NCBI GenBank assembly: GCA_951406725.2
Contig: OX597817.1
Coordinates: 174,034,001-174,098,000 of the forward strand
DNA length: 64,000 nucleotides
Direction: 5' to 3'
Source: Octopus vulgaris
Taxonomy: Eukaryota
In this document: positions 1 through 64,000 of the stretch, piece by piece
Position numbering within the stretch: position 1 is the first letter of the stretch
How the letters are laid out: every line of letters begins with the position of its first letter
Notes under the pieces: generated by a model
Seen by the model: the letters and a program-made list of their open reading frames with translations, nothing else
The model's database searches: none
Told to the model about the DNA's origin: nothing
Program-made: the position numbers and the translations under genes

Positions 1-1156
1 CAACTCTCACGCAATGTCTAGACAAGGAAGAACACATACATATATGATGAACAATAAGCTTATTCAGTTTCAGTCTATCAAATCCACTCACAACGCTCTC
101 ATTGGCTCAGGTATATAATTGAAGACACCTGCCTGAGGTACTACACAGTAGCATACTTGAGACTATATGGTTGAGAAACAAATTTCTAAACCACACAGCC
201 ATGCCTGAGTCATAGAATAAATCCAATGGAATATGTACATTACAATCAATCATAAACTAACATTAGCAATTCATTAAAATTAGATTTGAAAATTATGTTG
301 ATCAGTCACAGGCTTGTTAATGGTGAAATTAAAGAAAGAAATTTTTTATGACTGAAACTGCTTAGGCTTCTAATGAAAAATGACATTAGACATTATAAGT
401 GCACATTTAAGACAGCAACATGTAACAAAGAGATTGACTGACTTGGCCTGGTCCTCTTTTATGTCTCATCTAATACTGAATTTGGACATAATATCTTAAT
501 ATCGTTTTCCAAGGAAAATCTTAGCAATTAATTCATTCATAAAAAATAATTTACATTTCATCAATAACCACCAGCCTTTCAATTGGTAATGCAAATATGA
601 AAGTTGTAAACTCCATGGGTCTAACTTTTACACCAGGTATACAAATACCACACATTCTGGTTGGTTGTACCTTTTGCAGTGCAACACAAAAAAAAAAAAA
701 ACCCAAAAAATTTAAAACATTCTTTTATCAAGAATTCTCTAAAATGAAAACAGAAGCCATGTTAAGAGCAAAAATATAATGCAAACTTAAGACAGGTATT
801 GCACTACAGCAATAAACTAAAAAACTGAATGTGGCCTTGGATAGGAGGAAACATGGTCTGAATTCAAAGGAAGGTAGCAAACTTCTTAACTACTGACCAA
901 TGTGTGTGTCTGCTTCTCTGTTGTACTGTCCATCTGCAAGGATTATTTTTACTGCTTTATAATAGTATTCCAAATATATTTTAATGATAGTACTGTACTC
1001 ATTCTTGCAACATAACTTTGTAACTTCACAGGTTGCTAGTGTTTATCTTTTCAACTTTGATAACATTTTCCCCTCCAGTTTTGATGTTTGCACATGGTGA
1101 AGGGAACCATTTATACAGCTTGATGCTGTGCTTTAATCCTTTTGCTACCATATATA

Positions 1157-1350
1157 AAGTTAATCCAAATAAGAAAGCACAAAAAAACACAACGCGAGGA
1201 CGTGGAACAAATATAGTATTATTGGACACTCAGGAAAGAAGGAGGGTTTAACGTTTCGAGCGGAGCTCTTCGTCGGAAACATAGGAGAAGAAAAGATCCA
1301 GAGAAGGGAAGACAGAGGAAAAAAATCGCCAACGGTACACACGAGGTTAT
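1157..1350 (-). mobile_element. Short non-coding insert with a hammerhead-like motif (Penelope/retrozyme-like)
   Basis: Splits the MITE at a TA-rich site; related copy in opposite orientation at ~29150-29365 and a truncated copy at ~43680-43745. Confidence 0.65.
1246..1280 (-). ncRNA. Minimal type I hammerhead ribozyme motif (U4C core variant)
   Basis: Minus strand GTTT-CCGACGA-A-GAGC-TCC-GCTC-GAAAC-GTT-AAAC: stem I GUUU/AAAC, stem II GAGC/GCUC, palindromic ACGU stem III, GUU triplet. Confidence 0.65.
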
Positions 1351-4300
1351 ATATATATATACTTTTTTGAAACACTGCTTTTGTTTCAGTTAATTTTGAA
1401 TATAACAAATTTCATGACAGTAATTTTGTCATAATTAAGCTGATGTTAATATGAAATTTTGATGGAAGGTTTTAGTTTAGATTGCTTGAAAGCAAGGAGG
1501 TTGTATCATAGATCTATGGGTAGTCTTGAGTTTGGTTGGTATCAAAAGGGTTAAATTTTAGGTCAAAATAAGAAATGTCATCTCAGTTGGCTGTGACAAG
1601 TGTAGTTATGAGCTGTGTTGAAAAGCACTTATGTTGACTTGATTAAAAGTATTTTAATTTTATTCTGATAGCTTCAATCAAATAAGCTTGTTTTCCTCTT
1701 GTCCATCATCAGATTAATTTATACCTGATAAACTCTTTTTTTTTTCTTCATTTAATCATAGCCATGTCTGCATTATTATTGTTAGTAGCAAAGTTTTTTT
1801 TTTTTTTATTTGTTGTACTGATGGCTTTAATATTTTATGGTGCAAACTAAGTTTGTTACAATAACTACTGTAGCTCTTATTCATTGATTGGATGTTCTTT
1901 TTTTTTTTTTTTTTATTCTACTATTTTTGCATTCAGACTGGCCAGATTCAGACTTTCACATCTACCCTACAATGTCATTCTAAAAATAAACACATCATTG
2001 GGATCATGAAGTTATGAGATTGTTGTACAATTAATTTAAAATAATTTAAAACAATGTGAATAGATAAGAATTACATTTGACAGTGTAATCTTAATGCTAA
2101 AGGTTTAAAGGTATGTCTCCCATTTGCCACTGAAAGAGAACTGTCTGCTACTTTATCCCATACTTAACTATTTTGTTACCATATTTCTATTGAAATACTT
2201 TATCTTTGTTTCAATTGAATTTTGAAGAGGTAGAAAATTTAGCAAAAATAACTTGTCATTATCAAAGTAGTGTTTTCAAATGTAAATTAGATTTTGGTGA
2301 CAAGTTCTAATTTAGATCACTTTAAAACAAGAAGTTTGTATTGAGTTAGTATAAATGGTTAATCGTCAGGAATGATCCTCTACCATTGAATCAACTTTGT
2401 CTGTTGATAGAGTTGTGAACTACAAGCTCATTGGTTTTCAGTTTCATTTTACTGCAGGCATTTTGTTGTATATTTGGGAAGTCCACATAATGTTGTGTCT
2501 CAGTTCACCTGTCGGGAACAGGTATAGCATGAACTCCTTGAATTATTACTAAACATTGACTTGCACCTATTTTACACTTCCAGTACCTTTCCATGGTACT
2601 ATATTTCTATTGAATGCCCCCTTTTCTTTGAACACCTTGTGTCTGCCATCAGTGCTCCCCACTTTAAAAAAAAATTTTTATGATCGTATGATTCATAGGG
2701 ACCAAGATTAGAAGCATGTAGGGGTGGCCCTATGTGCCTCTGTTCTTGGTCCCTGTGAATTTTCTCCACTTCTCCTCATCTCTCTATTTCTCATCTATCT
2801 CTGATTGTTCTCTGTCCCCACTTTTTATGTATTACCACCTATTGCCCCCTTGACCTGCTCTTATTTCCCTTACACTCTCCCAAACTGAGATTCATCATTG
2901 TCCTTGTTTTCATCCATGTTCATTCACTGTATTCACCTCTATCCTCATCTCTACTGTCAACTCACTCTCTCTTGAACCTATCTACCTACCCACCCAGTCA
3001 TCCTTGATTCTCTCACCCTGTACTCTATCTATCCATATTCTTATACCTGAGGGTATGCTCTGACTCCTCATCTCCACCATCCTTTGTTTCTTTCCTGCTG
3101 GGGTAGTCGTGTATTTATTTCCTCTACAGCAAGACACCTGTTCCTGTCCCCTGTCATATTTCAGCTGTTCAACACCTGCACAAAACCACCTCCCTCAATT
3201 CTACACCCTAATCTGTCAAAGGCTTTTGTCTAGCATCTTACCTAATGATCTCACTAGAGCTGTGCCACATAAAATCCACCCAATACACTCTATAAAGTGG
3301 TTGGAATTAAAATGGGCATCCAACCATAGAAACAATGCTAAAGTAGACATTGGAGCCCAATGTGACCCTCAGGCTAGTCAGATCCTGTTAAAGCCTTCAA
3401 TCCATGCCAGCATAGAAAATGGAAATTTAATATTCATGAAGAAGATTATGTCATGTACCTCTAAAAACTAGTGTTAGGCATTGACTTTTAAAGACACTTG
3501 AGCTTTGAGACATTTACATTTTGAAGAGTTATGTTATTCAGACAAGTAATTTTCAGTTGCAACTAATAATGTCTGTGGACTATACATACACAGCAGAAAG
3601 TGAACTAACATTGGCTGTGGACAGGATTTGAATTGATATTCAATCAACCAAAAATCTGATATCTTGTTTAGCTCTTTCTTTCCTCTTGGTATTTTTGATT
3701 CAATTTTTCCTTTTGTTAGCTACTATTGATTTAGATTTCCCCAGATTTTCTAATGAGCATTTACATTTAGAGAGATGTTCTGCCTCATATATCAACATAG
3801 CTTCATATTGACAGTTTTATCTTCATTTTGTCAAATATTGTTGTTTAAATACCTACAGATGATACCTAAAAAGCTACTTGATGAGTGTACTAAAGCTTAA
3901 GAAACTCTGTACTTGTACAAACAAAATTAACGGGACTGGTTTGTCATTCACCCATCCTATTATTCCTAAGAGGGCTTGACACTCTATTTTGGTCAGTTGA
4001 GGGAGCTGTCATGGTTTTGATATTAATAGGTCATTCTTTTGTTGCTTTATAGTTTAACTTGGTAATCCTCTTGTTAGCAGATAAAAAACACACAAAAAAA
4101 GCCAAAACAATTTGGTATAAATCTGAACTTGAAGTTATTGTTTGTCTCCATTTCACCAATCTATCTTGAGCTTCACTTTTTTTTTTTGTTACATTCATAT
4201 CATATATATTAGCAATGTTGCCACCAGGAATTTCATTATCTTCCAATTCTGTAGCATATTACATTTTCATTTAGTGTGAATTTTCCAGAATTTCTTTTCC

Positions 4301-4779
4301 AGATTTTTTCTTGTAATTCTAATTATGATTGCATCATTGCACGATATTGATGTTATTATCAGGATTGCATTATTTTCCAGTGTTGACATAATTGCTATGA
4401 TTGCATCATTTACCAGTGTTTATTGGCCTCCCAGAGATTTAATAGTAGATATGATGAAATAAAATGTTTGTTTATAATAATTTCCATTGTAATATTTTCA
4501 AATGCTTTCATATATTCTTAGATTTTTTTGATAACCATCAGATACACAGCTAATATTTTGTAGACATGCTTTTTCTGACACTTAGATTCCCTACAGACTT
4601 TTCCTTTTCATTTGTAAATATTAATATCAAGAAATAATTCAATAGACATTTCTTTGAGACAAACTTGTCTTATACAGTGGTTGTTTTTGTAATCTTCTTT
4701 AAGTGGTTTTGCCTAGAGAAAGTAGCTGTGCCTGTTACTTTCACAAGCTCTCCAAGACTGGTGAGATTGATGGCATTAA

Positions 4780-5700
4780 GTTGAAAAATGCAGAAAAAAA
4801 AATAGGTATAGAGGGATGATGCTCTGTGGAGGAAGGACTGGTGTAGCAGTTAATGTTAGGCCAGGCTGTTGGACACAGTGTAAGTTATAAGGAGAGATGA
4901 GTGAGTTAGGAATGAAAGAGGAGGTTATGAGATTAGTCATCCCCAAGGAGCAGAATTCTTAAAGTAGTGATGGGAAAGATTGAGAAAGGAAAGCATTTCT
5001 GTTGGCCTGTTGAAGTATTGTTAACAGTTGCACTATCCTAGACTTGGGTGCAGTACTCTATTGTATGGCTTCCCGATTGCAGTTAGGTGTGGTAATGTTT
5101 TCTTGGCCTTGACTTTACCGTTAATGGAGACAATTTAGATAAGCTGTCTTGGAACATGATTTTAATATTTTTGCTTGCTGAGTCAGTGTAAATTTAGCAT
5201 AATGTATCTAGGTTGTATGTGGGTGATGTTTGGGTGTGGAAAGTGAAGGAGGACTGAAGAGTGGTGTTAGCTACATAGGAGTGGGTCTTGTTGAAGTTGG
5301 TGGCAAGTGTGAAGGACAGAAGGAGATTTCCTTGGGCAAGGAGCCAAAAAGATCAGCTACAGTTTGAGATGTAAGTTATACAATGCACAGAGATATCCTT
5401 CACATTTTAGACAAGGTCCTTGCAGGAGTTGTGGTGCTGGGTAAGAGATATTCAGTTTGAAGGGTTTGGGTGATATTCTCCAAGTGTTCTTGACTGTGGT
5501 CTTTGCTTGAACTGTTGCAGAGCAGCTATGAAGGAACTACTTGGGGTTTTGAGTTTTGCTTGTCTATGGAGATGTGGAAGGACATGACTAAAAAGATGGT
5601 TTCAGTCACCCACCTGTTTCCGATGGATCAAGAGCAAAACAGATGCTGCTAGAGATAGTTAGGACACAACCAGTAGAGAGAGATCTGATAAGAGCTGAGG
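4780..5700 (-). pseudogene. Decayed Penelope-like element, region N-terminal to and entering the RT
   Basis: Minus-strand broken frames include PKEISFCPS (cf. KGLSFCP) and FNRPTEML (cf. RPIV..PTE); many stops and frameshifts. Confidence 0.45.
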
Positions 5701-6462
5701 GGTGGATGGGGTGGGAGCTGGGATTATTATTTTTGTTTCTTTTTTGTTCTGCATCTTGTCAACGTTTTTGAAACTGTTAACTGTTCCTCATTTGTGTTTT
5801 AACAGTTGAGAAGTCGCTGCAACTAAATAATATTCTGCTTCTTAGGAATTGTTATGCATCTCAGAGTTCTGTAATCCTTTACAGACGTACTGTCTGGTTG
5901 GCTTGGCTCTCGTTTATATAATCCCCATCACTTGTAATGTGATAATCTTACGTAATCAATTAACTTCATTTCTTGTGCAGAAGTAAGCTGTTGTTTAGCA
6001 GAATCAACACAACATCTGAGCAGATATGTTGTCGTGCTCCAGACTGTGAATACATTTCCTACCTGCAGTGATGCAGTATTTTTGGGCCAAGCACTATCGC
6101 TCTCTCTTTCTCTCTCTCTCTGTCTGTCTCTCTCTCTGTTTGTCTGTCTCTCTCTCCATTTACTTGGCATCAAAACAAATATGAAAAGAGAGAGAATGAT
6201 TTAATGCCGGAACTCTGAACTTAGGTGGTGTTTAGTGGTGAGATCAAGCACTTTTGAAAGTGAGACAAAAACGTCTGCACTTATGGTATGCAATCTGTCC
6301 ATAATGCTTAGACTTGCTCTGTATCTCTGTCGGGATCATTTCAATTAACATTTTGTTCCCTTAGATTTTGCCCTGTTCAATGAAAAAAATAAAAAGCCCC
6401 AAAACCCTTGATAGGATTAATTTGTTAACTTTATGTATGCAATGTCTGCAAAGTTGCATTAA

Positions 6463-7014
6463 TCCATTAGCATTTAGATTACTCCGTCAAATGTAATGCA
6501 TATTTATTACCTCTGCCTTAGCGAAGGTGGAGGCATTGTTTTCAGTCGTGTTTGTCCGTGGACAAGATATCTCAAGAACCACTGGATGGATTTAGATGAA
6601 ACTTTCAGGAATGTTTGGCCTTGTGACTGGCACGAACTGATTAGATTTTAGGATCAATTCGGTAGCGGACAAGGATTCTGGATTATTTTTCTTGTCTTTT
6701 TTTTTTCACTCAATTTTTGAGAGCAATCAGGTTCATTTTTAGTATTCTCATTTGTGAGAGCAGTCGAGTTTATTTCTGATATTCTCATTTTAAAAATCAT
6801 CTCTGGCTAATTGTTGAGAAGACATTGGTGTTGCCTTGGCGGAGGTTTGCACTCTCTGAGTGCTCTTGGTCACATTGTTTTGGGTTATCTTGTAGCTTTG
6901 AAATTTCAACAGAATGATGTTGTAGAGTTGCTTTGAGAGGATGGGTTTGACCAGTTTGAGTATAAAACAGGGAGACTATTTAGGCTTGATATAACTGGCT
7001 TAAATACTAAAGGG
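6463..7014. mobile_element. piggyBac-type MITE (family D) split by a HINE insertion
   Basis: TTAA at 6459-6462 and 7015-7018; ends resemble CCCTTTAGCATT/AATGCTAAAGGG; the empty-site sequence TATTTATT|CACATTG is interrupted. Confidence 0.7.
6509..6870 (+). mobile_element. Helentron-associated non-autonomous element (HINE/DINE-1-like)
   Basis: Subterminal inverted repeat ACCTCTGCC (6509-6517) / GGCGGAGGT (6838-6846), 3' hairpin GCACTC-TCT-GAGTGC (6849-6863), T-rich insertion site without a TSD. Confidence 0.75.
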
Positions 7015-7588
7015 TTAAAAAAGTACATTTGTTTATATGTATCCCTATGTCTCTTTAACTGAAAAAATTATGTTAAGAAAAATGAAGAGATTCATTGACT
7101 TATTCCTATTCAATAAATCTTTAGAAGCTATACCAAATCATTGGTGTTGGCTGGCAAGGTAGATTTAATCTTGGTAAAGCACCACTCCATTACAGTTAAT
7201 GTTTTCGGATTATCAGAGAATGACTAAGAAGTATGGAGAATATTTCTAACCAAATACATAATGAAATGCTTACACCTGGTTTGAATTTAAGGCCTTGTAT
7301 GCTTATCCAATTCTATATCCATTTATCCACTTAATTTTTGCATTCCTTCAAACAGCCACAAGTCAGAGAGATCTGCTCAATTTGAAATTTGGATCAGATT
7401 TTTGTATGAGTAGACATTTTTGCTAACACTAATGGCTTGGCTGCATTGAGGCAAACACTGCGAGGGGAGTCAGTAAAACATAAGAAAGTATGTAGTAGCA
7501 TGTGAACCAAAGATCACTTGATCTGTTGAAATGACTGACTTAGAATTATTTTGAAGGATGTTTCCTTTCCTCTAGGAATTGTCTAGAC

Positions 7589-7776
7589 TATTTTTTTTTA
7601 CCTGTGGACCCCTTTGATTCCTATTTTACTCAGATGGACCCCCATAGCAATTTGATGTTTAAAAAAAAAGCATTTTCATAATTAAGTATCAATAGGAATT
7701 TTATAAAAATAAAATAAAAATATTTTGTGTATTGTAAGAATGTAAGCAGTTTAATGCGGATAAATTTTGACCACTG
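7589..7776. mobile_element. hAT (Charlie-type) MITE
   Basis: Perfect 8-bp TSD GTCTAGAC at 7581-7588 and 7777-7784; right end ...GACCACTG; left TIR decayed. Confidence 0.7.
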
Positions 7777-7983
7777 GTCTAGACTGTTACTTTGAGAAAT
7801 ATTACTATTCATGTTGATGATGATGATGATCATAATCTTCATTTTAAGCCTGCTTTTCTATGTTTGGAATCCCTTCCTGTCACTAGCCCTCACCTATTTC
7901 CTCACAGCCAGGGATGTAAATGAGTGATGTTGCTTGTACAGTGACACATGATATCAAGACATACATACACTCACACAAGCACA

Positions 7984-8070
7984 TGTGTGTGTGTGTGTGC
8001 GTGTGTGTGTGTGTATATATGTGTGCGTGTGTGTGTGTGTGTGTGTGCGCGCGTGTATGTGTGTGTGTCT
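7984..8070. repeat. Imperfect (TG)n microsatellite; one of many (CA)n/(TA)n/(CT)n tracts, e.g. 27619-27698 (TA)n, 36548-36610 (CA)n, 51953-52056 (CT)n, 57650-57778 CT/GTCT
   Basis: Directly visible dinucleotide runs. Confidence 0.95.
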
Positions 8071-9429
8071 GTTTTAATGCCTTGGTATCGTGTGATAGTT
8101 GTGAATGTATTGTCATCATTAATTGTCCCCTTTTTCCAAATTGTGGTTGGGCTTTTCAACAGGAACCAGAGGGCTGTGGACTGCACTGAGCTTCAATGTC
8201 TTTGACATGCATTCTACAGCTGGATGATCTTTTTTTAATGCCAACCACTTTATAGAGTGTACTGGGTGCTTTTTTTTATGGCATAGCGCTAGTGTGGTTG
8301 CCAAATACTTGCAAAATAAGACACCTCAACTGAGTAGGTAGAGTTCTGAAGGATACGAAAGTATGACAGATGGACTGGAATGGGTATCTTGCTGAAGAGG
8401 TGGATACATGACTTCCCTAGCAGAGTGATGGTGCACGTACTTTTAAAGTACAAGACAAATATGAAAGAGAGAATTAGGATAGAAGAACAGAAGTGAGAGG
8501 ATAGATAAGTGCACTGGAGTGTGAAAAGAGAGTGACAAATTAAAGCTGGGATTTGAGGTGGATGCAGTTTGGGGTGAGGAAGTGAAGGAAATAGGAAATA
8601 TATACACATATACATCCATGTATATACGTACATGTTTAATGGGTTTCTTTCAGTTTCTCTCTACCAAATTCACTTACTAGCTCAAGGTGTTATGCAGTGG
8701 GATTGAACCTGAAACCTTGAGATTGGGAGGCACATTTCTTAACCACACTGCTACATAATTTATTTTATATAATGTGCTCAACATTTACTTTCCTCCCTTA
8801 ATCCATTTGTCCATTTTTATTCTTTCCTCTACAAATTTGAACATCAATGTTCTTTTTAAATTTACTCTTTTGCAAATATTTTTCATTTAAATGGAAAATA
8901 GGATGTTTTAAAAAGTAAAATGACTTATTTATTTCCTTGATATGAACAGTGTCATATCCATATTCTTATGCTGAATGGTTTGTAAGGCCCTTCAAATAGT
9001 TTGTTTGTCTGTCTCTCATCACTTACCTTTCTCAGATATCTTCCAGGTAAAAATCTAAATACTGCAAATCTAGTTTTGTCTTCCCATCATGCTCTGGTCT
9101 CTAGTACTTAGAAGGGATACTCTTAGTGTGTGTAGATTACATAAAAACCATCAGATTTGAGAAACATTTCCCCGTTCAAATAAATATATGTAATGTCAAT
9201 ATTTGTGCTTTGGAAAATGGCTCTGAGTAAGGTTTTAGTATTACACAAATTTTTAGAAGAGAATAAATATATAAATTAACAAGCTTTGTTGTAGGCAATA
9301 AATATTACTCGTTTCTTCTTTTTTTCCTATGAAACTGATTTTTTTCAGGTTACTGAGAAAAATATTAAACATTTCAATATGTGTTTTATGTCCAATAATC
9401 TCTATTGAAATCACAAATCTGACCCTTAA

Positions 9430-9650
9430 CCCTTTAGCATTTAAACCAGCCATATCTAGCCCAAATATTCCATCCACTTTATGTTCAAACTGACTAGGTT
9501 TGGCCTCTCACACCTATCCTACAATGTCATTCTAAAAGTAAACAATCCCATCTTTGAAATCTCAAAGCTACAAGGTAATACATGATGAATTTTTAAAAAT
9601 GTGAATAAATAAGCCATCACATTTGACAAAGTAATCTGAATGCTAAAGGG
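9430..9650. mobile_element. piggyBac-type MITE (family D), complete copy
   Basis: TTAA TSD (9426-9429, 9651-9654) and 12-bp TIR CCCTTTAGCATT/AATGCTAAAGGG. Other copies at ~1926-2108, ~14018-14177, ~35575-35787, ~57405-57643, ~58153-58323. Confidence 0.85.
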
Positions 9651-10354
9651 TTAAATTTGAAGCTTACCAGTAGAGATTAAAGTTACCAGACATGATGTAG
9701 CAGCTATGAGTTCAAGGCTTGCTATTTGTGTTGCACTGTATTCTTAAGCAATGTACATAACCCCTTCATGCACTGCTGTTGTCTAGTCTTACTGTGAGAA
9801 GCATTCGACTGTATAACATTGGCTGTGAATATTATAACTGATTAAACAAAAACAAAAGAGAAAAATTAAAGCTTGTTGAATTCATGTTTGCTCAAGAAGG
9901 GGGAATAATATAATACACAACATTCCTATGGTAACTTCTGAGAACATACACACACGGAAACGCATAGGAAACTTTATTTTGTTGTCATTTAGTCCAAGGT
10001 GGTCAAAAGTGTTTCAGCCACAACATCGCTTAACAACTGGTGTTGGTTTGTTTACATCCCCATAACGTAGTGGTTTGGCAAAAGACAACAATAGAATAGA
10101 TACTAAGCTTTAAAAGAAATGTACCAGGTCAATTCATTTGGTTAAAACGTTTTAGAATATAAAAGATTTCACTAAATATGTTTTTTCCATGACAGCAGGG
10201 TGTGATTTGAGGAAGGTTTGGCTGCTATTTTTACCAGGCCAAATGACTATGTAGAGGCTCCTTTACTAGTTTGAAACTTTAATGGTGTTTGTTACTCGAG
10301 ATGTGTTAAATCTATTATCTGGTGTGAAGAACATTGGGGAAAAATGTGAAGCAC

Positions 10355-10510
10355 AGGCATGGCTGGGTGGTTAAGAAGCTTGCTTTGCAATCAAATGGTC
10401 TCGGGTTCAGCCACACTATGTGGAACCTTAGACAAGTGTCTTCTACTATAGCCCTTGGCTGACCAATGCCTTGCAAGTGAATTTGGTTGATGGAAACTTT
10501 GTAGAAGTCC

Positions 10511-10543
<33 letters not shown>

Positions 10544-10715
10544 ATACATGCGTATGTGTTTGTGTCCTTGCTTGACTAGTGTTGATTTCTTTGTCTATAA
10601 GTGCCAGACTTTGAAAACACTGGGGTCAATTTGTTCAACTAAGCCCTTCACATTTGTTGAACAAGGTGGTGCTCCAGCATAGCCGCAGTCCAGTGTTTGA
10701 AACCAGTCATAGATA
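10355..10715 (+). mobile_element. tRNA-derived SINE family A (internal TA/TG microsatellite)
   Basis: Head GGCTGnGTGGTTAAG...GGTTCAG, body CAAGTGTCTTCTACTATAGCC...GGAAAC, tail CCAGCATnGCCGCAGTC; same family as 62257-62648. Confidence 0.8.
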
Positions 10716-12299
10716 AATGGTAACAGAATAGAACAAATCAACATTTTTGTTCTTTTTTTTGGTTTTGGTAGTTATTCATACATGATACACATTTCAACTG
10801 CAGTGTTTTGTTTAGTCCCTCTCTAGCTCTGCATCATTCTTACAATTTCCGTATTTATTCTTGCTGCAGTCTCTCCATGCATGTGGAACTGCTGGCAAAT
10901 ATCTGGAAGCACAAATTAAAGATCAAACCCACTTACCTAATTTAATGACAAACTTCTACTCACAGCACTCTTTGGCTTCTAATGTCTTAAAATCACTTGT
11001 GCCTTAACAGCGTTATGTCTCAGTGCTTTGCTGCACATTGAGCTATAGATTTTTAGCCAACACTATGTAATGCACCAGTTGAGGCAAACCAGTTGATGCA
11101 CCATGAGTCTGTAGCTGACACATAATGGACTTTTGAGCTTTATAATCAATATGTCTGTGAATAGGGAAAAGCGGAATTGACTGGACTAGTTTCAGTCCTG
11201 TTATGGAATTTCAGCAGTAACTATTGAGTTTTGGAATTTCAGCAGTGACTAATCATCTACAGAGACACTGCATATAAACCCACTGTTACTAAGGACTTTG
11301 GTAAATTGGTTAGACTTATTTGCATATATAAGGCATCTTGGCAGTTCAATTAATAAATTACTAATGTGTTGATTTGTTTCAGTGCTGCACTATAGATTTT
11401 AAACCATCACTTTAATGATGCATGTGACTACTTCATCTTGGTGTATCTTTTATCTTTTATGTGTTTCAGTCATCAGACTGTGGCTATGCTAGGGTACCAC
11501 CTTGATTTTTTATTTTTACTTGAATGAATCAACTCAGAACTTATTTTTTAAGCTTGGTACTTATTCTTTTGTTTTTTTTTTTGCCAAACTAAGTAACAAG
11601 GATGCAAAGACACACACACATAGATGCATGTACATATATATATATGATAATGATATATATATATATATATATATGATGGGCTTTTTCCAGTTCCCATCTA
11701 CCAAATCCACTTACAAGGCCTTGGTGTGTGTGTCTTTGTGCTTGTCTCTGACCATCGCTTAACAACTGGTGTTGGTTTGTTTACTTCCCTATAACTTAGT
11801 GGTTTGGCAAAAGACACCAATAGAATAAATACTAAGCTTTAAAAGAAATGTACCAGGTCAATTCATTTGGCTAAAACGGTTTCAATGCAGTGCCCCAACA
11901 TACCCACAGTCTAATGACCGAAACAAGTAAAAGATGAAAGAATTTAGTAAAATGGGAGTCCTTTTTAAGCTGATGTTTGGAACGTAAATTAACAAGAAAT
12001 TTTGATGTAAGGTTTTTTGTTTTTTTTTCTTGTTTAGTTCACTTTAAAATGGGGGATTGTATCAATGAACCACAGGTGGTCTCAGATTGGTTGATATCAA
12101 AAGGGTTTAAAACATCTCCATTCACTATTTTTGCTGGTATCCTGTTCACCTTAAAAAAAATAAGAGAACCTTGTAATCTACCATTTTCAAAAACCAACAT
12201 ATTTATTAACCTGGAGATATTCTTCCACTGTTTCAGTTTTAAGGTTTCTCCATTGATTTTTGCTTCTGTTACTGCTAAAATTTCTGCATTACATTATAT

Positions 12300-12507
12300 T
12301 GGTTTCAAATTTTGGCACAGGACCAGCAATTTTAGGGATGTGGACAAGTCGATTACATCAACCCCAGTGCTTGACTGGTACTTATTTCATCGATCCCAAA
12401 AGGGCCAAGTTGACCCCGACGGAATTTGAACTCAGAGCGTAAAGACATACAAAATGCCACTAAGCATTTTGTCTGGTGTGTGTTAATGGTTTTTCCAGCT
12501 TGCCACA
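12300..12507 (-). mobile_element. SINE family B (core resembling Meta/Sauria-type CATCCTTTCGGGGTCGATAAAATAAGTACCAG)
   Basis: Shared with copies at ~13327-13542 (+), ~34910-35120 (+), ~35140-35570 (-), ~45235-45445 (-), ~56720-57100 (-), ~59640-60430 (+). Core name from memory. Confidence 0.75.
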
Positions 12508-13726
12508 TTGTATTACACTATATTGTGGGCCTGTTATCTTTGTTATCTAAATGAAAATGATTGAATGAAATAAGAAAATTGGTTAAACAGTGTTGCATTT
12601 CATTTTTGTATTATTTCTTCAAGCATTAACTATGGTACTGTGTCCCGGGACATAGGATTTGTATGCTGTAAGGCCAGATTCCTTAAATGCATAGATTCGA
12701 GAAATTTGATGATTATGTAGTTTTAATTGTTTCTCGATTATACTGCCTGGGATTAATAAATAACTGCTTACAAACTTAGGTAGAAAATATAACTTAATGA
12801 GTATAATGATAAAAACACTATTTGCATACGTAGTAAAGATTGATTGGATTGTTAACCACACTTTTTGTGATTTCTTTTAAAACTGCATTTTCTCCATTTC
12901 AATATATCTTATTTTCTTGAAACTCATGAGATTCATGTCTTCGATAGAATGATAGCTTGATGTCTAAGCTGGGATTACCATATTGTTAGTTAATGCTGTA
13001 TGCAATGGCTTCAAGGTTTTTTTGCTATTTCAGTTGTAATTCTTTGTGTACAATAGCAACCATATCTTATTGTAGCATTTGAAATCTCCTGCCTTGAGTC
13101 TGCTGGTCTTTTGATTTGCTTAGTTCTCTGCCTGAGCTCCACTTATGGTATGTTTCTGTCAGTAAACCAGTAATAAATAGTCTCCCTTATTATATCCTTA
13201 TAAATCCCCTATAAATAACAGTTTAAAATTTCCTAACTATTAACTGTATGTTTTCTGATTTTGTTTTTAATATTACATCTCATTTGCTTCAACTTCTGAT
13301 TGAAATGCAATATTAAAAAAGCAAGAAGGCGGTGAGCTGGTAAATTTGTTAGTACGTCAGGCAAAATGCTGTGTGGCATTTCTTTCGGTTTTGCATTCTG
13401 AGTTCAAATTCTGCTGAAATTGACTTTGTTTTTTGTCTTCATGGGGGTAAATGAAATAAGTACCGGTTGAGCACTGGGGTCGATGTAATCAGCTTACCCA
13501 CTGCCCTGAACTTGCTAGCCTTGTACCAAAATTTCAAACGAATATTAAAACAACAAGAAATAAGCATGAGGAGCATGGTTAGTAGTTTGGAAAGTTTAAA
13601 CCACCTTCACACAGATTTTGATACTGTAATATGATGGTATAAATGACTTATTTTTTGCCCCCTCCCCTCAACTCCAGTCTTGTAATGCAAAGTTGAGATA
13701 TCTGGTTAGTTATTGTTTGTCTAGAT

Positions 13727-13945
13727 CACTGGTTTTCAACCAGGGTTCCGTGGAACCTTAGGGTTCCGCCAGTACAGTCCAGGGGTTCTGCAAGAAGTTA
13801 CAAAACTGCTAAAATCGGCAGTAATTTTTAATTCTCCTGTGCAGATATGTGTGCATAAGACTATTAAATTATTGCACAGGGGTTCCTCGAGCCAGTGGAA
13901 TGTTTCCTTGGGGTTCCGCTCCAGCAAAAAGTTTGAAAAGCACTG
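13727..13945. mobile_element. hAT (Charlie-type) MITE
   Basis: TIR CACTGGTTTTCAAC / TTTGAAAAGCACTG; 8-bp TSD GTCTAGAT (13719-13726) / GTTTAGAT (13946-13953); subterminal GGGTTCCG repeats. Confidence 0.85.
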
Positions 13946-15009
13946 GTTTAGATGTTGTAGGCTACCAGCACTTCCACTGAAACCTGACTCCATATTATTG
14001 TCATCATCACGAGCACTTTAACCCTTTTGCTTTCAGATTTCCCTGCCAAATGTATTATCTTGCATTTTTAGAATGGCATTGTAGGGTAGGTCAGAGAAGT
14101 TGGATCTGGTCAGTTTTAACATAAAACATGTATAACATTTGGGCTGTACATGGCTGGATTAAATGCTAAAGGATTAATTAAAAACAAAATTATTGTAAAA
14201 ATTAAAATTGGGGCTCCTGAGGTGGATATCCCCATTCAGCATTCAACTTTTAAACTCTGAACTCATATTAGCGTTACTCTCTATGTTGTACAGGCAATGA
14301 ATTTCTTTTACATGGAAACATTTTTTTGAAAGTTTCTAAAAGAGGCATGAAATTTGGTTTGGTAATGATGGGTAAATGCAACAGTGAACATCCTTTCTAC
14401 ATGGCTCATTAACATCCATCATTGCACACTGAAATTCTTGGTTATATTCAGGATTCCTCTTTATTTTGTAAATTTGGTGTTTATTTATGTATTGGCATGT
14501 TAACACACCAACAACGGAAATACCAGTACAAGGAGATAACAGCAGAAGATTTTATGCTCAAGAATATGGTTTGAGGAAGAATGTGCTTAAGTTCAACCAT
14601 TCCATACAAACTAAGTAGTAAGCATAAGGAATATAGTAATAGTGTGGCATTGAGAGGTTTAGTAAATATAACCTTTGTTCTCCATCCTTACATTGACGAG
14701 AACTTGAAGAGGAATTTCGAAAAAAATGTGATAAATTAGAGGAAAGAGGAATATAGGGAAATATATTTGTACCAAAATGGTAGAATAACAAGGAATTCAG
14801 TACATTGTAAGAACAGAAGGTTGTTACCAGTTCATGAAAAGGCAGGGTTTATCAGTGCAGACAGAAAACATCCACTGTACTGGGAATTCTATTTGATTAT
14901 AATGACAAAATTTTAGAATTTCCTAGGTTTTGAAGATGATTAGTTCAGCATTCATCTACATATGGAGATGCAATACTTGGACACATCATTAACGTTGTAT
15001 TCTGAACTT

Positions 15010-15290
15010 CTGGGTATTTTGGGTCTTACAACATGCACCATCATCTCAGTGACCCAATTCAAGTCAATCAAGCCTAGGTTTTTGTCGGTAACATTCTACT
15101 GACCTCCACCAATCACTTCTTTTCAGGTAGTGCCATCTTGATGCTTTCTCAACAGCTTCAACATTATTTTTGATGGTTCATCTTCGGCAAGCTCCTGAAA
15201 TACTCAGTTTCATAGGCCTTAATCAGTACAGTCTGCAAACCTTCAGCTGCCAACCTCCACTGGCAAAAATCTCATTCACTTATTCTTGTG
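15010..15290 (-). pseudogene. 3' fragment of a restriction-like-endonuclease LINE (HERO/NeSL-like)
   Basis: Minus-strand peptides VEVGS*RF (cf. VEVGCRGF) and NNVEAVEKASRWHYLKR (cf. EAAEKASRWLWLKR). Confidence 0.65.
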
Positions 15291-15865
15291 GCAGTCCTCT
15301 ACCAATTCCTGGTCCTTAGTTCTTTTTCTCTCTTGAGCCCCTTCCACACTTTTTCTCCCAGGATACACTTAAATGTTTTCCAAGCTTCTTTTTGTCTTTT
15401 TGTTTATGATCAGATGTTGTCTTATAGGATGCATTCTGCTATTGCTAAACTGATTTTCTTTTCTTTTGCAACATTTTACTACTTTATTTACATTTGACAT
15501 TTTCACTACAGATGACTGTTCTTGTTTCATTTCTAGCTTTGTGGTCAACTGACCGAGTACATTATTTTAGTCAAATGTTTTCTGCTAAAATAAGTTGCTT
15601 TTTTTTGTTTTTGTTTTGTTTATTTCTTGCCATAAAGTAGTTTCATTCTCTTTTTCTACGAAGAGATTGCTGCCATTTGTTAATGAGAAGACTTTTGCTC
15701 ATCTGTCAGTCCTTCCTTTGGTGCTTATCCAGACATAACAGTTGCTATTGTGTTATCTATAGCCAGTGGTTATTTTAAATCATTTATCGATTAATACATT
15801 GAAATAGTGCTGATGATAGTGCCAGCCAATGAACTGTGGCTACCCTGGTGCAACACTATTAAAAA

Positions 15866-15929
15866 CAGATCCCAGCAGGACTTGAACCAATGGTTTTCAA
15901 ACCACTTTACTGACTAAGCTAGGTGATGG
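15866..15929 (-). pseudogene. Degenerate tRNA-like sequence (pseudogene or SINE head)
   Basis: Minus strand A-box-like TAGCTTAGTCAG, B-box GGTTCAAGTCC, then TTTTT; anticodon arm truncated and acceptor stem poor. Confidence 0.45.
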
Positions 15930-16539
15930 ATACTATTCATCTGTAAGAATCAGTCATTTAATCTGTTATTACAAATTTATTTCCTGGATGTTAAGCCATT
16001 TAGAAACTGACTTCATTAAGGAATAAAAAAGTTACTCTTAAAATTTTAAATCTAATTAAAGGACTCTGAAAATTTTAATCTAATTAAAGGACTCTGAAAA
16101 TGTACTTTGGTAATATGATGGAAGTGTTCTTCTGTAAGGTCACTGCGTAATTGTCTTGTTGAATTAAACATGAAATATTTTAGATGAATCCTTGAATTTT
16201 ATTGAATCGTCATAGGAACGAGAAAATGAAAATTAAGAATCTAGAAGCTAAAATTTCCTGTGAGTTTAGTACCTGCAGTTCTGTGCTTTCCATCTCCACT
16301 ATATTTAGTTAACTGTTCATTATTTAGGATCAATAAAATAAGTAACAGTTGCATTATATAACTAGAAAAGCACTCGGAGAGTGCAGACCTCCACCAAACC
16401 AGCAGGAGCAGTACTACAACGATGACGACAACCACCACCACTACCACCTATCACAGTCACCACCACAACTATCAACATCATCAACATCATCGTCATTGCT
16501 TCCATTTCAGCCACATACATCACCACCACCATCTAGGGA

Positions 16540-16830
16540 TCATATGAATGCCGTGAAATCACTTTCCTCCTTTATGTGTGTCTGGCACGATGTTGAAGAG
16601 AGCAGGACCAATTGAGGTGAAATAGTTCTGTCATAGTGTTGTGATACGACACGAACATTTCTGTAGTGGACGGAAGGCACAGGGGCCAAGCCTCAAACAA
16701 ATTCTAAAGATGGGCAATGTTGATGGAATATTTTCCACATCACAGAGCTCACAGTGGCGATGGAGGCAGCAAAGCCTGAGCTTTTTGAGTCAATCCCAAT
16801 AGTCAAGGCTTTTCATGTTGTCCTCTGCAG
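16540..16830 (-). pseudogene. CR1/L2-type LINE ORF2 C-terminal fragment
   Basis: Minus strand MKSLDYWD*LKKLRLCCLHRH, MWKIFHQHCP, NYFTSIGPALFNIVP. Confidence 0.65.
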
Positions 16831-16879
16831 ACGTCCACCAAGCAGCTCATTTTAGGTTAGATACGGGAGTAAAATTAGT

Positions 16880-17192
16880 AATAGAGAAACGAAAAAAAAA
16901 TTTAGAAACAACAACGCTACCATAGGTTATGCGCAAACGATGAATGCGTTTTCAAGGGAGATAATCAAAGAACGTAACATTGTAATACTTCATGTAAAGT
17001 AAATATAACAAATGAAAATTCCTTCAAGAATCCATAAAAATTCCTAGATCACTACCAAAATTTCATCATCTGTTCCTTGTGTCATTAGCAGCTGTTCATC
17101 AAATACTGTTCACAACTTTGAGTTATTTTGCACACAGACGGACAAGCCAACACCGATGAAAACATAACCTCCTCCCTTGGCAGAGGTAATAA
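16880..17192 (-). mobile_element. Second HINE-like (Helentron) element
   Basis: Minus strand starts TTATTACCTCTGCCAAGGGAGGAGGTTATGTTTTC...GTCCGTCTGTG, matching the 5' end of 6509-6870; far boundary uncertain. Confidence 0.6.
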
Positions 17193-17595
17193 ATGAACAT
17201 CCACTTGACACGATATATCTCCAGCTACTTAAAACTCTATATTAGGAACACTTTCTCAAATAGCCAGCTCGGTTTAGGATGGAAGATATTAAAAATGAAG
17301 TTTAATGAACCTTTTTGAATTTAACAACTGGTCCAAGACTGATGGATTGAAGAAATTTACTAGTATTTCTTACTTCAGTAAACATTTCTACTTCATGTAG
17401 CTCATGATCTGTATTGGTTTCAGACCTAAGTTGTTATTTCTTGTTGGTAATTTTATTTCTACCTTCAAATATAATGGCAGACTTTTGGGAAGTATTCTTT
17501 ATAACAAGTATTTTGTCAAATGCTAGAATGTCATGGCCAAGTTCTTGGTAAATCAATAACATAGTTTGGTGTTATTACTCAATAACATAATACCA

Positions 17596-17860
17596 ACATC
17601 ATCATCATCATATGTCCATTTTCCATGCTGGCATGGGTTGGACAAACTGACAGGAGTTGGCCTGCTAGAGAGCTGCCCAGGCTACAATTGCCTGTTTTAG
17701 CATGGTTTTTATGGCTGGATCCCCTTCCTAATACCAACTGCTTAACAAAGTGTACCGGGTGCTGTTTACATAGCACCAGCCTATGTGTTTTTCATGCAGA
17801 ACTGGCATGGGTGCTTTTTATGTAGCACCAGCATGGGTGCTTTTTATATGACACCAAAAT
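17596..17860 (-). mobile_element. SINE family C (V-domain-like core AGGAAGGGCATCCAGC, (GAT)n tail)
   Basis: Copies at ~3255-3425, ~8180-8320, ~22000-22220, ~31105-31325, ~46225-46540 (nested in a family A SINE), ~48915-49150. Confidence 0.7.
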
Positions 17861-18089
17861 AGGTGCTATTACTTGATGATCAAGTAAGAATCAGAAATTA
17901 GAAAAGACCTTTCCTTCCTCCTATTAAAAGATCAATTTTGAAACCCTTTATATCAACTTTAATATTTGTTATTATTGATTAAGGTATATTATGAATTCAC
18001 TTTTGATAACTGAAATTGAATTTTACTCATATTAAAAATGTAACTTTTACTGATTGAAATGTTTTTTCCCCTTTTTTTCTTTTCTCAAG

Positions 18090-18198
18090 AATGGCAAAAG
18101 CTTCCATGTCCATGACCAAGTGAGATTTGCAAAGGAAATATTACCATTGTACTTCAAACACAACAACATTGCCAGTTTTATTCGGCAACTGAATATGT
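18090..18198 (+). CDS. HSF1: Internal coding exon of a heat shock transcription factor (HSF DNA-binding domain, equivalent to exon 2 of HSF1)
   Basis: Polypyrimidine tract and AG (18088-18089), then AAT GGC AAA AGC TTC CAT... = [36 protein letters not shown]+T, then GTAAG donor at 18199. FKHNNxASFxRQLNMY is the HSF recognition-helix signature. The length (109 nt) and phase 0/1 boundaries match vertebrate HSF1 exon 2 as I recall it. Paralog assignment is inferred. Confidence 0.95.
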
Positions 18199-18562
18199 GT
18201 AAGTTTCTTCAGCTATTTACTTTTTAACCCTTTTTTTTTATTACCATTTTATCTGTTGATATAGATTGCTGTTGTTTCAATTAATTTCGGAAATAATGAA
18301 GACATTAGGAAAATAACTTTGTTACTAATCTAGTGCCTGGAACATGAATTAGCATGAAATTTAGATGGAAGGTTTTTCATTCAAGAAGTTTGTATCAGTG
18401 ACCAAGCAGGTTGATACCAAAAGGGTCAAACAGTTTCTGAGTCCTTCATGAAGAAATACTAACAATACAATCCGTTAGTCTATTCTTCTTTGTATACCGT
18501 GCAGCATTTTGATTTTAGTTTTTCAAAGTTTTGATATAGTTTTGGAAAGATTCATCATTTAA

Positions 18563-18762
18563 CCCTTTCGTTACTGTATTTATTTTCAGATGCTCTGTGT
18601 TTCTTTCAGTTACTTTTAGTAAAATAACTTATCATTCAGCCAGTGTCAGGAACATAAATTGTGACTAAGGTTTGGTGGAAGATTTTAATTCAAAACTTAT
18701 GAAAACAAGACATTTGTACTACAGAGCCAGAGCCGGTTTCAGCCGGGTTGGTAATGATAGGG
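18563..18762. mobile_element. piggyBac-type MITE (family E), complete copy
   Basis: TTAA (18559-18562, 18763-18766); TIR CCCTTTCGTTAC / GTAATGATAGGG. Other copies at ~2165-2362, ~18225-18430, ~37262-37483, ~53797-54024. Confidence 0.85.
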
Positions 18763-19364
18763 TTAACATACACGTTCCATGCTGGCATGGGTTAGATCTG
18801 GTGAGTCCAAAAGTTGCATCATGCTCCAGTATTGTTTCTGCAGCTGGATCCCCTTCTTAGCACCAATCACTTTATTGTGTGTACTGGGTGCTTTTGTTGC
18901 CATGCAGCTTGCAGGACTAAGAACCCTGGGGAAGGTGGGAGTCAGCTCTGTGACTGTTAATGTATGAAAGGGGTTGCTGAGCAGGTTCTTGTTGAGGATT
19001 TGTGGCTACTTACATTTAATAGAAGAAGGGCAGAAAAAGAGAAATGATCAGTTGGCATGGCAAAGAGTTGAGTGTTACAAATTTAACAAAGATATACTAA
19101 AAAGTAGTATGAATACCAAATGATATTGTTAGGATGCTGTTTTACTGTGGTTATTTGCCTTGAAAAATCCTCTCACATAAATGTCTAGTGCTAAGAAACA
19201 GAAATATCAGTAGCAGATAAGAATGGTTCTCTACTCTTACTGGATAATTCTCACCTGCTGCAAATATTTTTCTGCTTCTTAGCGCTAGACATTTATATTA
19301 CACCACAGTAATACTGCAGTTTTACAATACATTCATGTTAAGTAGGATGTAAAGATTGCCATTA

Positions 19365-19519
19365 GGAAGTAGGACAGTGGTAAGAAGCTTACTTCCCAAC
19401 CACATGGTTCTGGGTTCTGTCCTACTGTGAGGCACCCTGGGCAAGTATCTTCTACTATAGCCTTGGGCTGACCAAAGCCTTGTGAGTGGATTTGGTAGAC
19501 AGAAACTGAAAGAAGCCTG

Positions 19520-19560
<41 letters not shown>

Positions 19561-20083
19561 TACACACATATATATACATATATATACTAGCAGTATCGCC
19601 CGGCGTTGGTTGGGTTTGTAAGGGAAATAACTATATAAGAATTTTTAGAGAGTTACTTCCCTTATAGATGCCAATTCGGGCTTTCTTAGCCATTTCTGTT
19701 TTGGTGTCTTCAAGCCATGAAGTCGTTGTTCTAAAAGAACGCTGGTCTCCTTGACAACGCTTTACGACGTTGATTTCCTTACACTCCCTTCCCCACAGCT
19801 TCACGAGGGAGGGAAGAAGGGGGAGAAGCAAACAGGTGCAGGTGTGACCATGGACGCCAACTCCGCCGCCATCGACACACGAAAAATTATGCATTAAAAT
19901 GGAATAAAAAATGATGTTAAATTATTTTTTAAATCGTAGACTCATCGTAGACGCGCACTAATAGCCAGAAGGGCTCGATATGAATCACGACTATAAGATA
20001 CCCGAACTTGGTTAAACTGCACCGCAAAATGTGGGAGTAGTTAGGAATCTAAATCGAAGGGGACAGACACTCACACAACTACA

Positions 20084-20126
<43 letters not shown>

Positions 20127-20458
20127 ATGTCTGTGTTTGTCTCCCCATCACCACTTGACAACTGGTGATGGTGTGTTTATGTCCCCCATAACTTAGCGGT
20201 TCGGCAAAAGACACTGATAGAATACCAGGCTTAAAAAATAAAAAATATATATATGTCTATGTATATGTATGTATTTTTGTCCCCCTCACCATTGCTTGAC
20301 AACCGATGTTGGTGTGTTTACATCCCCATAACTTAGCTGTTGTCAAAAATGACTGATAGAATAAGTACTAGGCTTACAAAGTCCTGGTGTTGATTTGTTC
20401 GACTAAAAGTGGTGCTCCAGCATGGCTGCAGTCAAGTGACTGAAACAAATAAAAGAAT
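19365..20458 (+). mobile_element. SINE family A with a nested Helitron and a partially repeated 3' half
   Basis: Head 19365-19522; 3' half resumes at ~20115 and is repeated at ~20275-20458. Confidence 0.75.
19587..20100 (-). mobile_element. Non-autonomous Helitron
   Basis: On the minus strand it ends CCCAACCAACGCCGGG-CGATACTG-CTAG (GC hairpin, then CTAG at 19587-19590); its 5' end merges into (TA)n; no TSD; relatively CpG-rich. Confidence 0.75.
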
Positions 20459-21639
20459 ATTGATATAGTAGATGACTGTTTTATTTTCTTTGTTAAATTG
20501 AGGTTATATCAAGCACTGTAAGCCCAATAGAGTACACAGGAAAAAGAAGGAATGTTCTTTTCATAATGCAACAGAAATCAACAGTTCATTTCCAGTGAAA
20601 GCAAAAAGGGCGTCTTCCAACTTTCTGACTAGTTATAAGATCCTTGTGTTACTGAATACAGTCAAAAGTTCTTTTTTCATTTGTTTTTTGTGTTATTCCC
20701 ACACCGTGAGAAGTTTATCAAGTTAAAAAGTGTTGCAAGTGTACACAAAAGGAAGGAAAATAAATTCTCTAAGTCTTAACATACTGTGAATGTTTCTGTG
20801 TATTTGTTTATGTTGCCTGACAGAAATTAAGCTAGAGAGAGAGAGAGATAGTGGACAGTCATCATCATTGTTTTAATGTCTACTTTTCCACGCTTACATC
20901 GGTCATATGAAATTCGTTGAGTCAAATTTTCTATTCCTTGATGCTCCTTGTGTTGCAAATGCTTACCTGTTTCCCTAGTCCCCTGAATGCAAAAAGCACA
21001 GTGGCCCGGCACCCTTTCATGGAAGATTGCAAGCAAGTGTAATTGTTTGTATAACAGTGATATTTGTTTACAAGTGTCATGCAGTATGAAGACAAACAGA
21101 AACGTGCAGACACATACACATGGGCTTCTTTTAGTTTCTATCTCTCAAATCCACTTATAAGGCTTTGGCTGACCTGGGGCTGTAGTAGAAGACATTTCCC
21201 CAAAATGCCATTCAGTAGAACTCAGTCCCAAGCAATATGGTTGTGAAGCAAACTTTTTAACTACACAGCCATGCCTGCACCATTACACTATAATTTTTAT
21301 TTTATTTAATATAATTTTACATACTCTTTTACTTGTTTCAGTCATTTGACTGTAGCCATGCTGGAGCACTGCCTTTAGTTGAGCAAATCGACCCCAGGAC
21401 TTATTCTTTAGAAGCCTAGTACTTATTCTATCGGTCTCTTTTGCTGAACCGCTAGGTTACCGGGATGTAAACACACCAACATTGGTTGTCGGTTACATTC
21501 ATTTAAATGTTATATTTAAACAACACTTTAATCTAGAAAATAAAGGATTGTAGTTATTGATGGTGGTTATTTCTTTTAAAATAGTCATTTATTTAAGTGT
21601 TTTAATTTCTAATGAATATAAAGATCCCCCCCCCTTCCT

Positions 21640-21958
21640 CTTAGTCACAACTGACCGTGAGATTGCACCTAGAAAGTTCCCCTCTGAGGCACAAGTCCAG
21701 GCAAGGTTGTTTGTTAGAGACCAGCAGTTGCCCATGCATACCAGCCTCCCCTCTCCACACCACTGATGTTGTCTAAGAGAAAGACAAAGGCTGATACAGC
21801 TTGGCACCAGTGATTTTGCAACTCATCTCTACAGCTGAGTGAACAGGAGCAATGTGAAGTAAAATTGTCTTGCTCAAGAACACAACACACGGCCCAGTCT
21901 GGGAATTCAACTCACAATCTCACAATTGTAAGCCTGATGCTCTGACCACTGAGTTATG
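21640..21958 (-). mobile_element. tRNA-derived SINE with a CORE-like domain
   Basis: Minus-strand head CTCAGTGGTCAGAGC...GTTGAATTCC, then GTGTTGTGTTCTTGAGCAAGAC; a related head is at 50750-50995. Confidence 0.65.
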
Positions 21959-22604
21959 GCTGTGTGTGTGTGTGTGTGTATGTGTGTGTGTGTGTGTGTG
22001 ATCATCATTATCACACGTCCATTTTCCATGCTGGCATGTGTTGGACGATTTGACAGGAGCTGGCAAGCCAAAGGAATGTGCCAAGCTTTATTGTCTGCTT
22101 TGGCGTCGTTTCTAAGGCCGGATGCCTTTCTTTCTTAACACCAGCCACTTTATGAAGTGTCCTAGGTACTTGTTATGTGGTGCCACTACCAGCAAGGTCA
22201 AGTAATTTGCAATACAAGACCCCTCCCCCCCCCAACTTAGTATGGAGTCGTATTGAGAGAATCAGATTTGTACCAGGTAATGAGAAGCTGAAGTATAATA
22301 GTTGGATGGACAGAAACAGGTGTCTTTCTGTAAAGGAGATAAGTGGTTATCCCAGTGTGGGGAGGGAAGGAGAGAGAGAGAGAGGATGGTGGTGAAAATG
22401 TGTTCAGATGTATCTTCAAGTTACAGGTAGGTGAATATAAATGAAGTGATACTGAGATTTGGACTGGATAGACACACACACACATTGGTAATTCATAATC
22501 AGAGATTACCAATTTAAAAATCCTTGATTTTCATTTTATAGTGTCTTTCATTTACATTTTTATATATTAAGGTATATAACTAGTTTCATTGCAACTTTTT
22601 ATAG

Positions 22605-22808
22605 AGATGTACTCGCATAGCAAGTAATTTGATCTGAGATCGTGTGCTGAAACGAAAACAATTGCAGCGTGGAAGGTGTTTATAAGCCATTTAAGAAACA
22701 CACAAAAGCCGTTCGATTCACTTCAACATTTAAGTTTAATTTGTCAAAATATTTTCGTCGCTAAAATCCGCAACCTGTTCACTGACAAAAATCCGTGCTG
22801 CATCTGCA
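22605..22808 (-). mobile_element. 204-bp non-coding insert with a 9-bp TSD, carrying a hammerhead motif
   Basis: TTTTTATAG duplicated at 22596-22604 and 22809-22817; CpG-rich relative to flanks. Confidence 0.75.
22741..22788 (-). ncRNA. Minimal type I hammerhead ribozyme motif with a G3:C8 swapped core
   Basis: Minus strand TTGTCA-GTGAACA-G-GTTGC-GGATTTTA-GCGAC-GAAA-ATAT-TT-TGACAA: 6-bp stem I, 5-bp stem II, palindromic AAUAUU stem III, UUU triplet. Confidence 0.65.
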
Positions 22809-25800
22809 TTTTTATAGCCTTTTGATAAAAACCTTTTTTCTTTAAAATTTTGTAAACTTTGTTTTATGGTTAGTTGTTTGTAAGTCCTTTAATATCATTA
22901 TTATTATCATTTTCTATGCTGACATGATCTAGGAAAATTGTCATGACCCGTGTCAGTTCTTAATCAGACTTATTGTTCTCCTGGTCAGGTTAGAGAGGCA
23001 CATCTCACTTGTATGTTTCATTCTGGCTTACTTTCTATGGCTAAATGCCCTTTGTCATACAAACCTCTTTACCAAGTATACTGGTGCATTTTAGTAAATG
23101 ATATAAAAAAAAATCACAATAGCATAGCTATAGCATTTACACTTTAATATTAGTAGATTAGACTGCTTAAATGTAGCTCGATGAGTCACATCTGCCATGT
23201 ATATTGTGTGTGTTCAGTCTATATGTACGATTAGTTTGATTACAAAACAAATAGTGTCAGAGGTATCATAAATTTAAGAATCAGAATTGAAGGTTTTTAT
23301 GTACTAACTCTACAGTCCTTGGTTAAATAATATATGTACCATACTTCCTATGTATCTATCCACCTGCTCATCCATCCATCTCTCCCTCCCTCATTAAGTA
23401 TTCAATACACCCTTATGTTTGAAATGTGTTGAGTTTTTATTCAGTCATTTCTTCTTAATCCATTGATGTGCTTAGTTAACCTAAAAGCTGATTGAACAAA
23501 ATCTTGGTTTTGATAGAATCGTAACAGATGCAAACTTCTCACAATTTCAAATATTGTGGCAGTGAAGTTAATTTGGTTATTTAACAGTTTTCAGATATCA
23601 AAACTTGTTTTAAGCATAGGGATCTCTTTACACAAAATAGTTTATTCACCTCTGTCTGTCTAAACAGAAATAGTTCTCTTTCTGCTTGGGTTAACCATCG
23701 TTAAACTACACTTTATCCAGGCTGACTCCTATTTCTTAACTACAAATGGAAAGAGATGGAAATTTATGTTTTAGGAGTCACTTTGATCCAGGAAAATGAT
23801 TTGGTTTCTTGGAAACCAAACTAATTCCTTAAACATTCACCACACAAATAATATAGATAGATAGATAGATAGATATCACTTTTTTTTAAAACATTCCCTT
23901 TTCCATGGTTGTATAGATTGGACAGAATTTTGTTGAAGCAGGTTTTCTATGGACAGCTCAATTCCTGTCACCAGCCTTTACTTGTTTCTAAGCAAGGTGA
24001 TATATTTCTCCATAACCAGATATGTTTTCATGGAAGATAGGGAACGAAAGACACTGCTTGTATGATGTTGGCATTTGCTTGCGACTGTTATGTGATGTCA
24101 AGGCATAGAGGCAATGACATGCACGCAGGCTACAAAAGAAAATAACTTGCCCTAGGTGCTCAGCAGAAGACATTTGCCCAGGCTGCAGGATTGAATCTGG
24201 AGCTATGTGGTTGACAAGCAAACTCCTTACCATGCAGCCATACTTGTGCTAGACAAAGATTTAAATAATTGCAATGGTTAGTGATTAGTTCAGCCATTCT
24301 TTTGGCATATTTGTTGTGATTTTTCATCTGTCTTAAATATGACAGCATGATCTTATCATCTTATAGCTTATCTCAATGTTGTTTAAGTGATTCTATTTAT
24401 ATTAACTAGTTAGTGAAGCACTCAGTGGAGGGATTAACTGATGAATGATTAGAATGCTTACAGCACTGACATGGAGGAAGTTAGGGTTCCAGATTAAAAA
24501 AAAAAAATGTTGATCTTCCATTTGTGAATGCTTCTTCATGAATTCATTTTTGTGACCCCATTATATGCAATTGTTTTGTGTGTGTGTGTGTGTGTGTTTA
24601 TATATAAAAAAATACATCATTGTTTTAATGCCCACTTTTCCATGCTTGCATGGATCAGATGGGGTTTGTTGGGGTAGATTTTCTACAGCCGGATCAACTT
24701 CCTGTTGCTAATTTCCAAGCAAGGTTTTATTTCCTCATAGCCAGACTGTTTTTAAGGAAGATTGGCAATAAACAATGCTCATTTACAACCACCACTTTGT
24801 CAAAACAAGTGCTCTCTCACACACACACATTTCTGTATGTCCATTTGTCTATGATGGTCTTCTTTCAGTTTCCTTTCACCAAATCCACTCAGGGCTGTAG
24901 TCAACTTGGGGTTATAGTAGAAGACACTTGTTGAAGGTACTATACAATGGAACTGAACCTGAAACCACATGGTAGGGAAGTATACTTCTCAACCAACCAC
25001 ACAGCTATGCCTGTGTGCATATGCATGCACATGTGTGCATATGCATTTTAATACTAGTACTTGTATGAATTAACAAATAAAACTGAATTCCACTACTCAA
25101 CAAGGAAGCTTGTATGTGATATTTTAACTCATTAGAAATAGAAGCCTGCTCTCTCCTGTCACATCCTACTGTATAAGTTTTTGTGTTACGAGAAGTGAAT
25201 TCTGGCATTTGATGCATGGCCCTTCTTTGAAAAATAAATGACAAGTTGTTTAACCTTAAGTTATCCCTTATTGATCTAATCTATAAACAAAAACAAAAAA
25301 AAAAATGTTCATGCTATGATCATCGTATCTCTGTGTTATATTATTCAATGTGTCTTTTTATAAAGACCTTTTTGTGGTTTGAAAGCAATTTGCCTATTTC
25401 TTGTAGGTTGAGTATCAATGTTGGGGTTCTCTTGGTTTGATTCAATAGAAAGTATATTGGCATGTTATAAGGAAAATTGAACAAAGTAAGAAAAGGGAGT
25501 GATGGTTAGTCACTGAGACTGGTGGTAGGTGGTCCCTATGAGATAGAACAACATAGAGAAACAGAAATGAAGAGAGAGGTAATGGGTCAGGAGTCAGACA
25601 CATACCTTTGCTGTTAAGAAATTCCCTTTGCAGTCCTGTGATTTCGGGTTTGATTTCACTGCATGGCACCTTAGAGAAGTACCTACTATTATCATAGCCT
25701 CGGGTCAACCAAAAGACTTGTGAAACTGGTTGATGGTTAATTGCATGCAAACCCATTAAAGTAAATATGTATATCAGTTTGGGAGAGAAAATCAGCGTGG

Positions 25801-27615
25801 ATATGAGGCAATCTGTGGAGAAGATCTGTGCTGTTAGCATACTAAAAATGTTGGACCATGGATTAGGATAATACTTGAACATTGTTGCTGTTAAGTGAAG
25901 TCATCATCTAAAGTCTGGCTTATTTTTCCTTTGTATAAAGCATTGCAAAGTTTGTGAGATGCGGTTGTATTGATTTTATTGTAATGGTCATATCTTCATA
26001 ATGCTTATATTATTCTCTTGACTCCTAGTGACAGATATATCTTATGATGTTCTGTTTCTGTTGCATTTATATCCCTTTATACCCAGATCAGCTTAGCTGA
26101 TCACCCTTTATGAGGTTGATAGAATAAATTTAAACAAAGTGCTGGGGTGTTGATGTAATTGACTAATGACCCTTGAAGAAGGTGCCCCCAAGAGGGCTGC
26201 AAGCCTAAGCTACTTCAGGATAGCTGCTGTCCATGTAAAGAATTAAAAAATTTAGACATACATTCATCTATATACATGCAGACAAGACATACCATGAACA
26301 TGTATGTATAATTATAGTACGTAAGTGAAGAAGGAAATGGAGTAGAAAAGCATGATGAAGCAAAAAAGAGGTGTTTTTGTAAATGGGAAGAATGAAAGGT
26401 TTTTAGAAGTTAGTTTGTAAAATGTGTGTATAGTGGGATTAATACATTGGTAAATACCAGCAAAAATAACTTAAGCAGATGAACGTCTTCATGTGCACAT
26501 GCACACCAGGTTGTAAACATTCGTTAAGGTGCCACTAATCACAAAAATAAAGGAAGTAAAAACAAGGGTTGCCATAAGGGAAAGAGAAAGAATTAAGAAA
26601 CATATATTTTCATTGATGCTGGTAGGTGAAGCTGTTCTAATGCAGTGACCCCCGCAACCTTTTTTGCACTACAGACAGAGGGATCACATGCATGGTGTAT
26701 AATTTAATGCTTAATACATATATGATTATAGACATAGATAGACATATATGATACAAAAACACCCTACAGACTGTGATAGTCAATAACATAGAAGTAGAAT
26801 TTTAAAATTTATTCTTTCTGTGCTGCCTGGTATCAAATGATCCACAGCTCAATAATGGTCTGCAGCTGAGTGTTCTGAAGGCAGTACTCTTTATGCTTGT
26901 GAATATGAGTCAGTCTGAGACATGCTGGTCGACAGGTTAGAAGTGTCCTTGAATTTGCTGATACTTAGGTGTTAAGTGTTTCTTCTGTGTATAACGCATT
27001 GCAAATCTTATTTGTGGTGCAGTTGTATTGATTTTATTCTAATGGTTTTGTTTCTTACAATACTATTCTCTTGACTCCTAATACATCATTGGCGTGTTTG
27101 AGAGAAAGTCATCATGCTAATGATAATGATTTCTTACATTATTACACAGATTTGTTATCATCACAGACTTGTTGGGGAAGAATTCGAGTTGATTGACTTC
27201 ATCATAACTTTCTGCGGGTCCAAATACTTTTGTCTCCTGTTCAGAGCTAAAGAGTGTCAAAACCTATGGAGCTAATACTACAAGACAATTTTTTAATTAT
27301 TTCTGGACTCCCCCTCCTCCTCCTCATCATCAATAATGTTTTACTTTATTTGTCACTAGGCAATTGATGTGTAGGACATTATATGGACAGGCTATAACCA
27401 AAAAAAGTGTAGGGGACTGTGGTGCACACTTACACACACACACACACACACACACATATGTTTAGGCACAGAATTACACTATTATATGTATATATATGTT
27501 TTGTATGTTATGTGTTAGCATGCTTATAATGGCTTATATATGCCCTCTGTTTAGATATGTGTTGGCTTTGATGAGGAGTATTATTGACCTTGGAACTTGT
27601 CTCTTTCACATTAAT

Positions 27616-27715
<100 letters not shown>

Positions 27716-28747
27716 TTTAAAACTAATTGTTTTCCTCATATCTTACCTTTTACTTGTTTTATTCATTACATTGTGACTATGTTGGGACACTACCTTGAAG
27801 AATTTTAGCCAAATGAATCTATCCCAGTACTTATTCTATTGGTCTGCTTTGCTAAACCACTAAGTTACAAGAACATAAATGCACAAACACCAGTTCTCAA
27901 GCAGTGGTGGGGGACAAACATGGACATGCTCACTCACACACACACACACACAATGAGCTTCTTTCAGTTTCCGTCTACCGAATCCACTCACAAAGCTTTG
28001 GTTGGCCCAAGGCTATAGAAGAAGACACTTGCCAAAGGTGCCATGCTGTGGGTAGGAAGCAAACTTCTTAATAGACAGCCATTCCTGTGCTTATAACCGC
28101 ATTAAATTTTTAGACAGTTTAGCATTTTGCTTATCTATTGCTGTATTTGTTATTTAGTTCCTGGTCAATTATAATTGATCCAATTTAAGATCAAAGACAC
28201 TTGACTGTCCCACTTTTTTTTCTTTGCTGGCTTAGTGTTATCTATGACTATATTATCTCTTGTGTTTTCCCTTTTCTGATGCCATAGTGCATGATTTGCA
28301 AGAAATTTGGCCGATATTTTTTTAGCAATTCAATCATTCACTTCAAGGCTCCATTGTATATGTGAATTGACACTAACAAAAGCTGAGTGAGGTTTAAAAT
28401 ATTGATTGAAAATAGACCTAAAGTCATCATATGTGTCATTGAACAGTGTATACAATCTATATAGAGCTTACCTAATTATCACAAATTTGCACTTTGCTAA
28501 TTACAACAATAGGCATATGAAAATAAATGTACTGTAAGTTAATTGAAATATCTTGACCTATATATTATACAACCCCTGGTAGAATCATCACCAGCACTCC
28601 TGCTAAGCTGTACACTTGTATATCCATACGTTTTGCAACTAGGAATGGTCGGGGGGGAATGTTTGCACACAAGGTTTTCAGCAAGAAATTAGGTTTTAAT
28701 TTATTAATGGAAGCAATCTGAGAGATGTTTACTCTCAGGATAATGCC

Positions 28748-28928
28748 ATGGCTGTGTGGTAGGAAGCTTGTTTCCTAACCACATGGTCCCAGGTTCAGTC
28801 CCACTGTGTGGTACCTTGGGCAAGTGACTTCTCTAGCCTCAGGCCGACCAAAGCCTTGTGAGTGGATTTGGTTGACGGAAACTGAAAAAAGCCTGTGTGT
28901 GTGTGAACACACATATATATGTATATGC

Positions 28929-28965
<37 letters not shown>

Positions 28966-29130
28966 TGTGTTTATGTCCCTGTAAATTAGCAGTTCGGTAA
29001 AAGAGTCCGATAGAATAAGTACTAGGCTTACAAAGAATAAGTCCTGGGATCAATTTCTTTGACTAAAACCCCTTTCAGGTGGTGCTCCAGCATGACCGCA
29101 GTCAAATGAGTGAAACAAGTAAAAGAATAA
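28748..29130 (+). mobile_element. SINE family A, near full length
   Basis: Head, body, (TA)n and GAAACAAGTAAAAG tail all present. Confidence 0.85.
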
Positions 29131-29149
29131 AGGAACACACACACACACA

Positions 29150-29365
29150 AAATCCAGACATCAGATTTTTCTCCATTTTTTTCCCCTTCTCCATTCGTTT
29201 TCTTTTCACATTTCTTTCAGTAGAAGAATGTAGGCTCAAAACATCAAAGACTTCTTCCATTTTTCCTGAGCATCAAACTAATACAGCCTGTTTGTTGTTT
29301 CCTTACCTGTCTCTGTCTTTTTTTGTTGCTTTTGTTTTTTGTATAATTTTGAACCACATCCACAC
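29150..29365 (+). mobile_element. Degenerate relative of the 1157-1350 hammerhead insert
   Basis: Same layout (pyrimidine run, motif, TTCCTGAG, TTGTTCC); the motif at 29213-29250 keeps stem I TCTTT/AAAGA but the core is mutated. Confidence 0.55.
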
Positions 29366-30063
29366 ACTTATAAATATGTATGTATGTATGAATGTATGTA
29401 TCTGTGTGTATGTGTGTGTCTTTGTGTTTGTCGTTTGTCCACCAACACTACTTAACAACCGGTGTTTGTCTGTGTCTCCATTATTTAGCAGTTTGGCAAA
29501 AGAGTCTGATAGAATAAGTACCAGATGTAGAAAAATAAATACTGGGTTGATTTGATTGACTACACACTTCACGGAGGTGCCTCTGCATGGCTGCTGTCCA
29601 CTGATTGAAACGAATAAAAGATAAATGCAAGTTTCTATGGACATCCATTGTAAGAAAAATTAAGGGATCATTGTTTGTCTCTGATGCAGACATATAGTTC
29701 TGTGCCCATCCTGCAGTTGAATCATCCAAAGATACCATTTGGATGAAAGCTAACAATCGTAGGTTAGTGTCATCTTTTTAATGCTCTGTACATTAAATAT
29801 GTTATTTAGAGTAATTAGAAATATATATGTTCTGATTAAAAAATACAAAATGAAAAACAAAAAAATCATTAGTTAATGATTAATATTAAGAAGATATTTT
29901 TCCTTCGATTTGCTGGTATGTCTGGAAATCACATTTTGAGCTCTAACTAGGAAGCCTGTAAATTGTTGCTCAACCTGTTGGAAACAACTGTCAAGTATAT
30001 ACAAGCAAATTTGCCTTAAATTACACTATACTTTCTCAAAGAAGATGGATACATTCTTCTCAA

Positions 30064-30552
30064 AAGTTCCCATGCAATTGCTTATTAGTCAAATGATCTC
30101 TCCAGGTAACATTCAAAGCCACTCTTAGCATGTGAGTGTAGGTTCCATTAAATCTTTTTTCCCAATTTTGAGGTAAGGGTCCATGCTGAGCAGCCATACA
30201 ACAGAAGAGGTAACAGCTGCTTGAAAGAGGCCCCTTTTCATATTATCTGGAAGTCTAGATTTTCCTGCTGCAGATAACCTTCATCCATTATCAGGCATTG
30301 TTAAAGAGCGTAGAGTCATATTTGCAGGGCATTGCTGGAGAGTTAAAGACAAAATTGTTAGTGAATTTCTTTTGTGGGAGCTTACACAAGGAAGAGCTAG
30401 CAGGGGATGACAAGCCAAGACCTGTATGAAGCAGATTTGTGATGACAAACTACAATCCCTCTGACCTGCCAAATATGATGAAGAACAATAGAATTGCATG
30501 GCAACAGAGAGTCGTAGGAATTGATACAAGCAGTGTGACCAGATGATGATGA
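30064..30552 (+). pseudogene. RTE-clade LINE 3' fragment with an inverted 5' part
   Basis: Minus 30275-30064: SRLPDNMKRGLFQAAV...ALNVTWRDHLTNKQLHGN. Plus 30276-30552: NLHPLSGIVKERRVIFAGHCWRVKDKIVSEFLLW, ending in a (GAT)n tail. Confidence 0.75.
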
Positions 30553-32667
30553 CATTGCATGAGTATTGTTTTAAGTTATATACAAAAATGACAATAGGTG
30601 GCTACAGCTAGAATACGTTTGATTATAGATTTGCTTGATCATGGGTAAACAACAGCAACAGATTGTAGCCATTCTACATTTGAATTCAGTTTAATTCAAA
30701 TGATGTAATTTTGAATGGAATAATGTCTCCATATGGTTACTAATCTCATAAACTGTATTTGCTGTATACAGCTGATATTGTAGCAACTCTGTATGAGCAT
30801 AACTATTCTAGTTAATGTCTGTAATTATTTGCACTTTAATGTAGTGTCATAGACTCGATAAACAAAATACTGTGATAGTGCTGCTACTACGCATTCAGAT
30901 ATCCCAGACTACATTAAATATAGGCCACTCGACTAGTAGCCATGAAGTCACTTGCTAACATGCACCAACCTGTGGCTCACTGCTCTGCTGACTTCTCACT
31001 CAGCCTTTTTCTAATGCTATGCCCACAACCATTGTCCTCCTCTTTGTCTAGTCCCTCACCTCGGAACACTGTCCTTTTAGAATACTCTCTCAGCAGCTGA
31101 GTATCCCTAATCTTGCAAGCTCGTAAGTGCTGGTGCCACATAAAAAGCACCATACCGGTGCTGTGTAAAAGAACCCAATACACTCAGTAAAGTGGTTGGT
31201 GCTAGGAAGGGCATCCAGCCTTAGAAACCATACCAAAACAGACGTGGAGCCTGAACAGCCTTTCAACTGGTCAGCTTCTGTCAAACCATCCAAACCATGC
31301 CAGCATGGAAAATGGACATTAAAGGACTATTGCTGCTGTTGTTGTTGTTCAGTTTATCAAATCCAGTCGCATGGCTTTGGTCAGCTTGAAGCTATAATAG
31401 GAGACAGTTCTCCCAAAGTGTCACACAGTGGGACTGAACCTTGAACCATGTGTTGGAAAATAAACTTCTTACCACAGAGCCACACCTGCACCTGAGTTGA
31501 ATTTAAACTTAATCGGGTATGAAACCTAAGCCATTTTATCGAAACTTTTTTTTTTATTATTATTTGTATGTGTTTGGACCAACAAAACGAAACCAATATA
31601 TGGTCGGAAACTATGCTGTGTGAGAATTGAACATTCATCATAATTCAACTAATTAATCATGCATTCATTGTTGACATTTAGTTAGTATTGCCATAGATTT
31701 CCAGATCTATTAAATTTCTCAGCATTATTATCTAAGGATTGTGATATTTAAGTAAGGTGTTTGTTACACCGTTATACCTTATTAATCTTTGAAGCCTTTA
31801 ATTATGTTTGTATTTTTATTTAACTCAGTAGTAAGATAATCATTCCTATAGCATCAAGGCTATGTGTTGCATTTACTAATAACTTTTCATCATCGCATAG
31901 CCCACTCACATTAATTTCTGATGTATATCAATTTATAGGAGAAAGAGAGAAGACAGCTTGCTATCCCTGCAATTTTAATGAGTTGTTAATGATGTTAGAA
32001 TATGTAATGTCTACAAATGAGAATTTAAAAAAAATAGAAAAAAGAGTGCAAACTTAGAATTAACCTCTTCTAAGTTGATTTGTACAATACTAGTCTTTTG
32101 TTATGCCCAGGGCATTTTAACCCTCTTATTGTGGAAATCAGATATAGCCTCTCAATACTTCATTATTCTTACTGCAGAAAGCAGGTTTTTTTTAAAAAAT
32201 ATACTAATCTATCTTTTGTTGAGGAATGCCATATTTGAAGCCATTTTCATTTGAGGTTTATTGAGGCAGTGTGACTTGCAGAAAATACCAGTTCTATTTA
32301 TTTTTAGTAGGTATTTAACATCATTGCTGGAATAACCGTGAAAGTTAATTTCCCAGTCAAATTGTTAAATGAGGAGCAGTGTAAGGCTTGACTAACTCAA
32401 TCCATTGTTGTTTGTTTTTAAATTATCTTTTTATTTTATTTTCATAATTTCGCTTTTATACTTTTTACCTTAAGGCCTGACTATTACTTTCTTTTGAGAT
32501 TTCTCTGCCTGGGCTTAGAATATTCTAAGAGATCCTCAATCAATTATAGCCTTATCATCTACAGTTCTGTCATTAATGAATTCTATTTGTCTTCAGTATG
32601 AGATTAAGCTTTACATTTTAATCTAAATTATAATCATTTTAGCTTAACCATTTAGCATACTCTCTTT

Positions 32668-33051
32668 CTCTTTTTCTCTCTTTTACTTGTTTCCGTCATT
32701 TGACTGCGGCTATGCTGGAGCACCGCCTTTAATCGAGCAACTCGACCCCGGGACTTATTCTTTTTTGTAAGCCCAGTACTTATTCTGTTGGTCTCTTTTG
32801 CCGAACCACTAAGTAACGGGGACATAAACACACCAGCATCGGTTGTCAAGCAATGCTAGGGGGACAAACACAGACACACACACGCATATATATATATCTA
32901 TATACACATATATACGACAGGCTTCTTTCAGTTTCCATCTACCAAATCCCGAGGCTATAGTAGAAGACACTTGCCCAAGGTGCCACGCAGTGAGACTGAA
33001 CCTGGAACCATGTGGTTGGTAAACAAGCTACTTACCACACAGCCACTCCTA
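32668..33051 (-). mobile_element. SINE family A, young copy
   Basis: CpG-retaining and very similar to 54862-55257 and 62257-62648. Confidence 0.9.
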
Positions 33052-34867
33052 CTATTTATGTATACTTTATGGAATTTTATGCTTATCATTTACAACATTA
33101 AAAATTACTGCTGCTGAACATGCCTATGCTCTACATTTCAACTGTATAAAATTATAGTTGTATTACTTGTTTTAGAATATAAATTTACTGATTACAGGTA
33201 TATTAGGTGTAGGTGTGTCTGTGTGCTAAGAAGTTTGCTTTCCAACCATATAGTTTCAGGTTCAGTCCTACATGGGTATATGTCTTCTACTATAGTCACA
33301 GACTGACCGAATTTTTTTGAGTGGACTTGATTGATGGAAACTGAAACAACCCCCTTGACTGTCAGTGTTTGTTTGTTTATGATCCCATAATTTAGTAGTT
33401 TGGCAGACGAAACCAATAGAATAAACACCACACTTAAAAAAAAAAAAGTGGTGGTCTGAGATTGCTTTGTTTGACTAAACCCTCCAAGGTGGTGTCCCAG
33501 CATGGCCACAGTCTAATGACTGAAACAAGTAAAAGGTATTGGTATGAAGTCAAATGGTTTTTGGATTGACATTCTTCTAGATAATGATTTTTTCTCAGTT
33601 TGTTTCTGAACAATAAAACTTAATTAGAAAATTTTAAAGCATTTATATTGAATTATCATTAGATTTAGCTGTAGATTTTACATTGTGAAGCACAATAGAC
33701 TTCTGTTTTAGTACGGTACAGTATCCATTTGTTGTTTTTTGTTAGCTGCAAGCTGGCCTTCATTCAGCAAACCTATGGCCAAATAGTTTTTTAGCTGTTA
33801 CCACCCTGACTTTAAAAAAAAAAAATTGTGACTGCATTGCCTAATGTGTCCTTAATTTATTTTAAGAGGGTAAGGTATAATTTGAATGAGATTTGGCTGC
33901 TATTTCTAGGATGTCCGTTTTGAGAGGTGAAATAAAAGAATGAGTTAAAACACCAAAATTTAAGTTTTGACAAGTGCTTCATTGAATTCTTTCCCAAGTT
34001 TTAATTTCAATGCAAACATTGTATAGTGTTTTATAGGAAAATAGTTATCTTAACATCATTTGAGTAAGCAACTGGCTTTCTACTTGTCTTTCATACATGT
34101 TAGATGCTATTGAGTCCAGATATAGGTACATAGAGTGGTTGTGGAACTAATCTTGGCTCTAGAAAAGAAAGGCAGTGGAGGCATAGTTGTTAAGATAATC
34201 ATGGCAACCATTTTAACAGAAGGGGAAACAAACTCACTTCATTGAAAAATGCTGCTGTGCTTTAAATTGTATGACAGATGATATTTATTAGTTATCCAGA
34301 ACTAGATAAAGAAATTGCTGAATGCAGTTGCAAAAAATATTAGGTCATTAATGGCTTTATTTCATTTTTTTTTTTTTTAATGAACTAGCTACCATAAGTA
34401 TGTTTATATAGAAACTGGGAATGGAACAATGGGACACAATGCTTTCATTATTTAATGATTTTCGTTCTTTAATACTTGTGGACATTTTTTTCTGTAAATG
34501 TTTTGTGACGTATTATATACATTATTGGAAAGAAAGATGCATTCTGGAAACCATTCAGATTATGTACATTTGTGTTTGAAACTTAATAAGGTTCTTCTGA
34601 TGCTTTATCATGTTGAACATTGATGAAAATGAAACAAATAAAACAATATTTGTAATAGTAATCGTAGATGGTTCCAATTACATCTTCTTGTTGAGCAGCT
34701 TTCATTTTATTAGAAATAAATTGAATTTTTACAACCTTCTCAAAAATAATTATGGTTCATAACAGTGAATGAATAATGGTAGTAGTAGTAGTAGTAGCAC
34801 CTGGCAAAAACCCCCAGCAAATTCACTATTCTTGATAAACATTTCAAAAGAAAACTACAGTGTGCAC

Positions 34868-34904
<37 letters not shown>

Positions 34905-36552
34905 GGTGGTGGTGGCGAGTTGGCCGAATGATTAGCATGCTGGGCAAAATGCTTTGCAGTATTTCTGAGTTGAAATTATGCTGAGATCAACTTTGCCTTT
35001 TCCATCCTTTCAGAGTCAGTACTAGTTGAGTACTAGGGTTGATGTAACTGACTTACCCCTCCCCCAAAATTTCAGGGCTTGTGCCTATTGTACAAAGGAT
35101 TATTATTATTATTATTATTATTATTTCTAATATAAGCACTTGGCTGGTACTTCATTTTATTGACTCTGAACGAAAGGCGAAGTTGGCCATGGTTGGATTT
35201 GAACTCAATGTAAAGAGCCAGAACAAATAGCTTAGGGCATCCTGCTCTGTATACTAATAAGTCTGTTAGTCCACTGCCCTTAATCTTTTCTACTGTAGGC
35301 ACAAGGCCTGAAATTTTGGTAGAAGGGGCTAGGTGCTTGCATCAACCCCAATACAGCATTCAGGCTATTCTCATTTCTTTATTGCCCACAAGGGGCTAAA
35401 CAAGGACAGACAAAGGGTTTAAGTTGATTACATCGACCCCAGTGCATAACTGGTACTTAATTTATCAATCCTGAAAGGATGAAAGGCGAAGCCAACCTCA
35501 GCAGTATTTGAACTCAGAACGTAACAGCAGACAAAATACCACTAAGCATTTCTGCCAGCTCACCGCCTTCTGTCAGGCTATTCTCTCAAACATAATGCCT
35601 ATTTGTTCACATTATTTTGAATTAATCGTGCATTACTCTGTAGCTTTGTTATTTTGATGATGTGATTATTTCATTTCAGAATGACATTGTAGGATAGGAA
35701 GGATAGGCCAGATCTCTCCAGTTTGAACATAAAAAACAATTAGAATACTTAGGCCAGATATGGCCAGTTTGAATGCTAAAAGGTTAATCAACCAATTTAA
35801 TCTAAATAATATTAAATACTAAACATTGTAAATTTAGTTCTCTTGTAATTACAACATAAATTAGTGTAACTGGACTTATATATTTTGTCTTGTATTTTGT
35901 TATTTTGTGAACTCTAACATCATTGGTTACTGAATTCCAGATAGCCAATCACTGCTAAACTGCATTTCTGGTTGTGAGGATGACCAGGGAGTGTCTATAA
36001 TTTGGTGCAAAACACTTTGTGGTAGAAAAGACCTTGTCCAAAGGGATTGCTTTTTTTTCTTTCATTGTTTGTCTTTTACCTTTTTAGCTAGTATACATAA
36101 GGAAGTACATATATTGCAGCATTGTTACATAACAACATGGTCTCTTTCAGGCATTGGTATCTATAATCACAGTGCAAAATGTATTCCAGTCATGACAACA
36201 CAATTGAAGAGAATGAAACTTTTTGCTTTCATTCTTTTATCTTTTAGATCAATATTGGATCAGAATTATATAATAGAAAAATCATGCATATTGAATGTAG
36301 CCCATCAAATTATTTTTCTTTAATTTTCTTTGTTATCAGTGGTACATATAACTATTCTAGTCTTAGGCCATGTTTTGGGATTTTATCTATTAATTCTACA
36401 AGTTCAGTCATAACAGACATTCTTAGAGAAGACAGTTATCCTATTTCTTTGGATGACTACATTTCAATATTACTTTCAATATGTATCTTCAAGGCCATTC
36501 TAAGAGCATGGCTAATCAACACAGCTATGGAAACTTGCTGTCTAAGCACACA

Positions 36553-36612
<60 letters not shown>

Positions 36613-39600
36613 GTTAACCTGTCTTTCAATTGGACAAAAATCCTGTTTTACAACTGACAAATATTCCAGCACAATACATACTCAACTGATTTAGTATTGC
36701 TGCTTTTAATTGCATGCAGATTGTTTACAGAGTTCTGAATGATTAATATATTTGGATTCATAGATATGTATAAAAGACACATTTTCATGAATAGAAGGTC
36801 ATTTTTATTATTTGCTTAGTCTAACAACTTCTCAGAAAAAAAAAAAAAAGAATCTGACCCTCCGATTAAGGTAGAGAAACTATCTGCAAAACAATGCGGT
36901 GACTGCATTGAAATACAAATCTAAGATGTTGTACTAAAGCATCTTATTAAATTTAAATGTTGAATCTTACATTTCCAAATGCCATGGAATCTTGTGAAAA
37001 GCTCTTTGCATTTTTCTTTAACAACATTTGAGATGTTCTGTTATAGGTAGTATTAGTTCCTTAATTAGACACAAAGCCACAAATATATAAGAAAATGTTA
37101 TATTCAAGTGAATTTACACTAATATGCTACTGGTATTTGTTTTATGAATCCTGGAGAAATGAAAGATAAAGTCAACTTTATAACAAGATTTGAATTTGGT
37201 ATAGAAGGGAGTAATTAAATCCTGCAAAGTTCAGAGTTCTGCTGTTTATGTTATTGTTCTTTAACCCTTTCGATGCCAACCCATCTCAGATTGCCCCTAG
37301 TTTTGTGATACATTCAGTTTTAAAGTGATGTAAATTAAAACTTTCCATCAAAGTTTTGTGTTGATTTATATTCCAAAACACCAACTAAATAATGAGAAGA
37401 TTATGTCACTAAATTCTTCATTATTTTCAAAATTAATTGGTGTGAGAAGGTGTTTCATCTAAAGTATGGCAATGAAGAGTTAAAGATGCTTAAAGCTGCT
37501 GGGTTTCACAAGTTGTCAACAATTAAGGTGCTAACTAAACTTGATGTTACTTACTTTCACTGATTGGATGTGAACAAGTGATTTTTATTTTTTGCCATAA
37601 TATGGTAATATTAATTATTAATAGTATTAACGCACTCCACATATGTAGAGATAGTCTTTGCACTGTATAATGCTGTAATATTTGATTAATTGAAAAGTAT
37701 GAAACTTTTTTCTTTTTAACTTAGCTTTAGATTTACTATTAGAGAAACAGGTGGGAGAAATAAAAAAAAGGTATTTGAGTTATTTTGTTGAATCAGTTTA
37801 TCTCAATGAAACGGCCTCAAGTCAGATTTGCACAAGTAATTCATTGAATTTGGGAGTGATTCAGAAGAAGTTGAACACATCAGATATGTCGTGTGTCTCT
37901 GTAGTCTGGAATTCTGTTGGGTGTATTTCAGTGGTCTGTTATGGAGGTTTAATTTAATATTTTGACATGTTCTATCCCCTGTTTCTCAAAATCGTAAGCC
38001 AAGACATTGTTAGATTTGAAAATCTTTTGATTTTCAGAAGTCTTACACTTTCCATGTTTTCCTTAGAGATTGTGGTAGTGATTGGTCATTCATTGAATGT
38101 CAATAACACTTCCCTGCCATTTACCACACAGTTAACAATTAAGCTCAACTAAGAACTTTAGCCTTTGAAGGAATTGCTGAGTTTTTTTACATTGTCTGGG
38201 TCAAGCAATGGGTTAGGGCTTGAATTATATTTGTAGTAATGTGTTGATTTTTCTTCATTCATTAATCTTATGGGTATTAGTAATTGTCAGAGTTTAATGG
38301 ACTCCTTTTGGACTGGAGATAGGGTAACTGTATGGGTTCTGAGCAGAGAGACGAGGGCAGTGGTGGGGAAACAAGCTTGCTGAGTGGGTGTATATTGTAT
38401 ACTGTGAACAAGTTCAAAAGAATTGTAAATTGTTACCAGAGCAGTAAAAATGGTAGGAGCTATCACAGTATTATAATAGCTAAAAGGGTGTAGAATATTG
38501 CTAGGTGAATGCTTTTTGTTTTGTGGTGGTGTTACAGGGCTGGAAGGAATTATTGATGATATGATAAGTATCTTCTTTGATTATGTATTTTATCCATTTG
38601 GTTCTGTTGTTGGAGGCAATTTACATCATTTCTTAAGGGATGTGATGTTATTTTTCTAGTTCTGAATTCTGAATATTTGTGGTTATTGGTTGTGTCAGAT
38701 AGACATTTTTATCATAATTTATTTCATTGCAGCAATAAATAATGTTACTTAGTTCTGTTGACACTTGATAATAATTTTAATATTTTGAGTTGATGTTGTG
38801 GATTTAATCTGGATTCCTAGTTGGTACCATTTAGCATTATTGAAGGAAGGGTCTGATCACGTTGCCTTGTCCTTGACAAATTAGGTGAACACAGACATTT
38901 TTTCATTTATCAGCTTCAGCTCTTTTTACACTAATTCTATGAAGACAGTTATCTTTCTGGTAATCTTTCTTTTCTTCAGCAATTATTTAGCATATTCATT
39001 TCCTTGACTTATCTAAATCATTTCCTGACAACAAACCGTTCTGTATTCTTCACTACTTTTTCAATACTTCTATTCTCCAGTAATATTCTTTCTAAACTTC
39101 CATCGATAGAAACCATCTCCACATTCAGACTGGAATGGAGATCAAGGACATTTGATAAGAACAATACACAAATGTCATCTCAAAGGTAAAGAAAGAGATT
39201 TCAGCTACACATCTCTGTGGATAGCTGTCAGCTTAAAGTGTCATCTATGCTATATGAAATGCTGAGATTAATAGTTATCTCCTGTGATCTCTTTTGGGAA
39301 CATCCTCAATTTAACCAGAGTTTTATTATGAAAACTATTTATTCCTTGACTTCCAACAATGTTTTTCTGCCTAAGTCTGGTTAAATGTTTTATTTAGCAT
39401 AACTAAGCAACATGTTTTTTTTCTTGAAGACAGAACACATCCTGGGATTCTCTTCTTCACCTCGTATTCAATTGAATTTTTCTTCTTTTATCTCACTATA
39501 CTTGAGGTGTCATTTTAACATTGTTTTGTATTATTTGCTTACTTTAGAAAAACACAATCTCAAGAGCAATGAATTTCAACTGTGGTTATGCTGTATGGAT

Positions 39601-40499
39601 TATGTCTTAGAATAGTTTTTGTTTTCTTTGTTTGTTTGTATGTGTAACTTAGCTCAATCACTAAATATCAACTTCAATAACTAATTCTGTGAATTAAAAG
39701 AAACAAAAAACGATTTCAATGAATATGAATGAGTTATTCAGTGATTAAAATGTTAAGGAGTTCTTTTCTTGCTGATCAAGTGAATCAATCAACAAATAAG
39801 CAAATAACAGCTGGGTAAAAAAAAAAGGGCTTCTTCCTGACCTTTAAAACCCTAACTTGGAAAAACTACTATTAAAATTAATTATTATTTAGAAATGTTG
39901 CACTCTAAGGAGTATATCACTGTGTGTGTCTGAGCATGCAAATTATGAAATATTCAAGATATTGTACCATAGAAATGTACAGATATTTTGCCTTGGAAAT
40001 CTACAGATATTGTGTGCCATGGTACATATAACTATTCTAGTCTTTGGCCATGCCTTGGGATTTTACAACTTGATTTTTCTCCTCCCACCTTCATGCATTA
40101 TTGAAATGATTTTGGTTATGTCTGCAAATTTTGCTAAAGAGTCATTGAGAAATCACGAAATTGTTCCAAGGTAAACAGACAAACACTATCATTATTATAC
40201 TTATGTCCATATTAACCAATATATTAATTTTTAGGATGGTTAGATGTCACTAATGGAGATTTGGCTATTATTTATTCCTTCCAGGTTGAGTAACTGTGTA
40301 AGATTCCTTCATTGGCTCAGTGGTTTTTGTTAAATTGATAGGTGACTACTTTATTTAACCATTGAATAGACATCTTTGTATATTGAATCAATCCAGTCTC
40401 TTAAAATGGCTGTACTGAGAACAGTTGCACATTGTAATGGTTGATCTTAAAAGCTTTTGATTTATCCAAATTTGTTATCCATTTTTCTTGCATTGTATT

Positions 40500-41500
40500 G
40501 TGAATAGTGCAGGTCTGCACTTATCCAACCTCACTACCAATATAAAGTGCCAACCTTTTTGCTAGTGCCTTAGCTAAAATTTTAAACTCTGCAATTTGCT
40601 ACATTTTGGCCCAGAAATTAATGCTGATGTTCCCTTGTTTTGGTTCTTCCTCAGTAGTGCTACCTCTCCCACTTTCACACAACTAAGAATATTCAGTCTG
40701 CTGTCATTTGTGATAGATGGGTCCAGACTGGTATGTGCTTGTAAAGCTTGTAGTATAGATCATTCAAGCAAGGTAATTTACTCCTCACATAACCACTTAC
40801 TACTGACCATAACTCAGTTGCTGTTGTTAATGTTTAGCAACAACTTATCTCTTCTACAGAGAGCCATTACAGATTGTTAGAGATGCACTGTTGTTTCCAA
40901 TCCCTCCCATGCATGCCCTGGACAGTTGAGTCAAGTACTACTGAAAAGCAACAGGTTTCTGTCTGGAATAGAGTTGCACACACCCATCCCAGTCTGTCAA
41001 AAAAATAAATAGTGGGTTTCTTGCCATATTCCATTTCTGCCATCTAAGCCCATTGATAAGCTTTATTCCTTCATGTCTAAGAGTATGTGCTTAAGTGTTG
41101 AAGAAGTGGTTGTAGGCCATTCTCACTGATAGCATATTGATCACAGTGCCTTTTCTATCTCTTTGAATCTGTTCACTAGTTTCCCCTCTGATTTATTTTC
41201 TCTGCCACTACTTCTTTACTAAGTCCTAATGAGTCTACTTTAATGATTGCCCTCTTTAGAGCAACCCCTGCCGTTGCCATTGACAATGGCTTATATAGTT
41301 GCTCTAGCTGTTTTTGTACAGAGAAATGACTTGTCTGATTTCCTGTGACCTGACTCCTGCATATGCATTGTATCTAGGCGGACCATACAGATCACAAGTT
41401 AGTGCTCTGTGTAGCTCACCAGTTTTGAAATCATGGACTCTACACTGGTTTGAGAGTAACTTCCTCCCTTCAGCCCACAAAAGAGCTCTGTAAAAATAAA
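40500..41500 (-). pseudogene. L1/Tx1-clade ORF2 fragment (linker and RT N-terminus)
   Basis: Minus strand RSKLPCLNDLYYKLYK (cf. KSPGxDGLPxEFYK), VALLRKNQNKG, AEFKILAKALAKRLA...VQTC. Confidence 0.7.
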
Positions 41501-43069
41501 AGTTTATACGCACTGCACTTCCCTTTCTAAGTGGTTAAAAACAAAACAAAACAAAAAACAAAAACAAATCTATTCTTGGCTCTACTTAAATATTAATACT
41601 GTATCAGTTGACTGACTTAGAAATTTGTTGATAGTCATAGCAGATGAGGAGATAATAGGGGAAACTGCTTTCTTTACAAAGTAAATGAGTGTTGTATCAC
41701 CTGGGGTGAAATCCATTCTTGGTATTAATAAAGTATCTCATCTGCCTCAGTGACAGTATCTGCAGTGGTGCATAGATTGTTAAAGCTCTGACAATTAGTC
41801 TAGTGCCATTCATTTGGTCTTTCTTAGAACTGAGATTCTGCTTGGACATTATAATTGAACTGACCTTTAACTTTAGCTCATGAGGAGGTAATCCTGAAGG
41901 ACTAAGTTTGTTAAAAAAATTCTGTTTTTTACATTTTGCTTGTCATCTTTGGCTTCAGTACTGTCTACACTCGTATGTTATGTAATTTCATTTGGCAAGA
42001 GGTTCAGAATCCTATTATTTAGTTATAAAGCATCATTACCTTTTTTCTCTTTATAACGTTTTCTTGTAAATGTAGCTTCTGTGATTATTACTGTCTGTCA
42101 GGGTTAGTGAATTCCCATATATATTTGTCCCAGTTTGACACCATTTCTTGCAGTATCTCATTGGTGCTTCTAATTGAACCATCATTAATATCTATACTTC
42201 TGTTTCCTTTCTGCAGCAACTATCAGTTGAATATTATATCAGCATACGATGGAGAGTCTGAGATCCTTCACATATCTTGTACAGGGATGATAATTTGATG
42301 CTTAGCAAATCAACTGCATTGCCACTTGTTTTATAGGACAGCACATTCTTACTGCGAACATTGCAATATCCTATAAATGTGTTGGACAGGTATGTTTTAC
42401 CTGAATCACCTGAGACAATCAAGGAAATAGAAGTGATATCCTGCATCATTATCATCTAGACTTTCTATAATGCCGTCAAATACGAGATGTTGCAGTTCAT
42501 TATGTGTTTTAATGTCAATATCAGCACCATTCTCCACATGAACAATTTTAATGATTTTTATCATTAAAAACTGGTGCACATTCAGGTAATCCCAAGCCAT
42601 GACAGCATAGAACATGACTAACGAGCAATTGCTGAGTATCGTGCAGTGCACTGTTGGAAGCTTTGCCTTCTACTGTGAAATACTGAATAAAATGCTGTTC
42701 AAACTGCTTGATTAGTGACAAAGTTCATTATGTTTATTTTGGGCATTCTATTTAATGGCAAGCAGTTCTTTCAGTTTGGGGAAGCATTCTAACTTTACTG
42801 CTTCTGATATATGCCACCTCTATGCATTATCATGATAGAGCAAGTTTCTGCTTTCAGCTGTTGCTGTTTTATAAGTGTTGTGAATAACACTGCCATGAGT
42901 GCAGATGTCTGCAAAGTTTTTTCTTTTTTAAATACAGCAAAGCTAATGATCTGAAATAGAATATCTGTTTCCATTGGATGTATTGCATACATTCTAAAGA
43001 TTATTTCAATTCCTCTACTTATATAACAGAGGCAAAACAAAAGCACAAGCTGAGACTTATTGGTTATTG

Positions 43070-43265
43070 CTGATGTAAGGAGCAGCCAAATTTTTCGGTG
43101 GCTGCCATCTTATGATAAATAGGGAAGAGGTAGACTACCAAACAAGGTACATTAATCAATTGCTAAGAGACCCTGAATGCACTATCCAAGAGTTTAAAAA
43201 TGCCATGAAAGTCAGAGAGAAATGGAAGACGTGTGTCAGGAAACCTGAGAAATTCTCTATCCTCT
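43070..43265 (+). pseudogene. RTE-clade LINE 3' end nested in the Helitron
   Basis: TRYINQLLRDPECTIQEFKNAMKVREKWKTCVR resembles the RTE C-terminus. Confidence 0.6.
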
Positions 43266-43641
43266 AACTAACTATCATAATCTGTTTCCATATTGTCAAA
43301 GACATAATGGTAAGGAACTTTATAGTACAGATATTCCCTAGCAATTTCATCAGTTTTAGTCTAAACCATGACATGAGAGGAGTGTTCTTGTTTTGGGCAT
43401 TTTGAAATGCCTCTCTTTCAGCACCAGTAAACTGTCTGTTGAGGTTCAAAGATGTATTGGGAGCCAAACCACAGAGGAAATGTTAAGCATTTTGCACTTG
43501 AGCAACTTTCATATAACTTCTGAAGGACTGAAACGTGGCAATTTATGTACTACCCAGATTTGTCATGGATAAAAACTTAGCATTCTTGTTATTTGTACCT
43601 ACACACAGTCGTATTCTTTACTTACACACACACACACACAC

Positions 43642-43678
<37 letters not shown>

Positions 43679-43859
43679 AATAAAATTTATAGAAAAACAA
43701 AAGACGAAGACAGGTGTATGAATAACACACAGAAGATTGTAAGGCACCTGATTTGGCTTCACCAAACATCCAGTATTCACAACTACCTCAAAGAATCCAG
43801 GGTGCCTGCCTCTGACACCTGCATGTGTCAGACCAGTGGCCACTACGGTCACCCTGCAT

Positions 43860-44560
43860 GTCACACCAGTATTCTTGCTGAACATCAGGGGCCTCGTAAC
43901 ATCCCAACAACACAAAACACAATACCTGAAAGATTTAGTGATATGTAATCAAGCAATATGCATGTCACTAACAGAAACACATCTGAACATGGATATATCA
44001 GATGCTGACATACACATACCAGGGTATGTTGTCTTTCAAACTGACAAGAGAGAAAAGACTCATGGTGGAGTGGCAATGTACATCCGGGAAGATATCAGTC
44101 TGTGGTCCTGCTGTTACACTTAAACTCAGTCTGTGACACTCTGGTGGTACACATTAAACAGATGAAAATAGTATTATGCACTATGTGTTGCCCACCAGAT
44201 GCTCCGAAATCATGGGGATTTATTTGAAGAGAGCCTCCAAGAAATGAAAGAAGTATTAACCATCCTGGATAACAGCATGCACATACATCTTTTAGGGGAT
44301 TTCGACCTCCCCTTATGTCAAGTGGCCTGAGGCCCACCTCTTCTCAGGTATGTCACTGCATGGCCTTGGGCATGCAGAATCTTGACCTCACTAACCTGCT
44401 CTTTATGGAGCAAATAGTGCTCCACCCAAGAAGGGGGAAAAAATGCCCAGGACCTCTGCTTCACAAACAACACGGCCATATCCATAATGTTAAGGTGACA
44501 CTGACGATTTTCTCAGACCATAACTTAATAGAACTAACAATGTATGGTCCACAATTTCAG
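43860..44560 (+). pseudogene. CR1/L2-type AP endonuclease domain fragment nested in the Helitron
   Basis: LLNIRGL...SLTETHL...IPGYVVF...GGVAMYIR, then FLGDFDLP, DLCFTN and IFSDHNLI across frameshifts. Confidence 0.85.
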
Positions 44561-45063
44561 TAGGATTGTAAAAAGTTTCATCTCACAATATGATGAGAAT
44601 GTGAGCATTGGGGAGTCCTTGTTTTCGAAATTCAATAGTAATGCTCTTTCATGTTGTGAAGTGATTCCTGAAATGAATATTGTGATATTACCATGCATTC
44701 AACTTGTACATCTCTATTTCTCTAGTGATTGGCAAGTTCTTTGTAGCTTTTTGATCTCAGAACTCCTCCGGTGATATCTGACATAGTTTACATTATTTGA
44801 TTTTCACCTGCAGATGGATGTCAGCTGTTGAAATAATTTTCCATCATGCCATAATAGGATTTAAATTCATTTCTACTACAGTCTATAATGTTTGGTGTTG
44901 CAACACTGTAATCTTATTTTCAAACCGTTATCTCCGATTCTTTGAGTAACTGGTAAATCTGATTGCCAGCCTGGTTCACCATATGGATAAAATAGTGTAA
45001 TATGACTTGTCAAAATTATGTTGTACATCTGGATTTTTTAAGGGATAAATGCAGAAATCTCTA

Positions 45064-45098
<35 letters not shown>

Positions 45099-47002
45099 TG
45101 TAGTACTCTGTGGCATTTTCTATGCCTTCACATAAATGTTATTTACTCTAATAATTCTATCTAGAATGGCTATAATTTCAAGGATACAAGTTATGTTAAC
45201 TTGGTGGTTAAATATAGACTCATTAGTGATTTTTAAATTGGTTTCAAATTTTGCCACAAGGACAACAATTTTTGGGGAAGCGAGGGAGCCAATTACATTG
45301 ATCCTAGTGCTCAACCAGTACTTATTTTATTGACACCAAAAGGATGAAAGGCAAAGTTGACCCTGGCAATATTTGAACTCAGAACATAAAGTCAGAAGAA
45401 ATGCTGCTAGATATTTTGTCCAGCATGGTAACAGTTCTGCCAGCTCTGTTGCGATTTTTAAATAAGCAACATAAGACTGGAACAAATTGTTTCCCATCTC
45501 TTTCTGGTGAGTGCTCATCAGAAGCGTCATGACAAATTGGTATATATATACTCTTAGATGAAGAAAGCACAGTGGCCTTGTTAAACATATTCCTATTTTC
45601 CCATCTCCCACTCCTGTTTAAACTTACTTTTAACCTTTACCCTCCAAACCCTTTTCTCTCATTTATTCTACCTCAGTTTTTCTCCCTTTCTCTCACTTTT
45701 AACCCTTGTCCAAGTTTTCTTACTTTCTCTCTCTCTTCAGATGGTTTCAAACTTCATCTCTCTCTCTCTCTCTCTCTCATGTACATATGTGTGTATATGC
45801 ATGCATCACTCCCCCTGCTGGCACTCTTAATATCTCTTCCTCTCTTCCTACTCTCAGGTGTTTAAATAAATTTAGAACTTACAAACAAGACAAATATATT
45901 AGGTCATATAGTTTGTGACTTGTAACACAAGAGTGGACATTTTCAAGCAGTAGACCAACTAGGTCAGCATATTGGTATGTATGGGTGAATATATTCATTT
46001 TACGTTTTTTTTTTTTTATGCTGGCGGCATGGGTTAGATGAGCATGTTACTGAATTTGATGGAAGTGCCAACAACACTGCTTGAATGTTGTAACTTTTGA
46101 ACAAAGAGTGGAATGCTAAATAAACACATGCACATACACACATGGCTGTATGGTTAAGAAGTTTGCTTCCCAGTCACACAGTTTTATCTGTTCAATCCCA
46201 CTACATGGAACCTTTGGCAAGTTGTCGTCGTCATCATCATCATTATCGTTTAACGTCTGTTTTCCATGCTAGCATGGGTTGGACGGTTCGACTGGGGTCT
46301 GGGAAGCCAGGAGGCTGCACCAGGCTCCAGTCTGATCTGGCAGTGTTTCTACGGCTGGATGCCCTTCCTAATGCCAACCACTCTGCGAGTGTAGTGGGTG
46401 CTTTTTACGTGCCACTGGCACAGAGGCCAGAGGAGGCTGGCAGTGGCCATGATCAGTTGGTGCTTTTTATGTGTCACTGGCACGAATGCCAGTCAAGGCG
46501 GCGCTGGCATTGGCTACATTCAGATGGTGCTTTTTACAACCCCAGGCGTACCAAAAGTCTTGTGAGTGGATTTGGTTGATGAAAACTGAAAGAAGCCTAT
46601 TGTATGTGTATAAATAAATGTTTGTGTTTATGCTTCCTTCTCTTCACATCACATGATGGTTGTAAATAAATGTCACTGTCATACAAGTGATGTTGTTCAT
46701 TTTCTGTCTTCCATGAAAAAAACATAGGGTAATATTATCTCGTTTGGCAAAAGGTGATAGGAAGGGCATCTGACTGGTGAAAATCTGCATTAAAAACTCC
46801 CATCTGACCTATGTGCACCTGGAAAAGCAGATGTTAGGATAACTATAGGCAACAAATACAGTTGTCACTAAAAGTGTTGGTGGGTGCTAGTAAACCAGCA
46901 TTGCTAGAAATAAGTCAAAACAACTCTTAACCATATGAGAGCATTTTCTGATGGCTAAGAAGGGAGACAGGCTCCCTCCCTACGATAAGAGAGATGAAGT
47001 TA

Positions 47003-47040
47003 TATCAGCGCTGATTTCAGATTTAATCAATCTTCATCAG
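47003..47040 (-). ncRNA. Hammerhead core with stems II and III; stem I not evident
   Basis: Minus strand CTGATGA-AGATT-GATTA-AATCT-GAA-ATCAG-CG-CTGAT-A. Confidence 0.45.
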
Positions 47041-47316
47041 ATTTAGTATATATGTTAGGTGCAGGAGTGGCTGTGTAGTAAGAAGTTTGCTTTCCAACCA
47101 CGTGTGTGTATTTGTGTCCGTGTGGGTCCCCACCATTGCTTGACAGCCGGTGTTGGTGTGTTTATGACCCTGTAATGTAGTAGTTCAGCAAAAGATACTG
47201 ATAGGATAAGTACCAGGCTTGAAAAGTGCTGGGGTCAATTCATTTAACTAAAATTTCTTCAAGATGGTGCCACAACATGGCCACAGTCTTATGACTGAGA
47301 AAAGTAGAAAACAGAA

Positions 47317-47357
<41 letters not shown>

Positions 47358-48129
47358 TTATAATGTCTATGCGAGTATGTATGTATATTAAAGTAGATTG
47401 ATAAATATATGTCTAAATGCACACACACAAGAATATTGAGAAGAGTTAATCAAAATAATCAATACAAAAGTTAAGAAATATCAAGTAAAGTATAATCTAG
47501 TATGGAAATTTATTCTATGACTTGTCAGTGGTGTGTTTAGTGTATCCAACAGATATTTTTTAGTGTTCTTAATAGAAAATAAAATGTAAAATTTATTTTC
47601 CTTTTGAAATCAGCTAATCTTGCAAAACAGATTTGTATCTTATAAGGATTCTTGAATAAATCTGCATTCTGGATCCTTATCTGTATGTCTGTCTGTCTCT
47701 GTGTCCACATTTAATATGCATCCACATATTTATCCTCAGTTAGTTACTCAAATGCAGGAGTCAGGGAATTTTTTTTAACCAGTCACTCCAAAATATATTT
47801 ATTTATGCCAACTTTAATTCCCTTGATTTGAAAGGAAGAAAATTATAGATTCTTTGAATTTGAAAGGATTATTGAATCTATTTATATGAATCTATTTGCA
47901 TTGGACAGATGCAGTGTTGCCAGAAGAAAAAAAATTCTGTCATAACAAAGAATATGGTTTTTTTATATAATTTTACTCATGTCTAATGAGTCCTCATTGC
48001 CCCTAAGAATTTCATTTTTACCCCAGTTTGCCAATCCCTGATTTAATGAGCTAGTGTCAGAGTAGCCATATCTGCATGATTATGTGTGTGTGTGTGTGTG
48101 TGTGTAAGATGTATAAGGGATGGTATGGG

Positions 48130-48830
48130 GATTGTTAAAGAAAGAGAATTTGGTTATTCATGGCATGGAGAGTGAAAGTTGAGAGAGGGAAGATTAATTA
48201 TTCTTCACACAGGAGAAAAAATTCCAGGAGGCTTTTGTGAAGGGCTAAGTTGAACTTGGAGAGATGTTGGGTTGAGCGATTAGCTGAGTAGAAGTGACAT
48301 GAGACAGAAGTTTCACTGCCAAGCAAGATGTAGGTAAGGTATTTAATGAAGTGGGCTTCTGTGACTGTATAGATTGAACATCCTGTTGCCCAATGTATAT
48401 AGTCACAGGCAAAGCATTGTAGGCAGTAGATGAGATCAGCAGAGGTTCAGGTAAAGGTGTCAGTCATGTGGAAGGAATAATGGAGGGGTTTGGTGGGGAT
48501 GGTTGCATTGGAGAGGAGGAGTCCAGTTTCGCTGCAGAGGTAGGAAAAGATAACTGGTCGAGTAAGTCACAAGGGTTATGGGCACAGTTAAAAGAGGGGA
48601 ACATAAATTGTTGATAATGTGGGTAATGGCAGGGTTTGGATTGGAGGGTTGGGAATTTGCAGATGATAAAATACTGGATGGGTGGAGTGCAGGGGTGGTA
48701 GGTGATAGAGAGCAGAAGGTGGTTGTGGGAAAAATGAATGGGGTGGGGGCAGTGCAGGTTCACCACGGGATTGGAAGTTTTTTTGATTTCATAATGGAGT
48801 TCCATAATGTTGTGTATCCATCACTAAATA
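48130..48830 (-). pseudogene. Penelope-like element, RT-EN linker and GIY-YIG endonuclease remnant
   Basis: Minus strand ITYHPCTPPIQ...FPTLQS, TFT*TSADLIYCLQCFAC, frameshift to IYIGQ, then VSCHFYS. Confidence 0.8.
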
Positions 48831-49329
48831 ATAATCTGTGACTGAGTATGAATTACTTGTATTATTTGGATGACTTATATGCTAAAATTAATGATGTGCA
48901 GAAATGATTACACCACCATCATCATTTTAGCATCCCCTTTTCCAAACTTGCACGGGCCAGATGGAGTTTATTTTGGCAGATTTTCTATGCCCGGATGCCC
49001 TTCCTATCACCACCACTCACCTGTTCCCAAGCAAGATTATATTTTCCCATGGTCAAGGACGTTTTTTTTTGCAAAATAACAGAAATGAATGACACTGCTT
49101 GTATAACAGTGACACTCATTTGCAACTACCATGTAATGTCAAAACAAGCAGACAAAAATACTCTCTCTAATTTGGTAGACGGAAACTAAATCCACTCACA
49201 AGTCTTTGGTTGGCTTGTGGTTATAGTGGAAAACACCAAGGTACATGCAGTGGGACTGAACCTGAAACCATATGGTTGAGATACAAACTTCATAATTACA
49301 CAGCCACACCTGCACCTATGTAAAGATGA

Positions 49330-49790
49330 GGTGTTAGTATAACTCAAGAGAAGTTTTATTTTGGGATTTGAAGTAAAGATTAGCTATATAGATTTACTTT
49401 AGATCATGGAAATATTCAATATTTCTTGAAATTATAAGAATCCATGAAAATATTTTATGTTGCAACCTACTCATCTATAAAATGTCTTGGACTTTTAAAT
49501 GAAAAGTTTGAAGTGTGTTTCGAAGATCTTGAGAATATGCAGTTCTTTGAGTGTTTCTACATTCTGTGTTGCAACAGAACATTCTGATCATAAGACTAAC
49601 TTATTAAGAGGAATTAAATGAAATGAATGTGAATCTTGAAGCAAAGAAGTATTGTTCAAATATAAAAAAAAACTCTAGTGATTTCTGCTGTATTGATGAA
49701 AACGCTGCAACCAAATATCTAAGTTTTAGGGCAACTATTGACATGTTTTTACTTTCATTTCCAACTTCCTAAATACTCAAAACTTGACAC
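49330..49790 (+). pseudogene. hAT (Charlie/Buster-like) transposase C-terminal remnant
   Basis: LNEKFEVCFEDLENM, REELNEMNVNLEAK and MFLLSFPTS* resemble the hAT dimerization region. Confidence 0.55.
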
Positions 49791-50749
49791 AGCTATATGA
49801 ATTGTTAACGAAGCAAAGAAATAGGCTTAACAGCTATGAATGAAATGACCTAAGACTCTAATCCCCAAATTTCCATCCAAATATTCATGCTATTGTTAAT
49901 GGTTATCAGGTCCGTCTGTCTCAGGAATGCAATCTTCAATTAAACATATTCTTTCTTTATTTCTTTTTATGTTTGCTGAACTAACAATGTACTCCTTTTC
50001 ATCTTACTTTTTCTTGCAATCATTCTTGTTATTTAATTTTTTATTTTTGAATAAACTCTGCCTGTAATAATTTTTTTCTTTCTAATAAATTCTAAACGAG
50101 CCAATCTTACCTGCCAATTAACTCTCCTACGATATCCAGTTTCTGTTCAGCTCTCATTAAACTAGAAATATGGAAAAAATATTTTATTTTAAAAAGTGGA
50201 GGAGTGCTTTGTGGAAGATAGCTGGCAAGCATGGAGTTAAATAGAATGTATATATTCTTTTTTTTTTGTTGCTATGGTTATGTCAATCCTTTAAGAATAT
50301 TTAGCAACCACAAAGTACAGTACTATCTACCAACTTTGCATTTATGCCATTGTCATCATTACTCTTTTCTGACCACACTTCAATTTTGAACTATGGAGGA
50401 TGTCAACATTTGTAATGTTCCGGATAAAAATAGTTTAATGACTTTTTAAAAAGTATGCTTAATTTGTATAGTTTAAAATAGATTATCGTAAATAAGAAAT
50501 TGGTTTCATGAATCTACACATTACCAATCATCTTTTGAATTTATTCCACTAAACTTTGAGATTTCCATATTATTTTACTGAATGTGAGGTTGGAGAGCTG
50601 AGGAAAGCTCTGTAAGTCTGTGACGAGGTTGATGGATTGAAAAGTTTAGGAACCATGGGTTTAACTGTTTAATGTGCCAATCATAAAATATGTCCACATT
50701 AACTCACCCTTCAACCATGAGTGAGCAAGCTATGATCAAAACTATTAAA

Positions 50750-50995
50750 ATAATGTTCCTTCTCAAGCCATGCAAGGCTCATAAGGGTCGGTTTCCCAGT
50801 TTCAGTGTCGTAGAAATTCCCCAGCTGGACGGGACGCCAGTCCATCGCAGCGTTACTCGTTTTTGCCAGCTGAGTAGACTGGAATAACGTGAAATGAAGT
50901 GTTTTGCTCAAGAACACAATGCATCACCTGGTCCAGGAACCAAAACCTTACGATCATGAGTTCAACACCCTAACCACTAAGCCACACGCCTCCAC
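50750..50995 (-). mobile_element. tRNA-derived CORE-like SINE
   Basis: Minus strand GTGGAGGCGTGTGGCTTAGTGGTTAGG head, TTGTGTTCTTGAGCAAAACACTT, CTGCGATGGACTGGCGTCCCGTCCAG. Confidence 0.7.
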
Positions 50996-51356
50996 GATCA
51001 AAAGTATTCCAACCATCCTGTTATTTTTAATGTATTCTTCAGATAGTTGGATTTGATTTAAAGGATATTTCTAGCAGGTTGAATAACCAATGTGAAATCT
51101 TGTATATTTTATTTAATGATTCTTTCTTCACTTCTTCAGCATGTATAGGGAACGCTATGTTTTACCCATGAGGTCAAAACTAGATTAAGACTTGTGTTGA
51201 CTTGTTATGTAGCAGGAAGTGAAAACAATATTACACATGGTTCCCTTTAGTTAGGGAGATAACCATCCCCTCACAGCATGAAGTGGGATTAGAAATTTGA
51301 ATTTTAAGTTAAGGATTTTATGAGATAAATTATGCATAGAATTCACATATTTAATG

Positions 51357-51401
<45 letters not shown>

Positions 51402-51950
51402 TACTTATGAAGTTCTTACAGTTTCTAGCTGGTAGTAATCCTGTACAGCACTATTTCCTTCTTTTTAGAAACCATCAGCATGACATAACCTGTAACTTAC
51501 TTATTAGACATTTTATGAAGTGAGACATTACACTAAAGATGAAATTCATGGAATGTGTTTTTATTTTACTTCACAGAATGTTTGTACTTTCAGAATTAAG
51601 AGAAAAGAGAGCACCTTCTTATTGTTTACATAAATGATAAAAGCTGTTTCCAGGAGAATTCTAGCTTGAGAAATTATCTTGTAATAACCAATAATTTTAA
51701 CATAAGCTACAAACAATTCCATAAGCCTTTTTTGCTATAAATTCTTTGAGGTGAAGACAGTTGTTTCCAGCTGCTATTTCTCACTGGTAATCCTCAGCAT
51801 ATATACTTGAATGGACTATTAATAAACACTCTATATTAGTAACTTTATATTTATTTCTAGTTTATAACATTAAATTAATAACTAAAATGAAGTAAGGAAG
51901 CAGCTGTTGTCACTCTACATCAAGTTGAACTCATGAAGCAGATTTTTTTC

Positions 51951-52060
<110 letters not shown>

Positions 52061-54861
52061 CATTAGTCCAATAGTTTATAAAACCTTTTATTTTTAAACG
52101 CTATGATAATGCATTGATGATGATGACTGTATGAATGAATAAATGAATTAATTAATTATTACTTACAAACCTGCTGTAATCAGTTAATACTTTTGGAAGA
52201 ACTTTATTTCAATATTAAGAATTGTTGCAGAAATGAAACATCTCCAGGTTTTCTCATAATGGAAGGTAAATCTTCCAGCCAAAACTTCAAAGTCACTGTC
52301 AACAACATTCTTTGTTTACAAATAATGTAAGTTGTATTCCACAAAAGTATAGAGTAACCCATCAGATTAATGTAAGATTGTTTTTATTAAAGTGAACATA
52401 AAAACAAACATATATATGAATACGCACGCACACACACACACACACCTTTTATCTTTTACTTGTTTCAATCATTAGACTGTGGCTATGCTGGGGCACAGCC
52501 TGGAAAAATTTTTAGTCAATGAATCGGCCCTAGTACTTTTTTTTTTTAAAAGCCTGGTACTTAATCTATCAGTCTCTTTTGCAAAACTGCTAAGGTATGG
52601 GGGTATAAACACACCAGCACTGGTTGTCAAGCAATGGTGGGGGACAAACAGATACAAAGACACAGACACACAACGAACTTCTTTCAGTTTCCGCCTACCA
52701 AATCCACGCACTAGGCTTTGATTAGCTCAAGGTTACAGCATGAGACACTTGGTCATGGTGTCGCACAGTGAGACCGAACCTAGAGCCATGTGGTTAGGAA
52801 GCAAGCTTTTTACCTCACAGCCACACCTGTGCCTATAAATATTTATATATATGAATGAGAAAGGTTGGGTAACAGAGATAGTTGAAACAGAATTATGTTC
52901 TCGTTGAATGCAGTGAGTTGTTAAGATATAGACTGTGACTCACGCTATTATTGCAGTAATGTTTAAATGTTGAGCCAGCTAATAGGATCAGAGTATTTGC
53001 TGTAATATCATTTAAAAGTATGTTGGAGAGACTAGAGTTAGTTGATGGCAGACAATGAAAAAATTTCCCAAGTGTGGAATGATATAGAATTACAAAGGAA
53101 AGTTTTGGGTTTTGATAAGTGTACTGAAAAGTCATGGCATTATAATATCACTCCTTAGTGAAATATGAGTTTTATGAATGCATGAGAGGCAGTTGAATTT
53201 GAGATTTGAATAAATTCTGTAAGGATAGAAGTGTGTTTGTGCACATGTATGAGTGTTTGTATATTTATATTCTTCCTTCTGCTTGTGATGCCGGAAACAC
53301 CTTGTTGACTGTAGATTTGTGTGTGTGTGTGTGTATTTTCCATTTAGTTTCCCATGCTTGCATGTGTGGGAGTTTTCATTTGTTGGTGTAGACTGTTTTT
53401 ACAGCTGGATGCTGCTTCCATCACTAACCACTCAACGATGCAGTTGGGACTGGATCATCATAAGGGTTTTATATAAGTTCTTGTTTCTCAGGCTAACTGG
53501 GGCATGTAATTCAGACGTGCCATGTACATAACCATTTACATTTATTGGCGTATTTAAAGCATGGAGAATTAAAAATCTTGGTTATAAATATTTTAACTTA
53601 CCTAGTGTGAGTGCAAGTGTAATATTTTTGAAATGGTTTTCTAAAAATTCTATATTCTCATGCAGTAAACAGTATAATCTAGTTGTTGCTTAGTCCCAGA
53701 TCACCAATAATCATACTATCTTTTTTATCAGTCATAGTGTATCTCTGACTGCAGTATCTAATGGACAGCTCTTCTTCCTTTTACTTTGGAGAAGTATAAC
53801 TTAACAGCTTTGTTATTTTTCTGTTGAAATACTCTACCTTTGTTTCAGTTAAATTTGAAAATAATGAAGAATTTAGAGAAGCAATTTTGTTATGATTAAG
53901 CTGGAATATAGTATGTAAACTAATACGAAATTTTGATGGCAGGTTTGAATTGAGATCACTTTAAAACAGGAAGTTTGTATCGGGACCATGGACAGTCTCA
54001 GGTGGGTTGGTATCAAAAAGTTTAGAGCAGGTTTTCTTAAAGTGGGTTTTGTGAAAAAATTCCAGATTTACATAAGATGTATCTTTTCATAGAACTCAAT
54101 AAAATATTTTAAATCAGTAAATGCTTTTCATCATTCTCAAAATAGTTATTTAAAAAAAAACATTTTAACATAGGTACAGCCATGGCTGTGTGGTAAGAAG
54201 CTTGCTTCCCAACCACATGGTCCCAGGTTCACTCCCACTTTGTCTTCTAGTGTGTGTGTGTGTGTGTCCGTCTGTGTCCACCATCACTTGACAACTGGTG
54301 TTTACATCCCTGTAACTTAGCAGTTTGGCAAAATAAGACCAATAGAATAAGTACCAGGCTTTAAAAAAATGCTCTGTTTTTGATTTGTTTGACTAAAAAC
54401 CCTTCAAGGTGGTACCCCAGCATGGCCTCTCCCTAAAATAACTTTTCTTTCATTTAACATTTTATTAAAATTAGTGTGTGTGTGGTGTTGTCTGTAAACT
54501 ATAAGTATGGATTCTGCAATTTTTAGAGCATTGTTTATCAGGCTTTGTACCCAAATAAGTCTGAAAATTGCTGAGATAAAAAGGAGGTATTTGGCTGTTT
54601 TTTCTAACAGATTGAGTGACAAAGTAGGGGTTTCCTTGGTGAGTCGTGTGTCACTTCTTTGAGAAGTACAATGGCAACTGTGCTTCACAAGTTAGACTAG
54701 ATTTGTACTGGAACACATCCGTTACATACACAGATGTGTCTTATACTTGCTGGGGGGGAAAAAAAACATGAATGCAATGTTTGTTGTTGTCTAAGATCCC
54801 CCCCCCACTCAAACACACTTCAAAACATTTATTTCTCTTCTTTCTTTCTTTTCTTTTTTTC

Positions 54862-55257
54862 TTTTACTTGTTTCAGTCATTTGACTGCGGCCATGCTGGA
54901 GCACCGCCTTTAGTCGAGCAAATCGACCCCGGGACTATTCTTTGTAAGCCCAGTACTTATTCTATCGGTCTCTTTTGCCGAACCGCTAAGTGACGGGGAC
55001 ATAAACACACCAGCATCAGTTGTCAAGGAATGCTAGGGGGACAAACACAGACACACAAACATATACACACACATAAATATATATATACATATATACGACG
55101 GGCTTCTTTCAGTTTCCGTCTACCAAATCCACTCACAAGGCATTGGTCGGCCCGAGGCTATAGTAGAAGTCACTTGCCCAAGATGCCACGCAGTGGGACT
55201 GAACCCGGAACCATGTGGTTGGTAAACAAGCTACTTACCACACAGCCACCCTGCGCC
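54862..55257 (-). mobile_element. SINE family A, young full-length copy
   Basis: Complete head, body, microsatellite and tail. Older or partial copies at ~40-210, 8635-8752, 11449-11940, 21115-21490, 27745-28090, 33210-33535, 47058-47310, 52446-52833, 54172-54425, 63018-63450. Confidence 0.9.
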
Positions 55258-55907
55258 TATTTAGCTTTTTGAAGTTATGTGCTTTGTTTGGGAGCACAAC
55301 ACCGATTTCTATAGTTGTAACACACATAGACACACATGTATGTAATAAAACCTATACACTACCTTACTGTTATCATGGCACTTTATGATCAGTCTACTTG
55401 TATTTTATCTAAAATAGGTTAAGCTGATTGTTAGTTTCTTCCTTGTTGAAACAATGTATAAAATTGTTAGCTTTTTAAAAATATTTAAGAAAACACATGA
55501 GCTTACATGGTTTTACATAAGAAAATGTTAGTCCATGCTAAGCGAGGCGTTTTTTCTTTCTTTTGATGCATATTTGTACAACTTGTTTCAACATTCTACA
55601 GCTGCATGACTTTCTAGCATGAATTTGTAATGGTACCTATTGGTAGGTTAGCTGACTGAACATCGTAAGTGCAATTGTGTATAGAGAAACTATGATATAT
55701 AATGTTAATGTCTAGATTTCCATGCTTGCATGGAATTTGTTGAGGTGGATTTTCTATGACCAGATGCCTGTTCTGTCATCAATCCTCCCCTGCTTCCAAG
55801 TAAGGTAATATTTGCCCATGGTCAGACATGTTTTCGGAGAATACTGGAAATGAAGGGCACCTTGCGTTGTTAGGACATTTGTTTTGATATCAAATACAGA
55901 GAAAGTA

Positions 55908-55938
<31 letters not shown>

Positions 55939-57736
55939 TGCACCCCCGCCCCCCAGGTATGTTGCCTGTTTACCCCTTGAAGAGCCCTCCTTCATCCATG
56001 GTCACCTTTACATTGGATGTTCTAGAGTAGGAAATAAAAAAGAGAATATTGACATCTATGCACCAAATTGAAAAGCCAAAATATTCATTTATTCCGTCAT
56101 CATAAATTGCCCCAAATAATGCAGAAATCCATCCTAGTCAAGAAGCCTATCTGTTGGGGGAAGACATGGTCTGACATGGAATATAGAATAAATGAAATAA
56201 AGGCATTCTATTGTGAAAATGACCTGGCAATGATGGACTACTCAGCTAGTATATAATACACATCCACACACGTGTGTGTGTGATAAGTATGGCAGACTGC
56301 TTTCAGTTTTCATCCACCAAATCCACTCAAGGTTTTGGCTGGCCTGAGACTATCATAGTAGACACTTGTCCCAGGTGCCAAACAGTGACTGGACCCAGAA
56401 CAATATGGTTGGGAAGCATATGTGTGTGAAAGAGGTGTGTATGTATATATCTATCTACTGCCATTGTATTGGCAACAGCTCACGCCATCTGGTGTTTTCT
56501 GTCCATTAATGTATTCGTTCTACATTCAGTTACAGACACTTTTGCTGTGTGAAATGCAGTAATTGAATTGTTGGATTTTGTAGCCCGCAGAGTTGCTGTT
56601 GTTCACAAGTTATGATACAAGACAGATGTAAATAAGACTAGTCGTAAAGTTTGAATCACTGTTGGCCCCGCAGTCTAAGCAGTATCCACTGCATAGCCTC
56701 GTTCCCCCTATCATTACTAATATCCTTTCTACTATAGGCACAAGACCTACAATTTTGGAAGAGGATGATAGTTAATTACATCAACCCTATTGCTGAAATG
56801 ATGAAAGGCAAAGTCAACCTCTGCAGAATTTGAACTCAGAATGTAAAAAATAAAGAAATACCTATTTCTTTACTACCCACAAGAGGCTAAACACAGAGAG
56901 GACAAACAAGGACAGACAAACGGTTTAAGTCGATTATATCGACTCCAGTGCGTAACTGGTACTTATTTAATCAACCCCGAAAGGATGAAAGGCAAAGTCG
57001 ACATCAGCGGAATTTGAACTCAGAATGTAAAGACAGAAATAAAGAAATACCACTAAGCATTTCACCTGGCCTGCTGATGATTCTGTCAGCTCACTGCCTT
57101 CACTCTCTTCTTACTAATATCAGCAACCAAATCCAGCCCATGTTTCAGCTTTTTTCCGTCTCTAGCCTATTTTATTTCAGATGTTAGGTCTACTTTTCAA
57201 ATCTCTCTTTTATATCTGACTTTGTATTCATTTGGCTTCCTATCTCCTTATTGGCTGATTGTATTTTGCAATCATCTCCTTAATGTCCTGTTCTATGATT
57301 TTATATTAATACAGTTGTTTCTTTCGTACATCAACCACTCAAGTTCACATTGCACATCTTTGTATGGATTAATTTCTCCTTTCATTCTGTTTTTATTTGC
57401 TTCAACCCTTTAGCTCTCAGATTTACTCTGTCAAATGTAACGATTGTTTATTTAATGCTTATTTATTCACATTGTTTTGTATTTATCATACATTATCTTG
57501 TAGCTTCAACATTTCCATGATATAATATTTATTTTTAGAATTGACATAGTAGGGAAAGTGTGAGGGTCTGGATCCGGCAGGTTTGAGCAAAAACAAGTAG
57601 AATATCTGAACTGGATATGGCTGGTTTAAATGCTAATGGGTTACTGTAACTCTCTCTCTCTCTCTCTCTGTCTCTCTGTCTCTCTGTCTGTCTCTCTCTC
57701 TGTCTGTCTCTCTCTCTGTCTATCTGTCTCTCTGTC

Positions 57737-57767
<31 letters not shown>

Positions 57768-60212
57768 GTCTCTCTCTCACATGTGCACACACATATTCAT
57801 TCATTCTACTTTTTACATATTGTTTTAATCCTTGTACATATGGACCCCACTTATAGAAACATGTTATTACTGGTTCCACTCCTAATACTAACCAGATCTT
57901 TCATTTAGCAAGCCTTGTCCAGCAAACCATCGAATTAGTCCATGAGTATTAGTACTTAGCTGTTCACACTGTTATTCAAACCACTTTATGGCAGTTGATT
58001 TGTTTCCAGCTCTTTTAATAACCTACTTACACAGACTACTCCAGTCTCATTTAATGGGCTTAACCATTTACATTATGCCTTATGTTAGATATTTAGGCCT
58101 AAGAATAAAAATAAGAGGTCTTAATGGATATCTATCAGAATATTTCTTCATTAATCCATAAGCATTCAGATTACTCTTTCAAATATAAGACTTATTTATT
58201 CACATAGTTTTGAATTGATCTTGTAGCTATGAGATTTTGATAACGAAAGTGTTAATTTTCAGAATTATTTTGTAAGGTTGGTGTGAAAGGCCAGATCTGG
58301 CCAGTTTAAATGCTAAAGGGTTGAATTACTATTTTTAATTTTAATCATGTAATAGATAACTCAACATTTTTATGAAATCATAGTCAAATAGTCCACTTGG
58401 CAATTTGTATTTGATCTTTCTGCATGGAATGGTAAACACGTGTCTTCTAGCATAGCTTCAGGTTACCTCAAGCCTTGTTAGACAAATACAGTTGTTGGAT
58501 ATTTAGTAGAGTGGGAATTAGACCTGATCTAATCCCCTGGTGAAATACTTGCTTTTGCATGTCTTCAGTGGAATCTCTTTGTTGTTTGGCCTAATTGTTT
58601 CTGGTCTCTGAGAATGAAGACTATGGAGTTCATACACAAAATCTTTAATCCAGACTCCTCAGTTTATGGTGACCCTTTATTTGAAATTAGACTAAGCCTG
58701 TACTTCACCAAACATAGAACTTTTTTCTTTTTAGTATCTTACCATACAAAAGTCTCTATGTAAAAGGCCACAGTTTTGCCCTAGTGTTTCTTTTTGAATA
58801 TTTATTAAAGAAATTAGAAAACTCAGTAATAGTAAACATAGGGTAAAAACTTGAAAAAATTTTAAGATATTAAACAAGCAAAAAAAAAAAAAGAAGCTAT
58901 GTTTTTATCAAAAGGATATAAAAGAAATAAATGATCAGAATAAAAAAAAAAAAAATGCTGACTAGTTAAAAAATCTGAAGTATATGCTACTCAAAGAATT
59001 TGATTAAAAGTAAAAATATTGAACAACTTTACAATGATATTAAAGCATTGTTTGAATAACAAATCCAAGTGAATGGAACAAGGAAGATTACATTAGAAGA
59101 CTACATTATAGTGGAACAAGGAAGATTACATATTTTGTAAGAGATTGAAAATTTTGTCCTTAAAACATTTCTTATAAAGAAACAGTGCATCTACAGAATG
59201 GAGTCTAAAATCAGAAATTCAAATTCAAAATTTATTAGCATAGTATTCTTAGAAACAATTGCTTCTGCTCTGGCCTCCTTCATAGAAGCCCTTAAACTTG
59301 ATTTGATTATTCTCAGAGTAGGAAAACAGTCTTCCATTACTGTCATTGTTTAAGTTACATTATTAATAGCCTGTTGATATGGAGGAGTGACTTATTCTAT
59401 TGTTGGTCAGTTTTGATGAATGATCATTCTTTTCTAATTTAATCTATTAAAAAACAAAAGAGTTACTGAAATATTTTTTCTATTTGAACAGATTCTGCTT
59501 GTTTTTCCACTTTTAAAAATGACATTGCTTTACTTTTATTTGAATGCCCAAGTCTCATTCCAAGTCTCATTGCCTGGCAATTTGGGCAAGTGCCTTCTAC
59601 TATAGCTCCAGCCTGATCAAGGTCTTGTCAGTAGATTTAGTAGATGTTTTTCATCCTTCTGGTGTCGATTAAATAAGTACCTGTCAAGTACTGTGATAGA
59701 TGTAATCAACTCACTCCCTCCTCTAAAAGTTGCTGCCCTTGTGCCAAAATTAGAAAGAATTATTATCAATATCATCATCATCATTAAGGCGACGAGATGG
59801 CAATCATTAGCACACCAGACAAAAAGCTCAGCAGCATTTTGTCCATCTTTACGTTCTGAGTCCAAATTCCGCCAAGGTCAACTTTGCCATTCACCTTTTT
59901 GGGGTTGATAAAATAAGTATCAGTTAAGCTGACGTAATCAACTTATCTCCTCTCCTGAATTTTCTGAACTTCTGCCCAAATTTGAAAGCATTATTGTTAT
60001 CATTAATGTAGCAAGCTGGCAGAATCATTAGCCTGCTGGATGAAGTGCTTAACAGCGTTTCCTCCATCTATCCGTTCTGAGTTCAACTGCTGTCAGGGGA
60101 CCCAACTTTACCTTTCACCCTTTCGAGGTTGATAAAATAAGTACCAGTTGAATACTGGGGTTGATGTAATCAACTAGTCCCCTTCCCCCAAATTTCAGGC
60201 CTTGTGCCTTTA

Positions 60213-60396
60213 CAGTTCTATATTTAAGAGATGAGGAATTATGTACATTATTTACATTATTTATATTTGACGGATATTTGTCCTCATCTTGTTTGTTGTT
60301 AACACAACGTTTCGGGTGATACACCTTCCAGCCTTCATCAGATGTCTTGGGGGAAATTTCAAACCTGGGTTCTCATTCTTAAGGTATTTTTCGATG
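60213..60396 (-). mobile_element. 184-bp non-coding insert with an 11-bp TSD, carrying a hammerhead motif, inside a family B SINE tail
   Basis: TTGTGCCTTTA at 60202-60212 and 60397-60407; removing the insert restores the SINE tail CCTTGTGCCTTTAGTAGAAAGG. Confidence 0.85.
60301..60346 (-). ncRNA. Minimal type I hammerhead ribozyme motif with a canonical core
   Basis: Minus strand GACAT-CTGATGA-A-GGCTG-GAAGGTGTAT-CACCC-GAAAC-GTT-GTGTT: stem I GACAU/GUGUU, stem II with one C-C mismatch, GUU triplet. Confidence 0.7.
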
Positions 60397-60431
60397 TTGT
60401 GCCTTTAGTAGAAAGGATTATTATTATTATT

Positions 60432-61628
60432 GCTATCAGTGATACCCGGCCTTGCTCGGGATTAAAATGGTTTCAGTCATGTGATTGCAGCCATGCTGGA
60501 GCACTGCCATTGGTCGAAGAAACCAACCACAGGATTTATTTTTGTAAGCCTAGTACTCATTCTGTCAGTGCCTTTTACCAAACCGCTAAGTTACGGGAAT
60601 GTAAACACAGCAACATCAGTTGTCTAGCAATGGTGGGGGTACAAACACAAGACACATGCACACTCATACACATATATACAACAGTCTTCTTTCAGTTTCT
60701 GAGTACGATATCCTCTCACAAGGTTTTGGTCGGCCTGAGGCTATAATAAGCATGTATATATATATAGTACCTGACATACCCGGTAATTCCCAGGAAAGCA
60801 GGCTTATCCCTTGGTTCCGTTATCATAATTGTTTCGCTAATCCAGTAACAACAATACAAAGTATGTAGCCCTTAAAACGGTTTTTGTGCACTTACAGAGA
60901 ATACAGAACTGTCTTACAAAGGATCTTGTTTTTTAGGAATTCCCAATAAGTTATGAATACCCAAATTGTGAAGTCAGTTATGTAATAACATGAAATTAAT
61001 TACCCTATAATAAGAATTCAAATAAAGTAGCCCCGAAAAGGGCTTTAATACGTTCCCAGAGTATATAGATTTTAGGAGGAAATACTAATAAGGTATGTAT
61101 ACTAAAATCGTGAAACATGTTATGTAATAACAGGCTAATCAGGTATGAGATAATAACAATTCAAAGTAATTAACCGTGGAAAAAAGCTTTTGTGCATTTC
61201 CAGAGTATATTACGCTCAGCAGCGCTAGTGTTGGTATATTTGTGAATAAGTCACTAACTGAAATAAGTGGATCTATTGTTTAGGAGAATACTATTTACTT
61301 GTTTAAGTGTTGTATTGGATAAATTGAGAATACTAAACTAGTTCAAATACTAAGAAATAAGCAAACTGAAAATGTGAGGGAATGGGTTATTTCCCATGGA
61401 AGCTTAAAGATAATTACACCCACCGTTCACTCACGCCCAAATGTTATTCCTCCCACCGTTTACCTGAACATTTTATCGAAATCAATTTATACTTAAAACC
61501 TCCCCAGACACATTTTCAATGAGCGTGTGAAGTTTAAGAAAAATCAGTCGAGCTGTTTTGGCGCAAAACGAGGAGATAGTGATACACACATACATGCAGG
61601 CAGACATTTTCAGTCTTAATATGTAAGA
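60432..61628 (-). mobile_element. Non-autonomous Helitron containing a nested family A SINE (~60470-60750)
   Basis: Hairpin CCCGGCCTTGCTCGGG (~60445-60460) next to a decayed CTAG; opposite end reads TCTTACATATTAAG on the minus strand; flanked on both sides by the (ATT)n SINE tail. Confidence 0.65.
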
Positions 61629-61962
61629 TTATTATTATTAGTAGTAGTAGTAGTAGGAGGAGAGGAGGAGGAGGCAGCCTTAGCTGTACTAGCTACTTCA
61701 CTTCAACTTGCCAGTGAGAATAACAATGTGATGCTCTTTCAATCTGTCTGTTATTGCTAGTCAAACATACAATGCTGAGTTGAGAACACCTTAATCACGT
61801 TGTCTTCAGTGGCATTTAAAATGTTATTCTTCTCTCCTGTTTGCTAGATCACTTACAAGAATGTCACCATCCACCAATATTTGTGTATTTTTCCAATAAT
61901 TTCCATCTTCCAATATTTGTGTATTTTCTTAATTGTGTTTAACTTGAGATATTCATTATAAC

Positions 61963-62159
61963 CAGGGCTGTGGAATTAAGTGACTGTGGTCCACATATCT
62001 CACAAAGCATATGCATACGCTTGTACTTTGAAGAGGCCTATATGCTATAACTGGTTTCTATTAAAGAATAAAGATATTATGAGTCGGAATTGGTATAGTT
62101 TTACTGACTCTGACTTCAGCCACCCCTTAATTGTTTCTGACTCCAACTCCACAGCCCTG
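61963..62159. mobile_element. hAT MITE
   Basis: 12-bp TIR CAGGGCTGTGGA/TCCACAGCCCTG; perfect 8-bp TSD ATTATAAC (61955-61962, 62160-62167); GACTCC-type subterminal repeats. Confidence 0.9.
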
Positions 62160-62220
62160 ATTATAACACATAAAACCTGCCCCCCCCCAATTATTTCTGA
62201 AACTACTTTCATTAACTTCA

Positions 62221-62256
<36 letters not shown>

Positions 62257-62259
<3 letters not shown>

Positions 62260-62648
62260 TGTAGGAATGGCTGTGTGGTAAGTAGCTTGCTTACCAACCA
62301 CATGGTTCTGGGTTCAGTCCCTCTGCGTGGCACCTTGGGCAAGTGTCTTCTACTATGGCCTCGGGCTCACCAAAGCCTTGTGAGTGGATTTGGTAGACGG
62401 AAACTGAAAGAAGCCTGTTGTATATATATATATATGTATATGTCTGTGTATCCGTGTTTGTTTCCCCAACATCGCTTGGCAACACATTGCTGGTGTGTTT
62501 ACGTCCCTGTCACTTAGCGGTTTAGCAAAAGAGACCAATAGAATAAGTACTAGGCTTACAAAGACTAAGTTCTGGGGTCGATTTGCTCGACTAAAGGCGG
62601 TGCCCCAGCATGGCCACAGTTAAATAACTGAATCAAATAAAAGAATAA
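62257..62648 (+). mobile_element. SINE family A, full length
   Basis: Pol III A/B-box-like head (TGGCTGTGTGG / GGTTCAGTCC), body, (TA)n, AATAAAAG tail. Confidence 0.9.
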
Positions 62649-63170
62649 AAAATATATATATATACACACACTGGAATATGTCTGGGTGTTCTTTACTCCC
62701 CATTTTCTGAATTATTATTTTATGGTTTTCGTCAACAAAATAAATTATTAGTGGTAAAATAACTGACTCTTTGGTGCATGTATGCATCCCCATTTTGATG
62801 AAGACAGTGTCTCTCTTGACTTTATTGAAGTTCTTCATTCTTGTGTTTTTGACTTATATTTTCTCCTAGAGAAATCCAAGTTTTCTAACCATTTCTTCAA
62901 TTAAGCATAAAAAGCTATTTGTGAAGGAATAGGAGAGGGTACACTATATTTCTCCATCATTTTGAGGATATGTTTTTTTTTTAATAAAAAAAGAACAAAA
63001 AACAAAACAAACACGTTAGCATGGCTGTGTGGTAAGAAGTCTGCTTCCCAACCACAAGGTTCTGGGTTCAGTCCTACTGCATGGCATTTGGGCGAGTGTC
63101 TTCTACTATAGCCTCGGGTTGACCAAATCTTTGTGAGTGGATTTGGTAGATGGAATTTGAAAGAAGCCCA

Positions 63171-63216
<46 letters not shown>

Positions 63217-64000
63217 ACACACGCATGTGTGTGTCTTTGTGTCTGTCTTTGTCTCCCAACACTGCTTGACAACCAGTGTTGATGTGTTTATGTCCCTATA
63301 ACTTAGCAGTTCAGCAAAAGAGACCGATGGAATTAGTGCCCAGCTTTTAAAAAATGTGTACCAGGGGTGATTTGTTCAACCAGAATTCTTCAAGGAAGTG
63401 CCCCAGCATGACCACAGTCTGAAGACTGAAGCAAGTAAAAGAATCAAAGAATTTGCTGATGTCATTGTGCTTGACAACAGTAAAGAAATTTTGATCTCTA
63501 TTTTGATAAAAAAAATTATTTTTTAAAGTTTGGGATAGTTGTCTTGTTGTTATTTCCCTTTATTACAACGACTAACATTCTGTGACACTGAGTCTTTAAA
63601 TTTGACATTCTTGTAGTTGCAGTTTTTACGTCACATATTTTTTCACCATCATCATCATCATCTACAACACACTGAAACAAATATTTTCTGTCTTGTGATT
63701 GAAAAATATTAAAAAAACAGTTTTTGTTAATATTTTTCTTTTTATCATTGAGAGCATGGAGAACGGACGCTAAAAAAAAATGATGATGAATTTATGCATT
63801 CAGCTTAAACTACTTTGAATTTATCCTAAGAAGTAAAACATTAGTTAAACAAGCATATTTGTAAAACTGGAAATCTTAACACATATTACTTATTTACATT
63901 TAGAGTCAGTACTAACTCCAGCAAACTAAATAATTACCTTTGACTGACTTCAGCAAGTTAATAATTGATTAGGGTTTTCTCCCCCACCTACTGTTGTCTG

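What the first reader, a model, noticed from the sequence alone, without database searches (positions are those of the whole stretch)
22596..22817. TSD-flanked mini-element carrying a hammerhead with a natural G3:C8 compensatory core
Seen: a 204-bp insert between TTTTTATAG direct repeats. Its minus strand has complete type I hammerhead architecture (stem I UUGUCA/UGACAA, stem II GUUGC/GCGAC, GAAA, palindromic stem III, UUU site), but the core is GUGAACA instead of CUGANGA. Established: positions 3 and 8 form a tertiary Watson-Crick pair in the active hammerhead, and the C3G/G8C double mutant rescues activity in vitro. Inference: both changes together preserve that pair, suggesting a selected, functional variant that CUGANGA-based searches would miss. 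I cannot check whether it has been reported.
Basis: partly seen in the sequence, partly recalled or inferred. Interest (0 to 1): 0.85.

Follow-up and report, generated by a model that had tools for sequence, protein, structure and literature searches.

The report
Swapped-core hammerhead in Penelope retrotransposons
This 204-base insert is one of thousands of copies of the front end of a Penelope-type jumping gene, and the whole lineage carries a hammerhead self-cutting RNA fold whose paired core letters are swapped (G3:C8 instead of C3:G8), a form I found in print only as a lab-made mutant and which likely still cuts, slowly, though cutting is untested.

Summary
Observation confirmed, with two corrections. 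The core has an extra G before stem II, a known mark of Penelope-element hammerheads. The insert is not a separate mini-element but a solo pseudo-LTR of a Neptune-like Penelope retrotransposon: thousands of copies, continuing in other copies into an RT/GIY-YIG ORF whose ATG lies inside the insert.

G3:C8 is lineage-wide: 93 of 100 and 72 of 75 young copies, 17 of 25 decayed old copies. Sister families in the same genome keep C3:G8, and a tree of downstream DNA separates the two (99/99). It is one ancient double change, kept while N7, loop II and stem III changed.

Copies mostly start at one initiator-like site (42 of 98), often after an extra G (15 of 23), and show no cleavage-site ends. The template is therefore likely capped, uncut RNA.

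Activity is untested. The engineered swap only partly rescues, and a G3·U17 trap is predicted. Natural U3:A8 is published; I found no natural G3:C8 in print, but could not read Lünse 2017. This scan noted G3:C8 motifs beside Penelope-like RTs in two other genomes (unchecked). New variant of a known kind.

The parts
22596..22604 (.). Left copy of the 8-9 bp target-site duplication
   Evidence: the base at 22604 also fits the family's last base
22809..22817 (.). Right copy of the target-site duplication
22605..22808 (-). Solo pseudo-LTR of a young Neptune-like Penelope element (5' UTR with hammerhead, plus ORF start and tail)
22801..22808 (-). Shared 5' boundary (AGATG; A at 22805), likely the capped transcription start; in this copy the junction reads as a 6-nt duplication of the first bases
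   Evidence: 42 of 98 copies start within 71-78 nt of the anchor; G before AGATG in 15 of 23; capped start is inferred
22783..22789 (-). Hammerhead stem I, 5' strand
22776..22782 (-). Core strand GUGAACA: G3 at 22782, N7 at 22778, C8 at 22777
22775..22775 (-).
   Evidence: feature of PLE minimal hammerheads in PMC4209133
22757..22774 (-). Stem II and loop II; U at 22772 is this copy's own change (family C)
22747..22756 (-). GAAA, palindromic stem III (AAUAUU) and U17; predicted cut between 22747 and 22746
   Evidence: cut site predicted from the NUH rule, untested
22740..22746 (-). Hammerhead stem I, 3' strand
22604..22690 (-). First 29 codons of the element's RT/GIY-YIG ORF (ATG at 22690)
   Evidence: same reading frame continues into the ORF in L291
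22605..22656 (-). About 52-nt optional 'tail' between the two common 3' ends of copies
   Evidence: loose ends at 22604 and 22656/22657; short and long copies

Best explanation
The insert is a solo pseudo-LTR of a Neptune-like Penelope retrotransposon whose lineage carries a minimal type I hammerhead fold with a swapped G3:C8 core pair, likely a slow but still active ribozyme that would need a partner copy or the element's protein to cut.

Shown: family membership, position in the 5' UTR upstream of the ORF's ATG, lineage-wide G3:C8, C3:G8 in sister families, one shared 5' start and two 3' ends.

Inferred: the element is transcribed as a capped RNA starting about 59 nt before the cut site. The element's protein nicks AT-rich DNA and starts reverse transcription internally, about 150 or 200 nt from the cap, so that most insertions are 150-200-bp solo pseudo-LTRs copied from uncut RNA. 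The ribozyme would act only on a minority of RNAs (read-through or tandem transcripts, or decapping), which would let an attenuated core persist as long as the 3:8 pair is kept.
For: PLE identity: the ORF has a C-terminal GIY-YIG (Pfam E 9e-5 and 2e-5), with RT-like motifs and a C-x3-C-x2-C linker read by eye. The unit lies behind the ORF's 3' UTR and runs on into the ORF start in 5 of 11 loci. Inverted truncated partners and (TA)n flanks are common.

G3:C8 counts: 93 of the first 100 listed of 6,590 (0 C3:G8, hand count); 72 of 75 copies with that half among 98 picked by a downstream anchor; 17 of 25 old copies picked by similarity, with no C3:G8 (query and 4 copies lacking the 5' half dropped).

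Sister families: a pattern with positions 3, 7 and 8 free gave 70 C3:G8, 12 G3:C8 and 18 others in the first 100 of 1,119 (hand count). A tree from DNA downstream of the ribozyme splits the two types 99/99. The 3:8 pair is a standard pair in 17 of 17 chosen rows.

Retention, old versus young subfamily: 76% identical overall, spacer 35 of 47. Thirteen core positions are unchanged (P about 0.02 at the spacer rate), N7 changed, stem III went AAUU to AAUAUU keeping the palindrome, and one stem I pair went G-C to U-A (read).

Literature: in an anole PLE hammerhead, C3G/G8C partly restores cutting, cutting needs the protein, uncut RNA is the main template, and RT starts at two internal sites (PMC11167929).
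Against: No cleavage was measured. Only 1 of 98 copies begins at the cut site, and that junction is explained by an inverted repeat.

The swap is one event. Given two changed positions, 3 of 9 outcomes are Watson-Crick by chance, and the path needs an unpaired, probably inactive intermediate.

The MFE extends stem I with G3·U17, a trap 1.3 kcal/mol below the open core. The double-hammerhead dimer (-28.8) is less stable than two monomers (2 x -15.4), and the dimer MFE is a different structure.

Most paired copies in the genome are inverted, not tandem, so a cis dimer partner is rare. The retention P value is modest and rests on one pair of subfamilies. Many G3:C8 rows were found with patterns that fixed G3/C8 or the core, which is circular. 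The G before the start is in some copies part of the flank or target duplication (L227/L228), so the cap origin is inferred.
Confidence: 0.62

Rival explanations
1. The G3:C8 fold is catalytically dead or negligible and is kept as a structure (protein-binding or template-folding element of the pLTR RNA), not as a ribozyme.
For: No cut-site 5' ends in 98 copies; predicted G3·U17 trap and unfavourable dimer; hammerhead mutants did not affect insertion in vitro (PMC11167929); a young sister subfamily has spread with C at position 9 (11 of 13 printed rows), so core changes can be tolerated.
Against: The unpaired catalytic positions (U4 G5 A6 A9, G12 A13 A14), the NUH site and the stem III palindrome are kept between subfamilies while N7, the one free position, changed. 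A purely structural role would not predict that pattern.
Confidence: 0.23
2. The swap is a chance double change in an ancestral master copy that hitch-hiked; the surrounding conservation reflects DNA-level promoter elements just downstream of the start site, or short divergence time.
For: Single origin on the tree; the motif lies at +17 to +66 of the likely start, where internal promoter elements could sit (inference); the retention P is only about 0.02.
Against: Pair-preserving changes in stems I, II and III point to an RNA structure; G3:C8 persists in further diverged rows with other loop II sequences.
Confidence: 0.1
3. The 204-nt unit is an independent non-autonomous retrozyme or SINE that spreads through its own cleaved, circular RNA.
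For: 93 of 98 sampled copies do not extend 5' of the unit; clean target duplication here; retrozymes derive from pLTRs (bioRxiv 10.64898/2026.07.22.740005, abstract and opening sections).
Against: The unit is 97-98% identical to the pLTR of ORF-bearing copies and contains the ORF's first codons. Copies start upstream of the cut site rather than at it, and no head-to-tail arrays of the unit were seen in the loci examined (not searched genome-wide).
Confidence: 0.05

Closest known systems
Minimal type I hammerheads (min-HHRs) of metazoan Penelope-like elements (Cervera and De la Pena 2014, PMC4209133)
   Same: Located in the pLTR; extra nucleotide between 9 and 10.1; G10.1-C11.1; palindromic, unstable stem III; mostly solo copies; inverted pairs.
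   Different: Core is G3:C8. Among the 56 representatives in Fig. S3 none has G3 (53 C3, 3 U3), though that search began from a C3/G8 descriptor. The extra base is G here, whereas the consensus there is H.
Natural U3:A8 core covariants (PMC3088659 section 8; Cercyon elements in PMC4209133)
   Same: Natural double change that keeps the 3:8 Watson-Crick pair, including in a PLE family.
   Different: U3:A8 is two transitions and reachable through a U·G wobble; G3:C8 is two transversions that invert the pair.
Poseidon element of the green anole, PAc (PMC11167929)
   Same: Hammerhead at the pLTR/ORF start, two internal RT start sites giving a tail, AT-rich targets, uncut RNA as main template; the engineered C3G/G8C mutant is the state found here naturally.
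   Different: Poseidon clade, no Zn-finger-like linker; natural core is C3:G8; the ATG lies inside the ribozyme there but 56 nt after the cut site here.
Neptune/Nematis EN+ PLEs (PMC8557442)
   Same: RT, Cys-rich linker, C-terminal GIY-YIG; (TA)n bias; partial tandems and inversions.
   Different: Tail about 52 nt rather than 30-40; clade placement not tested against reference RTs.
Non-LTR retrozymes (PMC7229834; bioRxiv 10.64898/2026.07.22.740005)
   Same: Short, AT-rich, type I hammerhead, PLE-related.
   Different: Retrozymes are non-coding tandem repeats; this unit is a solo or inverted pLTR of a coding element.

Membership tests
EN+ Penelope-like element | Single ORF with RT and C-terminal GIY-YIG endonuclease | tested here: met
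   GIY-YIG above Pfam cut-off; RT motifs (DVVSLYPSI, YVDD) read by eye, no Pfam RT hit
EN+ Penelope-like element | Pseudo-LTR: same unit at the 3' end and overlapping the ORF start (partial tandem) | tested here: met
   (L291 shows 3' UTR, unit, then ORF start)
EN+ Penelope-like element | Inverted 5'-truncated partner copies and an optional tail | tested here: met
   tail about 52 nt
Neptune/Nematis clades | Zn-finger-like Cx2-5CxxC linker between RT and EN | tested here: met
   C-x3-C-x2-C in P0002, read by eye; definition from PMC8557442 passages
Neptune/Nematis clades | RT phylogeny groups with reference Neptune elements | not tested
   no reference RT set was fetched
PLE minimal hammerhead | Literal CUGANGA core consensus | tested here: not met
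   GUGAACA; hence filed as a variant, not a plain member
PLE minimal hammerhead | Watson-Crick pair between positions 3 and 8 | tested here: met
   G3:C8 in sequence; covaries with C3:G8 in sister families; the pair itself is inferred from sequence
PLE minimal hammerhead | Stems I and II, G10.1-C11.1, extra base after position 9, GAAA, palindromic stem III, NUH site | tested here: met
PLE minimal hammerhead | Match to an Rfam hammerhead model | tested here: inconclusive
   no hit, but canonical C3:G8 sister motifs in L140, L149 and L155 also give none
PLE minimal hammerhead | Site-specific self-cleavage | not testable with these tools
   no assay; genomic 5' ends show no cut-site signature
Non-LTR retrozyme | Non-coding head-to-tail repeats of the unit with two or more hammerheads | tested here: not met
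   solo, inverted or ORF-linked copies in the loci examined; not a genome-wide tandem search

The most novel reading that the evidence does not exclude
A highly successful retrotransposon lineage has run for a long time on an inverted-pair (G3:C8) hammerhead that is selected as a deliberately slowed or protein-gated ribozyme, tuned so that most capped RNA escapes cutting; the same inversion has arisen independently in other Penelope-like lineages, and a whole class of such ribozymes is missed by CUGANGA/UUGANAA searches.
Probability: 0.3. Interest if true: 0.72.

Novelty: new variant of a known kind. Interest (0 to 1): 0.5.

Why it matters
It is a natural version of a textbook rescue mutant: the C3G/G8C inversion kept across subfamilies, next to homologous C3:G8 families in the same genome. 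That gives ready-made matched pairs for asking how fast a Penelope hammerhead has to be, and what it is for, which is still open (PMC8557442, PMC11167929). It means search descriptors should allow any Watson-Crick 3:8 pair.

The copy ends also give genomic support for the in vitro model that Penelope elements are copied mostly from uncut RNA by internal initiation, and add a likely cap signature.

Tried and rejected
- Rfam scans found no hammerhead here or in canonical sister motifs, so the blank is uninformative.
- The whole-insert folding z-score is not significant.
- Cleavage-site signature among 5' ends: none (1 of 98 exactly at the site, 3 within 2 nt, similar to neighbouring positions).
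- A broad G3:C8 pattern was mostly chance (1,265 matches against 1,002 for the control). Two recurring repeat families in it lack stem II by eye and were rejected.
- Target duplications are not general: 1 of the 30 closest copies had a clean non-microsatellite one (this copy), and 4 of 12 resolvable solo copies, two of them microsatellite and two duplicates of one locus.
- Expression: no RNA holder listed on record, so no evidence either way. No empty-site joint was among the listed joints (25 not shown).
- A splice-site explanation for G3 or C8 was considered (branch-point-like and acceptor-like sequence just upstream of the start; weak donor at position 10.1). I set it aside because copies begin only 23 nt before G3 and no matching spliced joint was listed (contigs only).
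- L141 (A3:C8) was mislabelled into the C3 group by my script, which explains the two changes reported; L175 and L187 were dropped there because the pattern missed them.
- Only 6 of 20 wanted extra regions, shortened, could be fetched for the tree, so family sampling is thin.
- Lünse et al. 2017 (PMC5785218) is not held.

Full report
Observation. TTTTTATAG occurs twice on the + strand of the window, at the two boundaries. Two details differ. There is an extra G (22775) between A9 and G10.1, and the GUUGC strand of stem II is this copy's own change from the family's GUCGC (most reads of four public runs show the family base). Stems I and II are in the MFE fold, but the insert as a whole folds like its shuffles. 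Rfam gives no hammerhead hit here or for canonical sister motifs.

What it belongs to. The window lies in a 2.8-Gb, AT- and microsatellite-rich genome whose taxon no call named. The 40 best-scored matches are 98-100% identical. A 22-nt core pattern has 6,590 matches and a downstream anchor 8,639, both with 0 in the control. [quoted passage not shown] In 5 of 11 loci holding the ORF's N-terminal part, the unit's 3' end runs directly into the ORF, and the ATG lies inside the unit at window 22690. Inverted truncated partners, (TA)n flanks and two 3' ends about 52 nt apart are common. These are the features described for EN+ Penelope-like elements of Neptune/Nematis type (PMC8557442, passages). 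The insert is therefore a solo pseudo-LTR.

Is G3:C8 real and lineage-wide? With positions 3, 7 and 8 free, 93 of the first 100 listed matches were G3:C8, 7 had one change and none was C3:G8 (hand count). Of 98 copies picked by an anchor outside the ribozyme, 75 retained that half and 72 were G3:C8. An intermediate subfamily with a different loop II keeps it. An old subfamily, found by similarity and about 18% from its own majority, has G3 in 21 and C8 in 20 of 25 copies, both in 17, and no C3:G8. In four runs under four organism codes no other base reached 3% at either position (weak, contigs only).

Sister families. A scaffold pattern that leaves 3 and 8 free returned 70 C3:G8, 12 G3:C8 and 18 other combinations in the first 100 of 1,119 (hand count). 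C3:G8 hits sit beside related ORFs of 38-57% identity in 6 of 30 loci. A tree from DNA downstream of the ribozyme separates 18 G3/C8-lineage rows from 14 C3-type rows at 99/99. In a 17-row alignment the 3:8 pair is GC 9, CG 7, UG 1, and one stem II pair swaps GC/AU. These rows were chosen, and many were found by core patterns, so the counts show covariation between families, not independent events. The swap is one event; it is derived if C3:G8 is ancestral, as the published set suggests.

Selection. Between old and young subfamilies (76% identical overall, spacer 35 of 47) thirteen core positions are unchanged (P about 0.02), N7 changed, loop II changed, stem III lengthened by two bases while staying palindromic, and an outer stem I pair changed G-C to U-A. 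This favours a maintained hammerhead-type RNA, modestly. Against activity: the predicted G3·U17 extension of stem I, a double-hammerhead dimer about 2 kcal/mol above two monomers, and the need for an unpaired intermediate on the way from C3:G8. PMC3884650 (passages) describes the analogous C3-G17 trap and notes that a G3-C8 variant is less active with C17 than G17, so U17 may be a milder context (inference).

How copies arise. Of 98 copies, 42 start within an 8-nt window at AGATG, 5 extend further and 1 starts at the cut site. In 15 of 23 copies that start there the preceding base is G, where the element has C or T (P about 8e-7 against 18% G; two of them share one duplicated flank). I read this as a capped Pol II start at an initiator-like site, with reverse transcription starting internally about 150 or 200 nt downstream on uncut RNA. 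The cap reading is inference from recalled behaviour of LINE reverse transcriptases. It matches the anole element, where RT starts at two internal sites, uncut RNA is the main template, cutting needs the protein, and C3G/G8C partly rescues (PMC11167929, parts 1-2 of 4 read).

Prior knowledge. U3:A8 is a published natural covariant (PMC3088659, section 8 and passages; PMC4209133, parts 1-2 of 4). None of 56 representative PLE hammerheads has G3 (supplement parts 1-2 of 3). Searches for natural G3:C8 (with 9, 22, 37 and 87 for context) returned only engineered cases. I saw passages only of PMC8495972, PMC6765202, PMC6155905, PMC7151607, PMC11014351, PMC10085705 and PMC7229834, and part 1 of 5 plus passages of bioRxiv 10.64898/2026.07.22.740005. 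Lünse et al. 2017, the largest PLE-hammerhead survey, was not held; it, its supplements, bioRxiv supplements and subscription papers could hold a prior example. This scan's notes list G3:C8 motifs beside Penelope-like RTs in two other genomes; I did not check them.

Verdict. A real, lineage-wide natural core variant in a known kind of element, with activity likely but untested. New variant of a known kind; interest 0.5.

Noticed in passing
L063-L074; L038:4550-4610: A young subfamily of a sister Penelope family has C at core position 9 (CUGAUGC) in 11 of 13 printed rows among the best matches, while older relatives have A9: a second natural core variant.
   Followed up: partly
L218, L220, L258, L260, L261, L265, L286: Seven of 98 sampled copies share one identical head-to-head inversion junction, suggesting a palindromic composite of two pLTR halves that was multiplied as a unit.
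   Followed up: no
L002:1703-1730 (- strand), just upstream of the unit in long copies: A branch-point-like ACTAAC, pyrimidine tract and AG end exactly at the shared start site, so the site could also serve as a 3' splice acceptor in read-through transcripts.
   Followed up: no
window 22726-22734 (- strand): A three-codon upstream ORF lies in frame, 39 nt before the main ATG; the two ATG contexts form an 8-nt direct repeat.
   Followed up: no
L040:225: An unrelated canonical minimal hammerhead (CUGACGA plus extra A) with a 4-bp stem II, found by my descriptor scan.
   Followed up: no
L149, L150, L162: In one C3:G8 sister family the first pair of stem I appears mismatched or bulged.
   Followed up: no
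window 21887-21963: Sub-threshold Rfam match (Plastid-ycf2, 27.9 bits) that looks like a tRNA-derived repeat fragment next to a (GT)n tract.
   Followed up: no
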